Virus record (IMG/VR): IMGVR_UViG_3300045988_182734
Coordinates: 1 to 64,000 of that record
DNA from: a virus
Length of the DNA: 64,000 bases
Direction: 5' to 3' (one strand)
Positions 1 through 64,000 of this stretch are shown here, piece by piece. The position numbers and the translations under genes were made by a program. The stretch's first letter is position 1, and each line of letters opens with the position of its first letter. The notes below the pieces were generated by a model. That model did no database searches and was not told where the DNA came from. It saw only the letters and a list, made by a program, of their open reading frames with translations.

Positions 1-2
1 CG

Positions 3-638
3 ATAAAACGATTGAAGCGCAAGCACGGTCAAAAGCAAAAGCGCGACTGGAAGTATAGCAAACACTACTATCGTCTGCGTGCAAAATTGCGGGACCTGAA
101 CCGCCGGTTGGCTGATATCCGTAAGATGGAGCACAATGCCCTTGCCAATGAATTACTGCAACACGGTAATGAGTTTATCGTTGAAGACATGGACTACAAG
201 GCTTTGCAGAAACGCAGCAAGAAAACGAAAATTAACGCTAAAACCGACAGGGCACATACGAAAAAGCGTTTCGGTAAATCTTTAAGTCGCTGTGCTCCCG
301 CAAAGTTTATCACGATTCTTACAAACAAAGCTGTCCGCAACGGCGGCAATGTCATCAAGGTAGATACTTTTGAGACGAAAGCCTCTCAGTTTGACCATAC
401 GGATGAAAGCTACACAAAGAAAAAATTGTCCGAACGGATGGCACATCTCAGCAGCGGAGAAGTGGTTCAGCGTGACCTGTATTCCGCTTTCCTGCTTGAA
501 CATATAGATACAGAAACCCTGAAATACGATATCGAAGCTCTTAAAGCTGCTTTTCCTGCATTTTTGAAGATGCATAAAAATACAAAAAAGCGCCTGCAGG
601 AAGCTGAAAGCTATCTTCCTGCAAGCGTTGGATTCTAA
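3..638 (+). CDS. tnpB: TnpB-like RNA-guided endonuclease, C-terminal part (5' end cut by window edge; no zinc finger)
   Basis: Frame is open to the window start (no upstream stop). RuvC-II-like FIVEDMDYKAL and RuvC-III-like VVQRDLYSAFLL motifs. No CxxC, so a ZnF-less variant. Confidence 0.5.
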   Translation: MKRLKRKHGQKQKRDWKYSKHYYRLRAKLRDLNRRLADIRKMEHNALANELLQHGNEFIVEDMDYKALQKRSKKTKINAKTDRAHTKKRFGKSLSRCAPAKFITILTNKAVRNGGNVIKVDTFETKASQFDHTDESYTKKKLSERMAHLSSGEVVQRDLYSAFLLEHIDTETLKYDIEALKAAFPAFLKMHKNTKKRLQEAESYLPASVGF

Positions 639-905
639 AAATAATAGTTTTCCGGGGGTCTCGACACGTCCCTCGTATGAGAGCTGCCCCGTAAGGGGTG
701 AAACTTCACAGGAGGATGCACTCAAAAAGCTGGGAACGCAGACAAGTGTGTTGGTCAACCTGCAAAGGCTGGATACTCATAGAAAGTTACACCTGTGGCT
801 TTTTGTGGGAAACCGCATAACTCGCTGCCTGGCATGCTGCATGGTGATGAGCCTTGCAGCTGCCGCCCAGGAATCCCACGATTTCAATCGTGGGAGGTGT
901 CAAGG
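639..905 (+). ncRNA. Candidate right-end / omega-RNA scaffold of the upstream TnpB element, ending in a perfect hairpin TCCCACGATT-tc-AATCGTGGGA (876-897)
   Basis: Non-coding stretch directly 3' of the TnpB stop. The same hairpin plus GTGTCAA recurs at 23016-23045. Confidence 0.3.
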
Positions 906-983
906 TATATCCGAGCGAGGACTGGACGGCGGATAAGCTGGTTGATGAGACTTTCACCATTACCCCTCAGTGACGGAAATGAA

Positions 984-1706
984 ATGGAAATGAAAAAGAT
1001 TCTTTCGTTGCTCCTTGCAGCAACACTCGCGTTTTCTCTTGCTGCGTGCTCTTCAGGAAACACTTCTTCAAGCAGTGCAGCTGCATCCGATTCCGCATCT
1101 TCTGAGGAGAGCACCAGCGATTCCTCTTTGGAAGTCGAGAAGAAGCTGTTGACTGTCGAAATCACGCTTCCCGCATCCATGTTCGATTCGGATTCTGAGG
1201 TGGCTGAGTCTGGGGAGAAAACGGCATCGGATGACGTTGAGATTCATGAGACTCCAGAAGAGTATTGCAATCGAATTGTGAAAGAAGACGGCTACCTGAG
1301 TGCGGTTCCTAACACGGACGGCTCGGTCACGCTCACGATGACAAAGGCCAAGCACAGTGAGATGATGGCCGAAATGAAGCAGTCTATCGACGATAACATT
1401 CAGAAATCGATAGGCGATGATGGCTTCCAGTCCATCAAGGAAGTCACCTATAATGACGATGTCACAGAATTCACGGTAAAGGTTGACCGCGAGGCGTTTG
1501 AGGGAAGCTGGGACGGCTTATCTGCCCTCACATACGCTTTTTGCGGCGCAGCATATCAGTATTACAGCGGTATGTCGGACCCGCGTGTTGTGGTCAACTA
1601 TATCGATGCCGATACCGGAGAAGCCATCAGCAGCTCCACCTATCCCGATGACTACCAGGACTTGCTAGGGGATAATGTGGGAGAAGAGGAAGCAAGCAGC
1701 GACTAA
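984..1706 (+). CDS. Lipoprotein, function unknown
   Basis: MEMKKILSLLLAATLAFSLAAC lipobox signal peptide followed by a Ser-rich linker. Start chosen at the internal ATG of the 795..1706 ORF. Confidence 0.65.
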   Translation: MEMKKILSLLLAATLAFSLAACSSGNTSSSSAAASDSASSEESTSDSSLEVEKKLLTVEITLPASMFDSDSEVAESGEKTASDDVEIHETPEEYCNRIVKEDGYLSAVPNTDGSVTLTMTKAKHSEMMAEMKQSIDDNIQKSIGDDGFQSIKEVTYNDDVTEFTVKVDREAFEGSWDGLSALTYAFCGAAYQYYSGMSDPRVVVNYIDADTGEAISSSTYPDDYQDLLGDNVGEEEASSD

Positions 1707-1760
1707 TCCAGAATAGTGTTGCCTTAAAAAACAGCACCTGTTGTTAGGAGAGATAAAACA

Positions 1761-2855
1761 ATGAGAAAACTCGTTTCGATTGCAGTATCCGCTGCACTCA
1801 TGCTGTCTTTGGCTGCCTGTGGCAAGGCAGACAGTTCTGCTGCAGCCTCAAGTGAATCCAAGTCAAGTGCTTCGTCGTCAAGTGCTTCGTCAAATAGCAC
1901 TTCCAATAGCACGCAAGATTACAGCCCTGACGGGATTAAAGTAGGAGAGACATATACTACAGAAGACGGCAAAACATATGAAAGGGTGTGGAACGGCACA
2001 GGCAGCGATTTACCTACGCCGTCCCCCGAACCCAAAATTACATACGATAATGATTTCCAGGCACAAACACTTGTTGATAATGAAGAATGCACCATTATCT
2101 TGCAGAGCGTAGGCTACGATGATGATTACGGCTATTATTGGAAGCTTTACTTCAAGAATAAGACATCAGATAAAAAACTCGGTTACTCGTTTGGCGACTG
2201 CACATTGAATGGCGTGGGTGCGAGCCTTTGGCTTACGAGTGTTGAACCTGGTCAAGAGGAAACGGAGATTCATCATTGGGAAAGTTCCGGGCTTAAAATT
2301 TATAACATCAATCCGCAGGATATCAATACGGTAAGTTTTTATCTCGATGTCTATAACGAATTAGATTATGATGTTATCCCACGGCATGACTTTGTTGATG
2401 ACGATTTCGTGGTTTATCCAAAAGGGGAAGAAAACGCAACCGAGCCAAAGCATGAAACCCAACCCACAGACCTCGTACTGGCCGACAATGACGCTTGCAC
2501 TCTGATGATTTGTGGATTTGACCCCGATGGCCTGGACGGTTACACGGCTAAAGCTTACATCGAAAACAAAACAGATAAAGAAATCATGCTTGCCTTTAGA
2601 AGTGGAGGTTCCATAAATGGCTTTGAGTGCTTCCCTGAAACAGATACAATGGGAATTGATGCGCACACTAATGCCTATGTAGACATCTACTATTACGATT
2701 ATTTAGATACTTATGAGGCCAACGGTAAAGACCCCACCTCTATCACCGAAATGGTGATGCCAATCGTTATAAACAATTTCAATACTCGGGACATCTATGT
2801 AGATGAGACTTTCACTATTAACCCTCAGACAAATTCCGTGACAACATCGAAATAA
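1761..2855 (+). CDS. Lipoprotein, paralog A (~35% identical to the next gene)
   Basis: Signal MRKLVSIAVSAALMLSLAAC. Shares YDDDYGYYWK, VYPKGEENATEPKHE, INGFEC blocks with 3000..4022. Confidence 0.8.
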   Translation: MRKLVSIAVSAALMLSLAACGKADSSAAASSESKSSASSSSASSNSTSNSTQDYSPDGIKVGETYTTEDGKTYERVWNGTGSDLPTPSPEPKITYDNDFQAQTLVDNEECTIILQSVGYDDDYGYYWKLYFKNKTSDKKLGYSFGDCTLNGVGASLWLTSVEPGQEETEIHHWESSGLKIYNINPQDINTVSFYLDVYNELDYDVIPRHDFVDDDFVVYPKGEENATEPKHETQPTDLVLADNDACTLMICGFDPDGLDGYTAKAYIENKTDKEIMLAFRSGGSINGFECFPETDTMGIDAHTNAYVDIYYYDYLDTYEANGKDPTSITEMVMPIVINNFNTRDIYVDETFTINPQTNSVTTSK

Positions 2856-2999
2856 TTTGACGCCCTCCTGCGATTAAAATTATTAACTTTCCCGGGCTTC
2901 GTTTGCAACTTTGTAAGTAAAGGTTTCGTTCTGGAAAAGTAAAATGCCGAAGCGCTTTTGATGTATAATAGCCTTATACAAAGAAAAAAGGAGAAAATC

Positions 3000-4022
3000 A
3001 TGAAAAAGGTTGTATCATTAGCACTTTCGGCTTTGCTTGTACTTTCCCTGGCCGCCTGTAGCAGCTCTAACACTACCAGTACTGCTGCCAGCAGTGCAGC
3101 TACATCTGATGCTGCATCCTCCGAGGAAAGCACCAGCGACTCTTCAACGAGTACTGCAAGTAGTGCTGCCGATAGTACAACGGCTGAACCCGACATCCAG
3201 TTCGATGAGAGCTTCCAGCCACAGACGATTGCCGACAACGATACCTGTACCATCATCTTGCAGAACGTGGGTTATGATGACAGCTATGGCTACTACTGGA
3301 CCGTTGATTTCCAAAATAAAACGGATGACAAAACTCTTTGCGCTATCACAAGCAGCTCGTCCTTGAATGGAATCCCGGCAGATACCAGTTGGTTCCCGGA
3401 AATTGGACCAGGAGTGAAAACCACCGAGGTCGTTTCGTGGGATAAAGCAGGACTGGAAATCTATGGAGTGAAACCGCAAGACATCGATACCGTCAAGCTT
3501 CACATCGATGTCTATGATGAAGCAGAATGGGATGTGTCGAATCGTGATGACCCTGTCGATGATGACTTTGTGATTTATCCGAAAGGTGAAGAGAACGCGA
3601 CAGAACCAAAACATGAGATTCAGCCCACGGATATTGTGCTGTTCGACAATGATGCCTGCACCATGGTCATTTGCGGATTTTATTCGGATAGTTTCATGGG
3701 CTACACGGCAAAAGCCTACTATCAGAACAAGACGGATGACCGTATCGATGTCATTCTGGATAAAGGCTCCATCAATGGCTTTGAGTGTACCCCGGGAGGA
3801 ACGACATTGCTGGAACCACATTCTAATGCCTGTGTCGATATTCGTTGGCAGGAATATGCCGAAACCTACGCAGAAAATGGCAATGACCTGACATCTATCA
3901 TAGAAATTGTGATGCCAGTTTTTGCGAGAAAAGACACAGGGAGCAATACGGTATACATTGACGCCACTTATTCCATTGACCCGCAGGCAAGAACTGCAAC
4001 GCCGATAGTGAACCCCCAATGA
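3000..4022 (+). CDS. Lipoprotein, paralog B
   Basis: RBS AAGGAGAAAATCATG. Signal MKKVVSLALSALLVLSLAAC. Paralog of 1761..2855. Confidence 0.8.
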   Translation: MKKVVSLALSALLVLSLAACSSSNTTSTAASSAATSDAASSEESTSDSSTSTASSAADSTTAEPDIQFDESFQPQTIADNDTCTIILQNVGYDDSYGYYWTVDFQNKTDDKTLCAITSSSSLNGIPADTSWFPEIGPGVKTTEVVSWDKAGLEIYGVKPQDIDTVKLHIDVYDEAEWDVSNRDDPVDDDFVIYPKGEENATEPKHEIQPTDIVLFDNDACTMVICGFYSDSFMGYTAKAYYQNKTDDRIDVILDKGSINGFECTPGGTTLLEPHSNACVDIRWQEYAETYAENGNDLTSIIEIVMPVFARKDTGSNTVYIDATYSIDPQARTATPIVNPQ

Positions 4023-4157
4023 TAGTCGCATAATTTTCCGAAACCAAAAACTACTGGAATAGCAGCAAAACTTTTCTGAGTTCAGAAAACTTTTGGTACT
4101 TTGGAGAAAAGTTTTCTGGAATGGGAAAACTCTCCGACTTTTTGGAATGAAAAAATA

Positions 4158-4193
4158 AAAGCGCTCACCATTTTTCGGTGGGCGCTTTTCTTT
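4158..4193. terminator. Bidirectional intrinsic terminator
   Basis: AAAAGCGCTCACCATTTTTCGGTGGGCGCTTTTC: GC stem with flanking A/T runs, between convergent genes. Confidence 0.6.
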
Positions 4194-5721
4194 ATTCTTC
4201 GGTTTTCTTTTTCAGCCACTGCCTTCTAACGAACGGCGTTACATAGGTTTCATCACTCTTCAGCTCATAGCCATAGCTTTCAGCTATCAGGATGACACGT
4301 TCGCTTGCTTTCTGTCCGGCAGGCAGGTGGCGAATGAAACCATTGATGTTCTTGGACGAAGCATCATATTTGGACTTGTCGAACACCCGCAGCGGCTCAT
4401 CGTCATCATTGCCTTTCTTGCGATAATCGCGGGGCTTCCCGCCAATCATCAGGCAGCGAATATCGAGAGGGACGTCCGCGTGGGTAACAAACGAAGCCCG
4501 GAATGACGCATCAGTGGGCAGGACATCCGGCAAATCACAGACAAGGGACGTGTACAGCCAGAGAATTAGGTTCGTGACGCTATCGACCAGCTCTGGGAAT
4601 TGAGCTTTGTCCATCAAGGTATAAAACCATTCAGTGCTTGTATTATAGTATCCGGCCAGGTCACCGAACTTTGTCTTGACTTTGTACAGACACACAATCT
4701 CGTTGTCGCGGCAAGTCTCTTTCAGTTTGATTTCCTGAATCATCTGACAGTCGTCAAACTGGAACAAAGCACCGTTGGCGGGAAGAGTTCTGCGGCGATG
4801 ATGCAGCGTATCTTTCAGAAACTCTGTCGTATATTTGGGTGAGATGGGCTTTGGCCACCAGGACCACATGTTCGGAGTGTTCTCAATCAGCGGCTTGTCC
4901 GGCAGCATATCCACGGTATACTCGTTCACATAGGTAGCCATCGAAAGGACTGTGTTCGTATACAGATGTGAGAGCAAAGCGAGGTTGTTGATGCTGTCGA
5001 AATCTGCAACATTCTCATAACCATAACGCTTGTAGTACGAAAAGACCATATCCAGACGTCTATCTTCAGAAATCTGAGAATCGCATTTGTCGTATGGTCG
5101 ATTGTTGAAAAGAGCATCACTATAATAGACAGGAACGTCGGCGAGGGGATAGGGGTCCCGGATGATGATTGGCTCGTTCTCAGTTGAGATACCGACAATG
5201 TTGTTCACAATATCGAATTCCTGAGGCTTGAGGTATTCACTCCCCTGCATCAGCATATCGATTACCGCGTACAGGACAGAATCATTACGTTCCACAATTC
5301 CGTCAATGGTCAAACCTAAATGAACACATTCCTGCGCATAAGCAATAGCCTTGAAATACAGAGCATAGTCCTTATTCTTCTTGATGGGCTTTGTGAGCTC
5401 CTGCAAAAACTGATGATAGCCTTTAATGAACTTGTCGGGGTTTGCCATGGCGAGCTCTATCTGAGAGTTAACGGCCTCAATAAGAGGTTTGCACTCCTCA
5501 GCTCCACGGGCCAGGTGAAAGAGGAAAGTAGATGCTTTCCCAAAATCCATGTCATGCAATGTCGTCGCAACCTGGCAAGCGCTGGACAAGGTTCTTCTCT
5601 GAAATACCCAGATAGACTCGCCTTTGCTCCGATACTTCTTATCCCATACCGGTGCGTATTTATCGACTAAGGCATTACCGAAATCTTCCTGCGCTGCCAA
5701 AACACCATTTTCGTTCTGCAC
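4192..5721 (-). CDS. Hypothetical 509-aa protein, translationally coupled to the upstream HD-domain gene
   Basis: GTG start 6 nt after RBS GGAGG. Long ORF with no motif I recognise. Confidence 0.7.
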   Translation of the reverse strand: MQNENGVLAAQEDFGNALVDKYAPVWDKKYRSKGESIWVFQRRTLSSACQVATTLHDMDFGKASTFLFHLARGAEECKPLIEAVNSQIELAMANPDKFIKGYHQFLQELTKPIKKNKDYALYFKAIAYAQECVHLGLTIDGIVERNDSVLYAVIDMLMQGSEYLKPQEFDIVNNIVGISTENEPIIIRDPYPLADVPVYYSDALFNNRPYDKCDSQISEDRRLDMVFSYYKRYGYENVADFDSINNLALLSHLYTNTVLSMATYVNEYTVDMLPDKPLIENTPNMWSWWPKPISPKYTTEFLKDTLHHRRRTLPANGALFQFDDCQMIQEIKLKETCRDNEIVCLYKVKTKFGDLAGYYNTSTEWFYTLMDKAQFPELVDSVTNLILWLYTSLVCDLPDVLPTDASFRASFVTHADVPLDIRCLMIGGKPRDYRKKGNDDDEPLRVFDKSKYDASSKNINGFIRHLPAGQKASERVILIAESYGYELKSDETYVTPFVRRQWLKKKTEE

Positions 5722-5731
5722 AGTATCCTCC

Positions 5732-7129
5732 TCATAGTTTCAGCTGCCCTACACAGCTCTGCGCAGTGGGCAGTAGTTTGTGGGTTATCTCGTTGCGGAA
5801 ATACTTAGGGTCCACGGCCCGCATCCCGAACCGCACACGGTCAAGGGCATCTGCGTCTTTCAGAATCGTATATAGCAGCCACACCCGTTCTTTGTTTCGA
5901 ATATTGGATGCTTTGAGGTCTGCAAGAGCTTTGCGGTCGTCTAAGCAATGATATTCGATGAGGAAAGCAGTTGCCGGATTGCAGTCGGAGGCTGTGTCAT
6001 AATAAATGTCCCTAGACTTTGCTCCGTGACTGTCATCGACATCATCATTCGTCCGCCCAATATCATGATAAAGAATCGCATCACATAGCTGGTGGGATTC
6101 TTTTTTTGTTAAGGCAATGCCCTGAACCTGAACCAAAAGCAGCGCATCAAAGAGAACTCGCAGCGTATGCTCGGCGTCGTGCTCCTCATCATTAGCCCGG
6201 CCATAAGCATCATACAGAGTGGAAATGCGGCTCCGGTAGCGCTGGTAGAGAGGGTAGAGCGCCTGGATTTCGTCTGTCAGAGCGTTGATACCGAGAAGCA
6301 CATCGGCCTTTACATCTTTTACGGCAACCGGTGGGACAAGGACCTCTTTTTCCTCATCGTCCGGAAAATACTCGATAATATCACTTTTGTTGATATGGGC
6401 AGTGATGATTCTGCTGTTCTCGAGACTCGGGATGCGGCAGGCGAAGAAACAGGCTGCCTTGTAGCTTGTGGTCCAGGAGAAAGATTTCTCGTATGGAGTT
6501 GACTTACTCCCTTCCCCGCGATAGATGGTCACAACATCCGGCAGGCTGGACAGCTTCTTTTCAGTATCTTGCTTTTGCTTTTGAGATTTTCCAGCAAAGA
6601 CCTTTTGCAGGCCATTCTCACTGAGGGAAGAAAAGCCAAAATCACTGGTGCAATACAGGTCGAGAAAGAGAACATATAAGTCCTCACCAGGATTGGACAA
6701 CTCAATGTATTTAGAAAGAACCGATACACGCAGGCTGTCTTCCAGGGAAAAGAGGTAGCTGCGGATAAAGGAAACGTTCCCCGATGAGATTATCTCAGCC
6801 ATATCCAGAACTCTCTGCTGGAATTTCTCGTCCGATTCGCCGTTCACAGCCAGACACTTGTCGCCGTAAATGTTCAGAGAGAGAACAATGGGAATGGCCG
6901 GATTATCGAGTTCGCAGTAATAGAGCGGGGCCAACATATTGCGAGCGGCATAAATCCTGCTGATGGGCAGTCTCGGATACTTCTTAGCAAATTCGTTAGC
7001 CGTTATGCCGACACTATAGCCTTTTTTGTAGTACCGTTCAATATCCGCGCTCGTCTGCACTGCAGTAAGGGGAAGCATCGTATCAAGACTTGCTTGGTTG
7101 ATGCTTACAAGAATATCCCCGACCGTCAT
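5732..7129 (-). CDS. HD-domain (metal-dependent phosphohydrolase) protein with ~300-aa unknown N-terminal region
   Basis: C-terminal H..H / HDIGR / H / D pattern (HDAEHTLR, ILYHDIGRTND, LKDADALDRV). RBS GGGAGGAG before the ATG. Confidence 0.7.
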   Translation of the reverse strand: MTVGDILVSINQASLDTMLPLTAVQTSADIERYYKKGYSVGITANEFAKKYPRLPISRIYAARNMLAPLYYCELDNPAIPIVLSLNIYGDKCLAVNGESDEKFQQRVLDMAEIISSGNVSFIRSYLFSLEDSLRVSVLSKYIELSNPGEDLYVLFLDLYCTSDFGFSSLSENGLQKVFAGKSQKQKQDTEKKLSSLPDVVTIYRGEGSKSTPYEKSFSWTTSYKAACFFACRIPSLENSRIITAHINKSDIIEYFPDDEEKEVLVPPVAVKDVKADVLLGINALTDEIQALYPLYQRYRSRISTLYDAYGRANDEEHDAEHTLRVLFDALLLVQVQGIALTKKESHQLCDAILYHDIGRTNDDVDDSHGAKSRDIYYDTASDCNPATAFLIEYHCLDDRKALADLKASNIRNKERVWLLYTILKDADALDRVRFGMRAVDPKYFRNEITHKLLPTAQSCVGQLKL

Positions 7130-7587
7130 TGTTTTTCTCCTCCCACAATTCTTTCTAACATAATTATATCATATTTTACAGATGGACGGGCCAAAATCGC
7201 AACTTTGTTCATGAATACTTAACCTTTATGCACGAGATTTATTGTTGCCCTAATATATAAAACTAGAGCCCCGTCATCTTGGATGGGGCTCTTGAGTTGT
7301 AGCTGGAGGTGTATCTCATTTTGTGCCAGGGGTATTGTATGGTAGTTTTCGAAAATGAGTGCAAAAAAACAAACACCAGAAGTCAAACTCAAAAATATCT
7401 TAGTCTTGGCAAGTTTACCCTTGCGCCGCTGTGCGAACCTCATAAAATAGAAATTGTACAAGAGAAACGGCAAGTGACGTTCATCGCGATTGTAGTTGGT
7501 CGCCACGAATCGATGCCGTGTCTGCTTGCGCATAATTACCTCTTTTCGAAGCCCACAGGTCATTCTCTCACCTGTGGGTTTTGTTTA

Positions 7588-7615
7588 TTGCGGAATCGTG
7601 CGAATTGCAGACAAT
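7588..7615 (+). promoter_or_regulatory. Conserved-family promoter (TTGCGG-16-GACAAT, spacer contains CGTGCGAATTG)
   Basis: Member of the 16-copy promoter family seen across the window. Confidence 0.5.
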
Positions 7616-7685
7616 TAAAGACAGAGCGATTGTGAGATGGGGCGATACCGATGCAGTAGGAATGAGAATCTTAGCAGCTAAAAGA

Positions 7686-7990
7686 GTCAACAACCCCGCC
7701 TAAACCGGTTCGCCGGTTATAGACGGGGCTTGCGGGGCAACCTGTAAGCCCAGTTGATTAGCCTAAGCCCATTGCTCCGGCAGTGGGGAAAACTACGTTG
7801 TGTACTAATAATATAGGCACCTTATCCATGCTCCACAAGTGGTGAGCTCTGCAGGCGTTTCGTTAAACATCTCCGAGGGGAGGAGAAGTGCGAGCGTCAT
7901 GTCGAAAGGCTAAAACAGTGCATAACATTGGCGAAGTGGACCACAGGACGCAAGTCCTGACTTATAGTTTTATTACTATTTTACGAATGG
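7686..7990 (+). ncRNA. Conserved ~310-nt structured 5' leader element, copy 1 (upstream of flotillin)
   Basis: About 85% identical to 17060-17420. Nested hairpins CCCCGCCTA[AACCGGTTCGCCGGTT]ATAG(A/G)CGGGG. GNRA hairpin CAGGACGCAAGTCCTG covaries with copy 2. Confidence 0.45.
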
Positions 7991-8003
7991 AGAAACAAAA
8001 ATT

Positions 8004-9647
8004 ATGGTATATGTGATTGGAATTGTAGCAGCCCTGATTATTCTCTTTGGATTTCTCTGCTACAAGAAAGCTCCGCCCACGGAGGCTATCGTTGTAACTG
8101 GCTTTGGCCTGTCTAAGCCTAAAGTGGTTTGCGGAAAGGGTACATTTGTTCTGCCCGTTCTTCAACGGGCTGACCGACTGAATATGCGCCTTTTGAAAAT
8201 CGATGTCAAGACTCCTGAAACAGGTGTTAAGACGAAGAACGGCGTAAGTCTCTGGATTGACTCTGTTGTCACGATTCAAGTCTACAGCGAAAACTCTACT
8301 GTTCTGGATGAAGAAGTAAAAGCATCCGGTCTGAAAGACGCCAAGGCGTACATCATGTCCCGACAACAGGCAGCCATCTCGAACTTTCTGGGCATGAACG
8401 AGCAGGGCATCAATGAGAAAGTTAATGACGTTCTGCAGGGCAATTTGCGTGAGATTGTCTCTGACATGACCGTTGACCAAATTCTGACGAACCGCAAGCA
8501 GATGGCTGTGAGCGTTATCGAGAATGCTCGCCCCGACCTTGCTAAGATGGGACTTGAGGTCGTGACTTTTAATGTCCAGGACATCAGGGATGCAGTGGAT
8601 GTTCAAGGCCACAATCACGGCGTTATCGAAGCTATCGGCATCGAACAGGAAGAGCTCGTAAAGAAACAGGCTGAAATTGCCCGTGCTCAGGCTGCCCGTG
8701 ATGTAGCCTGCGCGAAGGCCGATGCTGAGATGGCTGCAAATGCCAAGGAAGTTGAAGCGCAGACTGCGATTGCAAAACGCAACAATGAATTGCAGCTCGC
8801 CAAGGCAAAGCTGAAAGCTGAAGCTGATAAAGCTGCGGCTGACGCAGATGCTGCCGGTCAGATTCAGATGAATCTCCGCGCCAAAGAAATCAAAGAAGCG
8901 GAAGCGGATGCTGAAATCGCCAAGCAGAAGAAAATGGTAGACCTTGCCGCACAGGAAGCCGAGGTCCAGCAACGCAAACTGGATGCGGAAGTCCGCAAAC
9001 AGGCAGATGCTGACCTGTACCGCCGCCAGAAAGAGGCAGAAGCCAAGAAATATGAGGCGGAACGTGCAGCTGAGGCACAGAAGTTCTCCAAGCAGCAGGA
9101 AGCAGAAGGCATTGAGCTTGTCGGTAAGGCAGAAGCTGAAGCCATTCGCCAGAAAGGCTTGGCTGAAGCGGAAGCCATGAAACAGAAAGCAGAGGCATAT
9201 AAGCAGTATAATGATGCGGCTGTGGCTGAAATGCTCATCAAGGTTCTTCCTGACATTGCCAAGAGCGTGGCTCAGCCTTTGTCCAGCATTGATAAGGTTT
9301 CTATCATTGGCGGTGATGCCTCCGGCGTATCCGGCGTTTCCGGGAATGTTCCTATCCTCATGGCTCAAACCATGCAGACGGTGAAAGAAGCGACCGGCAT
9401 TGACATGGGCGAAATTGCCCGTGCCAACAGCATCCAGGCAAAGACCGACCGCAACATCAACATTATGACACAAGGCAAACTGCCTGAGAATAGCCAAAAG
9501 GAAGGAGGTGACAAAGCAATGGAACGTGTAGAAGGCGGCTATCTAGTTCATGAGAAGACTCTCAACGGTGAGGAAATCACTCATTTTCGGCCGGATGTGA
9601 CCGAAGAGGAGAAAGCTATCATGAAAGACAAAAAGGCCAAAGATTAA
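8004..9647 (+). CDS. Flotillin / SPFH (band 7) family protein
   Basis: N-terminal TM segment, SPFH core, then a long Ala/Glu/Lys-rich coiled-coil repeat region. RBS GGAG. Confidence 0.85.
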   Translation: MVYVIGIVAALIILFGFLCYKKAPPTEAIVVTGFGLSKPKVVCGKGTFVLPVLQRADRLNMRLLKIDVKTPETGVKTKNGVSLWIDSVVTIQVYSENSTVLDEEVKASGLKDAKAYIMSRQQAAISNFLGMNEQGINEKVNDVLQGNLREIVSDMTVDQILTNRKQMAVSVIENARPDLAKMGLEVVTFNVQDIRDAVDVQGHNHGVIEAIGIEQEELVKKQAEIARAQAARDVACAKADAEMAANAKEVEAQTAIAKRNNELQLAKAKLKAEADKAAADADAAGQIQMNLRAKEIKEAEADAEIAKQKKMVDLAAQEAEVQQRKLDAEVRKQADADLYRRQKEAEAKKYEAERAAEAQKFSKQQEAEGIELVGKAEAEAIRQKGLAEAEAMKQKAEAYKQYNDAAVAEMLIKVLPDIAKSVAQPLSSIDKVSIIGGDASGVSGVSGNVPILMAQTMQTVKEATGIDMGEIARANSIQAKTDRNINIMTQGKLPENSQKEGGDKAMERVEGGYLVHEKTLNGEEITHFRPDVTEEEKAIMKDKKAKD

Positions 9648-9851
9648 AGACAACAAATGAAAAGAGGGTGACTCGAAAGAGCCATCCTTTTTTCTGTTGT
9701 GACGCAAACGAAAAGTTCATGGTAGCCATCCAATTAGGGTGACCGTCTTTTTTGCATGTTAAGGCTTTGTTGCTGAATTGTGCGAATTGAAGATAATTAA
9801 AAACAAAAGATGCTTTGTATCAAATCGATTGAAACCGAAGAGGTGAAGTTA

Positions 9852-10655
9852 ATGCTCGGCGTGAGTTTGATTATCATAGCAGCGGCTATAGTCTACATGG
9901 TCGAAACCTATATCAGCACCTATTACACTATCGAATACATGCACGGAACATCGCTGTTCCTTATCCTCCTTGCAAAATATGGCACTCTGGTTTTATTCCT
10001 GCTGCTCTGTGCCTACATTGTATATCGCAAAATACTCAAAAAGCAGAAAGCTGCTGCCCCTGCTGTACCAGAGCAGCCCACAAGCAAAGAAGAGCTGTAT
10101 ACCAACAAAATTCAAACGGCAGTAAAGACAAAAAGCGTCTTCTCAGAGCAGGCTGACCAAATGCTGTATCAGGTACGGCGCTTCGGGCAAAAAATGGCCG
10201 TTGCCTACAGCATGACCCAGGATAGCAAGACGTCCGGGGAACAAGCCAAGTGCCTGACGTTATTGGAATCCGCAGAACGTATCTTCTATGACCGACTGGA
10301 TGACGCGATTCGCTCGGCTTCAATGTTTGATGAAACGGAATACAAGGCTTTCTGTCAAGGCTCTATCTCGTTTGGAAACAAAGAAGAAGCGCAGAAAAAG
10401 AAAGAAATCTACAATGGTATCGTAAGTACCGTGGATAAGGTAGTTCATGACAATGAGCGCTTAATCCTCCGATTGGATTCTTTAGCATACGCTCTGAACC
10501 AACGTTCTACCCAGAATCCGTGGGATACAGAGGTTGTCCTCGCAATGTCAAAGCTCGATGCTGTCATTAACAAGACGACGCAGGATATTGAACAGGATGA
10601 AGATATCAGTCGTGAGGCTATGAAACGATATAACAACTTGAAAGGAGAAATTTAA
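9852..10655 (+). CDS. Membrane protein (2 TM) with cytoplasmic alpha-helical domain
   Basis: RBS GAGGTGA before ATG. Two hydrophobic helices, then a charged domain. Confidence 0.6.
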   Translation: MLGVSLIIIAAAIVYMVETYISTYYTIEYMHGTSLFLILLAKYGTLVLFLLLCAYIVYRKILKKQKAAAPAVPEQPTSKEELYTNKIQTAVKTKSVFSEQADQMLYQVRRFGQKMAVAYSMTQDSKTSGEQAKCLTLLESAERIFYDRLDDAIRSASMFDETEYKAFCQGSISFGNKEEAQKKKEIYNGIVSTVDKVVHDNERLILRLDSLAYALNQRSTQNPWDTEVVLAMSKLDAVINKTTQDIEQDEDISREAMKRYNNLKGEI

Positions 10656-10656
10656 C

Positions 10657-12351
10657 GTGACAAAAAAGAACATTTTCCCTGTAGTTGCAACCATTGCTGT
10701 GGTAGGCGTTGTTCTCGGAGTATTTTCGATGACCGTGATACGCGACTCTAATGTCAGCATTAGTACAATGACGTCCGAGCAGGCATATGCCAATTTGAGC
10801 AGCAAGATGAAGCGCATCGGCGTGCAGGAGGTCGAGGTCAATCCACAGCAACTGGCTGTCTCTGAATTCCTTGATGCAAAGGATGAACTGCCCGACATTG
10901 AATCCTCCTACCCATTCGTGGTCGTAGGAAACGGAGATGTGAACATCGAAATCTTTTCCTCTGGCGAGAAAGCGGCAGAATCCGGTTCCGATTCCTTCCT
11001 GACTGAAATGGCGAAGAAATTCAACAGCCAGCAAAACCGAACTTCAAATGACAAGATTATGAGTGTATCTCTGCGCTCAATTCCGTCTGGCACAGCGGCA
11101 GAATATATTTCGACGGGCAAATACCAGCCTGATTGCTATACACCTTCCAATACTCTTTTTGGTGAACTTGTGAAGAACGAAGGCGTGGACTTGACCGTAG
11201 AAACGCCGCGCCTTGCCGGTAACGTGGCCGGTATCCTTGTCTCAAAGAAAACTGCCGATATGCTTCGTTCCGATTATGGCGAAGCGTCCGTGAATACTGT
11301 GCTGACTGCTACTGTTGACGGCAAGTTAATGATGGGCTACTCCAACCCCTATACCAGCGCAACGGGCCTTAACTTCCTGCTTGCTGCATTGGCGAGCAGT
11401 GGAAGCGATAATATCGTGGATACCGCTGCGGTCGAGAATTTCCAGAAATTCCAGGCAAATGTTCCGCTGGTCTCTTTCACGACGCAGCAGATGGTTCAGT
11501 CGGCGGATAAGGGTGTAGTCGATGGGCTTGTGATGGAATATCAGTCCTACCAGAACGACCCGACGCTGCAGCGCAACTATGAATTTATTCCGTTTGGTGT
11601 GCGGCATGATAATCCGCTCTATTCTGTCGGCAACATCTCAGCAGAAAAGAAAGAAGTCATCGCGGCATTTATTGCCTTGTGTGAGCAAAATAAGAACATT
11701 GCCACGAAAGACGGCTTTAACGGGATGGATGACTATACTTATACCGGGAAAGAATACGACGGCAACATCATTGCCCAGGCACAAAGTATCTGGAAGGAAG
11801 AGAAGGATTCCGGCATCCCTATTGTTGCGGAATTTGTCGTGGATACTTCCGGGTCAATGCGCGGAGAGCCTCTCAATGCGCTAAAGACGGCAATGATTAA
11901 CACAATCCAGTACATCAACGACGACAACTATATTGGAATCATTGGCTTCGATTCGGATGTTCGTGAATATCTGCCCATCGACAAGTTTTCACTGAGCCAA
12001 AAGACGCTGTACAAGGGCGCTGTCAACTCTCTGGATGCAAACGGTAGTACTGCTATGTATGACGGCTTGTGTGTTGCAATGGACCGCATTTACAAAAAAT
12101 CACAAGAGCTTGGCGGCAATTGTACTCCCATCATCTTTGTCTTGACCGACGGCGAAAGCAATACGGGTAACGACTATCCGGGAACAAGGAACATCATCGC
12201 CGGAATGAGCATCCCAATTTATACGATTAGCTATAATTATGCAGCCGACAGCCTGTCGGAGCTTGCATCCATCAACGAAGCAGCTTCCATTGTCGGCAAC
12301 AGCGAGGACATCACCTATAAACTCCGCAATCTTTTCAACGCTGAAATGTGA
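10657..12351 (+). CDS. Membrane-anchored protein with C-terminal von Willebrand factor A (vWA) domain
   Basis: GTG start after RBS AAGGAG. MIDAS motif VVDTSGSMRGEP and TDGESNTG. N-terminal TM, middle solute-binding-like region. Confidence 0.8.
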   Translation: MTKKNIFPVVATIAVVGVVLGVFSMTVIRDSNVSISTMTSEQAYANLSSKMKRIGVQEVEVNPQQLAVSEFLDAKDELPDIESSYPFVVVGNGDVNIEIFSSGEKAAESGSDSFLTEMAKKFNSQQNRTSNDKIMSVSLRSIPSGTAAEYISTGKYQPDCYTPSNTLFGELVKNEGVDLTVETPRLAGNVAGILVSKKTADMLRSDYGEASVNTVLTATVDGKLMMGYSNPYTSATGLNFLLAALASSGSDNIVDTAAVENFQKFQANVPLVSFTTQQMVQSADKGVVDGLVMEYQSYQNDPTLQRNYEFIPFGVRHDNPLYSVGNISAEKKEVIAAFIALCEQNKNIATKDGFNGMDDYTYTGKEYDGNIIAQAQSIWKEEKDSGIPIVAEFVVDTSGSMRGEPLNALKTAMINTIQYINDDNYIGIIGFDSDVREYLPIDKFSLSQKTLYKGAVNSLDANGSTAMYDGLCVAMDRIYKKSQELGGNCTPIIFVLTDGESNTGNDYPGTRNIIAGMSIPIYTISYNYAADSLSELASINEAASIVGNSEDITYKLRNLFNAEM

Positions 12352-12364
12352 ATCTTCTTTAAGC

Positions 12365-12395
12365 TGTCCGCAATCACGCGGGCGGTTTTTTTGCT
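12365..12395 (+). terminator. Intrinsic terminator
   Basis: CCGC-aatcac-GCGGGCGG followed by TTTTTTT. Confidence 0.5.
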
Positions 12396-12398
12396 TTG

Positions 12399-12426
12399 TT
12401 GCAAAATTGTGCGAATTGCAGACAAT
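12399..12426 (+). promoter_or_regulatory. Conserved-family promoter (TTGCAA-16-GACAAT)
   Basis: Spacer AATTGTGCGAATTGCA. Confidence 0.5.
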
Positions 12427-12509
12427 CAGAGTTAGAAAACAGGGCAAAGGAGCTGAGTACCATCTCAAAGTTTGCAAGCAAAAAGCTGATTGAGCGAAAT
12501 CGCAATATC

Positions 12510-12977
12510 ATGAAAGACTACGGAAACGGCTATTCCATTGAGGAGCTTGCCGCAAAATACAGGTTGAGCGTCCGTACATGCTATCGAGCGTTAGACGACG
12601 CGAAACAGGAGGCCAGAATTCAGTTGGCGCAGGTAGAGGATGCCAGGAAAGCCGAAATCCTTGCCGCATACAAAAATAGTGTTCCTCTCAAGGAAATGAT
12701 TGCGAAATTTCATGTGACAGAAGGGTATTGCAGCATGGTTGCCGATAATGCCGGGCTCACTGAAAACCGTAGAAATGAGCGCATCAAAATTCGGCAGAAA
12801 CCCCGCAATGAGAATATCTTTCGAGAATATGAGAGCGGCGTGCCGGTGCAGAAGCTATCCGAAAAATATCAGCTCTCGGTTCCGGGCATTTACAAAGTGA
12901 TTCAAAGAGTCAGAAAGCAGAAGGAGGCGATGAGTCTTGCAATGGATTGTCAAACAAACCAAATCGAAGGGGTATGA
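12510..12977 (+). CDS. Tandem helix-turn-helix repeat protein (3 HTH units)
   Basis: Repeats of the form KDYGNGYSIEELAAKYRLSVRTCYRAL. Start is uncertain; the ORF opens at 12396. Confidence 0.55.
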   Translation: MKDYGNGYSIEELAAKYRLSVRTCYRALDDAKQEARIQLAQVEDARKAEILAAYKNSVPLKEMIAKFHVTEGYCSMVADNAGLTENRRNERIKIRQKPRNENIFREYESGVPVQKLSEKYQLSVPGIYKVIQRVRKQKEAMSLAMDCQTNQIEGV

Positions 12978-13575
12978 GTTTGCCTTCGATATTATGAAAG
13001 ACGATGCTGTTATCGGCCAGGCACACTATATCCCGAAAATGCTGCGGCAGGGTTATGGTATTCGACTGAATGATTCCAAGTTCCTGCTGCAATACATACC
13101 AGCTGCTGACGCAAGGGCATACATGCACGGAATCAACACGGAAAAGATTCTAAGACACCCTTTTGCCATCCGTGAGAACAACCGCACAGTGGGCGAAATT
13201 TCCGTTGTACACACAAAGACCGGATTTCTCCAAGGATACAACTCTATTGCGATGCAGCTGTATGGCAAGGAGTACCAGAGCTACAAAATCGGCTTTGGAA
13301 GAGAAGGCATATGCTGCCCCGTGTTTCTTGGCGGACAGCAATTTGCCCAAATCAACAAGAGTGCGGTAGTCAAGGATAATCTGGATGAATACCTGGTTAA
13401 CGCGGTCAATGAAATGGCTCTGCTGCCATCCGTTATGTTCGCCATTTACATCGACGGAATGTACTACGCAAATCGCGGCGTGTATGCGAAGGACGCGACA
13501 ACTATTAAGTGCGAGTACTGCCTGAATGAGGATGTCCTGTCTCATTATGACCCGAACTTCATCAAGGGGTTGTAA
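12937..13575 (+). CDS. Hypothetical protein
   Basis: 212-aa ORF, TTG start candidate. Overlaps the previous gene's end. Confidence 0.45.
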   Translation: MQWIVKQTKSKGYEFAFDIMKDDAVIGQAHYIPKMLRQGYGIRLNDSKFLLQYIPAADARAYMHGINTEKILRHPFAIRENNRTVGEISVVHTKTGFLQGYNSIAMQLYGKEYQSYKIGFGREGICCPVFLGGQQFAQINKSAVVKDNLDEYLVNAVNEMALLPSVMFAIYIDGMYYANRGVYAKDATTIKCEYCLNEDVLSHYDPNFIKGL

Positions 13576-13608
13576 TTCCAACGCCTGGCATTCACAGACA
13601 ATATCATG

Positions 13609-13636
13609 TTGCGGAACTGTGCGAATTGCAGACAAT
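13609..13636 (+). promoter_or_regulatory. Conserved-family promoter (TTGCGG-16-GACAAT)
   Basis: Spacer AACTGTGCGAATTGCA. Confidence 0.5.
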
Positions 13637-13675
13637 TAAAAGTGGATGAATTACAAAAGCTACAGAGGATAAACA

Positions 13676-14272
13676 ATGAGCTATGAACCCATTATCACAC
13701 CGGGCAGGAATTTCTTTCTTGTTTCAACGGAATATAAAGAGAGCTGCTCCGCCTGGTGTCGCAAGCAAATTGGCACGACACTGAGAACCTGTCAGGGACG
13801 AATTATCATCATCGATGCGACGGGCGAGTATGCGAACCTGGCGCTTGACCATGACAGACTAATTCGAGAAAAGATTCCGTCCATCATTTATCGGTATAAG
13901 TTGGTGGACGGGAAACCGTATATCGCTCACGTCATTGAGGTCGATACGGAAGCAAATGAAGCGCCGCGCCTGATTGTATACGATATCAGCCGAACCTTAA
14001 TCACCAGCTGGAAAGTCGGCGTGGAAGCCATCGATAAAATCCTGCAATCTTATGCCGTGATGCGGGACAATGAAATCGCATGGCTGTATGTTCCGTTGGA
14101 CCTATATACCAATGTCAAGCCCGAAAGCGAATCCTGGAACATTCTGGAACGAACCATCAAGGGCAATGAAGGAAAGCTCATGACAGTGCTAACGACCCGA
14201 AAATTCACCATCGGCATGGTTCAGCGCTGTTTGCATATGACAAAAAATAAACTTTTGGAGGATAGCAAATGA
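13676..14272 (+). CDS. Hypothetical protein
   Basis: RBS GAGGATAAACA before ATG. 198 aa. Confidence 0.65.
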   Translation: MSYEPIITPGRNFFLVSTEYKESCSAWCRKQIGTTLRTCQGRIIIIDATGEYANLALDHDRLIREKIPSIIYRYKLVDGKPYIAHVIEVDTEANEAPRLIVYDISRTLITSWKVGVEAIDKILQSYAVMRDNEIAWLYVPLDLYTNVKPESESWNILERTIKGNEGKLMTVLTTRKFTIGMVQRCLHMTKNKLLEDSK

Positions 14273-15156
14273 CCAATGAACAGCTGAGAATCGCATTAAC
14301 GGCAAATGCCGTTACCAAACAGACCCGTAACCATTTTGGGTTCAGTGACCCGTGTGGGAAGACTCTGGAAGAGTACAACAAATCTTCAATGCTTTGCTGC
14401 GTGACGGCAGCGCAAAAGATGAATACGCCGGGTTTCGAGCGTGTCCTTGCTGCACAGATTTTCCCCTGCTTCACCATCGGCTGCTGGAACCAGACGAAGA
14501 CAGTCTATGATTTTGACTACGAGTTCCAGAAAATTCTTATGGATACGGATGACATGGCGATTCATCAGGATATCCTGCAGCGGCTTCCGATTCATGATTT
14601 CTTTGTTCCGGTCTACGACAGCTACGACTACAACGGTATGTTCGTGCATGTGGAATTTGACGAGAAAGAGAAGACCACTGCTTTCGGCATCGTTCTTGTC
14701 GGCCCGGCCAAAGGCAGCCATGATGATTTCACGTTCCTGACTCTGCCTGCCTGGGCCAAAGAAAACCAGAGTTTGACGGAAGCAACTCGGAGCACGAAAG
14801 AATACCTGGAAAAGGCAGCCGGGCAGCGGCAGGTAAATGGTATCAGCGTACCGGCTGTGATGGAAGCAGTTCCTTCGGTCTTTGACGGCGGCACACCTTA
14901 TGTTCGCTTGGCAATCCTGTGTGCCTACTATCTCGCCAGTAAGAGCCCTGATGCCCGCCTGGAAACTTCCAAAAAGCGTGACCGCCCGGTATTCGTGTTT
15001 CAGGGAAAGGCACAGCGAATCAACGTCAAGACATATACCGTTGGTGAGAATGCGGCCAAAGAATACAAAAAGAATGGGGAAGGCAAAACTCCCCGCTGGC
15101 GGCATTACTGGTGCGGCAATGGCCGAGAACGTCGGGAATGCAAATTCATTTATTGA
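14269..15156 (+). CDS. Hypothetical protein, member of a paralog family (C-terminal WRHYWCGNGRERRE)
   Basis: RBS GGAGG. Paralogs at 52060..53136 and fragment 54098..54439 share YYLASK and (R)HW.HYW.G.GR.R blocks. Confidence 0.65.
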   Translation: MTNEQLRIALTANAVTKQTRNHFGFSDPCGKTLEEYNKSSMLCCVTAAQKMNTPGFERVLAAQIFPCFTIGCWNQTKTVYDFDYEFQKILMDTDDMAIHQDILQRLPIHDFFVPVYDSYDYNGMFVHVEFDEKEKTTAFGIVLVGPAKGSHDDFTFLTLPAWAKENQSLTEATRSTKEYLEKAAGQRQVNGISVPAVMEAVPSVFDGGTPYVRLAILCAYYLASKSPDARLETSKKRDRPVFVFQGKAQRINVKTYTVGENAAKEYKKNGEGKTPRWRHYWCGNGRERRECKFIY

Positions 15157-15173
15157 TAGCTTGAGGTAAAACT

Positions 15174-15881
15174 ATGGCTTCCCATACTTATCAGGACCCG
15201 ATTGGGTTCTATGAATGGTTCGATGACCTTCCTTATGCTATCCAGGATAGTATTCTAAAACACCTGCCGCATATCGAAGGCGAGGAATGGTTCATCGTCA
15301 TTATCTTTGCCGCTCTTATTCTAATGATTCTGGTTTCAGCGTATCTGGGCTTTGCAAGACATAATGTCAAAAAAACGAGTGAACGACTCAACGCTTTGAA
15401 AGAACTGAACAACACGACTGAATTCATGCCGGTCGAGGCGCAGTACCGCTACTATCTACGTTCTGATACGAAGCTGGAATACGAGGAGTTCTCGCTCCCG
15501 AAGTTCTTTCGCCGTGAAGTGAGGGAAAACTTCAAGCTGTACAATACCCTGCTTGGCAATGCTCGGGCAAACACGGTATTGTATGAAACATATGGCCGCG
15601 AAATCCAGGAACTCCCGGATTGGACAGAATCGGATGACGATTGCGGACGGCATATCCCGTTCTTTCTCTACCACAACATTGAGAAGGAGCTGTACGACGA
15701 AACTGTTCTGGACTGCCCTATAACGAGCCCTGAGTTTGTCTGTACGAAAAGCTATCTACCCAAAGATGCCAAAGAGCCGATTGAGACGGAAGAGACCTAT
15801 ACACTGGAGGAACTGGAAGAGTACATCCGGCGACTGAAGGTCGCGGCTGAGGTCAAGAAGAACAACCAGAGTGCAGGCTAA
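15174..15881 (+). CDS. Hypothetical membrane-anchored protein
   Basis: RBS GAGGT. One TM helix WFIVIIFAALILMILVSAYLGF. Confidence 0.65.
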   Translation: MASHTYQDPIGFYEWFDDLPYAIQDSILKHLPHIEGEEWFIVIIFAALILMILVSAYLGFARHNVKKTSERLNALKELNNTTEFMPVEAQYRYYLRSDTKLEYEEFSLPKFFRREVRENFKLYNTLLGNARANTVLYETYGREIQELPDWTESDDDCGRHIPFFLYHNIEKELYDETVLDCPITSPEFVCTKSYLPKDAKEPIETEETYTLEELEEYIRRLKVAAEVKKNNQSAG

Positions 15882-16086
15882 AAGGGTAGCGGCCAAAGGC
15901 AAGAGGCAAGACTCCGTGGCTGTCAGTTGCAGAACGTCTTTCCACCTGAATTTTACCAGCACTTTGATATTCTGCGGGTATTGACAAACAGCCAAAAAGG
16001 TGCTTGGGTCAAAAGTTCTTGCAAAAACGTACGATACCCGTACAATAAGCACAAATGAAATAACGAATGAATAGGAGATACATACC

Positions 16087-16695
16087 ATGAGTGAACAGAA
16101 TACCAATGCTCAGCTTGAAGCTTATCGGACTCTCGTTGCCGATTTCAAGCGCTTCGTCAGTTCTGAAATTCGGGCAGAGGAGAACAACTACCGTATCGTG
16201 GACATGACTTCCGAAGATGCCGAAATCGATGACCCGAGCGTTCCGGTGACTCAGCTGGAAGATGAAAAGGCGGAGAAGCTTGCCGGTATTTGCATGGACC
16301 TGTCCAACGCTACGCTGTGGCTCTACTACAACCGCGACAAGTTTGCGAACGTCGAGTTTATGCCTTTGAAAGAGGAGACTTTGAAAGAATACCAGAAGCA
16401 GGCTCAGAATGCTCTGAATGAACCGAAGAGCCCTCTGTATCTGAAATCCTGGTATCAGCTCATTGAAATGTTGAGTCAGGAATGTATCCCGCAGCGCTAT
16501 GAGGATGACGGTCAGCGATATACAGACGTCTATGTGAACGCCTATATGCTCATGTACCTGACCATGACCCGACTCAAGAATGGCGGCACCTTTACGCGCC
16601 TTGCAAACGGGCAGGGAAGCGATGCTGTGAAAATCACGACCATCGCAATGTACTACTTCTCCAGCCTTTTGACGGTTCTCTGCACTGAATATTAA
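16087..16695 (+). CDS. Hypothetical protein
   Basis: RBS AGGAG. 202 aa. Confidence 0.65.
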   Translation: MSEQNTNAQLEAYRTLVADFKRFVSSEIRAEENNYRIVDMTSEDAEIDDPSVPVTQLEDEKAEKLAGICMDLSNATLWLYYNRDKFANVEFMPLKEETLKEYQKQAQNALNEPKSPLYLKSWYQLIEMLSQECIPQRYEDDGQRYTDVYVNAYMLMYLTMTRLKNGGTFTRLANGQGSDAVKITTIAMYYFSSLLTVLCTEY

Positions 16696-16706
16696 AAAAT
16701 TTTTTC

Positions 16707-16745
16707 CCGTGTGAGCAGCGACACTCATGCGGGAATTTTTTTGTA
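16707..16745 (+). terminator. Intrinsic terminator
   Basis: CCCGTGTGAG-loop-CTCATGCGGG then TTTTTTT. Confidence 0.55.
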
Positions 16746-16754
16746 ATTTTCTAT

Positions 16755-16781
16755 TGTCAATCTGTGCGAATTGCGTACAAT
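16755..16781 (+). promoter_or_regulatory. Conserved-family promoter (TTGTCA-16-TACAAT)
   Basis: Spacer ATCTGTGCGAATTGCG. Confidence 0.5.
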
Positions 16782-16811
16782 GAAAAATATAAACTAAAAA
16801 TATATCTTATC

Positions 16812-16850
16812 GTTGTCCCGCATGAGTTGTTCGTGCGGGATTTTTTGTTT
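16812..16850 (+). terminator. Terminator-like hairpin ~35 nt downstream of the promoter (possible attenuator)
   Basis: TCCCGCA-tgagttgttcg-TGCGGGA then TTTTTTG. Related in inverted form to the 16707 hairpin. Confidence 0.4.
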
Positions 16851-16868
16851 GTGGAAAGGGAATGAATT

Positions 16869-17075
16869 ATGTACGGCTTATCAGAAGAAAGCTTAACGAT
16901 TGTTGGTGTTATTTTGATTGTGGTTGGTGTCGCTATGATTGGTTGGGAATTTGAATGGAATCAGGACATTACCAATGATAAACGGGTCGGAACTGTTGTC
17001 AGAGACATTGGCGTTATGGTTTTGGCAACCGGCATCATATTTGTGACACAGCGGGCAGTCAACAACCCCGCCTAA
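16869..17075 (+). CDS. Small membrane protein (2 TM, 68 aa)
   Basis: RBS GGAAAGGGAATGAATT. The 3' end runs into the conserved leader element. Confidence 0.5.
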   Translation: MYGLSEESLTIVGVILIVVGVAMIGWEFEWNQDITNDKRVGTVVRDIGVMVLATGIIFVTQRAVNNPA

Positions 17076-17420
17076 ACCGGTTCGCCGGTTATAGGCGGGG
17101 CTTGCGGGGCAACCCGTAAGCCCGGTTGATTAGCCTTGGTGAACGGCAACTTCGGTTGCTGCGAACTCCGTTATGCATTTGATGAGCAATCATCTTCATA
17201 ATATAGGCACCCCGATTATGCTCCACAAGTGTCGGGCTCTGCGGGCAGTGTATGTGTCAATGACGCAAACCGTTGATATGTATTACGTTAAAAATCTCTA
17301 AGGGTAGGAGATGTGCGGCTGCCATGCCGAAAGGCTAAAACAGTGCATAACATTGGCGAAGTGGACCACAGGGCGCAAGCCCTGACTTATAGTTTCATTA
17401 CTATTTAACGAAAGGAGTAT
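17060..17420 (+). ncRNA. Conserved ~310-nt structured leader element, copy 2
   Basis: Shared 5' and 3' conserved blocks with copy 1. CAGGGCGCAAGCCCTG compensates for CAGGACGCAAGTCCTG. Ends at RBS AAGGAG. Confidence 0.45.
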
Positions 17421-17425
17421 CTTGC

Positions 17426-17620
17426 ATGAGCACTTGCGTTTGTGTTCTTAGCAACAACGGTGAACGCTTAATGCGTCTCGAAGGTAAAACATACATTACA
17501 AGCGGGTGCCATAACAAAGGCACAAGACTTTTGATTCCTGCTAATGGGAAAAGTAAGTCCGTAGCAATTTCCAAAGTTCAAGTTGTTTGCCATGCGGGAG
17601 CATGGATACAAATCATCTAA
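17426..17620 (+). CDS. Small Cys-containing hypothetical protein (64 aa)
   Basis: RBS AAAGGAG before ATG. Immediately downstream of leader copy 2. Confidence 0.35.
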   Translation: MSTCVCVLSNNGERLMRLEGKTYITSGCHNKGTRLLIPANGKSKSVAISKVQVVCHAGAWIQII

Positions 17621-17873
17621 ATGTTGAAAGGAGGTAAGCAGGAAATGCTGTATCTTAGTCTTTTCTAAGAAACGCATTCCTCCCCACCTAAGCCTTACGG
17701 CTATAGATGGGGTGTCCTGCTCCATTATCATGAAACTTACAAGAGTGAGCAGGCAGCTCAGAATGCCCGAAAGCAGATTGCCCGGTGCGGTGAGACGGCA
17801 GTGTATGCCACAGTAGAGGAAGCCGAAGCGTGGGTCAAACAACAGAAGGCGGCAAGAACCAGGAGGTAATCAT

Positions 17874-18428
17874 ATGCGTACAGACAAGACGGCAAGCCAC
17901 GTTTGCTACGAGCTTGACCACGATGTGCAGGAATATGCGAAACGGCTTTTAGCCAAAAAAATTCTGCACGCGGTACGGCAGGACAATACTGCTTCATTGC
18001 CTGACGAAATGGCAAAAAAACTCTCCGAAACGGCAGTATTTCTGACCGAACGCCTCGCGCTTTTGTATGAGCTGAATTCTGGATTCCGAGGCATCCGATT
18101 CAGCACTTTCGGAGAACAACCTGCTGTTTACACTACCATGGTCCAGCACAATGCTCCGCTGTACGATGAGCTGATGCTTGGACGGGCCTATAACCTTGCC
18201 AACTACCTTGCTGCTGATAACGTGGATATCAAAGAATCTGCTTTGATGAAGCACAAGGTTTTGGCAGCAATTTATAGTGCCGCTGCACACATGAAAGGGC
18301 AGACTCCGGAGCGGAGAAAAATCTCGATTCAGAGCCAGATGTTTGTGTCTACGGCAGTTGAGTTGTTTGATAGCCTGTTGAGTGCAGCGACAGAGAAAAA
18401 GAACGGCAGCGATAAAAGTGCCGCCTGA
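17874..18428 (+). CDS. Hypothetical protein
   Basis: RBS AGGAGG. 184 aa. Confidence 0.65.
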   Translation: MRTDKTASHVCYELDHDVQEYAKRLLAKKILHAVRQDNTASLPDEMAKKLSETAVFLTERLALLYELNSGFRGIRFSTFGEQPAVYTTMVQHNAPLYDELMLGRAYNLANYLAADNVDIKESALMKHKVLAAIYSAAAHMKGQTPERRKISIQSQMFVSTAVELFDSLLSAATEKKNGSDKSAA

Positions 18429-18450
18429 GTTAGAAATTAGGAGAATTTGC

Positions 18451-18903
18451 ATGATTCGAATTAAGAAAGAGAACCACCGTAGTTGGTTCATGAGCAACTA
18501 TTACCCTTGCGAATTTGTGATGAATGGGATTCGCTACAAGAACGCCGAAGCAGCGTTTCAGAGCCACAAGGTCCCGCTGGAAGAGCGCAAGCAGTTTTCT
18601 GATATGCCACCGGCTTCCGCGAAGCATTTCGGCCGCCATGCGGCCCTTCCCGCTAACTGGGATGAAACCCGGGACGATGTAATGCGCCGCGTCGTAATGG
18701 CCAAATTCGAGCAGAATGAGGACCTTAAACAGCGGCTTCTCGAAACGGGTACGCAGCCTATTGAGGAAGACACGACCAGCTGGCATGACAATTACTGGGG
18801 CAACTGCCACTGCCAGAAATGCCGGAACATCCCGGGTCAGAATCGGCTCGGAATCATTCTCATGGAAACGAGAGATAAGCTGAAAAAGCAAGCGGGCAAA
18901 TAA
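18451..18903 (+). CDS. NADAR (YbiA/DUF1768) domain protein
   Basis: RBS AGGAG. Motif HRSWFMSNYYPCEF...RYKNAEAAFQSHK, typical of NADAR N-glycosidase / ADP-ribose-processing proteins. Confidence 0.7.
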   Translation: MIRIKKENHRSWFMSNYYPCEFVMNGIRYKNAEAAFQSHKVPLEERKQFSDMPPASAKHFGRHAALPANWDETRDDVMRRVVMAKFEQNEDLKQRLLETGTQPIEEDTTSWHDNYWGNCHCQKCRNIPGQNRLGIILMETRDKLKKQAGK

Positions 18904-19105
18904 TGCTTGCAATGCATTGCGGGTTCCATATAATTAAAACCGTAATCAAAAAGAACTATCTTTTGCGAGGACTCCGTTGCCGACGGTGTTCTCGTTTTCT
19001 TTTTTTTAAGACAAAAGGCTGCCGCCCAGTAATGGGTAGCAGCCTTATTTTTATGCTTGTGGCAGCCAATACGGCGGCAAATCACCTTACCGCGTTCAGA
19101 ACGAT

Positions 19106-20992
19106 TCACTGCACAATCTCGCCAAGGTCGTTTGCATATTTCGGGTCACACATCATGAAGTAGTTGACGGGGCCGTACTCCAGACCGAGCTCCTGCGCGT
19201 ATGCCTTGATAGCTTCCAGAACGTCCTCTTTCTTGAGGCCAAACTTGGAATGCAGACGGGCAAACTCTTTGTCAGAGACAGAAACGCAAGAGCAATTTTC
19301 TGCATCGGTTTCTTTGCTGCCCAGCATCCCGTCAAAGATGTCCTGCCCTGCACAGAGAATCGTCTCATTGTTCATCGCATAGGCGATAACGGAAGCCTTA
19401 CAGTCAAAGTCGCTGTTTTCCACAAGGAAATCCTCAGGGCGGCCGTGACGTTCAACAACGTTTTCATAGATGTCCCGGAGTTCGATAGGAGCAGAAGGAG
19501 CGGTCAGAGCTGCTTTATGAAGGCGCATGAATTCCACAAACTTTTCATTCGAGAGGGTATCGGTATAAAAGCCGATGCCGGAAACGCGAACCTTCACTTC
19601 GCTGGCAAAGTAATCGTCAATTTTGGAAACGATTTTCTGCTGGACCCGCTTGTATGCTTCCTGAACATTGGAAGCCGTGTAAAATACCGGGAACTTCATG
19701 ATGTCGATTCCCTCCGGCAGACTCGCGTCATAGGCCGCATCAATGCCGCCCCGCAGCGCCGGAACTGCGTCATGCAGCTCTTTCACAGAAGAAATGTATC
19801 CGGTAATGTACAGCTCATCGTTTTTGCTGTAATGCCCGATAAGTCCCACATAGAGGGTCTGCATCAGCATCCGCTTGAAGCTGAACCAACAAAGACGAAT
19901 AGGTAGAATGACATTAGCAGCCGTACCTTCCGCACGATAGGTGCCGGGGGCAGAGACCTTTTCCAGCAGAATCTGGTCATTCTTGTCGCCGTATTTTTCC
20001 TTGAAAAGAGCTTGAAGAATTTCAGTGGACGAAAGAGGAGTGGACATTGGAATCGTTTCATTCAGAAAAGAGAGGAATGCATCCACATTGTCTTTCTGCC
20101 ATGCGTCATCAGACATGCTTGCACGCTGCATAGAGAGCTTGTCTTTCCCGTCGTCAGGCAAGGGCTCATACCCGCAGGCGATACGAAGCTCGTTCTCCGT
20201 GACAGCATCCGTTGCGCTTGCAATTTTCTTGATGGTATTTTCGGTCGGCTGAGCTTTTGCGTTGCCATTCACGAGGCTGCTGATATACCCACGAGTCAGT
20301 CCTGCCTGAAACGCAAACTTACCCTGTGTTCGGGTTCCGATGGCTTTTTTGACCAGCGATGCCAGCCTTTGAAAGTCGGGCTCTTTGGGAAAGGTGGCCT
20401 CCGTATCCTTATTGCTGTTCTTTTCAAGTACCGACTTGTCCCAACCGGTGACAAGAGAATACCCAATATCCTTCAAGGATTGATAGGCAACCCCGTTCTG
20501 GTCAAGAGCCGGGGAGTATGTACCGCTGTTATCTTCCAGCTGCTCTACTGCGTCACGCACCATCCTTGCTTCGTTCATCAGGATGACGTCCGGGGCTTCA
20601 AGCCGGGCAAGACTCTTGTACCGATTATTGAGGCGCTCGACTCGTGCGGCCAATGCAGTGATGTTGGCAACTTGGTCTTCCGTTGCATGGGCAGAGATAT
20701 CTGCACCAAGTTCAAAATGGTTCAGTGCAGGAATATCCACGCCTTTGCTCTTGGCGAATTCCACAATGGCTTCCGCGCCATAGAAACGCTTCTCATGGGC
20801 TGCGACAACTTTCGTTATCGTGTCGGCCGAGTTGTCCAGCTCAAGCACTTCACCTTTTCCGGCATCCTCGACATAACACCTGGCGTTGGTGAGAAAGCCT
20901 TTCAAAAAATCAGCATCCACATCCAGCTTCTTAGCGATGCCGGGCAGCTGCTTATAGAAAATCACGGGCGTGGCGAGGTTAACAGAAATCAT
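19106..20992 (-). CDS. Large (628-aa) protein with central XRE-family HTH domain, divergently oriented
   Basis: RBS AAAGGAG. Cro/C1-type HTH IGTRTQGKFAFQAGLTRGYISSLVNGNAKAQPTENTIKKIASA. Flanking domains unknown. Confidence 0.7.
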   Translation of the reverse strand: MISVNLATPVIFYKQLPGIAKKLDVDADFLKGFLTNARCYVEDAGKGEVLELDNSADTITKVVAAHEKRFYGAEAIVEFAKSKGVDIPALNHFELGADISAHATEDQVANITALAARVERLNNRYKSLARLEAPDVILMNEARMVRDAVEQLEDNSGTYSPALDQNGVAYQSLKDIGYSLVTGWDKSVLEKNSNKDTEATFPKEPDFQRLASLVKKAIGTRTQGKFAFQAGLTRGYISSLVNGNAKAQPTENTIKKIASATDAVTENELRIACGYEPLPDDGKDKLSMQRASMSDDAWQKDNVDAFLSFLNETIPMSTPLSSTEILQALFKEKYGDKNDQILLEKVSAPGTYRAEGTAANVILPIRLCWFSFKRMLMQTLYVGLIGHYSKNDELYITGYISSVKELHDAVPALRGGIDAAYDASLPEGIDIMKFPVFYTASNVQEAYKRVQQKIVSKIDDYFASEVKVRVSGIGFYTDTLSNEKFVEFMRLHKAALTAPSAPIELRDIYENVVERHGRPEDFLVENSDFDCKASVIAYAMNNETILCAGQDIFDGMLGSKETDAENCSCVSVSDKEFARLHSKFGLKKEDVLEAIKAYAQELGLEYGPVNYFMMCDPKYANDLGEIVQ

Positions 20993-21283
20993 GGTGTACT
21001 CCTTTCAGATGTGTCATTTGCTGTATAATAATGTCATCTTCTGTAATTATAATAGCACATCTCACGCCAAAAAGCAAGCATGAATTTACAATAAATGACA
21101 ATAAAACACACAAGATGACATATTTGAGCAAAGCAATTGATTCTTGAGCTTTCCGGCTTGGTGACGGAACAAGCTCTATGCGCCTTGTCTTTACCACAGT
21201 TTTGCCTTGTGCATCCGTGCAAATTAAATACAATTAAAGATGTCGAAAGATAAAGCACAACACACAAAAAAGGAAATTTCACT

Positions 21284-21604
21284 ATGAACACCAGTATTTT
21301 GAAACTCAAAGCCACTGTAATCCGCCCCAAAGACGATGATGAACTTGACGGCCTTGCCGCATCCATCAGCTTTCCCGTCGAATGCGATGATGAAGCAATT
21401 GGCGAGGCTCTGGGCGACCATGACCTGACGGCCTATGTTGTCGGAGAGCTACACGACCTCGTTGTCCGAATGCGTCCCGAATGGCTGGATAATGAGGATA
21501 CTAGCCTGACCATCAAGGCATTCCTGGACGAAGCTGAGTACCAGACGTTCAAGGGCCTTGTCGCGATGAAAGAAGACAGCTACACCTTTGTTATTGAGGG
21601 CTAA
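21284..21604 (+). CDS. Hypothetical acidic protein
   Basis: RBS AAAAGGAAA. 106 aa. Confidence 0.55.
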   Translation: MNTSILKLKATVIRPKDDDELDGLAASISFPVECDDEAIGEALGDHDLTAYVVGELHDLVVRMRPEWLDNEDTSLTIKAFLDEAEYQTFKGLVAMKEDSYTFVIEG

Positions 21605-21834
21605 ACACCACAGAGCAAAAAGCAAACCCAGCCTGCAGTAAAATGCGGGTAGGACTTATTTGTTTGCGTAGCTGCATCCTTTTGTCCGCAGAAACCGTAG
21701 GTGCCAGGATGCGTAGCAGCCAACATGATTTGACTTGCCGTGCGAGTCCCATACAATCAAATCTGTACGAAAGATACTATGCACACAATAGAATTCACAC
21801 TAAGCTGCTCAGTGGCCATATGGCTATTGGGTAG

Positions 21835-21863
21835 CTTTTTCTTTTGTGCGAACTGCGTACAAT
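21835..21863 (+). promoter_or_regulatory. Conserved-family promoter (weak -35, spacer TTGTGCGAACTGCG, TACAAT)
   Basis: Family member. Confidence 0.4.
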
Positions 21864-21886
21864 AAAAATCAGACGGAGGAATAACT

Positions 21887-22294
21887 ATGAAAAAATTTAT
21901 TGGAACTGCTTTGGTGCTGTGCTGCCTGGCTCTACCTTTGGCTGGCTGTGAGGACGCAATCAGCACTGTGACAAGTACCACAATGTCTGAACTCGAAGAT
22001 ATTCCGGGTCAGATATTGTCTACACCGGAAAGCGCTGAAACGGAACCGGAATACAATTACATCCATTTTCGTTACGACAACATCTGGACTGTATCTGCCC
22101 TCGTGAACTACGAAATCGTGGACAACGGCCAAAACATAAAATTTGAAATCAACGATAGTCGTTATCGAGACAAGGTTTTTTATACCAGCATGTCGAATGT
22201 AGAGCTCGTATACCGAGACGATAGCGTTGATTATGGCACGGACTACACCATTTATCCAGGGGATGCCTCGAAGTTTGGAAAAGGTGGTAAGTGA
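21887..22294 (+). CDS. Lipoprotein, function unknown
   Basis: RBS GGAGG. MKKFIGTALVLCCLALPLAGC lipobox. Confidence 0.7.
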   Translation: MKKFIGTALVLCCLALPLAGCEDAISTVTSTTMSELEDIPGQILSTPESAETEPEYNYIHFRYDNIWTVSALVNYEIVDNGQNIKFEINDSRYRDKVFYTSMSNVELVYRDDSVDYGTDYTIYPGDASKFGKGGK

Positions 22295-22295
22295 G

Positions 22296-22769
22296 ATGAG
22301 CGTAAATTTTGTCGATGGCAATATTTTTTCACGACTGTCAACGAACAAGACGACATATATCTGCCAACAAGTGAATTGTAAAGGTGTAATGGGAGCTGGA
22401 CTTGCCATGCAAATTTGCATCCAATGGCCGGTGGTATATCAGCGCTATCTGGAGTTTTGCTATGGAAACGACGGCAACAAGCTCGGTACTTATCAGGAGG
22501 TTCTGGTAGAACCGAAGCTATATGTCGTGAATCTGTTCGGGCAGAATGGTTATAGCCGAGGTGAAAGGCAGACGAATTATGCTGCACTGGCGGCTGCGCT
22601 GTTCTCGTTTTTTAGAGACTGCGCTCAAAAGTATCAGGACGTAACTATCCGGTTGCCATATGGTTTAGGCTGCGGACTTGCCGGAGGCGACTGGGACACG
22701 GTTCTGGACATCATCAGCGATGCAGCAAAAGCCTGGAATCTGAATGTTGAGATTTGGAAGATGCAATAG
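22296..22769 (+). CDS. Macro domain (ADP-ribose binding / processing) protein
   Basis: RBS AAAAGGTGG. Motif NFVDGNIF....YICQQVNCKGVMGAGLA matches the macro-domain N-x(6)-GGGV-like signature. Confidence 0.6.
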   Translation: MSVNFVDGNIFSRLSTNKTTYICQQVNCKGVMGAGLAMQICIQWPVVYQRYLEFCYGNDGNKLGTYQEVLVEPKLYVVNLFGQNGYSRGERQTNYAALAAALFSFFRDCAQKYQDVTIRLPYGLGCGLAGGDWDTVLDIISDAAKAWNLNVEIWKMQ

Positions 22770-22894
22770 CAAAAAGCTCTTACCGAAAATCGGTAGGGAC
22801 CTTTCTTTTTTATAAAGGACGCAAATATGTACAATTTGTAAGCAAATAGCACCCACTGTTGCTGGAAAAGCGCGATAGCGGGATAATATTATTA

Positions 22895-23045
22895 TAAAAA
22901 CAAGCCGGGAAAACCCACGACTTTAGTCGTGGAATGAAATACTCTCACGGATGGGGCACCATGCCATTACCGAGAGGCGTAAGACTGGGTCAGCCAGCGG
23001 CCTCGTTGAAGTAGAATCCCACGATTTTAATCGTGGGAGTGTGTC
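22895..23045 (+). mobile_element. Miniature IS200/IS605-like derivative (LE-like hairpin CCACGACT-tta-AGTCGTGG plus RE-like hairpin TCCCACGATT-tt-AATCGTGGGA), no transposase
   Basis: 5' part ~80% identical to the 47686-47725 region upstream of tnpB. 3' hairpin identical to 876-897. Confidence 0.4.
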
Positions 23046-23091
23046 AAAGAAACAACGACAAAAATCAGCAATAAAGCGGGTGAAAAGTCTT

Positions 23092-24099
23092 ATGACGAAT
23101 ACAGAACTGAAAGCAATCCTCCAGCGTGAGGAATACGACTTTTTGCGAACAAACAAACATTTGGGAAGCAACATTTTATTCCTAACGGTTGGCGGCAGCC
23201 ATGCCTACGGGACCAATATTGAGGGTTCTGACATCGACATCCGTGGCGTGGCAGGTTCACCTGAAATCTTGGGGTTTAATCATTTCGAACAGACAATCAA
23301 CAATCAGACAGATACCGTCATCTATGCCGTCAACAAATTTGTCAGCTTGCTTGCACAAGGCAACCCAAACATCATCGAACTCCTCGGCAATGACCCAGAG
23401 CTATATGTGGACATGACGCCGGAAGGTCAAATGCTGCTTGATAATAGGAACCTGTTCTTGACGCGGCACATTGCCTACAGCTACGGCGGTTTTGCGAATG
23501 ACCAGCTCAGACGCTTGCAGATGGGGCTCCTTCGCAACGGAGTCTCGCCGGAGGCACTCAAGAATAAATTCGAGAAGAGGAGCCTGGAACGGTCAATTGC
23601 CGGATGGGGCAAGGATGATATTTTCGAAATCTCCATCAGTGAGGATACAGATGAAGAAGGCAAACATCCGCTCCTGATTTCTGGCAGCTTGAACGATTAT
23701 CCAGTCACCTCTCTAAAGTCGCTGCTAAAGAGTCTGACTACGACCATCGACCAGTATGAGCAGCCGCAGCATCCGAAAGCACAAAAAGATGCTGCCCACA
23801 TCAACAAACACGCGATGCACATTGTGCGGTTGTACTACACGGCGTTCGATATTCTGGAAAAAGGCGAGATTATCACTCACCGAGACAAGGAACGCGAGGA
23901 ACTGTTGGCGATTCGCAACGGCAAGTACCTGCGTGAAGACGGGTCGTACGCACCCGAATTCTTTGAGTTTGTTGATGCGCTCGAAAAGAGATTTCAGTAT
24001 GATGTGAAGAAGACTGCGCTTCCTGCAAAGCCAGACTGTGGGAAGATTGAAGAACTGTTGGTAGAAATCAATAAGTCGTATCTGCGACGCGTTTTTTGA
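23092..24099 (+). CDS. Pol-beta-superfamily nucleotidyltransferase domain protein
   Basis: Motif LFLTVGGSHAYGTNIEGSDIDI (hG[GS]...[DE]hD). The upstream part of the 22951 ORF is repeat DNA. Confidence 0.65.
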   Translation: MTNTELKAILQREEYDFLRTNKHLGSNILFLTVGGSHAYGTNIEGSDIDIRGVAGSPEILGFNHFEQTINNQTDTVIYAVNKFVSLLAQGNPNIIELLGNDPELYVDMTPEGQMLLDNRNLFLTRHIAYSYGGFANDQLRRLQMGLLRNGVSPEALKNKFEKRSLERSIAGWGKDDIFEISISEDTDEEGKHPLLISGSLNDYPVTSLKSLLKSLTTTIDQYEQPQHPKAQKDAAHINKHAMHIVRLYYTAFDILEKGEIITHRDKEREELLAIRNGKYLREDGSYAPEFFEFVDALEKRFQYDVKKTALPAKPDCGKIEELLVEINKSYLRRVF

Positions 24100-24156
24100 C
24101 GCACTCCCACCCCTTACGGAGTGGGCTTTCCCGGCGCGGGGACTGTAAAATAAAGC

Positions 24157-24184
24157 TTGCACATCTGTGCGAATCAGATATAAT
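24157..24184 (+). promoter_or_regulatory. Conserved-family promoter (TTGCAC-16-TATAAT)
   Basis: Spacer ATCTGTGCGAATCAGA. Confidence 0.5.
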
Positions 24185-24270
24185 AACCCTAATAAGATAA
24201 AAATTGTGCCCTGACGGCATCTGAATTGGATGCTGCCGGGGCATTTTTGTTTGTTAAGGAGAATTTGGCT

Positions 24271-26991
24271 ATGACACTGAACGACTTGTCAAGCGAACAG
24301 CAGGAATTCGTACATTTGGCATTGTCGGGCAAAAACGTATTGTGTGACGCCTGCATCGGCAGCGGAAAAACATCGACTATCAACGTACTCTGCGATGCAT
24401 ATCCACCAGAACGGCGTATTTTGTACTTGACCTACAACCGATTACTCAAACTTGATGCCAAAGACAAAATCAAGAATGGCAATGTCTTGGTTCAGAACTA
24501 TCACGGATTTGCAAGCCTGCTGCTGAACAAAAAGGGAATCCGGAATTGCGGACAGGGCGAACAGCTTGCCATGGTATTGGAAAAGAAAATTCCGATTCCG
24601 CCAATTGATACTCTTATCATTGACGAGTATCAGGATATCAATGACGAGATTGCAGAACTGCTCAAATATATCCGTTCTCAGAATCCGGGCCTTCAAATCG
24701 TCGCAGTGGGCGATATGAAGCAGAAAATCTACGATGATACAGCGCTGGATGTCTGGGAGTTCATGCAGGATTTTCTCGGCCGCCATGAACAGGTAGTTTT
24801 CACGAAATGCTTCCGTATTTCTCATGACTTGGCAAAACGACTCGGCAATATCTGGGGCAAGACCATCAACGGCGTAAATGGTTCCTGCATCGTGGAACAG
24901 ATGTCGGTCGATGAGGTGACGGAGTTTCTGGATAAACAGAATCCGAAAAATGTTCTGTGCCTGGGTGCTCGACTCGGAGCTATGACAAAGGCGCTCAATG
25001 ACCTGGAGAACCGGCCTGGGAACCTCTATGATAAACATCATGTCTATGCAAGTATAGCGGACAATGACGGAGACAAGGCGGTAGCACCCTCCTCGGATGT
25101 CGGTATCTTCACAACTTTTGATGGCAGCAAAGGTATGGAGCGACCTATCTGCGTGGTGTTTGATTTCACGGAAGAATACTGGACATCTCGGACAACCAAA
25201 CCGATGGCTCGATATGAGATTCTTCGAAACTTGTTCTGTGTAGCGGCAAGCCGAGGAAAGCAGCGAATCATTTTCGTAAACTCTGACCATCCGCTGAGCG
25301 ATGAATCACTGATGACCCCGACAGAAACTCATCGTGGATTCCCGCATCCATTTGCGTTCTCTGAAATGTTCGACCACAAATTCATCGAAGATGTGGATGC
25401 TTGCTATAAGCTGCTGGAAGTCACACCGATTGAGCACAACGACAATACGACCATCGATGTGCAGGCAGCGGATGCCATGATTGACTTGTCTCCCTGCATC
25501 AGCATCTACATGCAGGCAGGATTCTTTAATTCCTACGATATAGATGACGCACTTGCGTATTACATGGACCTGCATAAAGACATGCAGTATTTGAAAATCA
25601 AGAAGGGCGCAACGGTCGAGGATAAGGTTCTACTGCTCACAGCACTCGAAACGAATCAGTGCAGGTATGTAAAACAGGTCAAGCCTCCTTTTGTGAACGC
25701 AAAAGCCAAAATGTCGCTCAGTATGCGGCTTGGAACCGTGTTCACTCCCGATGAATATGTTCAGGCACGCGGCGATATCGACATTCATACTAAGGACCAT
25801 AAAGTGATTTATACCTCGGGCCTTGCGGATGTCGTAAAGAATAATACCGTCTACTACATCAAGTTCATCAGCAGCCTGGCACATAAGCATTTTCTGCAGT
25901 GTGCGTGTTCCATGATGGCATTGGGGTTGCCGTATGGCGTTGTCTGGAACGTCAAAAGTAACCTGATGTACAGCGTAAAAATCAAGGATATAGACGCTCT
26001 GATTGACGCAATTACCAAGTGCATTACGAAACGGGTTTATGATAGCGCAGATGACTACACCTGCAGGAAAGGCTTTGTACAGGATACGGCGTCGATTATC
26101 GACCGATGGACTGACGACGGATATGCGGAAGAGCCCACCACTATCACTTCCGGCGACGGTATTGCCATCATCAAGCAAGGAAGCCGCTATTTTGTGATGG
26201 ACGGAGCACGTCGAAACACCCTGAACGATAATTTCGGGATGGGCTTTGCCGATGTAAAAGATGCTTGCCTTGCTTATGCAAAGAGTTGTGAACTCCAGAA
26301 AATCGTGGACCATGATTCTCCTTATTCCGAAGTCGAATTCTGGCTCGACCAGAACAAGGCGTTTGAGGAATACATGACGCAAGTAAGCCATGAAATCGAA
26401 CAGCACAAGGAAGGACCGTATGCAAAGTATAAGTCTTTTGCTGCTCCCGCTGTCCGAAAGATGCTGGCCGAAAAGGGACTGACCATCATGTTCCCGGAAA
26501 AGGTCCTCATCAAGGTCTGGAAGATGCGCCGTGTCGAAGATGCCATGTATCAGAAAATTGAAGAAGCAAAGAAGCAGAACAGCTCCAATGTACCGCTTGA
26601 TGAGGCGTTCTTTGACTCTGAACTGGTGGATTCCGTTGAGGGAAGCATCGAAAGCGCCAAGGCAAAACCCAAGCCCAAAAAGGAATCCGCATTACCGTTT
26701 TCCAAGTACTGCGCAGATGAGAAGAAGAGCTATCGTGTCGTGAAAAGCGATGAACTCTCAAAGCCCAACCAGCCCCGTTATGTTGTGGTCGAGACCGCTA
26801 CTGATAAGGTCCTGGACAATGCTAACGGATATGGCTACCTTTCCTATCAGGCTGCCTGGAAAGGCTATTCGTACAAGAGCAAGCATCATCTGGACGGCAC
26901 GAAGAAACCGATAAGTAAGAGTGCAAAAGAGCAGGCAAAGAAAAAGGCGGCTTTCTTTTCAACTGACTCGGAGCAGCTCAGCTTTGGCTGA
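24271..26991 (+). CDS. UvrD/PcrA-like SF1 helicase with ~450-aa unknown C-terminal extension
   Basis: RBS AAGGAG. Walker A CIGSGKTST, motif II IIDEYQDIN. C-terminal half unrecognised. Confidence 0.8.
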   Translation: MTLNDLSSEQQEFVHLALSGKNVLCDACIGSGKTSTINVLCDAYPPERRILYLTYNRLLKLDAKDKIKNGNVLVQNYHGFASLLLNKKGIRNCGQGEQLAMVLEKKIPIPPIDTLIIDEYQDINDEIAELLKYIRSQNPGLQIVAVGDMKQKIYDDTALDVWEFMQDFLGRHEQVVFTKCFRISHDLAKRLGNIWGKTINGVNGSCIVEQMSVDEVTEFLDKQNPKNVLCLGARLGAMTKALNDLENRPGNLYDKHHVYASIADNDGDKAVAPSSDVGIFTTFDGSKGMERPICVVFDFTEEYWTSRTTKPMARYEILRNLFCVAASRGKQRIIFVNSDHPLSDESLMTPTETHRGFPHPFAFSEMFDHKFIEDVDACYKLLEVTPIEHNDNTTIDVQAADAMIDLSPCISIYMQAGFFNSYDIDDALAYYMDLHKDMQYLKIKKGATVEDKVLLLTALETNQCRYVKQVKPPFVNAKAKMSLSMRLGTVFTPDEYVQARGDIDIHTKDHKVIYTSGLADVVKNNTVYYIKFISSLAHKHFLQCACSMMALGLPYGVVWNVKSNLMYSVKIKDIDALIDAITKCITKRVYDSADDYTCRKGFVQDTASIIDRWTDDGYAEEPTTITSGDGIAIIKQGSRYFVMDGARRNTLNDNFGMGFADVKDACLAYAKSCELQKIVDHDSPYSEVEFWLDQNKAFEEYMTQVSHEIEQHKEGPYAKYKSFAAPAVRKMLAEKGLTIMFPEKVLIKVWKMRRVEDAMYQKIEEAKKQNSSNVPLDEAFFDSELVDSVEGSIESAKAKPKPKKESALPFSKYCADEKKSYRVVKSDELSKPNQPRYVVVETATDKVLDNANGYGYLSYQAAWKGYSYKSKHHLDGTKKPISKSAKEQAKKKAAFFSTDSEQLSFG

Positions 26992-27038
26992 TTCAGAAAA
27001 TCAACAACAGATTTCACAATTAAAAGGAGGAGGAAATC

Positions 27039-27812
27039 ATGGCAGCCAAAAAGGATAAGATGATTCCGTCTGAGAAAGAACGGAAAAGAGCACTGAAATA
27101 TGCGACCCCGGCAGGTACGGGTCGGATGTGGGTAACAATGGGAATCGCCTTTATAATTTTCGGCATTATCTTGCTGCTGATTCCAATTGGCCTTGTTATC
27201 TCGGAGGCATCAGCGCAGAGATACGACCCCGAAAGCATCCATACAGCAACACTTGTATTCTATCTGCTTGGTGCATTTTTTGGTTTCTGCGGATGTTTAT
27301 GCGTTATCTTTGGTAAGCTTGCCGTCAAAGCATTTGCGCAAATACTGTGCAAGGGTGAAATTAACTATCCGGTAGCGGAATACAAAACACCTAAGAAACT
27401 GCTGCTTCAAGAGGCAGCAGCTATCAACCAGAGTCCTAATGCTCCATTGACAGCTTCCACATTCGGGAACTGGATTGATTTTGAAGCCGATTGGCAAAAC
27501 TGCCTTTCCATTCATAATGGCATCTTGCAGAGTCATCAGATTTTCAAAAAACTGATTCTTGTACAAGACAATTTTACTTACAAAGAGCTGGACTACGAGA
27601 ATAACTCGGAACTCGGCGTCGGAGTCAAAACATTCGCCGCAGGAAGCACAACGACCATCGGCAAAATGAAAGGCCACAAGCTCATTTATAATATCGGCAT
27701 GAATCTTTCCAATGGCAAACTGGGAGTTAACAGCTATTCCATCGATACATTGGACGTCACGAATGAAGTACATAAATGGTTAGCTGACCACGGATACACC
27801 CGCACAGACTAA
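27039..27812 (+). CDS. Membrane protein (2 TM) with C-terminal soluble domain
   Basis: RBS AAGGAGGAGG. 257 aa. Confidence 0.65.
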   Translation: MAAKKDKMIPSEKERKRALKYATPAGTGRMWVTMGIAFIIFGIILLLIPIGLVISEASAQRYDPESIHTATLVFYLLGAFFGFCGCLCVIFGKLAVKAFAQILCKGEINYPVAEYKTPKKLLLQEAAAINQSPNAPLTASTFGNWIDFEADWQNCLSIHNGILQSHQIFKKLILVQDNFTYKELDYENNSELGVGVKTFAAGSTTTIGKMKGHKLIYNIGMNLSNGKLGVNSYSIDTLDVTNEVHKWLADHGYTRTD

Positions 27813-27823
27813 GAAATAGCTTT

Positions 27824-27960
27824 GTTCGTTGTCGATACTTCCGGTTCAATGCGCGGAGAACCTATCAATGCACTGAAAACGGCCATGATTAACACCATCC
27901 AGTATATCAATGACGACAACTATATCGGCATCCTCGATGGGTTGCTGGCGATTCTGAACG
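27824..27960 (+). pseudogene. Remnant fragment of a vWA-domain gene (homologous to 11821-11950)
   Basis: About 85% nucleotide identity to the MIDAS-encoding part of 10657..12351. Out of context and flanked by stops. Confidence 0.6.
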
Positions 27961-28027
27961 ATAAATAATTGATTTTGAGACCTCCGATGTTACGGCATCG
28001 GGGGCTTTGTTTTTGGAGGATAGGAAG

Positions 28028-29152
28028 ATGGCAAAGAACGATAACCTGCATAAGGCAAAGGACGCCAAGAACGACGAGTTCTATACCAGAATCGAGGATG
28101 TCGCTGAAGAACTACGGCACTACAAAAAGCATTTCGCGGGCAAGGTCGTACTCTGCAACTGCGACGACCCCACTTGGTCTGCTTTCTGGCGGTACTTCCA
28201 CCTGAACTTCGCCGAACTCGGCTTAAAGAAGTTGATTTCCACGCACTACGACCGCACCGAGCCTACCTACAAGATGGAGTACGAGGGCGGGGATGACAAC
28301 AATGTAGAGGTCGGAGTCAAGACCCCGTTGGAAGGAAATGGAGATTTCCGAAACAAGGAATGTCTCGACTTGCTGGATGAGAGCGATATTGTGGTAACGA
28401 ATCCGCCCTTTAGCTTGTTCAGAGAATATGTTGCTGTGTTAATGAAACATCAGAAGAAGTTTCTGATTTTAGGCAACATGAATGCCCTAACATACAAAGA
28501 AATTTTCCCCCTTGTTAGAGATAATCAATTGTGGTATGGAGCAAGTATTCATTCGGGCGACAGAAAATTCTATGTGCCTAACGATTATCCATTGAAAGCA
28601 TCCGGCTGTGGTGTTGATAACAATGGTCAAAAGTTTATTCGTGTCAAAGGTGTCCGTTGGTACACAAACCTTGATTACAAAGCAAGACATGAAAAGTTGG
28701 TTCTTTGGAAGAACTATACACCAGAAGAATATCCAAAGTACGATAATTATGATGCAATCAATGTGAATAAGTATTCTGAAATTCCGTGTGACTATGATGG
28801 CGTTATGGGTGTGCCAATTACATTCATTGATTATTACTGTCCTGAGCAGTTTGAAATCGTAGCTTTTCGTAAAGGCAATGACGGCAAAGATTTAGTATTC
28901 ACGAGAGAGAGAGAGTTCAACCGTACTTTCGTATCCTTGTACGACGTCGATAGCTGGAATGATAAAAAATGCAGAAGGCAAAATCAATGGGAAACCTACT
29001 TACGCGAGAATAACAATCAGGCGGAAATAGAACCAGTTGATTACTTTTATCCACCAAGTATAAAGAGCCGTGCAGCGGGAACAATGAGCGGTTTGATAAA
29101 TGGAAAAGAAACATATAGACGGATTTTAATTTGTAAGAAAGCGAGTATATAA
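28028..29152 (+). CDS. DNA N6-adenine methyltransferase (EcoRI-methylase-like family)
   Basis: RBS GGAGG. N-terminal KNDEFYTRIEDV and catalytic VTNPPFS (NPPF/DPPY motif IV). AT-rich relative to surroundings. Confidence 0.75.
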   Translation: MAKNDNLHKAKDAKNDEFYTRIEDVAEELRHYKKHFAGKVVLCNCDDPTWSAFWRYFHLNFAELGLKKLISTHYDRTEPTYKMEYEGGDDNNVEVGVKTPLEGNGDFRNKECLDLLDESDIVVTNPPFSLFREYVAVLMKHQKKFLILGNMNALTYKEIFPLVRDNQLWYGASIHSGDRKFYVPNDYPLKASGCGVDNNGQKFIRVKGVRWYTNLDYKARHEKLVLWKNYTPEEYPKYDNYDAINVNKYSEIPCDYDGVMGVPITFIDYYCPEQFEIVAFRKGNDGKDLVFTREREFNRTFVSLYDVDSWNDKKCRRQNQWETYLRENNNQAEIEPVDYFYPPSIKSRAAGTMSGLINGKETYRRILICKKASI

Positions 29153-30168
29153 TGAGCAAGCGGGAGGAACGGCAGGTTTTTGACATGGCAAAACAAGATA
29201 TTCCGTTCTTAAAAGACCTTGAACTTGTTAAGCATGATGACCGTCCTGATTTTGTCTTAAAAGATAAAAATGGACGCATAATAGGATTGGAACACTTCAG
29301 AGCAGATGTTTATCGAGTGGTGGATGAAAGCAATTTCCACGTCAGCGGAGGTCATACCGTTTTAGATAAATCTAAAAATGAAGTATTTCAAAAATATCAT
29401 TCTTTTTCCGTCGATAATACATGGACCGACCAATTATTAGAAAATGCAACAAATGATGTTCTTGAAATTGCCAATGATTCATTGAATATGCAAAGAAATT
29501 ATAAATACGAAGACTTTCTTGACAATTTGCGTGTAGGTATTCATGGAAGACTGCCCAAAGTAAAAGGACATATTCAGAAGAGTCAAAACTATCCGAACAG
29601 AGCAAATTATGATTTAATGGGCTTTTTGATAGAAGTACCAATACCATCTTTTCAATATTACTTTGAAACAACCAGTTCACAAAAGATTTCGCGGGCGAAA
29701 TCGTTGGTTTGTAGATATCCATTAGCTACCGATATTCCAAATCTTCGTGAAATCCTAAGACAATATAATAATGGGTATTCTTATCAGAGAATTGCCGGGC
29801 TTCCAATAACGAATGAGATTTGGAGAGAATTAGACATATTTGATGATATTGATTTTGTCATCATTGAAACTTACAATTTGAAAAATACCTCAAAAAAATT
29901 AGCAGAACATCATGGACAGTATTTTGATAAAAGCACTCCAAAACCGAAGATATATCCCGCTTTTTCTTTTGGACTTACCAACATAACTTCTATGGATACT
30001 TATGCAGAACATAGAGAAGGCAAAATCAATATATTGTTTAATATGCAAGCAAATCAGTCTAAATATGATGTTTCAGCAACGAAAACAATGCTAAAGAATG
30101 AAAGGCGAAAGCTAGACAGAGAAGAAAGAAAACATTTTGATAAAGTTACGAAGGATTTTTGCAAATAA
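29152..30168 (+). CDS. Hypothetical protein linked to the methyltransferase (possible restriction/nuclease partner)
   Basis: Overlapping TAATG junction with the MTase gene. AT-rich. No firm motif. Confidence 0.55.
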   Translation: MSKREERQVFDMAKQDIPFLKDLELVKHDDRPDFVLKDKNGRIIGLEHFRADVYRVVDESNFHVSGGHTVLDKSKNEVFQKYHSFSVDNTWTDQLLENATNDVLEIANDSLNMQRNYKYEDFLDNLRVGIHGRLPKVKGHIQKSQNYPNRANYDLMGFLIEVPIPSFQYYFETTSSQKISRAKSLVCRYPLATDIPNLREILRQYNNGYSYQRIAGLPITNEIWRELDIFDDIDFVIIETYNLKNTSKKLAEHHGQYFDKSTPKPKIYPAFSFGLTNITSMDTYAEHREGKINILFNMQANQSKYDVSATKTMLKNERRKLDREERKHFDKVTKDFCK

Positions 30169-30197
30169 TAAAGATTAACAGAAAGGACTTAATCTAT

Positions 30198-30410
30198 ATG
30201 AAAATTACAGAAACAAAAATCAAGGTATCTGACCTTGTTGAGAACTACAAGGACAATGGCGATGGTGGTGTCTTTGGCTACAATGACCGTCTTACGATTC
30301 GCCCGTCCTTCCAGCGCGAGTTCATTTACGGGGAGAAGCAGCGTGCAGCCGTCATTGATTCCGTAATGAACGGATTCCCGCTGAACGTCATTGGGATATA
30401 TCGAACGTAA
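30198..30410 (+). pseudogene. N-terminal fragment of a DUF262 (ParB-like, GmrSD-type) protein, truncated at 70 aa
   Basis: RPSFQREFIYGEKQRAAVIDSVMNGFPLNVI matches the DUF262 core. Full proteins are more than 300 aa. Confidence 0.45.
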
Positions 30411-30601
30411 CAGACCGATATCTTATGTTCTATAATACACCATGTGAAGATGTTTTTGCATCCGCAGCATAAAGGAGGACTAAATGAAAAGGCTTTTGAA
30501 AATCATCATTTTCGCTATCCTGGCCGGACTTGGTATTTTCTGGTATGCAGAAACTCGAAAGCACCGGACCATGATTCCGCTCGAATTTCGAGGCGAGTGA
30601 G

Positions 30602-30814
30602 ATGCGAAAAGACATCAAAATTGTGCTGGAAACCATCTGGTATCTAATTCTGCCGGTATTTATTTTTGTACTTAACATCAGATACTGGCATGGGTATCTT
30701 GCAAATCCCGGCTGGTCCTTAACTCACCCGTCGTATATCGTTCTCGGATTTGCCTTGAGCGCTGCGTTGTGCCTTGAGATTGTATATATCGACATCAAGT
30801 TCGGGGAAAAATAG
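30602..30814 (+). CDS. Small membrane protein (70 aa)
   Basis: Two hydrophobic helices. AT-rich island. Confidence 0.4.
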   Translation: MRKDIKIVLETIWYLILPVFIFVLNIRYWHGYLANPGWSLTHPSYIVLGFALSAALCLEIVYIDIKFGEK

Positions 30815-30955
30815 CGCTTGCTATATTATTCGAATTCGGTAAAATATAAAATGTAAACAGATACTAAGAACCAGTAGGATTCACAATCTGTATGTTAAGC
30901 GGACTTATCCCATAGCGGGGTAGGTCCGCTTTTTTTTGTTGAAAGGAGAAAAAAC

Positions 30956-32116
30956 ATGAAATTCAAACACAATCCATTTCGGAGCACGGCGGCAATCATC
31001 GCTGCGCTCTTTGCACTCAGCTTCACCGGCTGCGGTCAGAGTCCGATAATCTCGGAATGTCCATCCAGTATCGGGGTTGTCTCGGAAAGCGCTGCAAGCA
31101 GCGAGCAGACAACTGGCGGTTCGGTGGACGGCAGCTTTACGATTCACTTTATAGACGTAGGGCAGGCGGATTCCGCCCTTATCACCTGCGACGGCCACAC
31201 AATGCTTATTGATGGCGGCAATGTCGATGATTCTAACCTCTTATACTCTGTTATGCAGCGAGAAACCGATGGACACCTGGATTATGTCGTTGGGACTCAC
31301 GCGCACGAAGACCACATCGGCGGCTTGTCTGGTGCTTTTGAAGCCGTTACTGCGGACATGACTCTATGCCCTGTGACAGAATACGACAGCAAGGCTTTTC
31401 GGAACTTTGCAAGCCACGCGGAACAAAAAGGCGGAGGCATCACGATACCGGATGTGGGTGAAACCTACACTCTGGGGGAAGCGGAATTCACGATAGTTGG
31501 TGTTAATTCTGTTCCCGATGATACGAACAATGCATCGATTGTTCTGCGCATCGTTTATGGGGATACTTCGTTCCTCTTTACTGGTGATGCTGAACAGGAA
31601 GCCGAAGGTGTGATACTTGCATCGGGACAAGACATTCAGTCAACAGTTCTGAAAGTAGGTCATCACGGCTCAAGCACATCTACCTCAGAGGCTTTTCTGG
31701 ACGCAGTGAATCCGACCTATGCTGTGATTTCCTGTGGGGCAGGGAACAACTATGGCCACCCGCATCAGGAAACACTCGACAAGCTGCAAAACAAGGGTGT
31801 TGAGGTTTATCGCACAGACCTGTTGGGCGATATCTATTGTACCTCGGATGGCAAAGAGGTAAGTTTCACTACCGGAGAATATCATGATGAGAATCGGATT
31901 GAAGCGGGTTCTGCTGCAAATTCCGAGGATGAACAGGACAATGCCTCGCTTGTCATAGAAGAAACATACGTTTTGAACACAAGTACCATGAAGTTTCACA
32001 AACCCGATTGCTCTGTAGTCGAGTCCATGAGTCAAAAGAATAGAATCGACTATATGGGGCCCCGCGATGAGCTCATCCAGGAAGGGTATTCGGCGTGCGG
32101 GATTTGCAAACCATAA
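30956..32116 (+). CDS. Lipoprotein with metallo-beta-lactamase fold (ComEC-C-like) and C-terminal Cys-containing domain
   Basis: RBS AAAGGAG. Lipobox FALSFTGC. Motif VVGTHAHEDHIGGL. C-terminal HKPDC...CGIC. Confidence 0.75.
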   Translation: MKFKHNPFRSTAAIIAALFALSFTGCGQSPIISECPSSIGVVSESAASSEQTTGGSVDGSFTIHFIDVGQADSALITCDGHTMLIDGGNVDDSNLLYSVMQRETDGHLDYVVGTHAHEDHIGGLSGAFEAVTADMTLCPVTEYDSKAFRNFASHAEQKGGGITIPDVGETYTLGEAEFTIVGVNSVPDDTNNASIVLRIVYGDTSFLFTGDAEQEAEGVILASGQDIQSTVLKVGHHGSSTSTSEAFLDAVNPTYAVISCGAGNNYGHPHQETLDKLQNKGVEVYRTDLLGDIYCTSDGKEVSFTTGEYHDENRIEAGSAANSEDEQDNASLVIEETYVLNTSTMKFHKPDCSVVESMSQKNRIDYMGPRDELIQEGYSACGICKP

Positions 32117-32134
32117 AAATTGCACCTGATTTAC

Positions 32135-32274
32135 TCGACAAGCTGTGCGAACTGACTACAATAAAAAATGTACGATAGATAACAAACATCGAAAAAGGCA
32201 TTCTGCCTTTCGTACAATTCACAGTTCTGCAGACATAAGGCAGACTCACCGTCTTGGTGGGCCTGCCTTTTTTG
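32135..32274 (+). promoter_or_regulatory. Promoter + ~100-nt conserved leader + intrinsic terminator, module A
   Basis: TACAAT, then GTACGATAGATAACA, hairpin AAAGGCA/TGCCTTT, CGTACAATTCA, and terminator AGGCAGAC..GGGCCTGCCTTTTTT. Confidence 0.5.
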
Positions 32275-32306
32275 TTTGCGCAACTATAAAAAAGGAGTAT
32301 AACGCA

Positions 32307-33047
32307 ATGTTCAAAATTCACAATGACGAAGTCTATTTCGTCGCCGAAACCCCCGATATCAACAAAGTTATCGAAATCTTCCTACCCAAGGATGACCATG
32401 GCACCATTATGGATTCACACGAAATCCGTGTGGACCTGTGCCGTGCCGTCATTCACATGGAGAAGAAGGGTATCCGTGTCTTGAAGGTCCGCAATATTGA
32501 GGATACCAACAAGGCAAACATCGACGTCTGGCACATGCCGGAATATCAGGAGGCTGCAGAGTCTCCCGCGAGCGATGTGGTCGATGCCTGCATCGAGTCC
32601 AACTTTGATTCCGGCGCAACGTTCAACCTGCCCTGCAAAGCAAACCGCAAGACTCGCGAAGTCTTCGCCATTGAGTGCGGCGCTTGCCCTGACGACGATG
32701 ACACGTTCAGCTATGCAGAGGTTGAAGTTGATGGATGGCACTATCCGGTCAACAACATCACCGACATTATGGAGGAAAACGATGGTGACAGTGCGTTGGA
32801 CGAGCTCTACCGCATCCAGCAGACCGGCGAGTATTGGGAAGCATACGAGGGCAAATCGCTCACGGACGCTATCCATGAATGCCGCTGGGCTATCCTGAAG
32901 GATGCCATCCAGAAGCGCGGACATGAGGCTGTTGCTGATTTTGTCGGGACCGACATTTCCAGTGATGCTTATGACCGCGTGATGGACGAAACCGAAACCC
33001 AGATGCCGGACGAAGAGTTCGAGCGCTTCTGGGAAAAGTACATCTGA
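32307..33047 (+). CDS. Hypothetical acidic protein
   Basis: RBS AAAAGGAG. 246 aa. Confidence 0.65.
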   Translation: MFKIHNDEVYFVAETPDINKVIEIFLPKDDHGTIMDSHEIRVDLCRAVIHMEKKGIRVLKVRNIEDTNKANIDVWHMPEYQEAAESPASDVVDACIESNFDSGATFNLPCKANRKTREVFAIECGACPDDDDTFSYAEVEVDGWHYPVNNITDIMEENDGDSALDELYRIQQTGEYWEAYEGKSLTDAIHECRWAILKDAIQKRGHEAVADFVGTDISSDAYDRVMDETETQMPDEEFERFWEKYI

Positions 33048-33086
33048 CAAAAAACATCTCATACAACAGAAAGGAAGTATACCGCT

Positions 33087-33413
33087 ATGGCTATCAACAA
33101 TGTTAACGAATTTCTCCGCAAGACCTTTTCCAAAACCATCTTCGGCACCCCTGCGCTTCGGCCGATTGCAGTCTGTGCAGACGGCTTCAACCTGTCGATT
33201 CAGGCAAGCAGCATGCACTACTGCAGACCGAGTAAGGACCTGCAGGACGGCGATTACTCCAAGGTCGAGCTCGGCAATCTGTCTGAGACGGTCGAGGAGT
33301 TTCTGCCGTATGCCGAGAACGAAGCCCGTCCGCTATTTACCGTCTATGGGTATGTCCCCGTTGAGACGGTGGATGCAGTGCTTGCCAAGCACGGCGGTAT
33401 CGTCAACGCGTGA
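33087..33413 (+). CDS. Hypothetical protein
   Basis: RBS AAAGGAAG. 108 aa. Confidence 0.6.
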   Translation: MAINNVNEFLRKTFSKTIFGTPALRPIAVCADGFNLSIQASSMHYCRPSKDLQDGDYSKVELGNLSETVEEFLPYAENEARPLFTVYGYVPVETVDAVLAKHGGIVNA

Positions 33414-33430
33414 GGGGAGGGAACTTACGA

Positions 33431-33756
33431 TGGAAGTATTCACTATCGTCGCCAATGAGGTCATTGGCTTATCCGCAACGGAATGCACACTGATTCAGTT
33501 TGGCTACAATCCGAAGCAAATCCGTGACCCCGAAACGGTCCTGCGCAGTGCTGTCAAGGACTATCTCAAGACGGATGAAGGCAAACGACAGCTGGAAATC
33601 AACTGTGGTTGCTGGAACTGGGGCGATGTCGATGACATTCCCGGCTCGTTCTTCTTGAACTATGGTCTGACTAAAATCGCTCCGCCCGATGTGAATGTTG
33701 TCGTTGACCGCAACGAGAGTTTCACGGATGACTACGAGGATTGCGCGGAAGAATAA
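33431..33756 (+). CDS. Hypothetical protein
   Basis: RBS GAGGGGAGGG. 108 aa. Confidence 0.55.
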
Positions 33757-33775
33757 CAGAAAGGGCATGAAATAA

Positions 33776-34516
33776 ATGCGTATTTATGGCGCAAACAACG
33801 TATTCATAGAAGTTACGCGCCGGTGCAATATGTGCTGTGCGCACTGCCTGCGCGGAGATGCCGAAAGCATCGATATTCAGGAGAAGTACATCGATGCTTT
33901 TCTCGACAACTTTGAGAAGGAAGCTTATATCAGCTCTCTTACCTTTACCGGTGGGGAAATCTCTCTGAATATACCGGCAATTCGATACACCTTGAAAGCT
34001 GTCAAAGAGCGCGGTATCGCCGTTGGAAGCTTTTACATGGTCACTAACGGAAAAGCTGTCGATAAGATGGCTGACCTTGCTATGGCGAGTCTGGAGTGGT
34101 GGGCCTACTGCGATGAAAAAGATGACTATATGTGCGGTCTTTGCATCAGCAGTGATAACTTCCACGAAGCAATCCCATATGAAAGTAAAAGTATCCTTAG
34201 TGGCTTGAAATATAACCGTAACGATAAGGTAACGGACTTCCATCTGGCTTATTTACTAAACGAAGGGCGTGCTAAGAATCTCGATTCGAATATCTATAAG
34301 AAGCGTGAACCTCATGTAGACAAGCTCGAATACGAATTCAACAAAACCGGCGATATCTACTTTTACAGCGGCGAGCTGTACTTGAACGCCATCGGTGATG
34401 TCGTTTCCGGCTGCGATTGGTCCTACAAGTCGCAGAAGAAATATCGTTTTGGTAATGTAATGAACAAAAACTGGCTGGAAAACATTTCCAACAGCGAGTT
34501 GTACATAGCAAGCTAA
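33776..34516 (+). CDS. Radical SAM enzyme
   Basis: CNMCCAHC (CX3CX2C cluster motif) near the N-terminus and a TGGE SAM-binding motif. 246 aa. Confidence 0.7.
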   Translation: MRIYGANNVFIEVTRRCNMCCAHCLRGDAESIDIQEKYIDAFLDNFEKEAYISSLTFTGGEISLNIPAIRYTLKAVKERGIAVGSFYMVTNGKAVDKMADLAMASLEWWAYCDEKDDYMCGLCISSDNFHEAIPYESKSILSGLKYNRNDKVTDFHLAYLLNEGRAKNLDSNIYKKREPHVDKLEYEFNKTGDIYFYSGELYLNAIGDVVSGCDWSYKSQKKYRFGNVMNKNWLENISNSELYIAS

Positions 34517-34586
34517 ACCATATCACTTATACATTGCCACCGTTTTCCTACAGAAACGGTGGCTCTTTTAGAAAAGGAGACCACAA

Positions 34587-36020
34587 ATGACTGAAATCAA
34601 AGACATGATTGCACAAATAGGTGCAATGCTGACTAAAAAGGAAGATAAACCGTTTTCCTATGAAGAACTTGCCACAATGTTGAAAACCAGCCCTGATGCC
34701 CTCAAAACCTTTGATGAGGTCTATAAGACGCAGGTTCTTGAAAGCGGAGAGCTGCATGAGAACATGCTCCAGTGGGATACGGCTACAGTCAAAGCAATTC
34801 TCGATAAGAAGGTCTACTTCCCACCGAAACTCAATTCGCTTATTGACCGCATCGTCACCGAACTGGTGCCTGAAACGCGTCTGTACATCTACAATGCGAA
34901 ACGCGGCGGCTATTATGTGACATACTCTGCCAACCGCGATTTTGTGACGGATGTGACGAACAAAGAGCTCAATCGCTACCCGGAGAAACTCCGTCCGCAG
35001 CTTACCGGAAAGTTGATGAAGGTCGATGTTTCGGAACCGTCGTACAAGTCACTGCTTCAGAATTACGCTGAATACAAGAACGCCAAAAACGACCGCATGA
35101 AAATGCTCTACTACAACCTCTTCCGACAGGGCCTTGATATTCTTGACCTTGATGACTTCACTTATCAGATGTTGGAGATGAACCCAATTTCTATGGGTTT
35201 CTGGCTCCCGCCTCTGGTAGAAGGGCTGTACGGTAACAAGTTCTTCAAAGTGCCGGATACGAAGATTCTTCACGTTCCCATCACAATGCTGCAGCTTACC
35301 CGTCTTGGCTTTGAGACTCTGAATCCCGTGACGAAAGAAATCGTGAACCGCTACTGCAAGAAGGTTTTTCATTTGGATGAGCACGGCAACTATTTCATCA
35401 AGACGGGCACATACTCCTCCAAATACGAATTCCGAAACGCTCATATCCACGAGCCTAAGGAAGTCGATGAGATGGGCGAGTATTTCCTGCTCCTAAATCA
35501 TCTGACTTGCTCTATGGCAGCTCCCATGAATAACCGCAGTTTCTACGGCGCAAACACCACCAATGAGTGGGTCGTCAGAGAATATATCAAGGATAAGGAA
35601 AGTAACCCTACTATCTACAACGGTTTGCCACTTCATACCGAATACCGCGTGTTTGTGGACTTTGACACGAAGGAAATCCTTGGCGTGAGTCCCTATTGGC
35701 GCAGCGACGTCATGAAGAATAAGTTCAAGGAAGTAAGCAGTCCTCAGGAGCGTCACGACTATGTCGTCTACCTGATGCACGAAGACGTTTTGAACAAGCG
35801 CTACAATGAGAGCGTTCAGACCGTTCTGAATGAGTTGAAGAAGGTCATCCCGCACGTAGAGCTTTCCGGACAGTGGAGCGTCGATGTGATGCGCAATGGT
35901 GATGACTATTACATCATCGACATGGCTCTTGCTGAACACTCCGCTCTGAACGACTGCGTGCCAAAGAACCTGCTTCGAGCTTATCCGCAGCAGTGGCTGC
36001 CGGGGGAATCGAACAACTAA
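34587..36020 (+). CDS. Putative ATP-grasp-like enzyme (477 aa)
   Basis: RBS AAAAGGAG. C-terminal EYRVFVDF...W and WSVDVMRNGDDYYIIDMA resemble ATP-grasp nucleotide-binding strands. Weak call. Confidence 0.5.
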   Translation: MTEIKDMIAQIGAMLTKKEDKPFSYEELATMLKTSPDALKTFDEVYKTQVLESGELHENMLQWDTATVKAILDKKVYFPPKLNSLIDRIVTELVPETRLYIYNAKRGGYYVTYSANRDFVTDVTNKELNRYPEKLRPQLTGKLMKVDVSEPSYKSLLQNYAEYKNAKNDRMKMLYYNLFRQGLDILDLDDFTYQMLEMNPISMGFWLPPLVEGLYGNKFFKVPDTKILHVPITMLQLTRLGFETLNPVTKEIVNRYCKKVFHLDEHGNYFIKTGTYSSKYEFRNAHIHEPKEVDEMGEYFLLLNHLTCSMAAPMNNRSFYGANTTNEWVVREYIKDKESNPTIYNGLPLHTEYRVFVDFDTKEILGVSPYWRSDVMKNKFKEVSSPQERHDYVVYLMHEDVLNKRYNESVQTVLNELKKVIPHVELSGQWSVDVMRNGDDYYIIDMALAEHSALNDCVPKNLLRAYPQQWLPGESNN

Positions 36021-36141
36021 TACTCCTAGAACGAAACTTTGATTCGGGTTCTTTCAGCAAAAAGCGTAGGAACCAAAATCATACGAAATGATTGTGTTGA
36101 CACATAAAAACAAGTATAATATATGCAAGGAAGTGATAATA

Positions 36142-36594
36142 ATGGTTCTGTATCATGGCAGCGATGTAATAGTCCGCAACCCTGAGGTCAGAAAAACAAG
36201 GTACGCCAAAGATTTTTCATGGGGATTCTATTGCACTAGCAACTACGAACAAGCCGCTCGCTGGTCAAAAAAAGGCAGGTCTCGTGGTATTGTCAACGTG
36301 TTTGAATATACAGAATCTCCCATGCTAAATATTAAGAAATTCCCCGAAATGAGTGATGAGTGGCTTGATTTTATTGCTATATGTCGCTCGGGCAAACATC
36401 ATGACTATGATATTGTGGAAGGACCCATGGCGGATGACACCATTTGGAACTACGTCAACGACTTTCTAAGCGGTGATATTAGCCGTGAAGCTTTTTGGGC
36501 GTTGGCAAAATTCAAGCATCCCACGCATCAAATCAGCTTTCACACGGAAGTCGCTTTGAAATGTCTCTCTTTTAAGGAGGCGATTGAAGTATGA
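36142..36594 (+). CDS. DUF3990 family protein
   Basis: MVLYHGS N-terminus. RBS AGGAAG. Confidence 0.6.
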   Translation: MVLYHGSDVIVRNPEVRKTRYAKDFSWGFYCTSNYEQAARWSKKGRSRGIVNVFEYTESPMLNIKKFPEMSDEWLDFIAICRSGKHHDYDIVEGPMADDTIWNYVNDFLSGDISREAFWALAKFKHPTHQISFHTEVALKCLSFKEAIEV

Positions 36595-37040
36595 CTGAAA
36601 CTGCAACCTACAGCAAAAACGATGTCTTTTATACCTGCAGCCTGATTGAATATATCGGCCGCGTTACGAAGAATCATCGCAAGGATGTGGTTTCTGCTCT
36701 TGGCACAAACGGAGTCAAGGCAATTCTCGACTCAGCGGATGTGTTTCACTGCCAGAGCTTTGAGCAATCTGCCGATGAAATTTGTGAGCTTTTTCCTGTG
36801 CCGGAAGGAACGTATGATACGGTGTCTAACTGCCACTACAAGGTTCCATCTTATACAGATATCGGAAAAGTGTACCAGCGCATCATCTTTGACTGTACTA
36901 GCACTCCTGGTGTCCAGGATGTAATTGATGTATTTTCCTCGTTCATTAGCGATGACATCTCAGATTTTAATACTGCAACTTACTATTGTAATCCGAGCTA
37001 TTTGTACCACTCATACAAGGCCGGAAAACTACTGGATTGA
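36591..37040 (+). CDS. DUF3791 family protein (usual partner of DUF3990)
   Basis: ATGA overlap with the upstream gene. Conserved DUF3990-DUF3791 gene pair. Confidence 0.55.
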   Translation: MTETATYSKNDVFYTCSLIEYIGRVTKNHRKDVVSALGTNGVKAILDSADVFHCQSFEQSADEICELFPVPEGTYDTVSNCHYKVPSYTDIGKVYQRIIFDCTSTPGVQDVIDVFSSFISDDISDFNTATYYCNPSYLYHSYKAGKLLD

Positions 37041-37137
37041 TTTTCAAAAGCAATAGCAATCGAGACCACTGCCCCGAAAAGGGTAGTGGTCTTGTTTTTT
37101 GCACAATACTTACCATAAATTACCAGAAAGAAAAACA

Positions 37138-37165
37138 TTGTGTATCTGTGCGAATTGCATATAAT
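37138..37165 (+). promoter_or_regulatory. Conserved-family promoter (TTGTGT-16-TATAAT)
   Basis: Spacer ATCTGTGCGAATTGCA. Confidence 0.5.
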
Positions 37166-37277
37166 ACAAAATATAGAACGAAAGGCATCAAAAAACATCG
37201 TTGGTCGGGCAAAATCCGACCGAAAGGCTAGGGCGGGCTCAGTTTTGAACCTGCTCTTTCTTTTTATCGGAGGCTTT

Positions 37278-37805
37278 ATGTCAAACAAAGAAGAACGCAT
37301 GAACCGCAATAAAAGCATCATCGAAGATTACAAAAATGGAAAGTCGATTTTGGAAATCGCGAGGGAATACAATCTTTCAGAAACAATGTGCTACAAGATT
37401 CTAAAAGGCACGCAGGAGCCGCCTCGTTGTTTTGAAAAAAAGAGGAAGAGACTTACCACTCGAAATGAGCAAATTGTTAAACAGTATAAAGGCGGTATGA
37501 CGGCCAGAGAATTGGGCAAGATGTACGGCATTTCCATGCAGCGTATTTATGCAATCTTGCATTCGAGCGGAGAGTACGAAAGCCAAAAATACAATCATAT
37601 TGAAACGGCTCTCAAAAAAGAGAAAAAGATGCGGAACCAAACTTTTCTTGATGCTTACAAGAAAAATCCTCAAAAATCGATTATCGAGTTGAGCAGGGAG
37701 GTAAATATCAGCCCTTCACTAGGTTACCTTATCCTTCATCAAAATGGGATTTACCAGTATAACGTAAAAGCCAGAGCTAAGGAGAATAGCGAAAATGCCG
37801 ATTAA
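37278..37805 (+). CDS. Tandem-HTH-repeat protein (3 units)
   Basis: RBS GGAGG. Repeats IEDYKNGKSILEIAREYNLSETMCYKIL. Upstream part of the ORF overlaps the promoter. Confidence 0.65.
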   Translation: MSNKEERMNRNKSIIEDYKNGKSILEIAREYNLSETMCYKILKGTQEPPRCFEKKRKRLTTRNEQIVKQYKGGMTARELGKMYGISMQRIYAILHSSGEYESQKYNHIETALKKEKKMRNQTFLDAYKKNPQKSIIELSREVNISPSLGYLILHQNGIYQYNVKARAKENSENAD

Positions 37806-38313
37806 CAAGATTACCCACGTGTGTCTAACTCATGACAAAGTCAGAGCACGAAATGAAAAGATGCTGGAGGATGCCAAGAACGGTATGTCCCAGGAACAGC
37901 TGGCTGAAAAGTATCAAATCTGTGTTTCTACTGTCCGATATAGTCTGAAGGACTTTTACGAAGAACGGGCCCGGCAGAGGAAAGCAAAAAAGGAAGTCTG
38001 GCAAACCCAGATGATTCACGAATATGAGATGGGCGCGAAATCTCCGGAGCTTCAGGAAAAATACGGCATCAGTGGAACGCTCTTTTATCGGATTCTTCAT
38101 GCGCACGGAAAGAATGGCCGACAAATCCACAGCCAAAACCGTATCGAGACTGGCAAGAAAAGAAACGCCGAGATGGTCAGGAAATACAAAAACGGCGTTT
38201 CTGTCAAAGAGCTTGCGGAAGAATACGGGCTCAAAAAGGGAAGCGTATATCGCGCCATGAAGCGGTATAGTCCAGGCCCAGGGAAAAGTAAAAGTTGTCA
38301 AAGTGAGGAATAA
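37795..38313 (+). CDS. Tandem-HTH-repeat protein (3 units)
   Basis: RBS AGGAG. Overlaps the previous stop. Repeats EDAKNGMSQEQLAEKYQICVSTVRYSL. Confidence 0.65.
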   Translation: MPINKITHVCLTHDKVRARNEKMLEDAKNGMSQEQLAEKYQICVSTVRYSLKDFYEERARQRKAKKEVWQTQMIHEYEMGAKSPELQEKYGISGTLFYRILHAHGKNGRQIHSQNRIETGKKRNAEMVRKYKNGVSVKELAEEYGLKKGSVYRAMKRYSPGPGKSKSCQSEE

Positions 38314-38317
38314 TTGC

Positions 38318-39271
38318 ATGGCTGCATCAAAGAAAGATGTTGCGAAGCAGCAGGTCAAAGAAGACCGCGAAAAGGTTCGGGAAATGTATCTTTCTGGCAA
38401 AACTGTCAAGGAAATCGCCAAGGAAACGTATTTTTCAAGCTCTTATTGCTATGCCATGGTGAGAGACCTAGCAAAAGAAAAGAATCTTGCAAAGAAAGCA
38501 AAAAGAGCACCTCTCGACGAAGCTATGATTCAAGATGCGAAAGCCGAGATGACGGTTGCTGAAATCGCAAAGAAGCATGGCGTGACCTATCAGCAGTGCT
38601 ACTATACTGTTTCTGAATACGCTCAAGCTACGATTAAGAAGAACAAGAAAAAGCAGTCTGCTGCCACGAAAGTTCGCAATGCGGCTATGTTGGAAGATGC
38701 GAAAGCCGGAATGACAGATAAGGAAATCGCCAAAAAATACTTTTTGTCTCGAAGCAGTGTCCGTACCGTCCTTGCAGGGCATCTACATACAAATTCCAAA
38801 AAGTTGGATGAAAGGCGCAAGGCGATTCTTGCGGATTATGAGGCAGGAACGTCCTCAAAAGACATCTGTGAGAAATACGGTATTTCAAAATCCACTCTAT
38901 ACAAGGACATGCGCCAAATTGGAAAAACCTGTCAGGAATACTATCACAAGGCGCTGAAAGACAAGACCAATCAAAGGAATTCCGATATTCGAAGCAAAAT
39001 CGAAAGAGGGGTCTCGGTCAGCACTATTGCCAAGGAATACGGAATCTCTAAAACGGCGATTTATGAAACCTTTCATCAGGAAAATGTCAGAGCTGGAATT
39101 TTACAGAAACGCGGCCGTCCGCGAAAAAACACGGAACGTAATGCACTGATTGCTAAACGCCACAGGGAAGGCGAGGCAATACAGGCACTTGCTACCGAAT
39201 ATAATCTCTCTGTTTCGACGGTAAACACTATTTGCAGTAGAAACAAAAATCAGAATATAGCATCATATTAA
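38318..39271 (+). CDS. Tandem-HTH-repeat protein (6 units)
   Basis: RBS GTGAGGAATAATTGC. Six ~45-aa repeats of G.(S/T)..EIAK.Y..S...(Y/V). Confidence 0.65.
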   Translation: MAASKKDVAKQQVKEDREKVREMYLSGKTVKEIAKETYFSSSYCYAMVRDLAKEKNLAKKAKRAPLDEAMIQDAKAEMTVAEIAKKHGVTYQQCYYTVSEYAQATIKKNKKKQSAATKVRNAAMLEDAKAGMTDKEIAKKYFLSRSSVRTVLAGHLHTNSKKLDERRKAILADYEAGTSSKDICEKYGISKSTLYKDMRQIGKTCQEYYHKALKDKTNQRNSDIRSKIERGVSVSTIAKEYGISKTAIYETFHQENVRAGILQKRGRPRKNTERNALIAKRHREGEAIQALATEYNLSVSTVNTICSRNKNQNIASY

Positions 39272-39316
39272 CAGGCTGCCATTTGGCGGCCTATTTCTTT
39301 TTTAGGAGGAAATGAA

Positions 39317-40231
39317 ATGACAGACGACGTACGAAATTTGATTCGATTTGTGGTGGATGGCGATATCCGAAATGCACAGACTCAGTGCCGAATCATGCTT
39401 GAGAAAAACGTTCCCGAAAAGGATGCCAGATTCAAGGAAAATGAGCTTCGAAAACTGAACCTTCTGAAACCGGAACTCATTCAGCTGCCTGCCAACCTGG
39501 AAAACCTTTTGATTGCGGAGGACGCTACAAATTTCCCGGAAAGCCGGTTCCTGCTCCGTGAGGAAGAAGAGGCGGTTATCAACAAGCTCCTGGCTACCAG
39601 AAAAGCAGCTCTTGCCATCAAGGAATTGGGCATTCACTATACCTGCTCTTTGCTTTTGACGGGGCTTCCTGGCGTCGGCAAGACCGAATTGGCCCGTTAC
39701 ATTGCACACAAGGCAAATTTGCCGTTTGTTTTCCTGAAATTCTCTGGCTTGGTTGATTCTGCTCTTGGTCGTACACAGCAGAATATCGGCAGAGTATTTG
39801 ACTACGCAAAACGCACGCCCTGCGTTCTCTGCGTTGACGAAATTGATGCCATCGGAATGTGCCGTGGCGGCCGCGATGATGTTGCTGAAATGAGCCGTGT
39901 CACCATTGCTTTGATGCAGGAATTGGACCGGCTCCCAAACGATGTTATTCTCATCGGCACCACTAACCGCGTCGATAATTTGGACGAAGCCCTGATTCGC
40001 CGGTTTACTTTCAAACACCGGGTCAAGCCTCTGGGTGATGACGACATGAAAGAACTGTGCAAGAAGTTCCTTGCTTCGGCAGACTACCCCTTCACGGAAT
40101 CTGAACTTGACGAGCTCTGTCATTTGCTCCGTGAGCAGCGGACTGCCAGCGCTGTGGTCAATGCTTGTACAGAACGTATCGTTGCACATATCGTATCGCG
40201 GCTGCCTGAAAGCTCGGCAGATACCCTGTAA
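39317..40231 (+). CDS. AAA+ ATPase (classical FtsH/CDC48-type AAA module)
   Basis: RBS GGAGG. Walker A GLPGVGKT, Walker B VLCVDEIDA, sensor GTTNRVDNLDEALIRRF. Confidence 0.8.
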   Translation: MTDDVRNLIRFVVDGDIRNAQTQCRIMLEKNVPEKDARFKENELRKLNLLKPELIQLPANLENLLIAEDATNFPESRFLLREEEEAVINKLLATRKAALAIKELGIHYTCSLLLTGLPGVGKTELARYIAHKANLPFVFLKFSGLVDSALGRTQQNIGRVFDYAKRTPCVLCVDEIDAIGMCRGGRDDVAEMSRVTIALMQELDRLPNDVILIGTTNRVDNLDEALIRRFTFKHRVKPLGDDDMKELCKKFLASADYPFTESELDELCHLLREQRTASAVVNACTERIVAHIVSRLPESSADTL

Positions 40232-40236
40232 GACTA

Positions 40237-40934
40237 TGGTAGCCTGGGAAGAAGGCCCTCGTCAGTTCAAAATGTCCAAGCAGCTGGATGAGGGGAAGTT
40301 TGGAGAAGACTTGGCTCGCAAATTCCTCAATGACCCGATTATCAAAGTAAATCATGGCATTAGCCATTACGATGACGTGACTCAGGACAGAACGTACCAG
40401 GACAAAGATACGGATTTCATTGTCTGGAAAAATAACGGCAAAACCTTTGGTTTGGAAGCAAAAGTAGACAGTCACAATACCGGAAATCTCTACTTAGAGA
40501 CCTCAGTGGACTACTTCACCATGGTGCCGGACGCTCTGAACGAACAACGGGTAGCGCGGCAGTTTCGGGATGGCATCGACCCTTTATGGCACACCCCCGG
40601 CTGGGTATACCGGAGTGGTGCAGACCAGATTTTTTATTATTTCAAGCCTACGCAGCTGCTTTACATCTTTTCCCGCGTGGATGTCTGGTTCTACGCTGAA
40701 AAGCTTATGCGCGGTGGAATCCATCTCGACCCAGAAATCAGAAAACCGAAGATGTATTCGGCCGAAAACACCAGCGAACGTGATAGCTCAACGCTCTTCT
40801 TTGCTAACGGCTTATGCGTGAATGCCGAGCAGACATACAAGGCTTTAGGAGCTCAAAAAAGAGTCATCAAATACCAGGTTGACAACCCCGATTCAGACGT
40901 TCCAACGTTCAGCTTTTGCCCTTTCAAATTATGA
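40237..40934 (+). CDS. Putative PD-(D/E)xK-fold nuclease-like protein
   Basis: Starts 5 nt after the AAA gene stop. DKDTDFIVWK...GLEAKVD resembles a D-x(n)-E-x-K catalytic core. Weak call. Confidence 0.45.
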
Positions 40935-41018
40935 ATTTTTCGCTAACAATCGTCAAAAAATCGCACTTCAGTCTGACGGAAGAGTATAATTAAAGTATGG
41001 AAAGAGAGGACAAAAATC

Positions 41019-41447
41019 ATGAACCAAATCAACGTTGTGACGATTGGAAAACTCATTGAAGCACATCGAGACGGTGACGAGCAGAAGTTCAAAGCATACG
41101 TCGATTTTATTGTCAAAGCCTACGAAGAGCAGGAGAATGACCGTGCCGCACGAATCATTAGAAGCAGCTATACGGGTGATTATGGCGAGCAGGGGAAGGT
41201 CGTTCTGGATGAAGCAACAGAACAGACTACATACTACGAGACAGGCTGGTACGAGCCTGAAATCTTAGGCTCTGGTGGTTCCTATCGCGGAGTTACAAAA
41301 GCAAGCTCAGAAGAAGAAGCGTTGCAGCGGCTGCAAAAACACGCCGCAAACTATGCACAGCGAATCACTGTATATAAGAAAGACGGCAAAACCATAAAGC
41401 GGGAAATTGCCGAGTATGACCAATTAGAAAAGAAGTGGAGGACATGA
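41019..41447 (+). CDS. Hypothetical protein A1 (142 aa)
   Basis: RBS GAGAGGA. C-terminal 88 aa identical to A2. Confidence 0.65.
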   Translation: MNQINVVTIGKLIEAHRDGDEQKFKAYVDFIVKAYEEQENDRAARIIRSSYTGDYGEQGKVVLDEATEQTTYYETGWYEPEILGSGGSYRGVTKASSEEEALQRLQKHAANYAQRITVYKKDGKTIKREIAEYDQLEKKWRT

Positions 41448-41451
41448 TGAG

Positions 41452-41622
41452 ATGAAGTGGAATGTATTTTCTCTCGAAGCCGTCAAAACGGCATTGGAAC
41501 CAAAGTTTGTGCTGGAGAAAGTCCGTTATGTGACGGACCACGAAGAGTACGGTGCAGGCGAGTCTACACGCCTTGTTTTCCGCAACGTGGAAGAAAAGCT
41601 GTTTCAGGGGGTGATTTCGTGA
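41452..41622 (+). pseudogene. Truncated 5' copy of gene B created by tandem duplication (57 codons)
   Basis: The first ~45 codons match the start of 42052..42732, then the sequence diverges and stops. Confidence 0.5.
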
Positions 41623-42047
41623 ATAATGTAAGCGCTGTGGCTATCGGAATGCTCATCGCCGCGCATCGTGAAGGCTACGAGGAAAAATTCAAGGCTTATG
41701 TCGAGCTCATTGCCGAAACCTATGAGCAGCAGGGAAATGACCATGCCGCTAACATCATCCGCAGCTACTATACGGGTGATTATGGCGAGCAGGGGAAGGT
41801 CGTTCTGGATGAAGCAACAGAACAGACTACATACTACGAGACAGGCTGGTACGAGCCTGAAATCTTAGGCTCTGGTGGTTCCTATCGCGGAGTTACAAAA
41901 GCAAGCTCAGAAGAAGAAGCGTTGCAGCGGCTGCAAAAACACGCCGCAAACTATGCACAGCGAATCACTGTATATAAGAAAGACGGCAAAACCATAAAGC
42001 GGGAAATTGCCGAGTATGACCAATTAGAAAAGAAGTGGAGGACATGA
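41619..42047 (+). CDS. Hypothetical protein A2 (paralog of A1, GTG start)
   Basis: RBS GGGGGTGA before GTG. N-terminal 55 aa ~60% identical to A1, remainder identical. Confidence 0.6.
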   Translation: MNNVSAVAIGMLIAAHREGYEEKFKAYVELIAETYEQQGNDHAANIIRSYYTGDYGEQGKVVLDEATEQTTYYETGWYEPEILGSGGSYRGVTKASSEEEALQRLQKHAANYAQRITVYKKDGKTIKREIAEYDQLEKKWRT

Positions 42048-42051
42048 TGAG

Positions 42052-42732
42052 ATGAAGTGGAATGTATTTTCTCTCGAAGCCGTCAAAACGGCATTGGAAC
42101 CAAAGTTTGTGCTGGAGAAAGTCCGTTATGTGACGGACGACGAAGAGTACGGTGAAAGTGAGTCTACACGCCTTGTTTTCCGCAATGTGGAAGAGATGCC
42201 GGAAATCGACCACATCGAACGGACCATCTCCACATTCATTCATGACACCTATGTTCACTTCAAAGAAAAAAACATCAAACCGATACGCCTTTGGCAGGAT
42301 AACCTCAACGAAAGTGAAGACCATATCCGCTATTCCACAAACCATCTTGTTTCACCACCGCTGGGGCTCATTGGCAAAACATACATCTCCGATGAGCGCG
42401 ACTTCCACAAGTGGCTGGTAGCCCAAGGAGGGACCGAAGTTCTTGCGAGAGCGTCCGTCACCATTGATGTTGATGTGATTTACGCCTATGACAATGTCGA
42501 TAAGGTTGAGAAAAGTTCCGAAGACGGCGAGGTACATGGCGTTCTCATCAACAGTACGATGTATCTGCGCGAATCGGAAATCAAACAGGTTGCTCAGCTT
42601 ATTAAAGATGAAAAGCTCCGTAACCGCGTATTGACGCTGATGCGCTCTCATCGCCGTATTGTATCGGCTCCCGAAAAAGAAAATCGCAATATTCGGGAAA
42701 TCGCATCCGCACAGATGCTGGGTCAGGGGTGA
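42052..42732 (+). CDS. Hypothetical protein B (226 aa)
   Basis: RBS GGAGGA. Full-length copy. Confidence 0.65.
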   Translation: MKWNVFSLEAVKTALEPKFVLEKVRYVTDDEEYGESESTRLVFRNVEEMPEIDHIERTISTFIHDTYVHFKEKNIKPIRLWQDNLNESEDHIRYSTNHLVSPPLGLIGKTYISDERDFHKWLVAQGGTEVLARASVTIDVDVIYAYDNVDKVEKSSEDGEVHGVLINSTMYLRESEIKQVAQLIKDEKLRNRVLTLMRSHRRIVSAPEKENRNIREIASAQMLGQG

Positions 42733-42736
42733 AATT

Positions 42737-43222
42737 GTGAAACACAAAATCTCAGAAATCGGCGCTCAAATGCTCGAGTACCAAGAACAGCTTGCCCACG
42801 AATATCGGTACAAGCCCATCCCACGTACCTTTTTTAAGGATGTGCGGGCAGAATTTGAAGAAACTTTGCCGGAATGGTGCAATATATCCGGCGATACGAC
42901 CAAACTCGAAACCAGAAGCGGCACGGTCATTGCCAGCGGGTATAACCGAATCGTGATTGGCGACTACGGCGCATTCGTTGAGTTTTCGCGTGCCCAAGCA
43001 AATGCACGTCATTTGAAAATCAAAGAGGGGCAGAGCTATCGCATCGAAGACCCTCGCTATGCTGAGCACGTCAAGTATCTTTGGCTCACGGCGGACGATG
43101 ACTCAGACGTGAAAGTATACGACCAAAAACGCTTGGTTGAGTACGCTGACTACAAGCCGGGGATGCTGTATGTCAGCGTGTACGAGGTGTTTCCAGCGGA
43201 AACTGATGCCGGATTGTTATGA
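42737..43222 (+). CDS. Hypothetical protein
   Basis: GTG start after RBS GGGGTGA. 161 aa. Confidence 0.5.
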   Translation: MKHKISEIGAQMLEYQEQLAHEYRYKPIPRTFFKDVRAEFEETLPEWCNISGDTTKLETRSGTVIASGYNRIVIGDYGAFVEFSRAQANARHLKIKEGQSYRIEDPRYAEHVKYLWLTADDDSDVKVYDQKRLVEYADYKPGMLYVSVYEVFPAETDAGLL

Positions 43223-43497
43223 TGAGCACTGTGCTTTCGACAGCAAGCCAATCAAGCGTACACAGTGGGTGCGTTTTCTTGGGAAGGACTAACCACAGGG
43301 GCAGGAAGATTCCATTGCCGACCTGTACGCGAAAAGTGGCGCTGTGGTTTCCATGGTAGGTTCGGCTAAAGATTTGCTGACTTTCCTGCAATCTGCCGGA
43401 ACCACAAGGCATTTTTGATGCGCTTGCCCCAACCACTAGATATAGTGGCATCTTAATGTTTGTTTACAATTTAGACACTATATATTGTGTCTTTTCA

Positions 43498-43526
43498 TTG
43501 ACCGGATACCACATATATGGTATAAT
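43498..43526 (+). promoter_or_regulatory. Consensus sigma-70-type promoter TTGACC-17-TATAAT (different from the conserved family)
   Basis: Perfect hexamers. Drives a ~265-nt leader into the tRNA array. Confidence 0.6.
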
Positions 43527-43791
43527 ACAATTGTTCTCAGGAAGAGAAACGGCTCCTGAGACATCAAGGTTTTCCTTTCCCCAATCTTGGTCGCATGGCT
43601 TCATTTGAGCTGACACAGGTGAAGCGTGAAAATCATCCGTTTCATAGTAATATCCTTCCTTTCATACCTCTTTATTTCCCATTTGGCGCGGGTAACTCCG
43701 CGCCAGCCGTCCAAGCAAACAGCCTCCACGTGGTGGACGGTGGGCAACAGATGTTTCCGTGTTCCGGGCATCTGGCTAATGTTTGTATTTG

Positions 43792-43867
43792 CTGGTTTAG
43801 CTCAGCTGGTAGAGCAACTGATTTGTAATCAGTCGGTCATCGGTTCAAGTCCGATTTCCAGCTCCAG
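43792..43867 (+). tRNA. tRNA-Thr (anticodon TGT)
   Basis: Cloverleaf with D-arm TAGCTCAGCTGGTAGAGCA, anticodon loop TTTGTAA, T-loop TTCAAGT, CCA encoded. Two U-U mismatches at the base of the acceptor stem. Confidence 0.65.
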
Positions 43868-44340
43868 ACGCTATCCGTTGGATGTATCGAAATCACATGA
43901 TACGATGCTATACACAACATCTGGCGGACAGCATGCCACCCATTAAGGCGGCCTCCTCGTGGCGGGTGGCGGACAGCGGCTCTTGCGGCTGCTGACGAAT
44001 GTCTTAGAAGCATGCAAACGTACGAGCATCCCCGTCAAGTCGGGGCGCATCCAGACGCGACACAGCCGTAAAGGCGAGATTGCTGCACGGCAACTGGTAA
44101 GTTTCGCCGCAGTCTCACACACAGCCCAACGACAACCGTTAACCCGATTTGACAGGGAATCAACGACAGGGCTCAAAATTTGAAGTTGACCAACACCCAA
44201 GCGCTTTCTTGGATTCTCGCGTATCGTCAACGATGAGGTTCGCAAGATTGTCAGATGGTGTGAAGATGACATCCGGGGATGACGACCTACTAAACGGATG
44301 TCATGGCGGGGCTAAGTGAGGGTTCACCCGCAATCTTATG

Positions 44341-44415
44341 CAGGTATCGTATAACGGCTAATACTCCGCCCCTCCAAGGCGGAGACGCGGGTTCGACCCC
44401 CGCTACTTGCTCCAC
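44341..44415 (+). tRNA. tRNA-Gly (anticodon TCC) with non-canonical C33
   Basis: Very similar overall to E. coli tRNA-Gly(UCC). 7-bp anticodon stem with loop CCTCCAA (C at position 33 instead of U). Confidence 0.6.
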
Positions 44416-44690
44416 ACGTCGCAGTCACCGTACGCCACGACGTTAAACTTGGTGAGCATGGTCCACTTGTGGTCCGCTGTCGAATTGCTAATGGACAGCC
44501 TCAAAACGAATAGGCAAACAGGTGCTGTGCCTGAAAGTATTCGAAAGTCCCGGTGTTAGTCGCGAATAAGACCGGAAAACGGTGAAGAGGGTACAATACA
44601 GAATCTATCGGCGTGGCTACCGAATGGTGCTGGACGCGGGGTTGGCTTCCTCGCTGAAGGGGTGATAACCAGCATAAAACACCCTGCCGT

Positions 44691-44766
44691 GCTAGTGTAG
44701 CTCAGTTGGTAGAGCAGCTGATTCGTAATCAGCAGGCCGTCAGTTCAAATCTGACTATTAGCCCCA
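44691..44766 (+). tRNA. tRNA-Thr (anticodon CGT)
   Basis: Anticodon stem GCTGA/TCAGC, loop TTCGTAA, T-loop TTCAAAT, CCA encoded. Confidence 0.75.
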
Positions 44767-44796
44767 TTACCCGATGAAACAATAAATAGAAAGGAG

Positions 44797-45189
44797 ATGA
44801 AACTTATGGAACAGGCAATTATCAATGTTGAAGGTACGACTACCATAGAAACCGCTGCAGCGGCAAAAAAGCTGATTGAAATGTTTGGCAACCGGAACAT
44901 CCGCGCCATCGCTGTCAACCGTGTAAACGACAAGAGCGACGAGGTCATTGTTGAACTCGATTTCGTTCCCGGTTTGGCACCGCATCTGCACGGCTTCACG
45001 CTTCAGGTTAATGGCTTGACCTGTGGTTATGCTGGTACTGGTCCTTCCAATCTGTATGAAGTCCTGCAGGCGGCTGGCGTGAGTGAAGCTCAGGTAGCAC
45101 GCGAGGACATCACTCAGAAGAGCACAAAATCCATTCCCCTGCGCCTGGAACGCGCCGTGACTCAGTACGGTGACTTCCAGTTTGCGTAA
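44797..45189 (+). CDS. Hypothetical protein (130 aa)
   Basis: RBS AAAGGAG. Followed by hairpin GGCGGGCTTGACCCGCC. Confidence 0.6.
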   Translation: MKLMEQAIINVEGTTTIETAAAAKKLIEMFGNRNIRAIAVNRVNDKSDEVIVELDFVPGLAPHLHGFTLQVNGLTCGYAGTGPSNLYEVLQAAGVSEAQVAREDITQKSTKSIPLRLERAVTQYGDFQFA

Positions 45190-45219
45190 CGCTATTTGGC
45201 GGGCTTGACCCGCCATCAT

Positions 45220-45295
45220 GGAGGGATAGCTTAGCTGGATAAAGCACCTGCCGCAAAGCAGGGTATCGATGGTTCGAGGCCATCTCCCTTCTCCA
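45220..45295 (+). tRNA. tRNA-like gene with aberrant anticodon loop (6-nt CGCAAA or 8-nt CCGCAAAG); isotype unassigned
   Basis: Good acceptor (GGAGGGA/TCCCTTC), D-arm (GCTT AGCTGGATA AAGC), T-arm (GATGG TTCGAGG CCATC) and CCA, but the anticodon arm cannot form a 5+7+5 structure. Confidence 0.4.
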
Positions 45296-45654
45296 TCCAG
45301 ACACCCTTTCGCTTCCTTTCGCCAAAGGTATCTGGGGTATTGTACTGCATTACGTGTAGTACGGCCAATCAGGCGCGGAACTCCGAAACCATACCACGAA
45401 GAATTTTATCCTCTCCGCGCAGCATGGACATGCGATTTTACGGGGATGAATTCAAACCGAAATTGTGTCGAGTGGCGAAGACGGTTGCGGCACTGGCGAA
45501 GCACATATCTGCTTCGTCAACCATCCATGAGAAAGCCTCCACGTGGCAGATGGTGGGCAACGCAGCAATGCTGCGGCTGATTTCTTTCAAACCGGTATCT
45601 GAATAAATGCAGATAAATAGACGAAAAAATCAAAAAAGCAAAGGAGTACACAGC

Positions 45655-46773
45655 ATGAGTAATCAGAAAATCATCAAAGCAATCGCAGGGATTGCAGCAG
45701 CCGGTATGATGGCAACTTGTCTGCCTGTCGCAGCATTCGCAGCCACCGGCGACACCTATCATTTCTCTTTCAGCAACGGTTCTTCCCAGGACCTGGCTCC
45801 GGGCGGCTCTATGACGTTCCCGGCAAGCCAGTATGACTACGGTTACTGGATTACCCTGCAGGGCCACGGCGGCTACACCTACAACTACTATCCCGGCGAC
45901 ACTCTGCCGTACGATGCAGTTGACCAGTGGTTCACCGCTGACGGCATCACTTCCTGCTATGCGGCCGAAGGTAATCCGCGTTCCATCACCATCAACTATC
46001 AGATTGACGGTAACACTGTGCTGACCGAAACTGACACCGCCACTTTCCCCGGCAGCGTTGATGGTCAGAGCGTTGAAGCCTGGACCACCGATTCCGGCGA
46101 TACTTACACCGCGTCCAGCAAGAGCCTGAACCATGACCGCCTGTTCTACTACCTGGGCGATGACATTCACGACAATGTCCTGACCCTGAAAGCCACTACT
46201 GCATCCACTCCCGATGACGGCAAGGATGACAACAAGGGCGATGACAAGGGCGATGTCACCAACCCTGACGATAAGGGCGACAATACCGGCGACAGCGGCA
46301 CCACCACTCCCGATGACAAGGGCGACGTAGTGGCCCCCGATAAGGACAACACCGGTAAGGATAACACTTCTACCGGCTCCAACAAGGGCAACGGTACTAC
46401 CACTACTCCGACCGCTCCTCGCAAAAACGTTGAAGTCTCTGAGCACGGTGAAATTGCCGCCGCCATTGCCAATGGCACCTGGGGCAATGAGTACACCGTC
46501 TGCACCAGCTGTGGCTATCACAACTGGACCCGCAAGGGTAACGTTTACGTCTGTGACCATTGTGGTCACGAAGTCCTGACTGTCAAGGGCGCTGATGGCG
46601 TCAAGGGTTATGCTGGCACTCTGGCTGGCAATGAACCCCAGTACGCTTCTACCTCTGAAGCTCAGGCTGCTGCCGAAAAGCGTGAAGCTGCTTATGCCGC
46701 TTCTATCGCTGCTCTGCAGGCACAGGTTGCCGCTCGTGAAGCTGCTTATGCCGCTTCCCTGGGCATCCACTAA
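45655..46773 (+). CDS. Secreted protein with Asp/Gly/Lys-rich linker and C-terminal Cys4 ribbon-like motif
   Basis: RBS AAAGGAG. Signal peptide ending AAFAATG. CTSCGYHNW...CDHCGHE. Confidence 0.7.
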   Translation: MSNQKIIKAIAGIAAAGMMATCLPVAAFAATGDTYHFSFSNGSSQDLAPGGSMTFPASQYDYGYWITLQGHGGYTYNYYPGDTLPYDAVDQWFTADGITSCYAAEGNPRSITINYQIDGNTVLTETDTATFPGSVDGQSVEAWTTDSGDTYTASSKSLNHDRLFYYLGDDIHDNVLTLKATTASTPDDGKDDNKGDDKGDVTNPDDKGDNTGDSGTTTPDDKGDVVAPDKDNTGKDNTSTGSNKGNGTTTTPTAPRKNVEVSEHGEIAAAIANGTWGNEYTVCTSCGYHNWTRKGNVYVCDHCGHEVLTVKGADGVKGYAGTLAGNEPQYASTSEAQAAAEKREAAYAASIAALQAQVAAREAAYAASLGIH

Positions 46774-46814
46774 TTTGCCATCCTCTGACGATATCCGATA
46801 ATTTTCTCCTTGCT

Positions 46815-46848
46815 GTGGGGCGGGGCTTCGGCTCCGCCCCATCCTTTT
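46815..46848 (+). terminator. Intrinsic terminator
   Basis: GGGGCGGGGC-ttcg-GCTCCGCCCC then ATCCTTTTTT. Confidence 0.65.
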
Positions 46849-46850
46849 TT

Positions 46851-46939
46851 GGTCAGGTGTCCGAGCGGTTTAAGGAACTGGTCTTGAAAACCAGCGACGC
46901 CAAAAACGTCCGTGGGTTCGAATCCCACTCTGACCGCCA
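46851..46939 (+). tRNA. tRNA-Ser (anticodon TGA)
   Basis: Type II tRNA with long variable arm, anticodon loop CTTGAAA, G73, CCA encoded. Confidence 0.8.
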
Positions 46940-46941
46940 TG

Positions 46942-46975
46942 TTTGCCGGGGCTTCCCGGCTTTTTGTTTTTTTGT
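46942..46975 (+). terminator. Intrinsic terminator
   Basis: GCCGGGGC-ttc-CCGGC then TTTTTGTTTTTTT. Confidence 0.6.
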
Positions 46976-47007
46976 AAGTGACACAAGGAAACAGATTGCT
47001 GTATTGA

Positions 47008-47664
47008 ATGAGGCAATGTATACTAAAGAAAAAGGATAAGGCAGGAAAGGACTATTTCCGAGCACACGTTGCGGCTGTAGCGGAAGGTGTAAAAGGGGAC
47101 CCTGTTGCTGAAACTGTGGCATTTCTGCATGATACTGTCGAAGATACGTCCATCACAATAGAAGACATCAGAACGGGGTTTCCAAAAGAAGTTGCTGACG
47201 CTGTAAGTGCGTTGACCCATAGCAAGGGTATATCGTACGCTGAATATCTTTGGTATATTCAGCAAAATTCTATTGCTGTCAAAGTAAAGCTCTCGGACCT
47301 GCGCAGCAATATGGACTTAACCAGGCTCCCTCACGCTCCAACCAAAAAAGACGCGGAAAGAACCAGAAAATACAAGCGGACATATACGATTCTATCGTCG
47401 GCGAATGGTGTAAACGCTATCAATCCGTATGCGCTGTACGACTACTTGCTGGCAAGAAACTGGAGTGTTGATAGGATAAGCACAAGGACACCCGTTCTGG
47501 AAGCACCAGGCGGCTATGCTGAAATCATGGTGCCCTTCGACCTGGCTTTGGCTGACTACGAGCCCAAGGTGGCTAACGCTTTAGGCGCGTTGTGCTCGTA
47601 TGAGGGCATACCGCTCTCGGATGCGATAGCACGGATTGCGGCTTGGAAACCAGACATGCACTGA
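47008..47664 (+). CDS. HD-domain protein, RelA/SpoT-type (p)ppGpp hydrolase-like (small alarmone hydrolase candidate)
   Basis: AFLHDTVEDT matches the SpoT/Mesh1 HD signature LHDxVEDT. Start uncertain. Confidence 0.5.
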   Translation: MRQCILKKKDKAGKDYFRAHVAAVAEGVKGDPVAETVAFLHDTVEDTSITIEDIRTGFPKEVADAVSALTHSKGISYAEYLWYIQQNSIAVKVKLSDLRSNMDLTRLPHAPTKKDAERTRKYKRTYTILSSANGVNAINPYALYDYLLARNWSVDRISTRTPVLEAPGGYAEIMVPFDLALADYEPKVANALGALCSYEGIPLSDAIARIAAWKPDMH

Positions 47665-47752
47665 GTACAAACCTGATATTGTAAACGTCAGCCGGGAAAA
47701 CCCACGACTAAAGCCGTTGGATGAAAGGCATTCAAGTAAAATAAAAAAAGTT

Positions 47753-47783
47753 GCTGTCTATCTTCGGATAGGCAGCTTTTTTG
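47753..47783 (+). terminator. Intrinsic terminator
   Basis: GCTGTCTATC-ttcg-GATAGGCAGC then TTTTTT. Confidence 0.6.
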
Positions 47784-47784
47784 G

Positions 47785-47812
47785 TTGCGTTAATGTGCGA
47801 AATGGATAAATT
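47785..47812 (+). promoter_or_regulatory. Conserved-family promoter (TTGCGT-16-TAAATT)
   Basis: Spacer TAATGTGCGAAATGGA. Upstream of tnpB. Confidence 0.45.
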
Positions 47813-47837
47813 AAATAATAGAAGGTGGTGATAAGCA

Positions 47838-48983
47838 ATGCCTATGCAAAAACTAAATAGAGCAATAAAATATCGTGCATATCCTACACCTGAGCAGCAG
47901 GTGTTGCTTTCTAAAACCTTCGGCTGCGTTCGCTTTGTCTGGAATCATATGCTGACGGACGCGCGGCAATTTTTGAATGAAGCAGGGACGTTTTTTATTC
48001 CAACTCCTGCTAAATACAAAAAAGAGTTTCCGTTTCTGAAAGAAGTGGATAGCCTTGCACTCGCTAATGCACAGCTTGATTTGAAAGAAGCACGTAAGAA
48101 GCATCGAGAGAACCCTAAAAGCTGTGGCGCTCCCAAACTCAAGAGTAAGCGCAAAAGTAAAATGTCTTATACAACAAACACTCATTCATACAAAACGAAT
48201 GATGGCCATGTTGTACATACAATCGCGCTTGGATATGACTCCATCAGGTTACCAAAAATTGGATGGGTAAAAATCAACAAGCATCGTGAGCCGGAAGCCA
48301 ACTGGGTGCTGAAAAGTGCTACCGTAAGCTGTACCCGCAGCGGCAAATACTTTATTTCGCTGCTGTACGAGTTTGAGAAAGACATTCAGTCCATTAAGCC
48401 TACAAAAGAGACTTCTCTTGGGTTGGATTACTCTTCTCACGACTTCTATGTTGACAGCAACGGCAATGTGGCCAACTATCCAAGATTCTACCGTCAGAGT
48501 GAAGCAAAACTTGCAAGGGCACAGCGTAGGCTATCGCGTATGCAGTTTGGCTCCCATCACTATGACAAACAGCTTTATAGAGCTCGAGTCCTTCAGGAAC
48601 ATGTTGTCAACCAGCGCAAGAACTTCTGCCATACGGTAAGTACTGCGATAGCCAAACAGTATGATGCCGTATTTGTAGAAGATATCAATTTGCGCGGTTT
48701 GGCTGGTTCTCTGAAATTAGGGAAATCCACTAACGACAATGGCTTCGGTATGTTTCGCACGATGTTGGAGTATAAGCTTGCATCGCAGGGAAAGACCTTT
48801 GCCAAAATCGATAAGTGGTATCCTTCCAGCAAAACTTGCAGCGTGTGCGGCTTTATAAAAGATGACCTCACACTTGCTGACCGCAGCTGGACATGCAGTG
48901 CTTGTGGAACCACACACAACCGTGACCACAATGCTGCCATTAACATTCGCACTGTAGGATTATTATGGCTCTATCCCGCGTAG
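47838..48983 (+). CDS. tnpB: TnpB (IS200/IS605-family OrfB, RuvC-like RNA-guided nuclease)
   Basis: YRAYPTPEQQVLLSKTFGCVRFVWN N-terminus, zinc finger CSVCG...CSACG, RuvC-III HNRDHNAAINI. Confidence 0.9.
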   Translation: MPMQKLNRAIKYRAYPTPEQQVLLSKTFGCVRFVWNHMLTDARQFLNEAGTFFIPTPAKYKKEFPFLKEVDSLALANAQLDLKEARKKHRENPKSCGAPKLKSKRKSKMSYTTNTHSYKTNDGHVVHTIALGYDSIRLPKIGWVKINKHREPEANWVLKSATVSCTRSGKYFISLLYEFEKDIQSIKPTKETSLGLDYSSHDFYVDSNGNVANYPRFYRQSEAKLARAQRRLSRMQFGSHHYDKQLYRARVLQEHVVNQRKNFCHTVSTAIAKQYDAVFVEDINLRGLAGSLKLGKSTNDNGFGMFRTMLEYKLASQGKTFAKIDKWYPSSKTCSVCGFIKDDLTLADRSWTCSACGTTHNRDHNAAINIRTVGLLWLYPA

Positions 48984-49200
48984 TCCATTCCACCCCCGCT
49001 ATGCCGCTTGCAACGGCGGTGAAAGCATACTGTACTCGGTCGCACGGACGGAAACCGTGCCTAACAGTCCGTCGAGTATGAATTTATGGAGTCCTGCGGG
49101 ACTTCAAGCCCCCACGTTAAGGTGGGGGTAGTTGACTCCGTTTGTCGCAGGTTCAAATCCTGTACAACCCGCCATATGCTCCAGTGGCGAAACTGGCAAA
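48984..49200 (+). ncRNA. Candidate omega-RNA / right-end structured RNA of the TnpB element, with tRNA-like T-arm and CCA-like 3' end
   Basis: Long-range stem GGAGTC..GACTCC enclosing perfect hairpin CCCCCAC-gttaag-GTGGGGG, followed by GCAGGTTCAAATCCTGTACAACCCGCCA. Confidence 0.3.
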
Positions 49201-49239
49201 CGCGACGGTTTTAAGTCCCCCGGCCGGAGCATTTATCAT

Positions 49240-49315
49240 AGGGGTATAGCTCAAGTGGTAGAGCAGCGGTCTCCAAAACCGCTTGTTGCATGTTCGAGTC
49301 GTGTTACCCCTGCCA
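49240..49315 (+). tRNA. tRNA-Trp (anticodon CCA)
   Basis: Acceptor AGGGGTA/TACCCCT, anticodon loop CTCCAAA, T-loop TTCGAGT, G73, CCA encoded. Confidence 0.8.
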
Positions 49316-49320
49316 CAATA

Positions 49321-49352
49321 AGAAAAGCCGTCCTCACATAAGAGGCGGCTTT
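49321..49352 (+). terminator. Intrinsic terminator
   Basis: AAGCCGTCCTC-acataa-GAGGCGGCTT then TTTGTTTTG. Confidence 0.5.
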
Positions 49353-49684
49353 TTGTTTTGAAGAGTATACAGACCAAAAAACTAAACCACAAGTTGATTG
49401 CGAACTTGCGAAAACATGGTATAATAATATCAGAACGAAACGAAAGGAGATACCCCAAAATGCTGTGCAACACTGTTAATGTCATGTCGTATGAGTATAG
49501 TTACGAATATTCTGAGTTCATGTCCTTTGAACGCAGTTTTATTTCTCATACTCCTCGACAGGCAAAAACAGACCATGTACAGATGCGGTGCGTCTTCTAA
49601 GCGATAACTGCATGTCATAGCTGCTTGTCGAGATTTCGGCAGGCAGCTTTTTTGTTGCCTGCAATACAGAAAGGCAGCAAGAAA

Positions 49685-49906
49685 ATGAACGTTCCTACTA
49701 TCGATATTCAGAAAACTGGTGCCAACATTAAGACGCTGCGAAAAGCAGCAGGTATCAAGGTGAAAGATGTGGCGGATACACTCGGCGTATCCACGCAGGC
49801 AGTTGCCAAATGGCAAGCTGGAACCGCGCTTCCAACCATTGATAACCTTGTGATATTGGCAGCGATGCTGGATACCAAGATAGATGACATCTTAGTCATC
49901 GCATAA
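49685..49906 (+). CDS. XRE-family HTH transcriptional regulator (73 aa)
   Basis: LRKAAGIKVKDVADTLGVSTQAVAKWQAG Cro/C1-type HTH. Start at internal ATG of the 49625 ORF. Confidence 0.7.
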   Translation: MNVPTIDIQKTGANIKTLRKAAGIKVKDVADTLGVSTQAVAKWQAGTALPTIDNLVILAAMLDTKIDDILVIA

Positions 49907-49933
49907 TCCCCGCCGCATGATGCGGCATCATAT

Positions 49934-50010
49934 GGCCTGCTCGACGAATAGGGTAAGTCATCAGTTTCTCAGACTGAAGGTTGTGGGTTCGACTCCCACG
50001 CAGGTCACCA
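49934..50010 (+). tRNA. tRNA-Glu (anticodon CTC)
   Basis: Acceptor GGCCTGC/GCAGGTC, anticodon stem TCAGT/ACTGA, loop TTCTCAG, T-loop TTCGACT, CCA encoded. Confidence 0.65.
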
Positions 50011-50013
50011 TAT

Positions 50014-50089
50014 GCTTCTGTAGCTCAGTTGGTAGAGCAGTGGTCTGAAGAACCGCGTGCAGTTGGTTCAATTCCAACCGGAAGCACCA
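50014..50089 (+). tRNA. tRNA-Phe (anticodon GAA)
   Basis: Acceptor GCTTCTG/CGGAAGC, anticodon loop CTGAAGA, T-loop TTCAATT, CCA encoded. Confidence 0.8.
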
Positions 50090-50092
50090 TAT

Positions 50093-50177
50093 GCGTCGGT
50101 ATGCAAGTGGATAAAGCAGGCAGTCTGTAAAACTGTTCCGTTACGGTTCGCTGGTTCGAATCCAGTCCGACACACCA
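50093..50177 (+). tRNA. tRNA-Tyr (anticodon GTA)
   Basis: Type II with long variable arm. Anticodon stem GCAGT/ACTGT, loop CTGTAAA. One C-A mismatch at acceptor pair 2-71. Confidence 0.75.
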
Positions 50178-50181
50178 ATAT

Positions 50182-50255
50182 GGCCCCTTCGACAAATTGG
50201 TCCAAGTCACCACGCTTTCACCGTGGAGTTAGCAGTTCGAGTCTGCTAGGGGTCA
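50182..50255 (+). tRNA. tRNA-Glu (anticodon TTC), CCA not encoded
   Basis: GGCCCCTTCG... start as in bacterial tRNA-Glu. Anticodon stem CCACG/CGTGG, loop CTTTCAC, T-loop TTCGAGT. Confidence 0.7.
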
Positions 50256-50287
50256 CTACGTCGCACCTACGTTAAAAGGTGCATTAT

Positions 50288-50377
50288 GCAGAGGTCGCCT
50301 AACGGTAGGGCAGCAGCTTGCTAAGCTGCCGTCGCGGAAATCGCGGCATGTGAGTTCGAATCTCACCCTCTGCGCCA
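50288..50377 (+). tRNA. tRNA-Ser (anticodon GCT)
   Basis: Type II. Acceptor GCAGAGG/CCTCTGC, anticodon stem GCAGC/GCTGC, loop TTGCTAA, G73, CCA encoded. Confidence 0.8.
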
Positions 50378-50380
50378 TCT

Positions 50381-50468
50381 GCTTGCTTGTTCGAGTGGTT
50401 GATGAAATCGGTCCAGAAAACCGACGATGGGAGACTGTCCGAAGGTTCGAATCCTTCAGCAAGCGCCA
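50381..50468 (+). tRNA. tRNA-Ser-like (type II, G73) with non-canonical anticodon loop CCAGAAA (C33; nominal anticodon AGA)
   Basis: Acceptor GCTTGCT/AGCAAGC, Ser-type D-arm GATGAAATCGG, stem TCGGT/ACCGA, long variable arm, T-loop TTCGAAT, CCA encoded. Confidence 0.55.
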
Positions 50469-50470
50469 CT

Positions 50471-50512
50471 GCCCTCATTCTGTGCGGTATCCGTGCAGGT
50501 GAGGGCTTTTTC
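50471..50512 (+). terminator. Intrinsic terminator closing the tRNA array
   Basis: GCCCTCAT-tctgtgcggtatccgtgcag-GTGAGGGC then TTTTTC. Confidence 0.55.
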
Positions 50513-50566
50513 TTTTGCTTTTCGCTTCGAATTTCGGACTCGAATGGCGTTAATGGTCGGATATTC

Positions 50567-50827
50567 TTAATTATACATGCCTTTAGAGTACGGCAAATAG
50601 CTCCAAACAGTATTGGTTTTTACACCCAATTCTTCTGCAATTTCAGGAACTGACATACCGTTCGCACGCAGCTTCCCGATTTTTTCTGATGTTTCATCTG
50701 ACCAGGCCCCGGCCGTAATCAGTATTTTGCGCACTTTCTGCAATGAGATGCCTGCACGTTTGGCAATGGTTCTTCTAGGTATACCTTGCTCATGGAGCCG
50801 GAGAACCGTCTGTATTGTCGCGTCCAT
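50567..50827 (-). CDS. Small tandem-HTH protein (2 units), same repeat type as the 37278-39271 family
   Basis: GIPRRTIAKRAGISLQKVRKIL and GMSVPEIAEELGVKTNTVWSYL. RBS GAGGT. Confidence 0.6.
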   Translation of the reverse strand: MDATIQTVLRLHEQGIPRRTIAKRAGISLQKVRKILITAGAWSDETSEKIGKLRANGMSVPEIAEELGVKTNTVWSYLPYSKGMYN

Positions 50828-51082
50828 CTTGTCAGTACCTCGCCGTTATCGATTTTTGTATTGCCCTAATTGTTGTACTTTAATCATACAGCAAAGCAAC
50901 AAAATTGTCCAGGAAGCAAAAGTGCCTTCATTTGCCACTGATTCATCTATTCGGAACAATATCGAAAATACCTTGATATTGTTCCGCTGTAATGTTCCGA
51001 CTGGCTGACTTTGTTCCATAAAGGGTAGCTTTTTTATTTGCAAAAGAATGTGTATAAACTGTTACCATTTAGCGCTTTCCGT

Positions 51083-51110
51083 TGTGAGAAATTGCGAATC
51101 GCGGTATAAT
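51083..51110 (+). promoter_or_regulatory. Conserved-family promoter (TTGTGA-17-TATAAT)
   Basis: Spacer GAAATTGCGAATCGCGG. Confidence 0.5.
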
Positions 51111-51143
51111 GAAAGGGTAAAAAGTGAAAGGATTTTTTGCCGT

Positions 51144-51815
51144 ATGTACATTGATTTCACGAGCAAGCAGTACTTCTTCATTCTGCACGCTCTTGCTGTT
51201 ATGATAACGTTTTACAACAACGATTTTTCCTCTATCTGCAAGGAAGTTGGAGAAGCCTATGGTGCAAGCGAGGAAGACATTGCAAGTGCTTGTACTACTT
51301 TGACGGCTATCAATGTAACGGCTCCTGTTAAAGGCTCATCCGACAAGTGCAGCGAAATACTGGAAGATATGCTGCATCACGCACGGGAGCTGCCGGAAAA
51401 GGATGCTCCGTATAAGTACAGCATTGGCTTGGATACTCTTTCCTGGAAAGTAGTTGCTGATGCACTGGATACATACTCACGTATTTTGATGGGGCAATTT
51501 GGCGTCATTTATGAAGCCCTCGATATTTCTGGTAACGATGAGCAGCACCTTCAGGCGTACCATGATGCCCGCTGGAATGGGGTGGGGGTCCTCGAAGCCC
51601 GTGACCTTCTGATTCCACAGCTCAAAAAGATGAGGATTGGTTGGAATGGGAACTTTGGTATTTCAAATTCAGGACTTGCCTACAACAGCAAACTGGCATA
51701 CGAGATTCTTAAAACCATTCGATATGCGACAGAGAAACGAGATAGCTCCGTTCTGAAAGTGACAAACGAGCCGCTGCCGCATGTCGAGGGTTCTTTCCAA
51801 ATCAAAGCACTGTGA
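51144..51815 (+). CDS. Hypothetical protein (223 aa)
   Basis: Start placed downstream of the promoter. RBS AAAGGATTTT. Confidence 0.6.
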   Translation: MYIDFTSKQYFFILHALAVMITFYNNDFSSICKEVGEAYGASEEDIASACTTLTAINVTAPVKGSSDKCSEILEDMLHHARELPEKDAPYKYSIGLDTLSWKVVADALDTYSRILMGQFGVIYEALDISGNDEQHLQAYHDARWNGVGVLEARDLLIPQLKKMRIGWNGNFGISNSGLAYNSKLAYEILKTIRYATEKRDSSVLKVTNEPLPHVEGSFQIKAL

Positions 51816-51837
51816 ACAAGATTGGAGGCTTTCCAGG

Positions 51838-52050
51838 GTGGGCGACCACATTATTTCTTTTCTCGACATCTGCGCCATGCGCGGTCAGCTGGTTTTGGCA
51901 AAAGCACCGTCCATCCCGGCTATCAATAACAAAACTGTGTATTGTACCGGCGCTCACAAGCGCGGAGCGGACCGCTGCATTGTCCTTGACGGCGAGGAGT
52001 ACAGCCAGATTCTTTTTGTTGACGGAACAATAAGACTGTATTGGCAGTGA
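51838..52050 (+). CDS. Small hypothetical protein (GTG start, 70 aa)
   Basis: RBS GGAGG 8 nt upstream of GTG. Confidence 0.4.
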   Translation: MGDHIISFLDICAMRGQLVLAKAPSIPAINNKTVYCTGAHKRGADRCIVLDGEEYSQILFVDGTIRLYWQ

Positions 52051-52059
52051 GGTGGCATT

Positions 52060-53136
52060 GTGGATAATATCATTGTGAACAGTGCTCTCTGGTATGCCGA
52101 GCAGAGCAGTCAGTTTCTTGTGAATTCTGGGGCCAACAAACTGCTGGACAAGGGCTACGACTATTATGTGAAGGAATTTATCCCACTTGGGCACCGCCTT
52201 ATCCAAAATGGTCAGATTGCCGCCGATGCAATGGATGGAGAGCTTGCCGCACAATTTTCGATGGCATACGTCGCAAACTATTGGCGTGCAGCAAAAACCG
52301 TATATAATTTCGCTCCAGAATTTCTCAGAACCTTGTCTGAGACTGAGGATGCACCCATTTATTCTGACATTATGATGCGGCTGCCATACAGAGATTTTGT
52401 CATGAATCTTCCTGCTGGTTTCCATCATGATGCGATGTTCGTACACATCGAGTTCGATGCTTCCCATGGCCCAAACGATGTGGATACGCTCTTCCTGATT
52501 GTTCCTTTTAAGGCGAACCCGAATGTCGATAACATCGAACTTTGCCAGTGCATGCAGTGGTGTCTCAACGGCAAGAAGCTGATTGAGTCCTATCGGCGCA
52601 ACAATGATGCTCGCGAGCAGGCATTTCAGAACGGAACTGATTCCGCCACTGTCAATGACGCCACGATTTCAAATGTACCCGGTGCCGTTCTCAGTGAAGA
52701 AGAGCTGGAAAAGCAGCGGGAATTCAACGCCGGCGTTGAGCCTTATCTTCGTGTTGCGGTTTCTGCAGCTTATTACCTTGCATCCAAGAATGCTGAAATC
52801 AAAGAGGTAAAAATCCCGAAAGAGAAGCGGCCCATCCTTGTTTCCAAATCTGGCGCGACTCCTAAAAAAGTCAACGTCAAGACCTATAATGTAGGCTTTG
52901 TCATCGGAAAGAGCTTTGAAAAGCAGCTGGCTTCCGGTGGGGAATATCAGAAATCCGCAGCAACTGGCACGGGCCGTACGGTTAGACCTCATGTACGCCG
53001 CGCCCATTGGCATCATTATTGGGTCGGAGAAGGCCGGACACGCCTGGAAGTCCGCTGGATAGAGCCGACTTTTGTACTGCCAGAAGGGAAACGTGAGGTT
53101 CCGGTTGCTACCGTTAGACGGGTTTTAGGCGCTTAA
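52060..53136 (+). CDS. Hypothetical protein, paralog family member (C-terminal RRAHWHHYWVGEGRTRLEVRWIEPT)
   Basis: GTG start after RBS GAGGTGG. Paralogous to 14269..15156 and 54098..54439. Confidence 0.65.
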   Translation: MDNIIVNSALWYAEQSSQFLVNSGANKLLDKGYDYYVKEFIPLGHRLIQNGQIAADAMDGELAAQFSMAYVANYWRAAKTVYNFAPEFLRTLSETEDAPIYSDIMMRLPYRDFVMNLPAGFHHDAMFVHIEFDASHGPNDVDTLFLIVPFKANPNVDNIELCQCMQWCLNGKKLIESYRRNNDAREQAFQNGTDSATVNDATISNVPGAVLSEEELEKQREFNAGVEPYLRVAVSAAYYLASKNAEIKEVKIPKEKRPILVSKSGATPKKVNVKTYNVGFVIGKSFEKQLASGGEYQKSAATGTGRTVRPHVRRAHWHHYWVGEGRTRLEVRWIEPTFVLPEGKREVPVATVRRVLGA

Positions 53137-53147
53137 AGGAGTTTCAC

Positions 53148-53684
53148 ATGAAAGCAAACTACAAAATTGTCGCAAACAAGCAGAAAATTCTTGAAAAAGA
53201 AATTGAAAATTTCGAGCCAACATCAACAATGTCAGTGCTTCTGATGCGCTACAGCATCATACAAGGGCTACTCCAGGTTAAACTGAACGAAAAAGACGCG
53301 AATGGTAGCCCTAACATCAGCCCTTCCGATATGGCATACGATATGACTACATTTTTTAGCGATGCCGTCAATACTGCGGCCGATGATTTCACAGATGATG
53401 ATGACGACAGCACAATAAAATTTGATGGCACCGTTGATGAATTTCGGCAAGAACTTGCCAATCGCGTCTTAATAACACTCAGTTTGGCGTTTGAACATGA
53501 ATTCATAAATTTTACAGAGCAAACCGGGATTTCCCGCGCACAGTATGAAATTCTTGCGGCTGAATATATTGCTCATGCGGAAGACGACGGCAGTAAAGTA
53601 TGCGAAATGTTCAAAGGCGACAGCTCTGAAAAGCACAAGTCTAAGGGTTGGAACAGTGCTTCTCCCAAAAACAAACGAAGCTGA
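53148..53684 (+). CDS. Hypothetical acidic protein (178 aa)
   Basis: RBS AAAGGAG. Confidence 0.6.
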   Translation: MKANYKIVANKQKILEKEIENFEPTSTMSVLLMRYSIIQGLLQVKLNEKDANGSPNISPSDMAYDMTTFFSDAVNTAADDFTDDDDDSTIKFDGTVDEFRQELANRVLITLSLAFEHEFINFTEQTGISRAQYEILAAEYIAHAEDDGSKVCEMFKGDSSEKHKSKGWNSASPKNKRS

Positions 53685-53693
53685 AAAAGCCAC

Positions 53694-53822
53694 TTGCATA
53701 AATGTGCGAACCGCCTAAAATAATAATTGCATAACAGATACCATCACTTACCTCCTAACTGAACATTAACAATCTGTCATGCTTGTAAGCAGACTCTCTT
53801 TTGAGGGCCTGCTTATTTTTTA
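53694..53822 (+). promoter_or_regulatory. Promoter + short leader + intrinsic terminator, module E
   Basis: TTGCAT-16-TAAAAT, ~70-nt leader, terminator AAGCAGAC..GAGGGCCTGCTTATTTTTT (same family as 55017). Confidence 0.45.
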
Positions 53823-53852
53823 TGTATTGATTAGAAAAATATTTTAGAAAGG

Positions 53853-54104
53853 ATGAAGATTATGACCACAAATACCAAAAACAGCTTTACCAGGTTCGCA
53901 GCTGCAGCAAAAGATTGCTTCTATGTGAATTCTTTTCGCGCAGACTTAGTTCAGTGCGACAGAGCCTTGAAAATGGACGGCGAAATGCGCGTCGAAGCGG
54001 AATGCTGGATGAACATTTTGGATGCCCTGGACGATAACGATATCAAGATGTATGTCGATAACGAATACCGCCCCGGACTTTTGAACCCGTTCCATAAATG
54101 GTGA
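53853..54104 (+). CDS. Hypothetical protein (83 aa)
   Basis: RBS AAAGGATGAAG. Confidence 0.5.
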   Translation: MKIMTTNTKNSFTRFAAAAKDCFYVNSFRADLVQCDRALKMDGEMRVEAECWMNILDALDDNDIKMYVDNEYRPGLLNPFHKW

Positions 54105-54439
54105 CGTCCCAAAAAACAAATGAATTACAACCCATTACAAATGCGGTAGGGCGGCATTGCTGTTCTGCCGCTATTTTTGTTTTTGATGTCGGTTACGTTA
54201 TCGGGAAAAGCTTCGAGCAGCAAATGCGTCCTGCTAATGCAACCTGTGCCGAAAGCTTTTCCCATTGTGGCAGCAGTCACAGCGTTCGCTCTCATGTGCG
54301 CCGCGCTCACTGGCATCATTACTGGGTCGGGGAAGGCCGCACAAGACTCGAAGTCCGTTGGATTGAACCGACCTTGGTTCTTGCCAACAGCAAAAACGAA
54401 GCCGATGTGGCTATCGTACGAAATGTGAAAGGAGCATGA
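54098..54439 (+). pseudogene. C-terminal fragment of the 52060-type paralog (last ~100 codons only)
   Basis: VGYVIGKSFEQQ...VRRAHWHHYWVGEGRTRLEVRWIEPT aligns to the C-terminus of 52060..53136 only. Confidence 0.45.
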
Positions 54440-54924
54440 CAATGCTTAATCCAAATATCAATAATGCTCTCGAAACCAATTCAAGCAAAGCGGTGCTTCT
54501 CAGCATCAAAAAGCAATGGCTTGAAAAGATTCTGAGCGGAGAAAAGACCATTGAGGTCCGAAAAACCATGCCGTGGGAAATCAGCTATCCTTTTGTGGTG
54601 TTTTGCTATGAAACAAAAGCTGATGGTGGTGCTGGTAAAGTGACTGCCGCGTTTGTTTGCCGTGACATCAATACACTCGATTGTCTGCGCGAACTCCCGG
54701 CATATGCTATTGGCACAGAAGTCACCGAAAAGACCGCTCAATTCGTGAAGGACAGCTGCCTTAATGCAAACGAGCTGATTGCATATGGCAATAAGTCTGG
54801 CACTCTCTACGGCTGGAACGTTTCTGATGTCCAATCCTTGGATATGTCACTGCGAAAACTCGGCATTAAGCGGGCACCACAGTCCTGGATGTATCTGCAA
54901 GTTCCCAACGACAAGACGTTCTGA
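54436..54924 (+). CDS. ASCH (PUA-like) domain protein
   Basis: KAVLLSIKKQWLEKILSGEKTIEVRK matches the ASCH core. RBS AAAGGAG. Confidence 0.6.
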   Translation: MTMLNPNINNALETNSSKAVLLSIKKQWLEKILSGEKTIEVRKTMPWEISYPFVVFCYETKADGGAGKVTAAFVCRDINTLDCLRELPAYAIGTEVTEKTAQFVKDSCLNANELIAYGNKSGTLYGWNVSDVQSLDMSLRKLGIKRAPQSWMYLQVPNDKTF

Positions 54925-54934
54925 ACGATGCCTG

Positions 54935-55052
54935 TTGGGGCTGCATGTGCAAACTCAGCAAAATATCAACCGCACGATAGGAGCAAGTTCGAACGAACAA
55001 TTCATCGTGCAAACAAAGCAGACTCTCGATTCTTGAGGGCCTGCTATTTTTT
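54935..55052 (+). promoter_or_regulatory. Promoter + conserved leader + intrinsic terminator, module D
   Basis: Leader CGCACGATAGGAGCAAGTTCGAACGAACAATTCA, terminator AAGCAGACTCTCGATTCTTGAGGGCCTGCTATTTTTT. Confidence 0.45.
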
Positions 55053-55071
55053 ATTTCAGGAGGAAACATCA

Positions 55072-55611
55072 ATGATTCTTTATCATATCATGGCGGACAC
55101 CGGATACTTGCCGGACGATGTTGTTCCGCAGATACCAACGAATCGGATGAAAGGGGAGGACCAGGAAATTCCAAGGATTTGTCTTGGGCATACCCTCGAC
55201 GACTGCCTGACTAGCATCGGTATTGCGCATTTCGTCTCGAAGTTCCTGCTCGCTGAACTGCGTCAGAACAAAAAATACTCCAAGGACATGCCGTTACCGT
55301 TCATTGTCCGAATGTACAACATCAAGGACGAAGACCCGAATCTCTTGACCGAGGAAGAAACACAGAAATATGTGGCGGATTCTGTCGTGACCAGTGAATG
55401 CTGGCTCACAAGATACGAGAAGCCCGTCAAAATCCAGAAACTTTGGCTTGTGGGCGGCGAAGTGGTGCTTTGGCCCTATATCGTTGACGGCGTTGTATAC
55501 AATTACCCAATCGTCCGTAACTCAATTTGGGCAGATAGCAAAACCTTGCCGGACCCGGAATTTCAGAATCAAATCATGGATATCACTCAGAAATGGCTTA
55601 ACGAAGCCTGA
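55072..55611 (+). CDS. Hypothetical protein (179 aa)
   Basis: RBS AGGAGG. Confidence 0.65.
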   Translation: MILYHIMADTGYLPDDVVPQIPTNRMKGEDQEIPRICLGHTLDDCLTSIGIAHFVSKFLLAELRQNKKYSKDMPLPFIVRMYNIKDEDPNLLTEEETQKYVADSVVTSECWLTRYEKPVKIQKLWLVGGEVVLWPYIVDGVVYNYPIVRNSIWADSKTLPDPEFQNQIMDITQKWLNEA

Positions 55612-55633
55612 AAAAGAAGCACATCAAAAGCTC

Positions 55634-55768
55634 TTGCACATCCTTGCGAATTCCATAGTATTAAAGTTGTACGACAGATAACATCTACTTGGCACGCCGC
55701 GTGCTCGTACAATTCATAATTCTGTTCTCATTCAAGGCAGACCCATCTTCATGATGGGCCTGCCTTTT
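55634..55768 (+). promoter_or_regulatory. Promoter + conserved leader + intrinsic terminator, module B
   Basis: TTGCAC-16-TAGTAT, then GTACGACAGATAACA, hairpin GCACG/CGTGC, CGTACAATTCA, terminator AGGCAGACCCATC-ttca-GATGGGCCTGCCTTTTTTT. Confidence 0.5.
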
Positions 55769-55863
55769 TTTGTTTACAGAAAAAGGAGGAATTCAAAACA
55801 AACCACAAATCTCAAATCACAATCTTCCGCTACAAGGAAAAGACACAAAAAAGGAGTCACAAA

Positions 55864-56691
55864 ATGAAAGTCGAAAAGAATAATAACAGCATTTTTCGGA
55901 ACAAGCATGTCCTGGTTGTCGTCGCGGTGATGTGTATTTTTACCATCATCGCCTGCATGGGTTTTATGCTTTCTGTTCCTGCACACGCAGAGGAAAACAT
56001 AGCTCCCAAAACCGAACCTATCGCTTTTTCCACTCCCATTGAAACGGTGAATGAGCTCGATAAAGCGTTCCCGATAACGGAAACTTCCGAAGAAGCACAG
56101 GAGGAGATTACAACTGCTGAGGTCGAATCTTCCGATGCTGCAGAACCGGAACCACGGATTGAGACCGCAGAAGCAGCCATCGAAGAAGCCAAACCGAAAC
56201 CCGAAACAATCCCAGATAATCTCAACGACAATGAGCTTGAAATCTACACAGCTCTGCGGTCCGCTGGTCTTTCCAAGGCCGGTACTGCCGCAGTGATGGG
56301 CTGCATGTCGATGGAAAGCGGTCTTAAAGCCTCGGCCGAAAACCCTTCGGATGGCGGCTATGGACTCCTGCAATGGACTTATAGCCGAAAGACAGACCTT
56401 TTCAACTGGTGTTATGGCAATGGCTATGACCCCAACACCGTTACGGGACAGGTGATGTTCTTCGTGTATGAGCTCAATAGCACATACAGCAAGGCCGCCA
56501 AATACTCGTATCCAGTGTACGAAACTCTTACTACAAGCGACAGCCTGGAAGATTGCCTTTCGATGTTCTTCTCCCATATGGAAGCAGGAACCAACGTGAT
56601 AATCTCTTCCCGCAAAATCTATGCAGGAGGGCTGACCACGTTAGACCTATACCGCAAACGCTTAACTGCCGCTTACAAATACTTCATTTGA
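55864..56691 (+). CDS. Membrane-anchored phage-tail-type lysozyme (Phage_lysozyme2-like) domain protein
   Basis: RBS AAAGGAG. N-terminal TM. GCMSMESGLKASAENPSDGGYGLLQWTYSRKTDLFNW matches the tail lysozyme family core. Confidence 0.65.
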   Translation: MKVEKNNNSIFRNKHVLVVVAVMCIFTIIACMGFMLSVPAHAEENIAPKTEPIAFSTPIETVNELDKAFPITETSEEAQEEITTAEVESSDAAEPEPRIETAEAAIEEAKPKPETIPDNLNDNELEIYTALRSAGLSKAGTAAVMGCMSMESGLKASAENPSDGGYGLLQWTYSRKTDLFNWCYGNGYDPNTVTGQVMFFVYELNSTYSKAAKYSYPVYETLTTSDSLEDCLSMFFSHMEAGTNVIISSRKIYAGGLTTLDLYRKRLTAAYKYFI

Positions 56692-56708
56692 ATTAGGAGG
56701 AAATCACA

Positions 56709-57044
56709 ATGAAAGCAACCGTTTATCTGTCCCGAAAACTCTTGAACCAGTTAAAGGTAAAAGAAACCGAAAGCAAAGACCTTATGCTAACCCATAACCT
56801 ACACAACATCATCATCAACGGTAAGCGTGTTGGCTGCTCTGGCCACATTCAGAACGTTCTCAACAATAAGTGCGTTTACGTCAGCACCGAAAAGAGTTGC
56901 TATCAGCCCTTGTCTGACAAGAACCTGGTTCGCTATGCCGCCAGTATGAAAGATTACTCCTCTGTATCGCTCGGTGCAAAAGGACGTAATCAGTTCGTGA
57001 CCAATGATGAGTTGGTTGGAAAAATCATTGATATGCTCCGATAA
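56709..57044 (+). CDS. Hypothetical protein (111 aa)
   Basis: RBS AGGAGG. Confidence 0.6.
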   Translation: MKATVYLSRKLLNQLKVKETESKDLMLTHNLHNIIINGKRVGCSGHIQNVLNNKCVYVSTEKSCYQPLSDKNLVRYAASMKDYSSVSLGAKGRNQFVTNDELVGKIIDMLR

Positions 57045-57071
57045 GGACATAAACAGAAAGAGAAAAAGCTC

Positions 57072-57242
57072 ATGAAAACCGGCATCAAGAATCAGATAGT
57101 AATAGTATCTGCTGTGGCAGCTGTTCTGCTCATTGTTATGAGCGTCTGTGCAATTGCGGAGAGCATTACCTTTGAGAAGGTTGCTGTTCTCGCTACAAGC
57201 GTACTTGCCTTGAACAAATGCTGCGGCATCCTGTTAAATTAA
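57072..57242 (+). CDS. Small membrane peptide (56 aa)
   Basis: Single TM segment IVIVSAVAAVLLIVMSVCAI. Weak RBS. Confidence 0.35.
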   Translation: MKTGIKNQIVIVSAVAAVLLIVMSVCAIAESITFEKVAVLATSVLALNKCCGILLN

Positions 57243-57254
57243 GGAGAAAAAACC

Positions 57255-57839
57255 ATGAAGAATAAATACAAAGTTGTTGCCTTGGTTCCTTTGGAGTTCT
57301 CTGTTGAGGGAAGCTCCGATTCCAAAGAGGCAATCGAATCCGTCAAAAACATTTTCGAAGCGTGTCGGGATGATAAAGACTACGCGGACATCGTTTTTGA
57401 TGGTATCGAAGAGTCACTTCGTCACGACAGTATCGAGTACAAAGTTGAAGCCGTCCAGCATGAACCTGAGGTGAAAGCAAATTCCGATATCCGTTCTGTT
57501 GCCTCCGATATCTGCGATATCTTCGAGAACTATCTCGACGAAAACGGTATTTGCATCGTTTGCGATGATGCAGATGAGGAGCGGGAACGGAAAGACAATG
57601 AAAGCGGCGCGATGCTGTACGGCATGGAATATTGGCATCTCGTTGAGGATGTCGAGTTCTGGCTGAGTCACATGAGTGCGCAGAGAAAGCCGGTCATTAC
57701 TTCTAAAATTTTGAAGGCGTTCAACGAACTTCTCGTATCCAAAAACCTCGGTAACTCCGTGCCAAGCGGCGATAATCGCTATCAACTGCACTCAAAGATT
57801 CTGAGTTGCTTGCGTTCTCGTGAGGAGGGGTTGGAATGA
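57255..57839 (+). CDS. Hypothetical acidic protein (194 aa)
   Basis: RBS AAGGAG. Confidence 0.65.
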   Translation: MKNKYKVVALVPLEFSVEGSSDSKEAIESVKNIFEACRDDKDYADIVFDGIEESLRHDSIEYKVEAVQHEPEVKANSDIRSVASDICDIFENYLDENGICIVCDDADEERERKDNESGAMLYGMEYWHLVEDVEFWLSHMSAQRKPVITSKILKAFNELLVSKNLGNSVPSGDNRYQLHSKILSCLRSREEGLE

Positions 57840-58366
57840 GCACGAAAGGCTGGAACAGTCTGAAACCTATTACGACCCCTGACCAGACGACCGCGCCGAT
57901 TCATTGGAACCCAATGAACGAGGATTGGAAAATGCGGCTTACCAAAAGCCAGATTTACAACACCTCTTCTGGTTTCGATACTCAAACGCTCGATGCTATG
58001 AAGAAGCTGCATGACAAAATCCTCACATTTGGCGGGGATGAAGTCTGCATGACGGAATTTGACGAAGACGCCCCAAAAATCCTCAAACGCGGCCGGTTCT
58101 TTTATGGCAGCAGCTATATGAGGAAAGGCCAGGATTGCCAGTGCCATTACAATTCTGCACGGCTTTGGTATAAAAACAAAGACCGGTGCTTTATTGCAAC
58201 GGGCTATGCTCTTTCCGAAGACGGGCTCTGGCGCTGTCATTCCTGGGTCGTTCAGCCAATGGCACGCACCGTTCGCGTGTGGGAAACCACCGTCAAGCGT
58301 GTTGCCTATTTCGGCGTAGTTTTGACCAGCGAGGAATGCGAAGACTTTGTCGAGAACAACACATAA
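57836..58366 (+). CDS. Hypothetical protein (176 aa)
   Basis: ATGA overlap. RBS GAGGAGGGG. Confidence 0.65.
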   Translation: MSTKGWNSLKPITTPDQTTAPIHWNPMNEDWKMRLTKSQIYNTSSGFDTQTLDAMKKLHDKILTFGGDEVCMTEFDEDAPKILKRGRFFYGSSYMRKGQDCQCHYNSARLWYKNKDRCFIATGYALSEDGLWRCHSWVVQPMARTVRVWETTVKRVAYFGVVLTSEECEDFVENNT

Positions 58367-58387
58367 CAATTGGGGAGGTTACCCAAC

Positions 58388-59389
58388 ATGGGTGAACAAC
58401 TACATTTCAGTATGGATGGTGAGTTCCTCACCGCCATTGCACGTGACTGGTTCTGGAATATGGACAAGCCGTATAAAAAGTGTGAGGAGCTGCTGCTCTC
58501 CTGCATGATGGGTGGCAACGAGGAAGAAAAAAGGCATGTTTGCCAGGACATTATCGAAGGCCGGAAAAAACTTGTTGGTGTCAATGAGTTTGAACTTGTC
58601 GATGACAATGTTCATGTTCGTTCCCTCGGGCAGAAGGTTGAGGAGCTTCAACACAAGATGCTGGTCAATCAAATTCGTGAGGATATGATTGCACATCCTC
58701 TCAACTATGTTGACCGTTTTGCTATGACCGATAGCTATGATACGCTCTGCGACAACGCAAAACGCCATTGTATCGATTGCAGCTATGACGGTATCAAGTG
58801 CTTCCTCTATGGGAAAACGGGTTATTCTGATGCATTCAACAACGGTGCATGGCTTTTTACCCACCCAGACCTTGTTGCAGAATTCAATGGTGAACCGCTT
58901 CCTGAGCAGGAATCCAACCCGGAATTCTACAAAACCGATTTTTGGACCAAGCTTGCCTCTTGGATTGAAGCAAACATGAAAGGCACATCCGTTGAACGCC
59001 GTCAGCGACTGTACAACAGCTATATCAGTGATAGACCCATTCAGCATCAGCTGACCGAATATGGTCTGATTGCTCCCGATGGCACCTGGTATGCCTGCGA
59101 GTTTGGCGAGCACGCTGCCCTGGCTGGCCGCATCATCATGCGCAATCGAGAAACGTTTGGTCTTTCTGACCATGAAGTTCTCAATATGGCGTATGACTGG
59201 AGCGGCAAGGGTCTCGATTTCCTATATAAACGCGGTTGGATTGCCATTCGTAATCCTTCGATGGGCAATACATTCCTCGATATGGATGAGACCAAAACCG
59301 CAACAAAAGCTCAAGTAAATACCATTTTTGACTATATTTCTAAATTCAACCGCTATGACATGAATATTTCTAAAGTTATGGTTGACTAA
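58388..59389 (+). CDS. Hypothetical protein (~333 aa)
   Basis: RBS GGGGAGG before ATG. Confidence 0.65.
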   Translation: MGEQLHFSMDGEFLTAIARDWFWNMDKPYKKCEELLLSCMMGGNEEEKRHVCQDIIEGRKKLVGVNEFELVDDNVHVRSLGQKVEELQHKMLVNQIREDMIAHPLNYVDRFAMTDSYDTLCDNAKRHCIDCSYDGIKCFLYGKTGYSDAFNNGAWLFTHPDLVAEFNGEPLPEQESNPEFYKTDFWTKLASWIEANMKGTSVERRQRLYNSYISDRPIQHQLTEYGLIAPDGTWYACEFGEHAALAGRIIMRNRETFGLSDHEVLNMAYDWSGKGLDFLYKRGWIAIRNPSMGNTFLDMDETKTATKAQVNTIFDYISKFNRYDMNISKVMVD

Positions 59390-59404
59390 AAAGGAGATTT
59401 TATT

Positions 59405-59980
59405 ATGACTTCCAATATGACTATGACCGCTATTTCCATCTGTAATTTTCTGAAACTCATCGTGAAAAGCACGGTTGAGCATTACACCGAGGATTTCAAG
59501 CTGGACATAAAGATTTTTAAGCGCTATGCAAAAGAAGCGCAGGAAACTGGAAAGCCCGTATCGATGCTCTGGTTCTGCCGCTCTTGTGGAACGTATCTCT
59601 GCCCTGAGGAAGATGCGTACAAGAAAGATACTCCCATGTTCATCACGTTCAAATACTATGATGAGCAGGAAGAGGAAGAAGCCCGGACCATTAAGGCTTT
59701 TCTGGTCACTGTGACAGGGATGGAAGGACAAAAGCCAGTTGGCTATATCACTCCCATCAACTATGCGGATGAATGTGACCGCATTCGCCGTTACGCAGTA
59801 CCTGCCGAAAAGGTCGAGCTTGTCTATGATAAAGGTTCCCTTGTCCAGAACAATGGCAACTATACGATTCTGAAGCATCCCAAGCTTGGTACACTTCAGA
59901 AAACGAAATTCTTGGCCGATGACCCTGACGCGCTTGATTATGCGCTGCATATGGCTCGCAATGAGAGAAAGGCAGGGTGA
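59405..59980 (+). CDS. Hypothetical protein (191 aa)
   Basis: RBS AAAGGAG. Confidence 0.65.
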   Translation: MTSNMTMTAISICNFLKLIVKSTVEHYTEDFKLDIKIFKRYAKEAQETGKPVSMLWFCRSCGTYLCPEEDAYKKDTPMFITFKYYDEQEEEEARTIKAFLVTVTGMEGQKPVGYITPINYADECDRIRRYAVPAEKVELVYDKGSLVQNNGNYTILKHPKLGTLQKTKFLADDPDALDYALHMARNERKAG

Positions 59981-59985
59981 CAGCC

Positions 59986-60261
59986 ATGAAAACGATGGTT
60001 ACATTGACTCACGAAGAAGCCCAAAGCTATTTGGCGTACGCTCTGATTTGCGAAACGATGGAAGGAGCCTTTTGGAATTCCGGACGCCGTCGCAGACTAT
60101 ACAGCAAGACGTTCACTGAAACTGAACAACGGCAGATTCCCCGCATCAAAGCTGCTGCCCATAAATGGTGTCTCGTCACTGGCGTTCCTGAAAAGGTACG
60201 CATGAAAACTAGCACCTATTTGCTGTGGCAAAAGCTCGCGATGTTCTGCGCTGAAATCTAA
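59986..60261 (+). CDS. Hypothetical protein (~91 aa)
   Basis: RBS AGGGTGA. Overlaps the previous gene's end. Confidence 0.5.
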   Translation: MKTMVTLTHEEAQSYLAYALICETMEGAFWNSGRRRRLYSKTFTETEQRQIPRIKAAAHKWCLVTGVPEKVRMKTSTYLLWQKLAMFCAEI

Positions 60262-60299
60262 TTTTTCATTACCGCTGCCCATTTGGGTGGCGGTTTTTG

Positions 60300-60430
60300 T
60301 TGCGGATTTATGCGAACGGGTTAAGATATAAATTGTACGATAGATAACAGATATCGAAAAGGCATCCTGCCCTTCGCACACTTAACAATGCGCTTTAGGC
60401 GAACTTCCCATTTGGGCGGTTCGCCTTTTT
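60300..60430 (+). promoter_or_regulatory. Promoter + conserved leader + intrinsic terminator, module C
   Basis: TTGCGG-16-TAAGAT, then GTACGATAGATAACA, hairpin AAAGGCA/TGCCCTT, terminator AGGCGAAC-ttcccatttgggcg-GTTCGCCTTTTTG. Confidence 0.5.
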
Positions 60431-60462
60431 GCGTATAATATAAAAGAAAGGACGTAATCCAA

Positions 60463-60702
60463 ATGAATGAGTACGAAGCAACAATACAAATCAACCCAAC
60501 CGACGACATCAAGTTCATGCTTGAGGAGTCCGGCTGCTATGAGTCTGAAATTGAAATGATGAAGGCCGGTGGCACCTATGATGCGTTTGTCAAGCGTGTC
60601 CATGATGCCATCGACTGGTCTCATCTGTTTGAGCGTATGGCTCAGATGGAAAACGAAACCATCACAGCGACTATCGACAAATTGTCTGATAGCATGATTT
60701 AA
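60463..60702 (+). CDS. Hypothetical small acidic protein (79 aa)
   Basis: RBS AAAGGA. Confidence 0.55.
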   Translation: MNEYEATIQINPTDDIKFMLEESGCYESEIEMMKAGGTYDAFVKRVHDAIDWSHLFERMAQMENETITATIDKLSDSMI

Positions 60703-60721
60703 TTATCAGGAGGTAAATACT

Positions 60722-61294
60722 ATGTTCATTCTTATCAAAAATCAGGAAGGCGAAAGCATGAACTTGCTTTCCCAGAATACCGATTTCAACGCTCTACTGG
60801 CAGCCATGAAAACTGACATTGAGGCAGAGTACGAAAAGGCAACAGGTTATGCGATTGACCTTGACGAGGATTCCGGCAGCGATTATGAAGTCGGTATCAA
60901 CGTTGAGGACAGTGCAGCAGACGGTTTCTGCCTTGCGTCCGGGTATATGTACGGCGCAGACAGCAACTTTGACTGGGGCATTTTCAAAGTAAAGTCTCAG
61001 AAAAACAATGTTGCAGCGAAACCCTACATTGGCTTGGATATGAACGAGTTCTTTCGGCAGAAAATGCTGCTGATTGACTTGTCGGCAAAAGTGAAGGACC
61101 TTGGCTATGACCTTCTGGCCGATGAACTTTGGGGCACAATCGGTGTCTTCGACGCTGTACAGAATTCAGCTGAAGGAGACGGTGTTTTCACTGCTCCGGA
61201 AGCGGATGAAGAAACCGGTCTGTTCCTTGACGATTTTTATAACGACGTTCTGGAAAAGATTCTGAACGCCGACAAGAAAAAGGAGGAAAAGTAA
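60722..61294 (+). CDS. Hypothetical acidic protein (190 aa)
   Basis: RBS AGGAGG. Confidence 0.65.
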   Translation: MFILIKNQEGESMNLLSQNTDFNALLAAMKTDIEAEYEKATGYAIDLDEDSGSDYEVGINVEDSAADGFCLASGYMYGADSNFDWGIFKVKSQKNNVAAKPYIGLDMNEFFRQKMLLIDLSAKVKDLGYDLLADELWGTIGVFDAVQNSAEGDGVFTAPEADEETGLFLDDFYNDVLEKILNADKKKEEK

Positions 61295-61297
61295 GCC

Positions 61298-61783
61298 ATG
61301 AAACTCTACATCCAAGGCGAACACGGTAAGCCCTTAACTTTCACCCCGGAAGAAATCAAGGAGAAGCTCGGTATTCCATTCGATATCGCTGCTCTTGGCA
61401 TCGAGGTAGATGATGGCGACACCACCATCAGGGCTCAGTCATACCCCAAATGGGATTATCAGAACGGGAACCCGCCCATCGACCTCTGCGTCAATGAAAT
61501 GCAGGTTGGCTCACTGGCTATGCCGACGTCCGACATTCCGGCTCCCGTCATTTATCTCTATGATGAACAGGGGCAGGATGAATCGGATTGGTTTGCATGT
61601 ACCAGCTTTGCGCCTCGTGCTTCTGGTGACGAAAGTTCTCACGTCGTCTTCTGTGACATGAGTTTTGGCAATGCGTTTGCGACCACAGACGCTTTTGTGA
61701 ATCCGCGCAAGGAAGCTTCTTTCGTGCAGTGTTCCACTGAGAATCAACTTTCTGATTTCAGGAAAGCTGATTCCCACGAATAA
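61298..61783 (+). CDS. Hypothetical protein (161 aa)
   Basis: RBS AAGGAGGAAAAG. Confidence 0.65.
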   Translation: MKLYIQGEHGKPLTFTPEEIKEKLGIPFDIAALGIEVDDGDTTIRAQSYPKWDYQNGNPPIDLCVNEMQVGSLAMPTSDIPAPVIYLYDEQGQDESDWFACTSFAPRASGDESSHVVFCDMSFGNAFATTDAFVNPRKEASFVQCSTENQLSDFRKADSHE

Positions 61784-61802
61784 CATCTGACTCATATCTT
61801 TG

Positions 61803-61833
61803 CGGTCGTTCCTTCGGGAGCGGCCGCTTTTTT
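61803..61833 (+). terminator. Intrinsic terminator
   Basis: GCGGTCGTTCC-ttcg-GGAGCGGCCGC then TTTTTTG. Confidence 0.5.
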
Positions 61834-61846
61834 GTTTTCAGTTTCC

Positions 61847-61874
61847 TTGCGCAAATGTGCGAGTCTCATAAAAT
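61847..61874 (+). promoter_or_regulatory. Conserved-family promoter (TTGCGC-16-TAAAAT)
   Basis: Spacer AAATGTGCGAGTCTCA. Confidence 0.5.
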
Positions 61875-61895
61875 GAAAATTAGGGAGGTGCTGTT

Positions 61896-62192
61896 TTGAA
61901 AATTCAGAGAATCATGCCTGCAACTACTCATTCCATGAAAGACGCGTTACCGCTTGGGACTATCCTGACGGTGAAAAATGTTGCAGACCAGAAATATATT
62001 GTGGTCGGCTATGACACAAGTTCTGTTCCGCACAACTACTATGCGGTTCCCTGGCCGCAAGGGTACATGGGTGAAGAAAATATGTACTTGGTAGGATTTG
62101 ATGATATTGCGAAAGTTCTGTGTCGCGGCGGAATCAATGAGGAATCCAGAGTTTTCTTGCAGGCACTGGATGATGTGTTGAACGGGAGGTGA
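61896..62192 (+). CDS. Hypothetical protein (TTG start, 98 aa)
   Basis: RBS GGGAGG 6 nt before TTG. Confidence 0.5.
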   Translation: MKIQRIMPATTHSMKDALPLGTILTVKNVADQKYIVVGYDTSSVPHNYYAVPWPQGYMGEENMYLVGFDDIAKVLCRGGINEESRVFLQALDDVLNGR

Positions 62193-62196
62193 CACG

Positions 62197-62412
62197 GTGA
62201 CGGTAAAAGAGCTGAAGCATATGCTTGAGAACGCGGACGACAATGCTATCGTCGTTGTGCAAAATAACTGGGCTCCGGCGGAATTCCTGAACACCTCTGC
62301 TCGGAAGATGGTGCTTGTGAAAGCAAGCGGAAAGCTCATGACGCCGAAATGGGCCGAGGCGAGCGGGTATATCTGCGAAGGCCCTGCTATGTCGGCAATT
62401 TTATTCTATTGA
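62197..62412 (+). CDS. Hypothetical small protein (GTG start, 71 aa)
   Basis: RBS GGGAGGTGA. Confidence 0.5.
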   Translation: MTVKELKHMLENADDNAIVVVQNNWAPAEFLNTSARKMVLVKASGKLMTPKWAEASGYICEGPAMSAILFY

Positions 62413-62413
62413 G

Positions 62414-62755
62414 GTGAGAAAAATCATGCCCGATAAAAAAGTGGCCACGCAGGCATCTGACGGCCCCTGGGAACGCGAAACCATCATCACATTCAATGAT
62501 GCGGAGAAGAAAGCGTCCTACTACACCTGCAACAAAGCTCGTATGGAACAGCTGAAAGAGCTTGCGAAAGAGTACCCTGATGCTGTTAAAATCACGCGGG
62601 ATGAGGACTGGTGTATGGAGGCAGATATGCCCAAGAAATGGGTCAAAATCAAGCCGCCTCGCAAGTTGACTGAAGAGCAATATGCGGAACTGGTCAGACG
62701 CGGCAAAGAACTTGCAGAGCGGCAGCGACAGGCAAAGAACTTAGTGAAGGAATAA
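62414..62755 (+). CDS. Hypothetical protein (113 aa)
   Basis: RBS GAGGTGAG. Confidence 0.6.
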   Translation: MRKIMPDKKVATQASDGPWERETIITFNDAEKKASYYTCNKARMEQLKELAKEYPDAVKITRDEDWCMEADMPKKWVKIKPPRKLTEEQYAELVRRGKELAERQRQAKNLVKE

Positions 62756-62789
62756 TCCGGCTTCATATGCCGAAAGAGGAGGATATAAA

Positions 62790-63407
62790 ATGTATAATTC
62801 TTACAGCGCTCTTAATCTATTGGGCGGAATGCTCTACACGGTGATTCTTTTGGTAGTGGCGTATTTTGTACTCAAAATTGTTGCAAACTGGAAGATTTTC
62901 GAGAAAGCCGGGCAGCCTGGCTGGGCATCCATCGTCCCGTTCTACAGCAATTACATTGAGTTCAATCTCTACTGGGGCAACGGCTGGCTGTTTCTGATTC
63001 CGGTCGTGCTGAGCCTTTTGTCCGGTATCCCGCTGCTCGGCAATCTGTTCCTGGTCGTTGCTCTCATCATCGGTGCTATCACCAACTACAAGAAAGCTGT
63101 TGCGTTCGGTGAAGGTATTGGTTTCACGATTGGTCTTTGCCTTCTGAATCCGGTGTTCAACATAATTCTTGCTTTCGGCCATTATGAGTATCACGGTATC
63201 CCGCAGGATGGCTATTCCTATTCTCAGCTCAAGACCAAATATGAGGAAAAGAAAGCCGAACAGCAGAACAACCCCAGTACTGTTCAGTACCAGGCCCCCG
63301 AAACTCCAAAAGAGCCGAGCCAGAATGTTCAGTATCAGACTCCGAATGCTCCTGCTGAAGTCAAGACCGCGCCGACTCAGCAGAATCAAAATCAGGACAA
63401 TGGCTGA
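62790..63407 (+). CDS. Integral membrane protein with Gln/Pro-rich C-terminal tail
   Basis: RBS AGAGGAGG. Three to four TM helices. Confidence 0.65.
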   Translation: MYNSYSALNLLGGMLYTVILLVVAYFVLKIVANWKIFEKAGQPGWASIVPFYSNYIEFNLYWGNGWLFLIPVVLSLLSGIPLLGNLFLVVALIIGAITNYKKAVAFGEGIGFTIGLCLLNPVFNIILAFGHYEYHGIPQDGYSYSQLKTKYEEKKAEQQNNPSTVQYQAPETPKEPSQNVQYQTPNAPAEVKTAPTQQNQNQDNG

Positions 63408-63600
63408 TATTATTTGGGTCGTTGTGTTTCTCTGCGTTCTCATCGCGTCCTGCTTTGGAATGTACTATTTCCAGGGTGAGAACAAACAAAAATTTGTGTT
63501 TTGCTTTTTGCTGGTAGCATTATCTTTTGGAGTTCTTGCGTTTCGGCTCCTGGATATTGCCTACACAATGATAAACGCAGCTGTTAAAGCCGCACAATGA
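63403..63600 (+). CDS. Small membrane protein (65 aa)
   Basis: ATGGCTGA overlap with the previous stop. Two TM helices. Confidence 0.45.
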   Translation, partial: ADIIWVVVFLCVLIASCFGMYYFQGENKQKFVFCFLLVALSFGVLAFRLLDIAYTMINAAVKAAQ

Positions 63601-63683
63601 CCTTTTTGCAATTCTCAAACTGTTTTTTGGCAGACCTTCCAACCGAGGGCCTGCCTTTTTTATTGTTGCCAGGAGGAAAATCT

Positions 63684-64000
63684 ATGAAAATCCGATTCTA
63701 TACAAACAACAAAGAAGCTATTGTATTCGACCTTGAGGATATTTTGAAGCAGCTCAACATTGAAGAGCAGGTAGCCACTGTCGGCCTTGTCATTGAAAAA
63801 GACGAGGCCGAGGTTGAGGCAATCGCTCAGACAATACAAGACGATTATCCGAACATGTACCTTCAGGCAAAAGAATACGGGCGAAATCTGACCTTGGCTT
63901 GTGCGGAGCTTCCGAACCCTACTAACCCGGATATTGTAACCTACCTCTATGCGGGCGATGATGCTACGGAAACTGATAGTTGGATTGCGAAAGTGAACAA
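63684..64000 (+). CDS. Hypothetical protein (3' end beyond window)
   Basis: RBS AGGAGG. ORF is open to the window end. Confidence 0.55.
   Translation, partial: MKIRFYTNNKEAIVFDLEDILKQLNIEEQVATVGLVIEKDEAEVEAIAQTIQDDYPNMYLQAKEYGRNLTLACAELPNPTNPDIVTYLYAGDDATETDSWIAKVN

What the first reader, a model, noticed from the sequence alone, without database searches (positions are those of the whole stretch)
43792..50468. Tightly packed 12-member tRNA array embedded in the element, with several non-canonical members
The array carries Thr(TGT), Gly(TCC), Thr(CGT), one tRNA-like gene, Ser(TGA), Trp, Glu(CTC), Phe, Tyr, Glu(TTC), Ser(GCT) and one Ser-like gene. The last six are separated only by TAT(G) spacers. 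Large phages often carry such arrays. Several members deviate from canonical rules: U-U pairs in an acceptor stem, C33 in two genes, and a 6- or 8-nt anticodon loop. This is typical of viral or decaying tRNAs and could affect decoding.
Basis: partly seen in the sequence, partly recalled or inferred. Interest (0 to 1): 0.6.

Follow-up and report, generated by a model that had tools for sequence, protein, structure and literature searches.

The report
Phage tRNA island punctuated by ribozymes

Summary
ARAGORN finds 12 co-oriented tRNA genes at 43791-50468, and all 12 match the Rfam tRNA model. The reported oddities are real: two U·U pairs in Thr(UGU), C33 in Gly(UCC) and Ser(AGA), and a 6-nt anticodon loop at 45220-45295. 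Only the last six genes are tightly packed.

The array is viral, shared with more than 100 IMG/VR contigs. The odd members are not decaying. The 6-nt loop CGCAAA is the same in 102 of 102 copies. C33 loops persist over four different compensated anticodon stems.

Real decay lies elsewhere. A TnpB insertion left half an Asn gene and a truncated Leu gene. One Tyr mismatch is private to this window.

Three things were missed:
- Three P4-containing HDV-like ribozymes at 43706-43787, 43935-44007 and 45520-45589, supported by covariation in all five helices.
- A stable hairpin directly before each cleavage site. One ribozyme ends 4 nt before a tRNA, the reverse of the published theta-ribozyme geometry.
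- Two conserved structured non-coding RNAs flanking tRNA-Gly, with no Rfam match.

My best reading is that ribozymes plus RNase P cut polycistronic precursors into discrete RNAs. I rate this a new variant of a known kind.

The parts
43498..43526 (+). Promoter-like site TTGACC-17-TATAAT with an extended -10 TG. It is the likely start of the first transcription unit.
   Evidence: 11 of 12 consensus matches, the best in the region. A consensus match only.
43684..43705 (+). 9-bp hairpin whose last base is position -1 of the R1 cleavage site.
   Evidence: z = -3.8. The hairpin-before-ribozyme arrangement is general across the phage group.
43706..43787 (+). HDV-like self-cleaving ribozyme R1. Predicted cleavage is 5' of G43706 and the catalytic C is at 43776. 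It ends 4 nt before tRNA-Thr(UGU).
   Evidence: Rfam RF02682, 49 bits against a gathering score of 44. Family model 72 bits. Covariation.
43791..43866 (+). tRNA-Thr(UGU) with U6·U67 and U7·U66; CCA encoded.
   Evidence: The U·U pairs are kept in the close clade and are canonical in L074-L077.
43870..43932 (+). Long hairpin ending 2 nt before the R2 cleavage site.
   Evidence: z = -3.5.
43935..44007 (+). HDV-like ribozyme R2, with the catalytic C at 43996. It lies 68 nt after Thr(UGU) and 332 nt before Gly(UCC).
   Evidence: Rfam 34.1 bits, below the gathering score. The P1, P2, P3 and P1.1 pairings are intact.
44008..44339 (+). S1, a conserved structured non-coding RNA that runs from R2 up to the 5' end of tRNA-Gly.
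   Evidence: No conserved ORF and no 3-base periodicity. 15 of 89 pairs are compensatory, reached by 0 of 500 shuffles. No Rfam family.
44340..44414 (+). tRNA-Gly(UCC) with C32 and C33 (loop CCTCCAA).
44415..44690 (+). S2, a conserved structured non-coding RNA between tRNA-Gly and tRNA-Thr(CGU).
   Evidence: 10 of 71 pairs are compensatory, reached by 0 of 500 shuffles. No Rfam family.
44691..44766 (+). tRNA-Thr(CGU), canonical.
   Evidence: 67.7 bits.
44797..45189 (+). 130-aa ORF of unknown function, used as the anchor to find relatives.
   Evidence: No Pfam or PHROG hit.
45220..45295 (+). tRNA 4: a well-formed cloverleaf with the 6-nt anticodon loop CGCAAA and discriminator U73. The loop equals a Cys loop (CUGCAAA) minus U33.
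   Evidence: (the covariance model deletes position 33).
45494..45519 (+). 10-bp hairpin ending at position -1 of the R3 cleavage site.
   Evidence: z = -2.4.
45520..45589 (+). HDV-like ribozyme R3, with the catalytic C at 45577. It ends 65 nt before the start codon of the next ORF. P1 pair 7 is C·A in this window.
   Evidence: Rfam 41.1 bits. Family model 69.7 bits. Relatives carry compensated P1 variants.
45655..46773 (+). 372-aa ORF with a hydrophobic N-terminus, probably a secreted protein, followed by a terminator-like hairpin at 46815-46842.
   Evidence: No family hit. The signal peptide is inferred by eye.
46851..46939 (+). tRNA-Ser(UGA), bracketed by terminator-like hairpins.
47008..47664 (+). 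HD-domain phosphohydrolase ORF.
   Evidence: Pfam HD_4 and phrog_990.
47838..49136 (+). TnpB gene (47838-48983) plus its 3' non-coding right end. This insertion sequence replaced the Gln, Lys, Asn and Leu genes and half of a second Asn gene.
   Evidence: Pfam OrfB_IS605, Cas12f1-like TNB and HTH_OrfB_IS605. Comparison with L042, L016 and L065.
49137..49174 (+). Remnant of tRNA-Asn(GUU), from position 39 to CCA. It abuts the right end of the insertion sequence.
49178..49232 (+). Truncated tRNA-Leu(UAA): about 21 nt of the variable and T arms are missing. ARAGORN does not call it.
   Evidence: The gene is intact in L016.
49240..49315 (+). tRNA-Trp(CCA), followed by a terminator-like hairpin.
49398..49906 (+). 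Promoter-like site (49398-49425), a small ORF, a terminator-like hairpin (49619-49648) and a 73-aa HTH_3 ORF (49685-49906), all upstream of the tight cluster.
49934..50468 (+). Tight cluster: Glu(CUC) 49934-50010, Phe 50014-50089, Tyr 50093-50177 (C2·A71), Glu(UUC) 50182-50256 (no CCA), Ser(GCU) 50288-50377 and Ser(AGA) 50381-50468 (C33, A34).

Best explanation
The region is the tRNA island of a large, uncultivated phage, probably from the gut and probably infecting a Bacillota host. It supplies phage-made tRNAs during infection.

It is transcribed in several units. The first unit runs from the promoter at about 43498 to the terminator at about 46842. I propose it is cut into discrete RNAs by two kinds of punctuation.
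- Three HDV-like ribozymes cleave at their own 5' ends. Each leaves the upstream RNA ending in a flush hairpin with a 2',3'-cyclic phosphate. Each leaves the downstream RNA starting with a compact 5'-OH pseudoknot.
- Host RNase P cuts at each tRNA 5' end.

The predicted products are a roughly 173-nt leader, the ribozymes, the tRNAs, two roughly 300-nt structured RNAs (S1 and S2) and an insulated mRNA.

The non-canonical tRNA features (C33, loss of U33, U·U pairs) are inherited and selectively maintained traits of this phage group, not decay.

The array itself is fluid. It changes by recombination between ribozyme copies, by single-base anticodon switches and by a TnpB insertion.

What is shown: the genes, the folds, the conservation and the geometry. 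What is inferred: that self-cleavage occurs, the processing role, the 3'-end protection, and that the odd tRNAs are used.
For: tRNAs.

Viral context and family.

Ribozymes:
- Rfam RF02682 hits of 49, 41.1 and 34.1 bits.
- 244 nhmmer hits, all on the + strand, in 79 sequences. Only three lie in the window, all inside the island.
- Covariation over 51 distinct sequences: P1 is 98% paired with 7 of 7 pairs covarying; P2 has 7 of 7 covarying; P3 is 99% paired; P1.1 is 98% paired; P4 has 4 of 5 covarying. None of 500 shuffles reaches the observed values.

Geometry:
- 84 of 241 ribozymes end 0-10 nt before a tRNA, and the rest end more than 100 nt away. Partners are Thr, Asn, Met and Ser.
- 48 of 64 upstream-sequence groups have a hairpin ending within 1 nt of the cleavage site.

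Maintenance of the odd tRNAs.

S1 and S2.

Array fluidity:
- Gene content and anticodon switches among relatives.
- R2 keeps the 68-nt upstream gap and the 332-nt downstream gap that belong to two separate ribozymes in L223 and L022.
- TnpB configuration.
Against: - No expression or cleavage data exist for any part.
- R2 and R3 fall below the Rfam gathering score. R3 has a C·A mismatch in P1 in this window.
- A ribozyme upstream of a tRNA does not itself make a mature tRNA end, so its benefit is conjecture.
- In Bacillota, 5'-OH ends can target RNAs to RNase J1 (recalled from work on the glmS ribozyme). The 'protective' reading therefore depends on the 5' nucleotide being buried in P1.
- Most relatives are more than 90% identical, so counts of instances are not independent events.
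- The covariation for S1 and S2 rests on 8-9 sequences, and the structures were predicted from those same alignments.
- Codons read by the array are not preferred in the window's genes (relative synonymous codon usage 0.6-1.3). The host is unknown, so codon compensation is untested.
Confidence: 0.7

Rival explanations
1. One reading: the non-canonical members are decaying pseudo-tRNAs, typical leftovers in a viral array.
For: Some decay is real. There is an Asn half and a truncated Leu remnant next to TnpB. The Tyr C2·A71 mismatch is found in 0 of 198 related loci. A 6-nt anticodon loop is not expected to decode efficiently (recalled from older loop-size mutant work, not checked here).
Against: The flagged features are the most conserved parts. 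The loop CGCAAA is in 102 of 102 copies. CCAGAAA is in 87 of 87 copies over four compensated stems. CCTCCAA is in 111 of 130 copies over four stems. The D-loop and T-loop tertiary nucleotides of tRNA 4 are intact. It is at least as invariant as its canonical neighbours.
Confidence: 0.12
2. The changes at position 33 (C33, or deletion of U33) are adaptations that make phage tRNAs poor substrates for a host anticodon nuclease, following the hypothesis of van den Berg et al. 2023.
For: U33 is replaced recurrently and independently in several isoacceptors of this phage group: Gly, Ser, Asn and Met, and occasionally Thr, Glu and Ser(UGA). U33 versions persist in sister clades. The hypothesis is published for other phages (PMC10264068). 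An RlaP-family RNA-repair nucleotidyltransferase is encoded at 22951-24099.
Against: No nuclease, host or target is known here. The two anticodon nucleases whose position-33 dependence I could check tolerate C33. Colicin E5 needs only a pyrimidine there (PMC1635277). Gamma-toxin is unaffected by U33C (PMC2275089).
Confidence: 0.25
3. The ribozymes are theta-type tRNA 3'-end processors, as in Kienbeck et al. 2024.
For: They are HDV-like ribozymes in gut-type phage tRNA arrays. In a few relatives the cleavage site lies 1-2 nt after a tRNA CCA end: Gly(UCC) in L059/L175, L152 and L159, and Leu(CAA) in L156.
Against: In the window the cleavage sites are 68 and 224 nt after the nearest upstream tRNA, and R1 has none upstream. 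Only 1 of 172 cases in close relatives is within 10 nt. P4 is present and covaries. Eleven of 12 tRNAs encode CCA, against 4.5% in the theta set.
Confidence: 0.08
4. tRNA 4 is a recoding tRNA. It would be either a frameshifting or quadruplet decoder (in its 8-nt loop form) or a doublet decoder, used for programmed recoding of phage genes.
For: The loop can be drawn with 6 or 8 nt. A second 6-nt-loop tRNA of Ser type (loop CTTAAA) occurs in two related loci.
Against: No suppressor anticodons occur anywhere in the family. Window ORFs are long and uninterrupted under genetic code 11. No frameshifted genes were noticed. No literature on 6-nt loops was found.
Confidence: 0.05
5. The array is a conserved host chromosomal tRNA operon, not part of a mobile element.
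For: None was found.
Against: The array sits on more than 100 IMG/VR viral contigs among PHROG-matching genes.
Confidence: 0.02

Closest known systems
Theta ribozymes (minimal HDV-like ribozymes next to gut-phage tRNAs; Kienbeck et al. 2024, PMC10879173)
   Same: Both are HDV-like self-cleaving ribozymes embedded in tRNA regions of viral (IMG/VR) contigs, in sense orientation. A few relatives even show the tRNA-then-ribozyme geometry.
   Different: The ribozymes here have a covarying P4, so they are not minimal. They sit upstream of tRNAs (3-7 nt), of structured RNAs or of an mRNA. A dedicated hairpin, rather than a tRNA, precedes the cleavage site. The tRNAs encode CCA. There are no suppressor tRNAs and no recoding.
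drz-Fpra-1 / Rfam RF02682 (HDV ribozyme from Faecalibacterium prausnitzii)
   Same: This is the best-matching Rfam family. The L3 and J1/4 core is nearly identical (CCUC.CGUGG...GGGCAAC). R3 sits in a 5' UTR, as I recall the original does upstream of glmM.
   Different: Here there are multiple paralogs per genome, on a phage, interleaved with tRNAs. Only R1 reaches the gathering score.
Classical phage tRNA clusters (T4, T5, mycobacteriophages, large gut phages)
   Same: Co-oriented tRNA genes with very short spacers, on a large phage genome, presumably processed by host RNase P.
   Different: This array is interrupted by ribozymes, structured RNAs, ORFs and an insertion sequence. It also shows systematic departures from U33.
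Phage tRNAs with anticodon-loop changes proposed to evade host tRNases (van den Berg et al. 2023, PMC10264068)
   Same: Conserved, non-host-like anticodon loops in phage tRNAs.
   Different: The change here is at position 33 (C, or deleted). That position is not covered by the known nuclease specificities I could check.
Engineered ribozyme and tRNA processing cassettes (RiboJ insulators, polycistronic tRNA-gRNA arrays, the in vitro 'tRNA array method' PMC12381190)
   Same: The logic is the same: self-cleaving ribozymes and tRNA/RNase P sites cut one transcript into defined RNAs.
   Different: Those cassettes are synthetic. This would be a natural counterpart, and it is unproven.

Membership tests
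Phage-encoded tRNA gene cluster | Several co-oriented genes recognised by independent tRNA models | tested here: met
   ARAGORN finds 12. All 12 exceed the Rfam tRNA gathering score, at 46-68 bits.
Phage-encoded tRNA gene cluster | Located on a virus genome | tested here: met
   78 IMG/VR contigs share the array, and further viral contigs of the same group carry it. PHROG hits flank it. No close GenBank phage exists.
Phage-encoded tRNA gene cluster | Absent from host chromosomes outside prophages | not tested
HDV-like ribozyme (Rfam RF02682) | Score at or above the Rfam gathering threshold (44 bits) | tested here: inconclusive
   R1 scores 49 bits and passes. R3 (41.1) and R2 (34.1) fall below.
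HDV-like ribozyme (Rfam RF02682) | Nested double pseudoknot (P1, P1.1, P2, P3, P4) with a catalytic C in J4/2 | tested here: met
   All five helices are supported: 88.9% of cells paired, 20 of 24 pairs covary, and 0 of 500 shuffles reach this. The C is present in all three window copies.
HDV-like ribozyme (Rfam RF02682) | Self-cleavage at the 5' end of P1 | not testable with these tools
   Needs in vitro transcription or end-mapping.
Theta ribozyme | Minimal fold lacking P4 | tested here: not met
   P4 is present: 82% paired and 4 of 5 pairs covary.
Theta ribozyme | Cleavage site within about 5 nt of a tRNA 3' end | tested here: not met
   Window distances are 68 nt (R2) and 224 nt (R3), and R1 has no upstream tRNA. 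Only 1 of 172 close relatives qualifies.
Theta ribozyme | Associated tRNAs mostly lack an encoded CCA | tested here: not met
   Eleven of 12 encode CCA, against 4.5% in the published set.
Canonical elongator tRNA (applied to tRNA 4, 45220-45295) | 7-nt anticodon loop with U33 | tested here: not met
   The loop is the 6-nt CGCAAA. The Rfam alignment deletes position 33.
Canonical elongator tRNA (applied to tRNA 4, 45220-45295) | Cloverleaf with G18G19, T54-Psi55-C56 and a 7-bp acceptor stem plus CCA | tested here: met
   drawing; 46.4 bits.
Canonical elongator tRNA (applied to tRNA 4, 45220-45295) | Aminoacylation and decoding | not testable with these tools
   U73 plus GCA suggests Cys identity. 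This is inference only.
Suppressor or recoding tRNA set | Anticodon complementary to a stop codon, and in-frame stops in phage genes | tested here: not met
   No such anticodon occurs in the window or in 198 related loci. ORFs are intact under genetic code 11.
IS200/IS605 TnpB element | TnpB domain architecture | tested here: met
   HTH_OrfB_IS605, OrfB_IS605 and Cas12f1-like TNB.
IS200/IS605 TnpB element | Omega-RNA and defined left and right ends | not tested
   The right-end junction at 49136|49137 is inferred by comparison with intact Asn genes.

The most novel reading that the evidence does not exclude
A lineage of large gut phages runs a natural ribozyme-plus-tRNA punctuation system. Hairpin and HDV-like ribozyme modules, working with RNase P, release tRNAs, two previously undescribed roughly 300-nt structured RNAs, and insulated mRNAs from single transcripts. 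The lineage's tRNAs have systematically given up the near-universal U33, by changing it to C or deleting it. This would reflect either a counter-measure against an unknown U33-dependent host tRNase or an unconventional mode of decoding.
Probability: 0.3. Interest if true: 0.8.

Novelty: new variant of a known kind. Interest (0 to 1): 0.6.

Why it matters
Phage tRNA arrays and tRNA-linked HDV-like ribozymes are both known. This locus combines them in a way that has not been described.

- **Ribozyme function.** The ribozymes are full-length, each has its own upstream hairpin, and they are placed as tRNA leaders or 5' UTR elements. That widens the short list of contexts, and so candidate functions, for HDV-like ribozymes in bacteria. 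It also gives precise, testable cleavage coordinates.
- **U33 as a near-universal rule.** U33 has been replaced or deleted in several tRNAs, and the change is conserved in more than 100 independent assemblies. This is a natural test of how essential the U-turn nucleotide is.
- **Practical points.** S1 and S2 are candidates for new RNA families. The many compact, co-transcriptionally cleaving ribozyme paralogs could be used as insulator parts.

Tried and rejected
- **Close phage relatives.** Megablast of the island against GenBank phages found only 41-61-nt tRNA patches. A tblastn search with the helicase found only a 63-aa patch in Staphylococcus jumbo phages. There is no annotated relative.
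- **F. prausnitzii-type ribozyme core.** A scan with pattern CCTCT... returned 15 loci. Twelve were chance matches with a poor P1. Three were one 5' UTR ribozyme unrelated to tRNAs.
- **Exact look-up of the 130-aa ORF.** It is not on record.
- **Host inference from TnpB.** The best genomic relatives are only 54-57% identical, in Oscillospiraceae and Clostridia MAGs. That is a weak hint only.
- **Known family for S1 and S2.** Rfam gave nothing even at E of 10 or less on a 701-nt stretch. No other ribozyme class was found in the island.
- **Coding potential of S1 and S2.** Rejected: there is no conserved frame and no 3-base periodicity.
- **Codon compensation.** The codons served by the array are not preferred in the window's genes, and the host is unknown, so this is inconclusive.
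- **HEARO as an IscB guide.** Rejected for this locus. The downstream ORF is an SPFH/flotillin protein.
- **C33 as evasion of colicin E5 or gamma-toxin.** Both enzymes tolerate C33.
- **Literature on 6-nt anticodon loops.** Nothing was found in the library.
- **RtcB or a CCA-adding enzyme.** Neither appeared among the 30 window ORFs scanned against Pfam. Only an RlaP-family nucleotidyltransferase was found.

Full report
**1. Observation**

ARAGORN finds 12 tRNA genes in the window, all on the + strand between 43791 and 50468. Rfam's tRNA model independently recovers 11 of them above its gathering score in the whole-window scan. It recovers the twelfth (45220-45292, 46.4 bits) in a regional scan.

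The cloverleaf drawings confirm each reported oddity:
- Thr(tgt) has U6·U67 and U7·U66.
- Gly(tcc) has loop CCTCCAA and Ser(aga) has CCAGAAA, so both carry C33.
- The fourth gene has the 6-nt anticodon loop CGCAAA, or 8 nt if the closing pair opens.

Four points need correcting or adding:
- Only the last six genes are tightly packed. Their spacers are TAT, TAT, ATAT, about 31 nt and TCT. The first six are 276-2300 nt apart.
- Tyr has a C2·A71 mismatch.
- Glu(ttc) is the only gene without an encoded CCA.
- Two tRNA remnants were overlooked (see section 7).

**2. Context**

The 130-aa ORF at 44797-45189 retrieves 78 IMG/VR viral contigs of up to 222 kb, at 81-99% identity. All carry the same array in the same order.

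The usual array has 18-21 genes: Thr(tgt), Gly(tcc), Thr(cgt), the 6-nt-loop tRNA, Ser(tga), Gln or Glu, Lys, Asn, Leu(caa), Asn, Leu(taa), Trp, Glu, Phe, Tyr, Glu, Ser(gct), Ser(aga).

A second scan with the ribozyme core pattern returned 120 more viral loci. Many come from additional contigs of the same phage group, with contigs up to 389 kb.

Window ORFs hit PHROG and Pfam families that fit a phage early or middle region. These include a UvrD-like helicase, an EcoRI-type methylase, an AAA ATPase, HTH proteins and an RlaP nucleotidyltransferase.

No GenBank phage is close. The lineage is uncultivated and probably a jumbo phage. The host is unknown. The TnpB gene's nearest genomic relatives are only 54-57% identical, in Oscillospiraceae and Clostridia MAGs.

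**3. The odd tRNAs are maintained, not decaying**

Across 198 related loci:
- The 6-nt loop CGCAAA occurs in 102 of 102 copies of tRNA 4. The whole gene is identical in 98.
- The Ser(aga) loop CCAGAAA is invariant in 87 of 87 copies. Its stem occurs in four compensated versions: TCGGT/ACCGA, CTGGT/ACCAG, GCGGT/ACCGC and CCGGT/ACCGG.
- The Gly(tcc) loop CCTCCAA occurs in 111 of 130 copies over four stems. Sister clades carry CTTCCAA.
- C33 is also the majority state in Asn(gtt) (CCGTTAA) and is frequent in Met(cat). It appears sporadically in Thr, Glu and Ser(tga).

Abandoning U33 is therefore a recurrent trait of this phage group.

The Rfam alignment of tRNA 4 places its single deletion at position 33. 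One canonical Cys(gca) gene elsewhere in the group has loop CTGCAAA. The loop of tRNA 4 thus equals a Cys loop minus U33. Its discriminator is U73, as in tRNA-Cys, though Thr(tgt) and Gly(tcc) here also carry U73.

A divergent clade (L074-L077) has a canonical Ala(tgc) at the same position.

The U·U pairs of Thr(tgt) are kept in the close clade and are canonical in L074-L077. The Tyr C2·A71 mismatch is private to this window: 0 of 198 loci share it and 75 have T2-A71.

**4.

Rfam reports RF02682 (HDV ribozyme of F. prausnitzii) at three sites:

| Ribozyme | Coordinates | Rfam bits (gathering score 44) |
|---|---|---|
| R1 | 43706-43786 | 49 |
| R3 | 45520-45587 | 41.1 |
| R2 | 43935-44006 | 34.1 |

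A model built from ten paralogs and an nhmmer profile find exactly these three in the 64-kb window. They find 244 in the window plus 78 relatives, and every one is on the tRNA strand.

On 51 distinct sequences the nested double pseudoknot is supported helix by helix:

| Helix | Cells paired | Pairs covarying |
|---|---|---|
| P1 | 98% | 7 of 7 |
| P2 | 77% | 7 of 7 |
| P3 | 99% | 1 of 3 |
| P1.1 | 98% | 1 of 2 |
| P4 | 82% | 4 of 5 |

None of 500 shuffles reaches the observed values, and slid controls collapse to 35-55% paired. The catalytic C of J4/2 is present in all three window copies, at 43776, 43996 and 45577.

**5. Geometry**

The distance from the ribozyme 3' end to the next tRNA is bimodal. 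In 84 of 241 cases it is 0-10 nt, and otherwise it exceeds 100 nt. The tRNA partners are Thr(tgt), Asn, Met and Ser(tga), and the wider set gives the same partners.

Only 1 of 172 cleavage sites lies within 10 nt of a preceding tRNA 3' end. A few more such cases occur in other clades, after Gly(tcc) and Leu(caa).

In the window:
- R1 ends 4 nt before Thr(tgt).
- R2 lies 68 nt after Thr(tgt) and 332 nt before Gly(tcc).
- R3 lies 224 nt after tRNA 4 and ends 65 nt before the start codon at 45655.

This is the reverse of the theta-ribozyme arrangement. Theta ribozymes are minimal and lack P4, their cleavage site sits at the tRNA 3' end, and their tRNAs lack CCA (PMC10879173).

Each cleavage site is also preceded by a stable hairpin ending 0-2 nt before the scissile bond. 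In the window these are 43684-43705, 43870-43932 and 45494-45519, with z-scores of -3.8, -3.5 and -2.4. Across the phage group, 48 of 64 distinct upstream sequences have at most 1 unpaired nucleotide, and the hairpin sequences differ between paralogs. Where a tRNA directly precedes the ribozyme, its acceptor stem takes the hairpin's place.

**6. Structured spacers**

Two segments flank tRNA-Gly: 44008-44339 (S1) and 44415-44690 (S2).
- They are conserved at 77-100% across clades, which is better than the neighbouring ORF.
- They have no conserved reading frame and no 3-base periodicity.
- Their consensus structures have 15 of 89 and 10 of 71 pairs with compensatory changes. The shuffle means are 5.9 and 4.4, and 0 of 500 shuffles reach the observed counts.
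- No Rfam family matches them.

The sample is small (8-9 sequences) and the structures were predicted from the same alignments. I call them candidates.

**7. Array dynamics**

*TnpB insertion.* Comparison with L042, L016, L065 and L055 shows that a TnpB element (47838-49136; Pfam) replaced Gln, Lys, Asn, Leu(caa) and the 5' half of a second Asn. What remains is Asn positions 39-76 (49137-49174) and a Leu(taa) copy lacking about 21 nt (49178-49232). The right end of the insertion sequence abuts the anticodon loop of Asn, so the presumed guide of its omega-RNA would be tRNA sequence. That last point is inference.

*Recombination between ribozymes.* R2 combines the 68-nt upstream gap of the Asn-leader ribozyme with the 332-nt downstream gap of the Gly-upstream ribozyme seen in L223 and L022. 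This suggests that recombination between ribozyme copies deleted Asn and Met.

*Anticodon switches.* Close relatives differ by single-base anticodon changes on one tRNA body. Examples are Gln(ttg)/Glu(ttc), Leu(taa)/tat, and a ttc/ctc swap between the Glu bodies.

**8. How it probably works**

A strong promoter-like site at 43498-43526 and terminator-like hairpins at 46815, 46945, 47753 and 49619, plus two seen by eye after Trp and after the tight cluster, divide the island into units.

In the first unit I infer the following steps:
1. Each ribozyme cleaves co-transcriptionally at its 5' end.
2. The upstream product ends in a flush hairpin with a 2',3'-cyclic phosphate.
3. The downstream product begins with a 5'-OH buried in P1.
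4. RNase P then cuts at each tRNA 5' end.

The predicted products are the leader, the free ribozymes, the tRNAs, R2+S1, S2 and an R3-capped mRNA. The tRNAs themselves would supplement or replace host tRNAs.

Codon usage in the window does not favour the codons they read. The host is unknown, so codon compensation stays untested.

Why U33 is avoided is open. Nuclease evasion (PMC10264068) is attractive. However, colicin E5 and gamma-toxin both accept C33.

**9. Comparison and verdict**

The array is a member of the known kind 'phage tRNA cluster'. The ribozymes are HDV-like but fail three defining features of theta ribozymes. Full-text searches of the paper library for HDV-like or self-cleaving ribozymes together with tRNA and phage found no description of the hairpin-ribozyme-tRNA arrangement. 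A search for 6-nt anticodon loops found nothing.

I rate it a new variant of a known kind, with interest 0.6. My confidence is high in the anatomy and moderate in the mechanism.

Noticed in passing
window 7686-7946 (+) and 8004-9647 (+): A HEARO RNA (the IscB omega-RNA family) scores 91 bits, above its gathering score. It is followed not by an IscB gene but by an SPFH/Band-7/flotillin ORF, so this is an orphan HEARO copy.
   Followed up: partly
window 44008-44339 and 44415-44690: Two conserved non-coding segments flank tRNA-Gly(UCC). Both have covariation-supported structures and no Rfam match. They are candidate new structured RNAs whose ends would be set by ribozyme R2 and by RNase P.
   Followed up: partly
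window 47838-49239: The right end of the TnpB insertion sequence abuts position 39 of a tRNA-Asn(GUU) gene, so the presumed omega-RNA guide is tRNA sequence. The neighbouring Leu(UAA) gene has lost about 21 nt. The same configuration occurs in L016, L065 and L055.
   Followed up: partly
window 22951-24099 (+): An RlaP-family nucleotidyltransferase ('RNA repair pathway DNA polymerase beta family'). It could relate to the cyclic-phosphate and 5'-OH ends made by ribozymes or tRNases. No RtcB was seen among the ORFs scanned.
   Followed up: no
related loci, e.g. L003, L004, L032, L072 (array block between Ser(tga) and Trp): Single-base anticodon switches on an otherwise identical tRNA body among close relatives: Gln(ttg)/Glu(ttc) and Leu(taa)/'Ile'(tat). 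The Glu body GGCCCCTTCGACAA... carries ttc in the window but ctc in most relatives.
   Followed up: partly
two related loci (Ser-type tRNA GGATAGGTGTCCGAG...): A second tRNA with a 6-nt anticodon loop (CTTAAA) on a Ser-type body. It is either Ser(UGA) minus one base or a U33-less UUA anticodon.
   Followed up: no
L059 8996-9067; L175 829-900; L152 2456-2527; L156 1771-1847: In some relatives an HDV-like ribozyme starts 1-2 nt after the CCA of Gly(UCC) or Leu(CAA). This is theta-like geometry, but with a P4-containing ribozyme and a CCA-encoding tRNA.
   Followed up: partly
window 43517-43526 and 49416-49425: Two extended -10 promoter-like sites share the sequence TGGTATAAT. This may be the phage's early or middle promoter motif.
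   Followed up: no
window 30956-32116 (+): A metallo-beta-lactamase-fold protein, the fold of RNase Z and RNase J, annotated as 'tail' in one PHROG family. A role in RNA processing is possible but untested.
   Followed up: no
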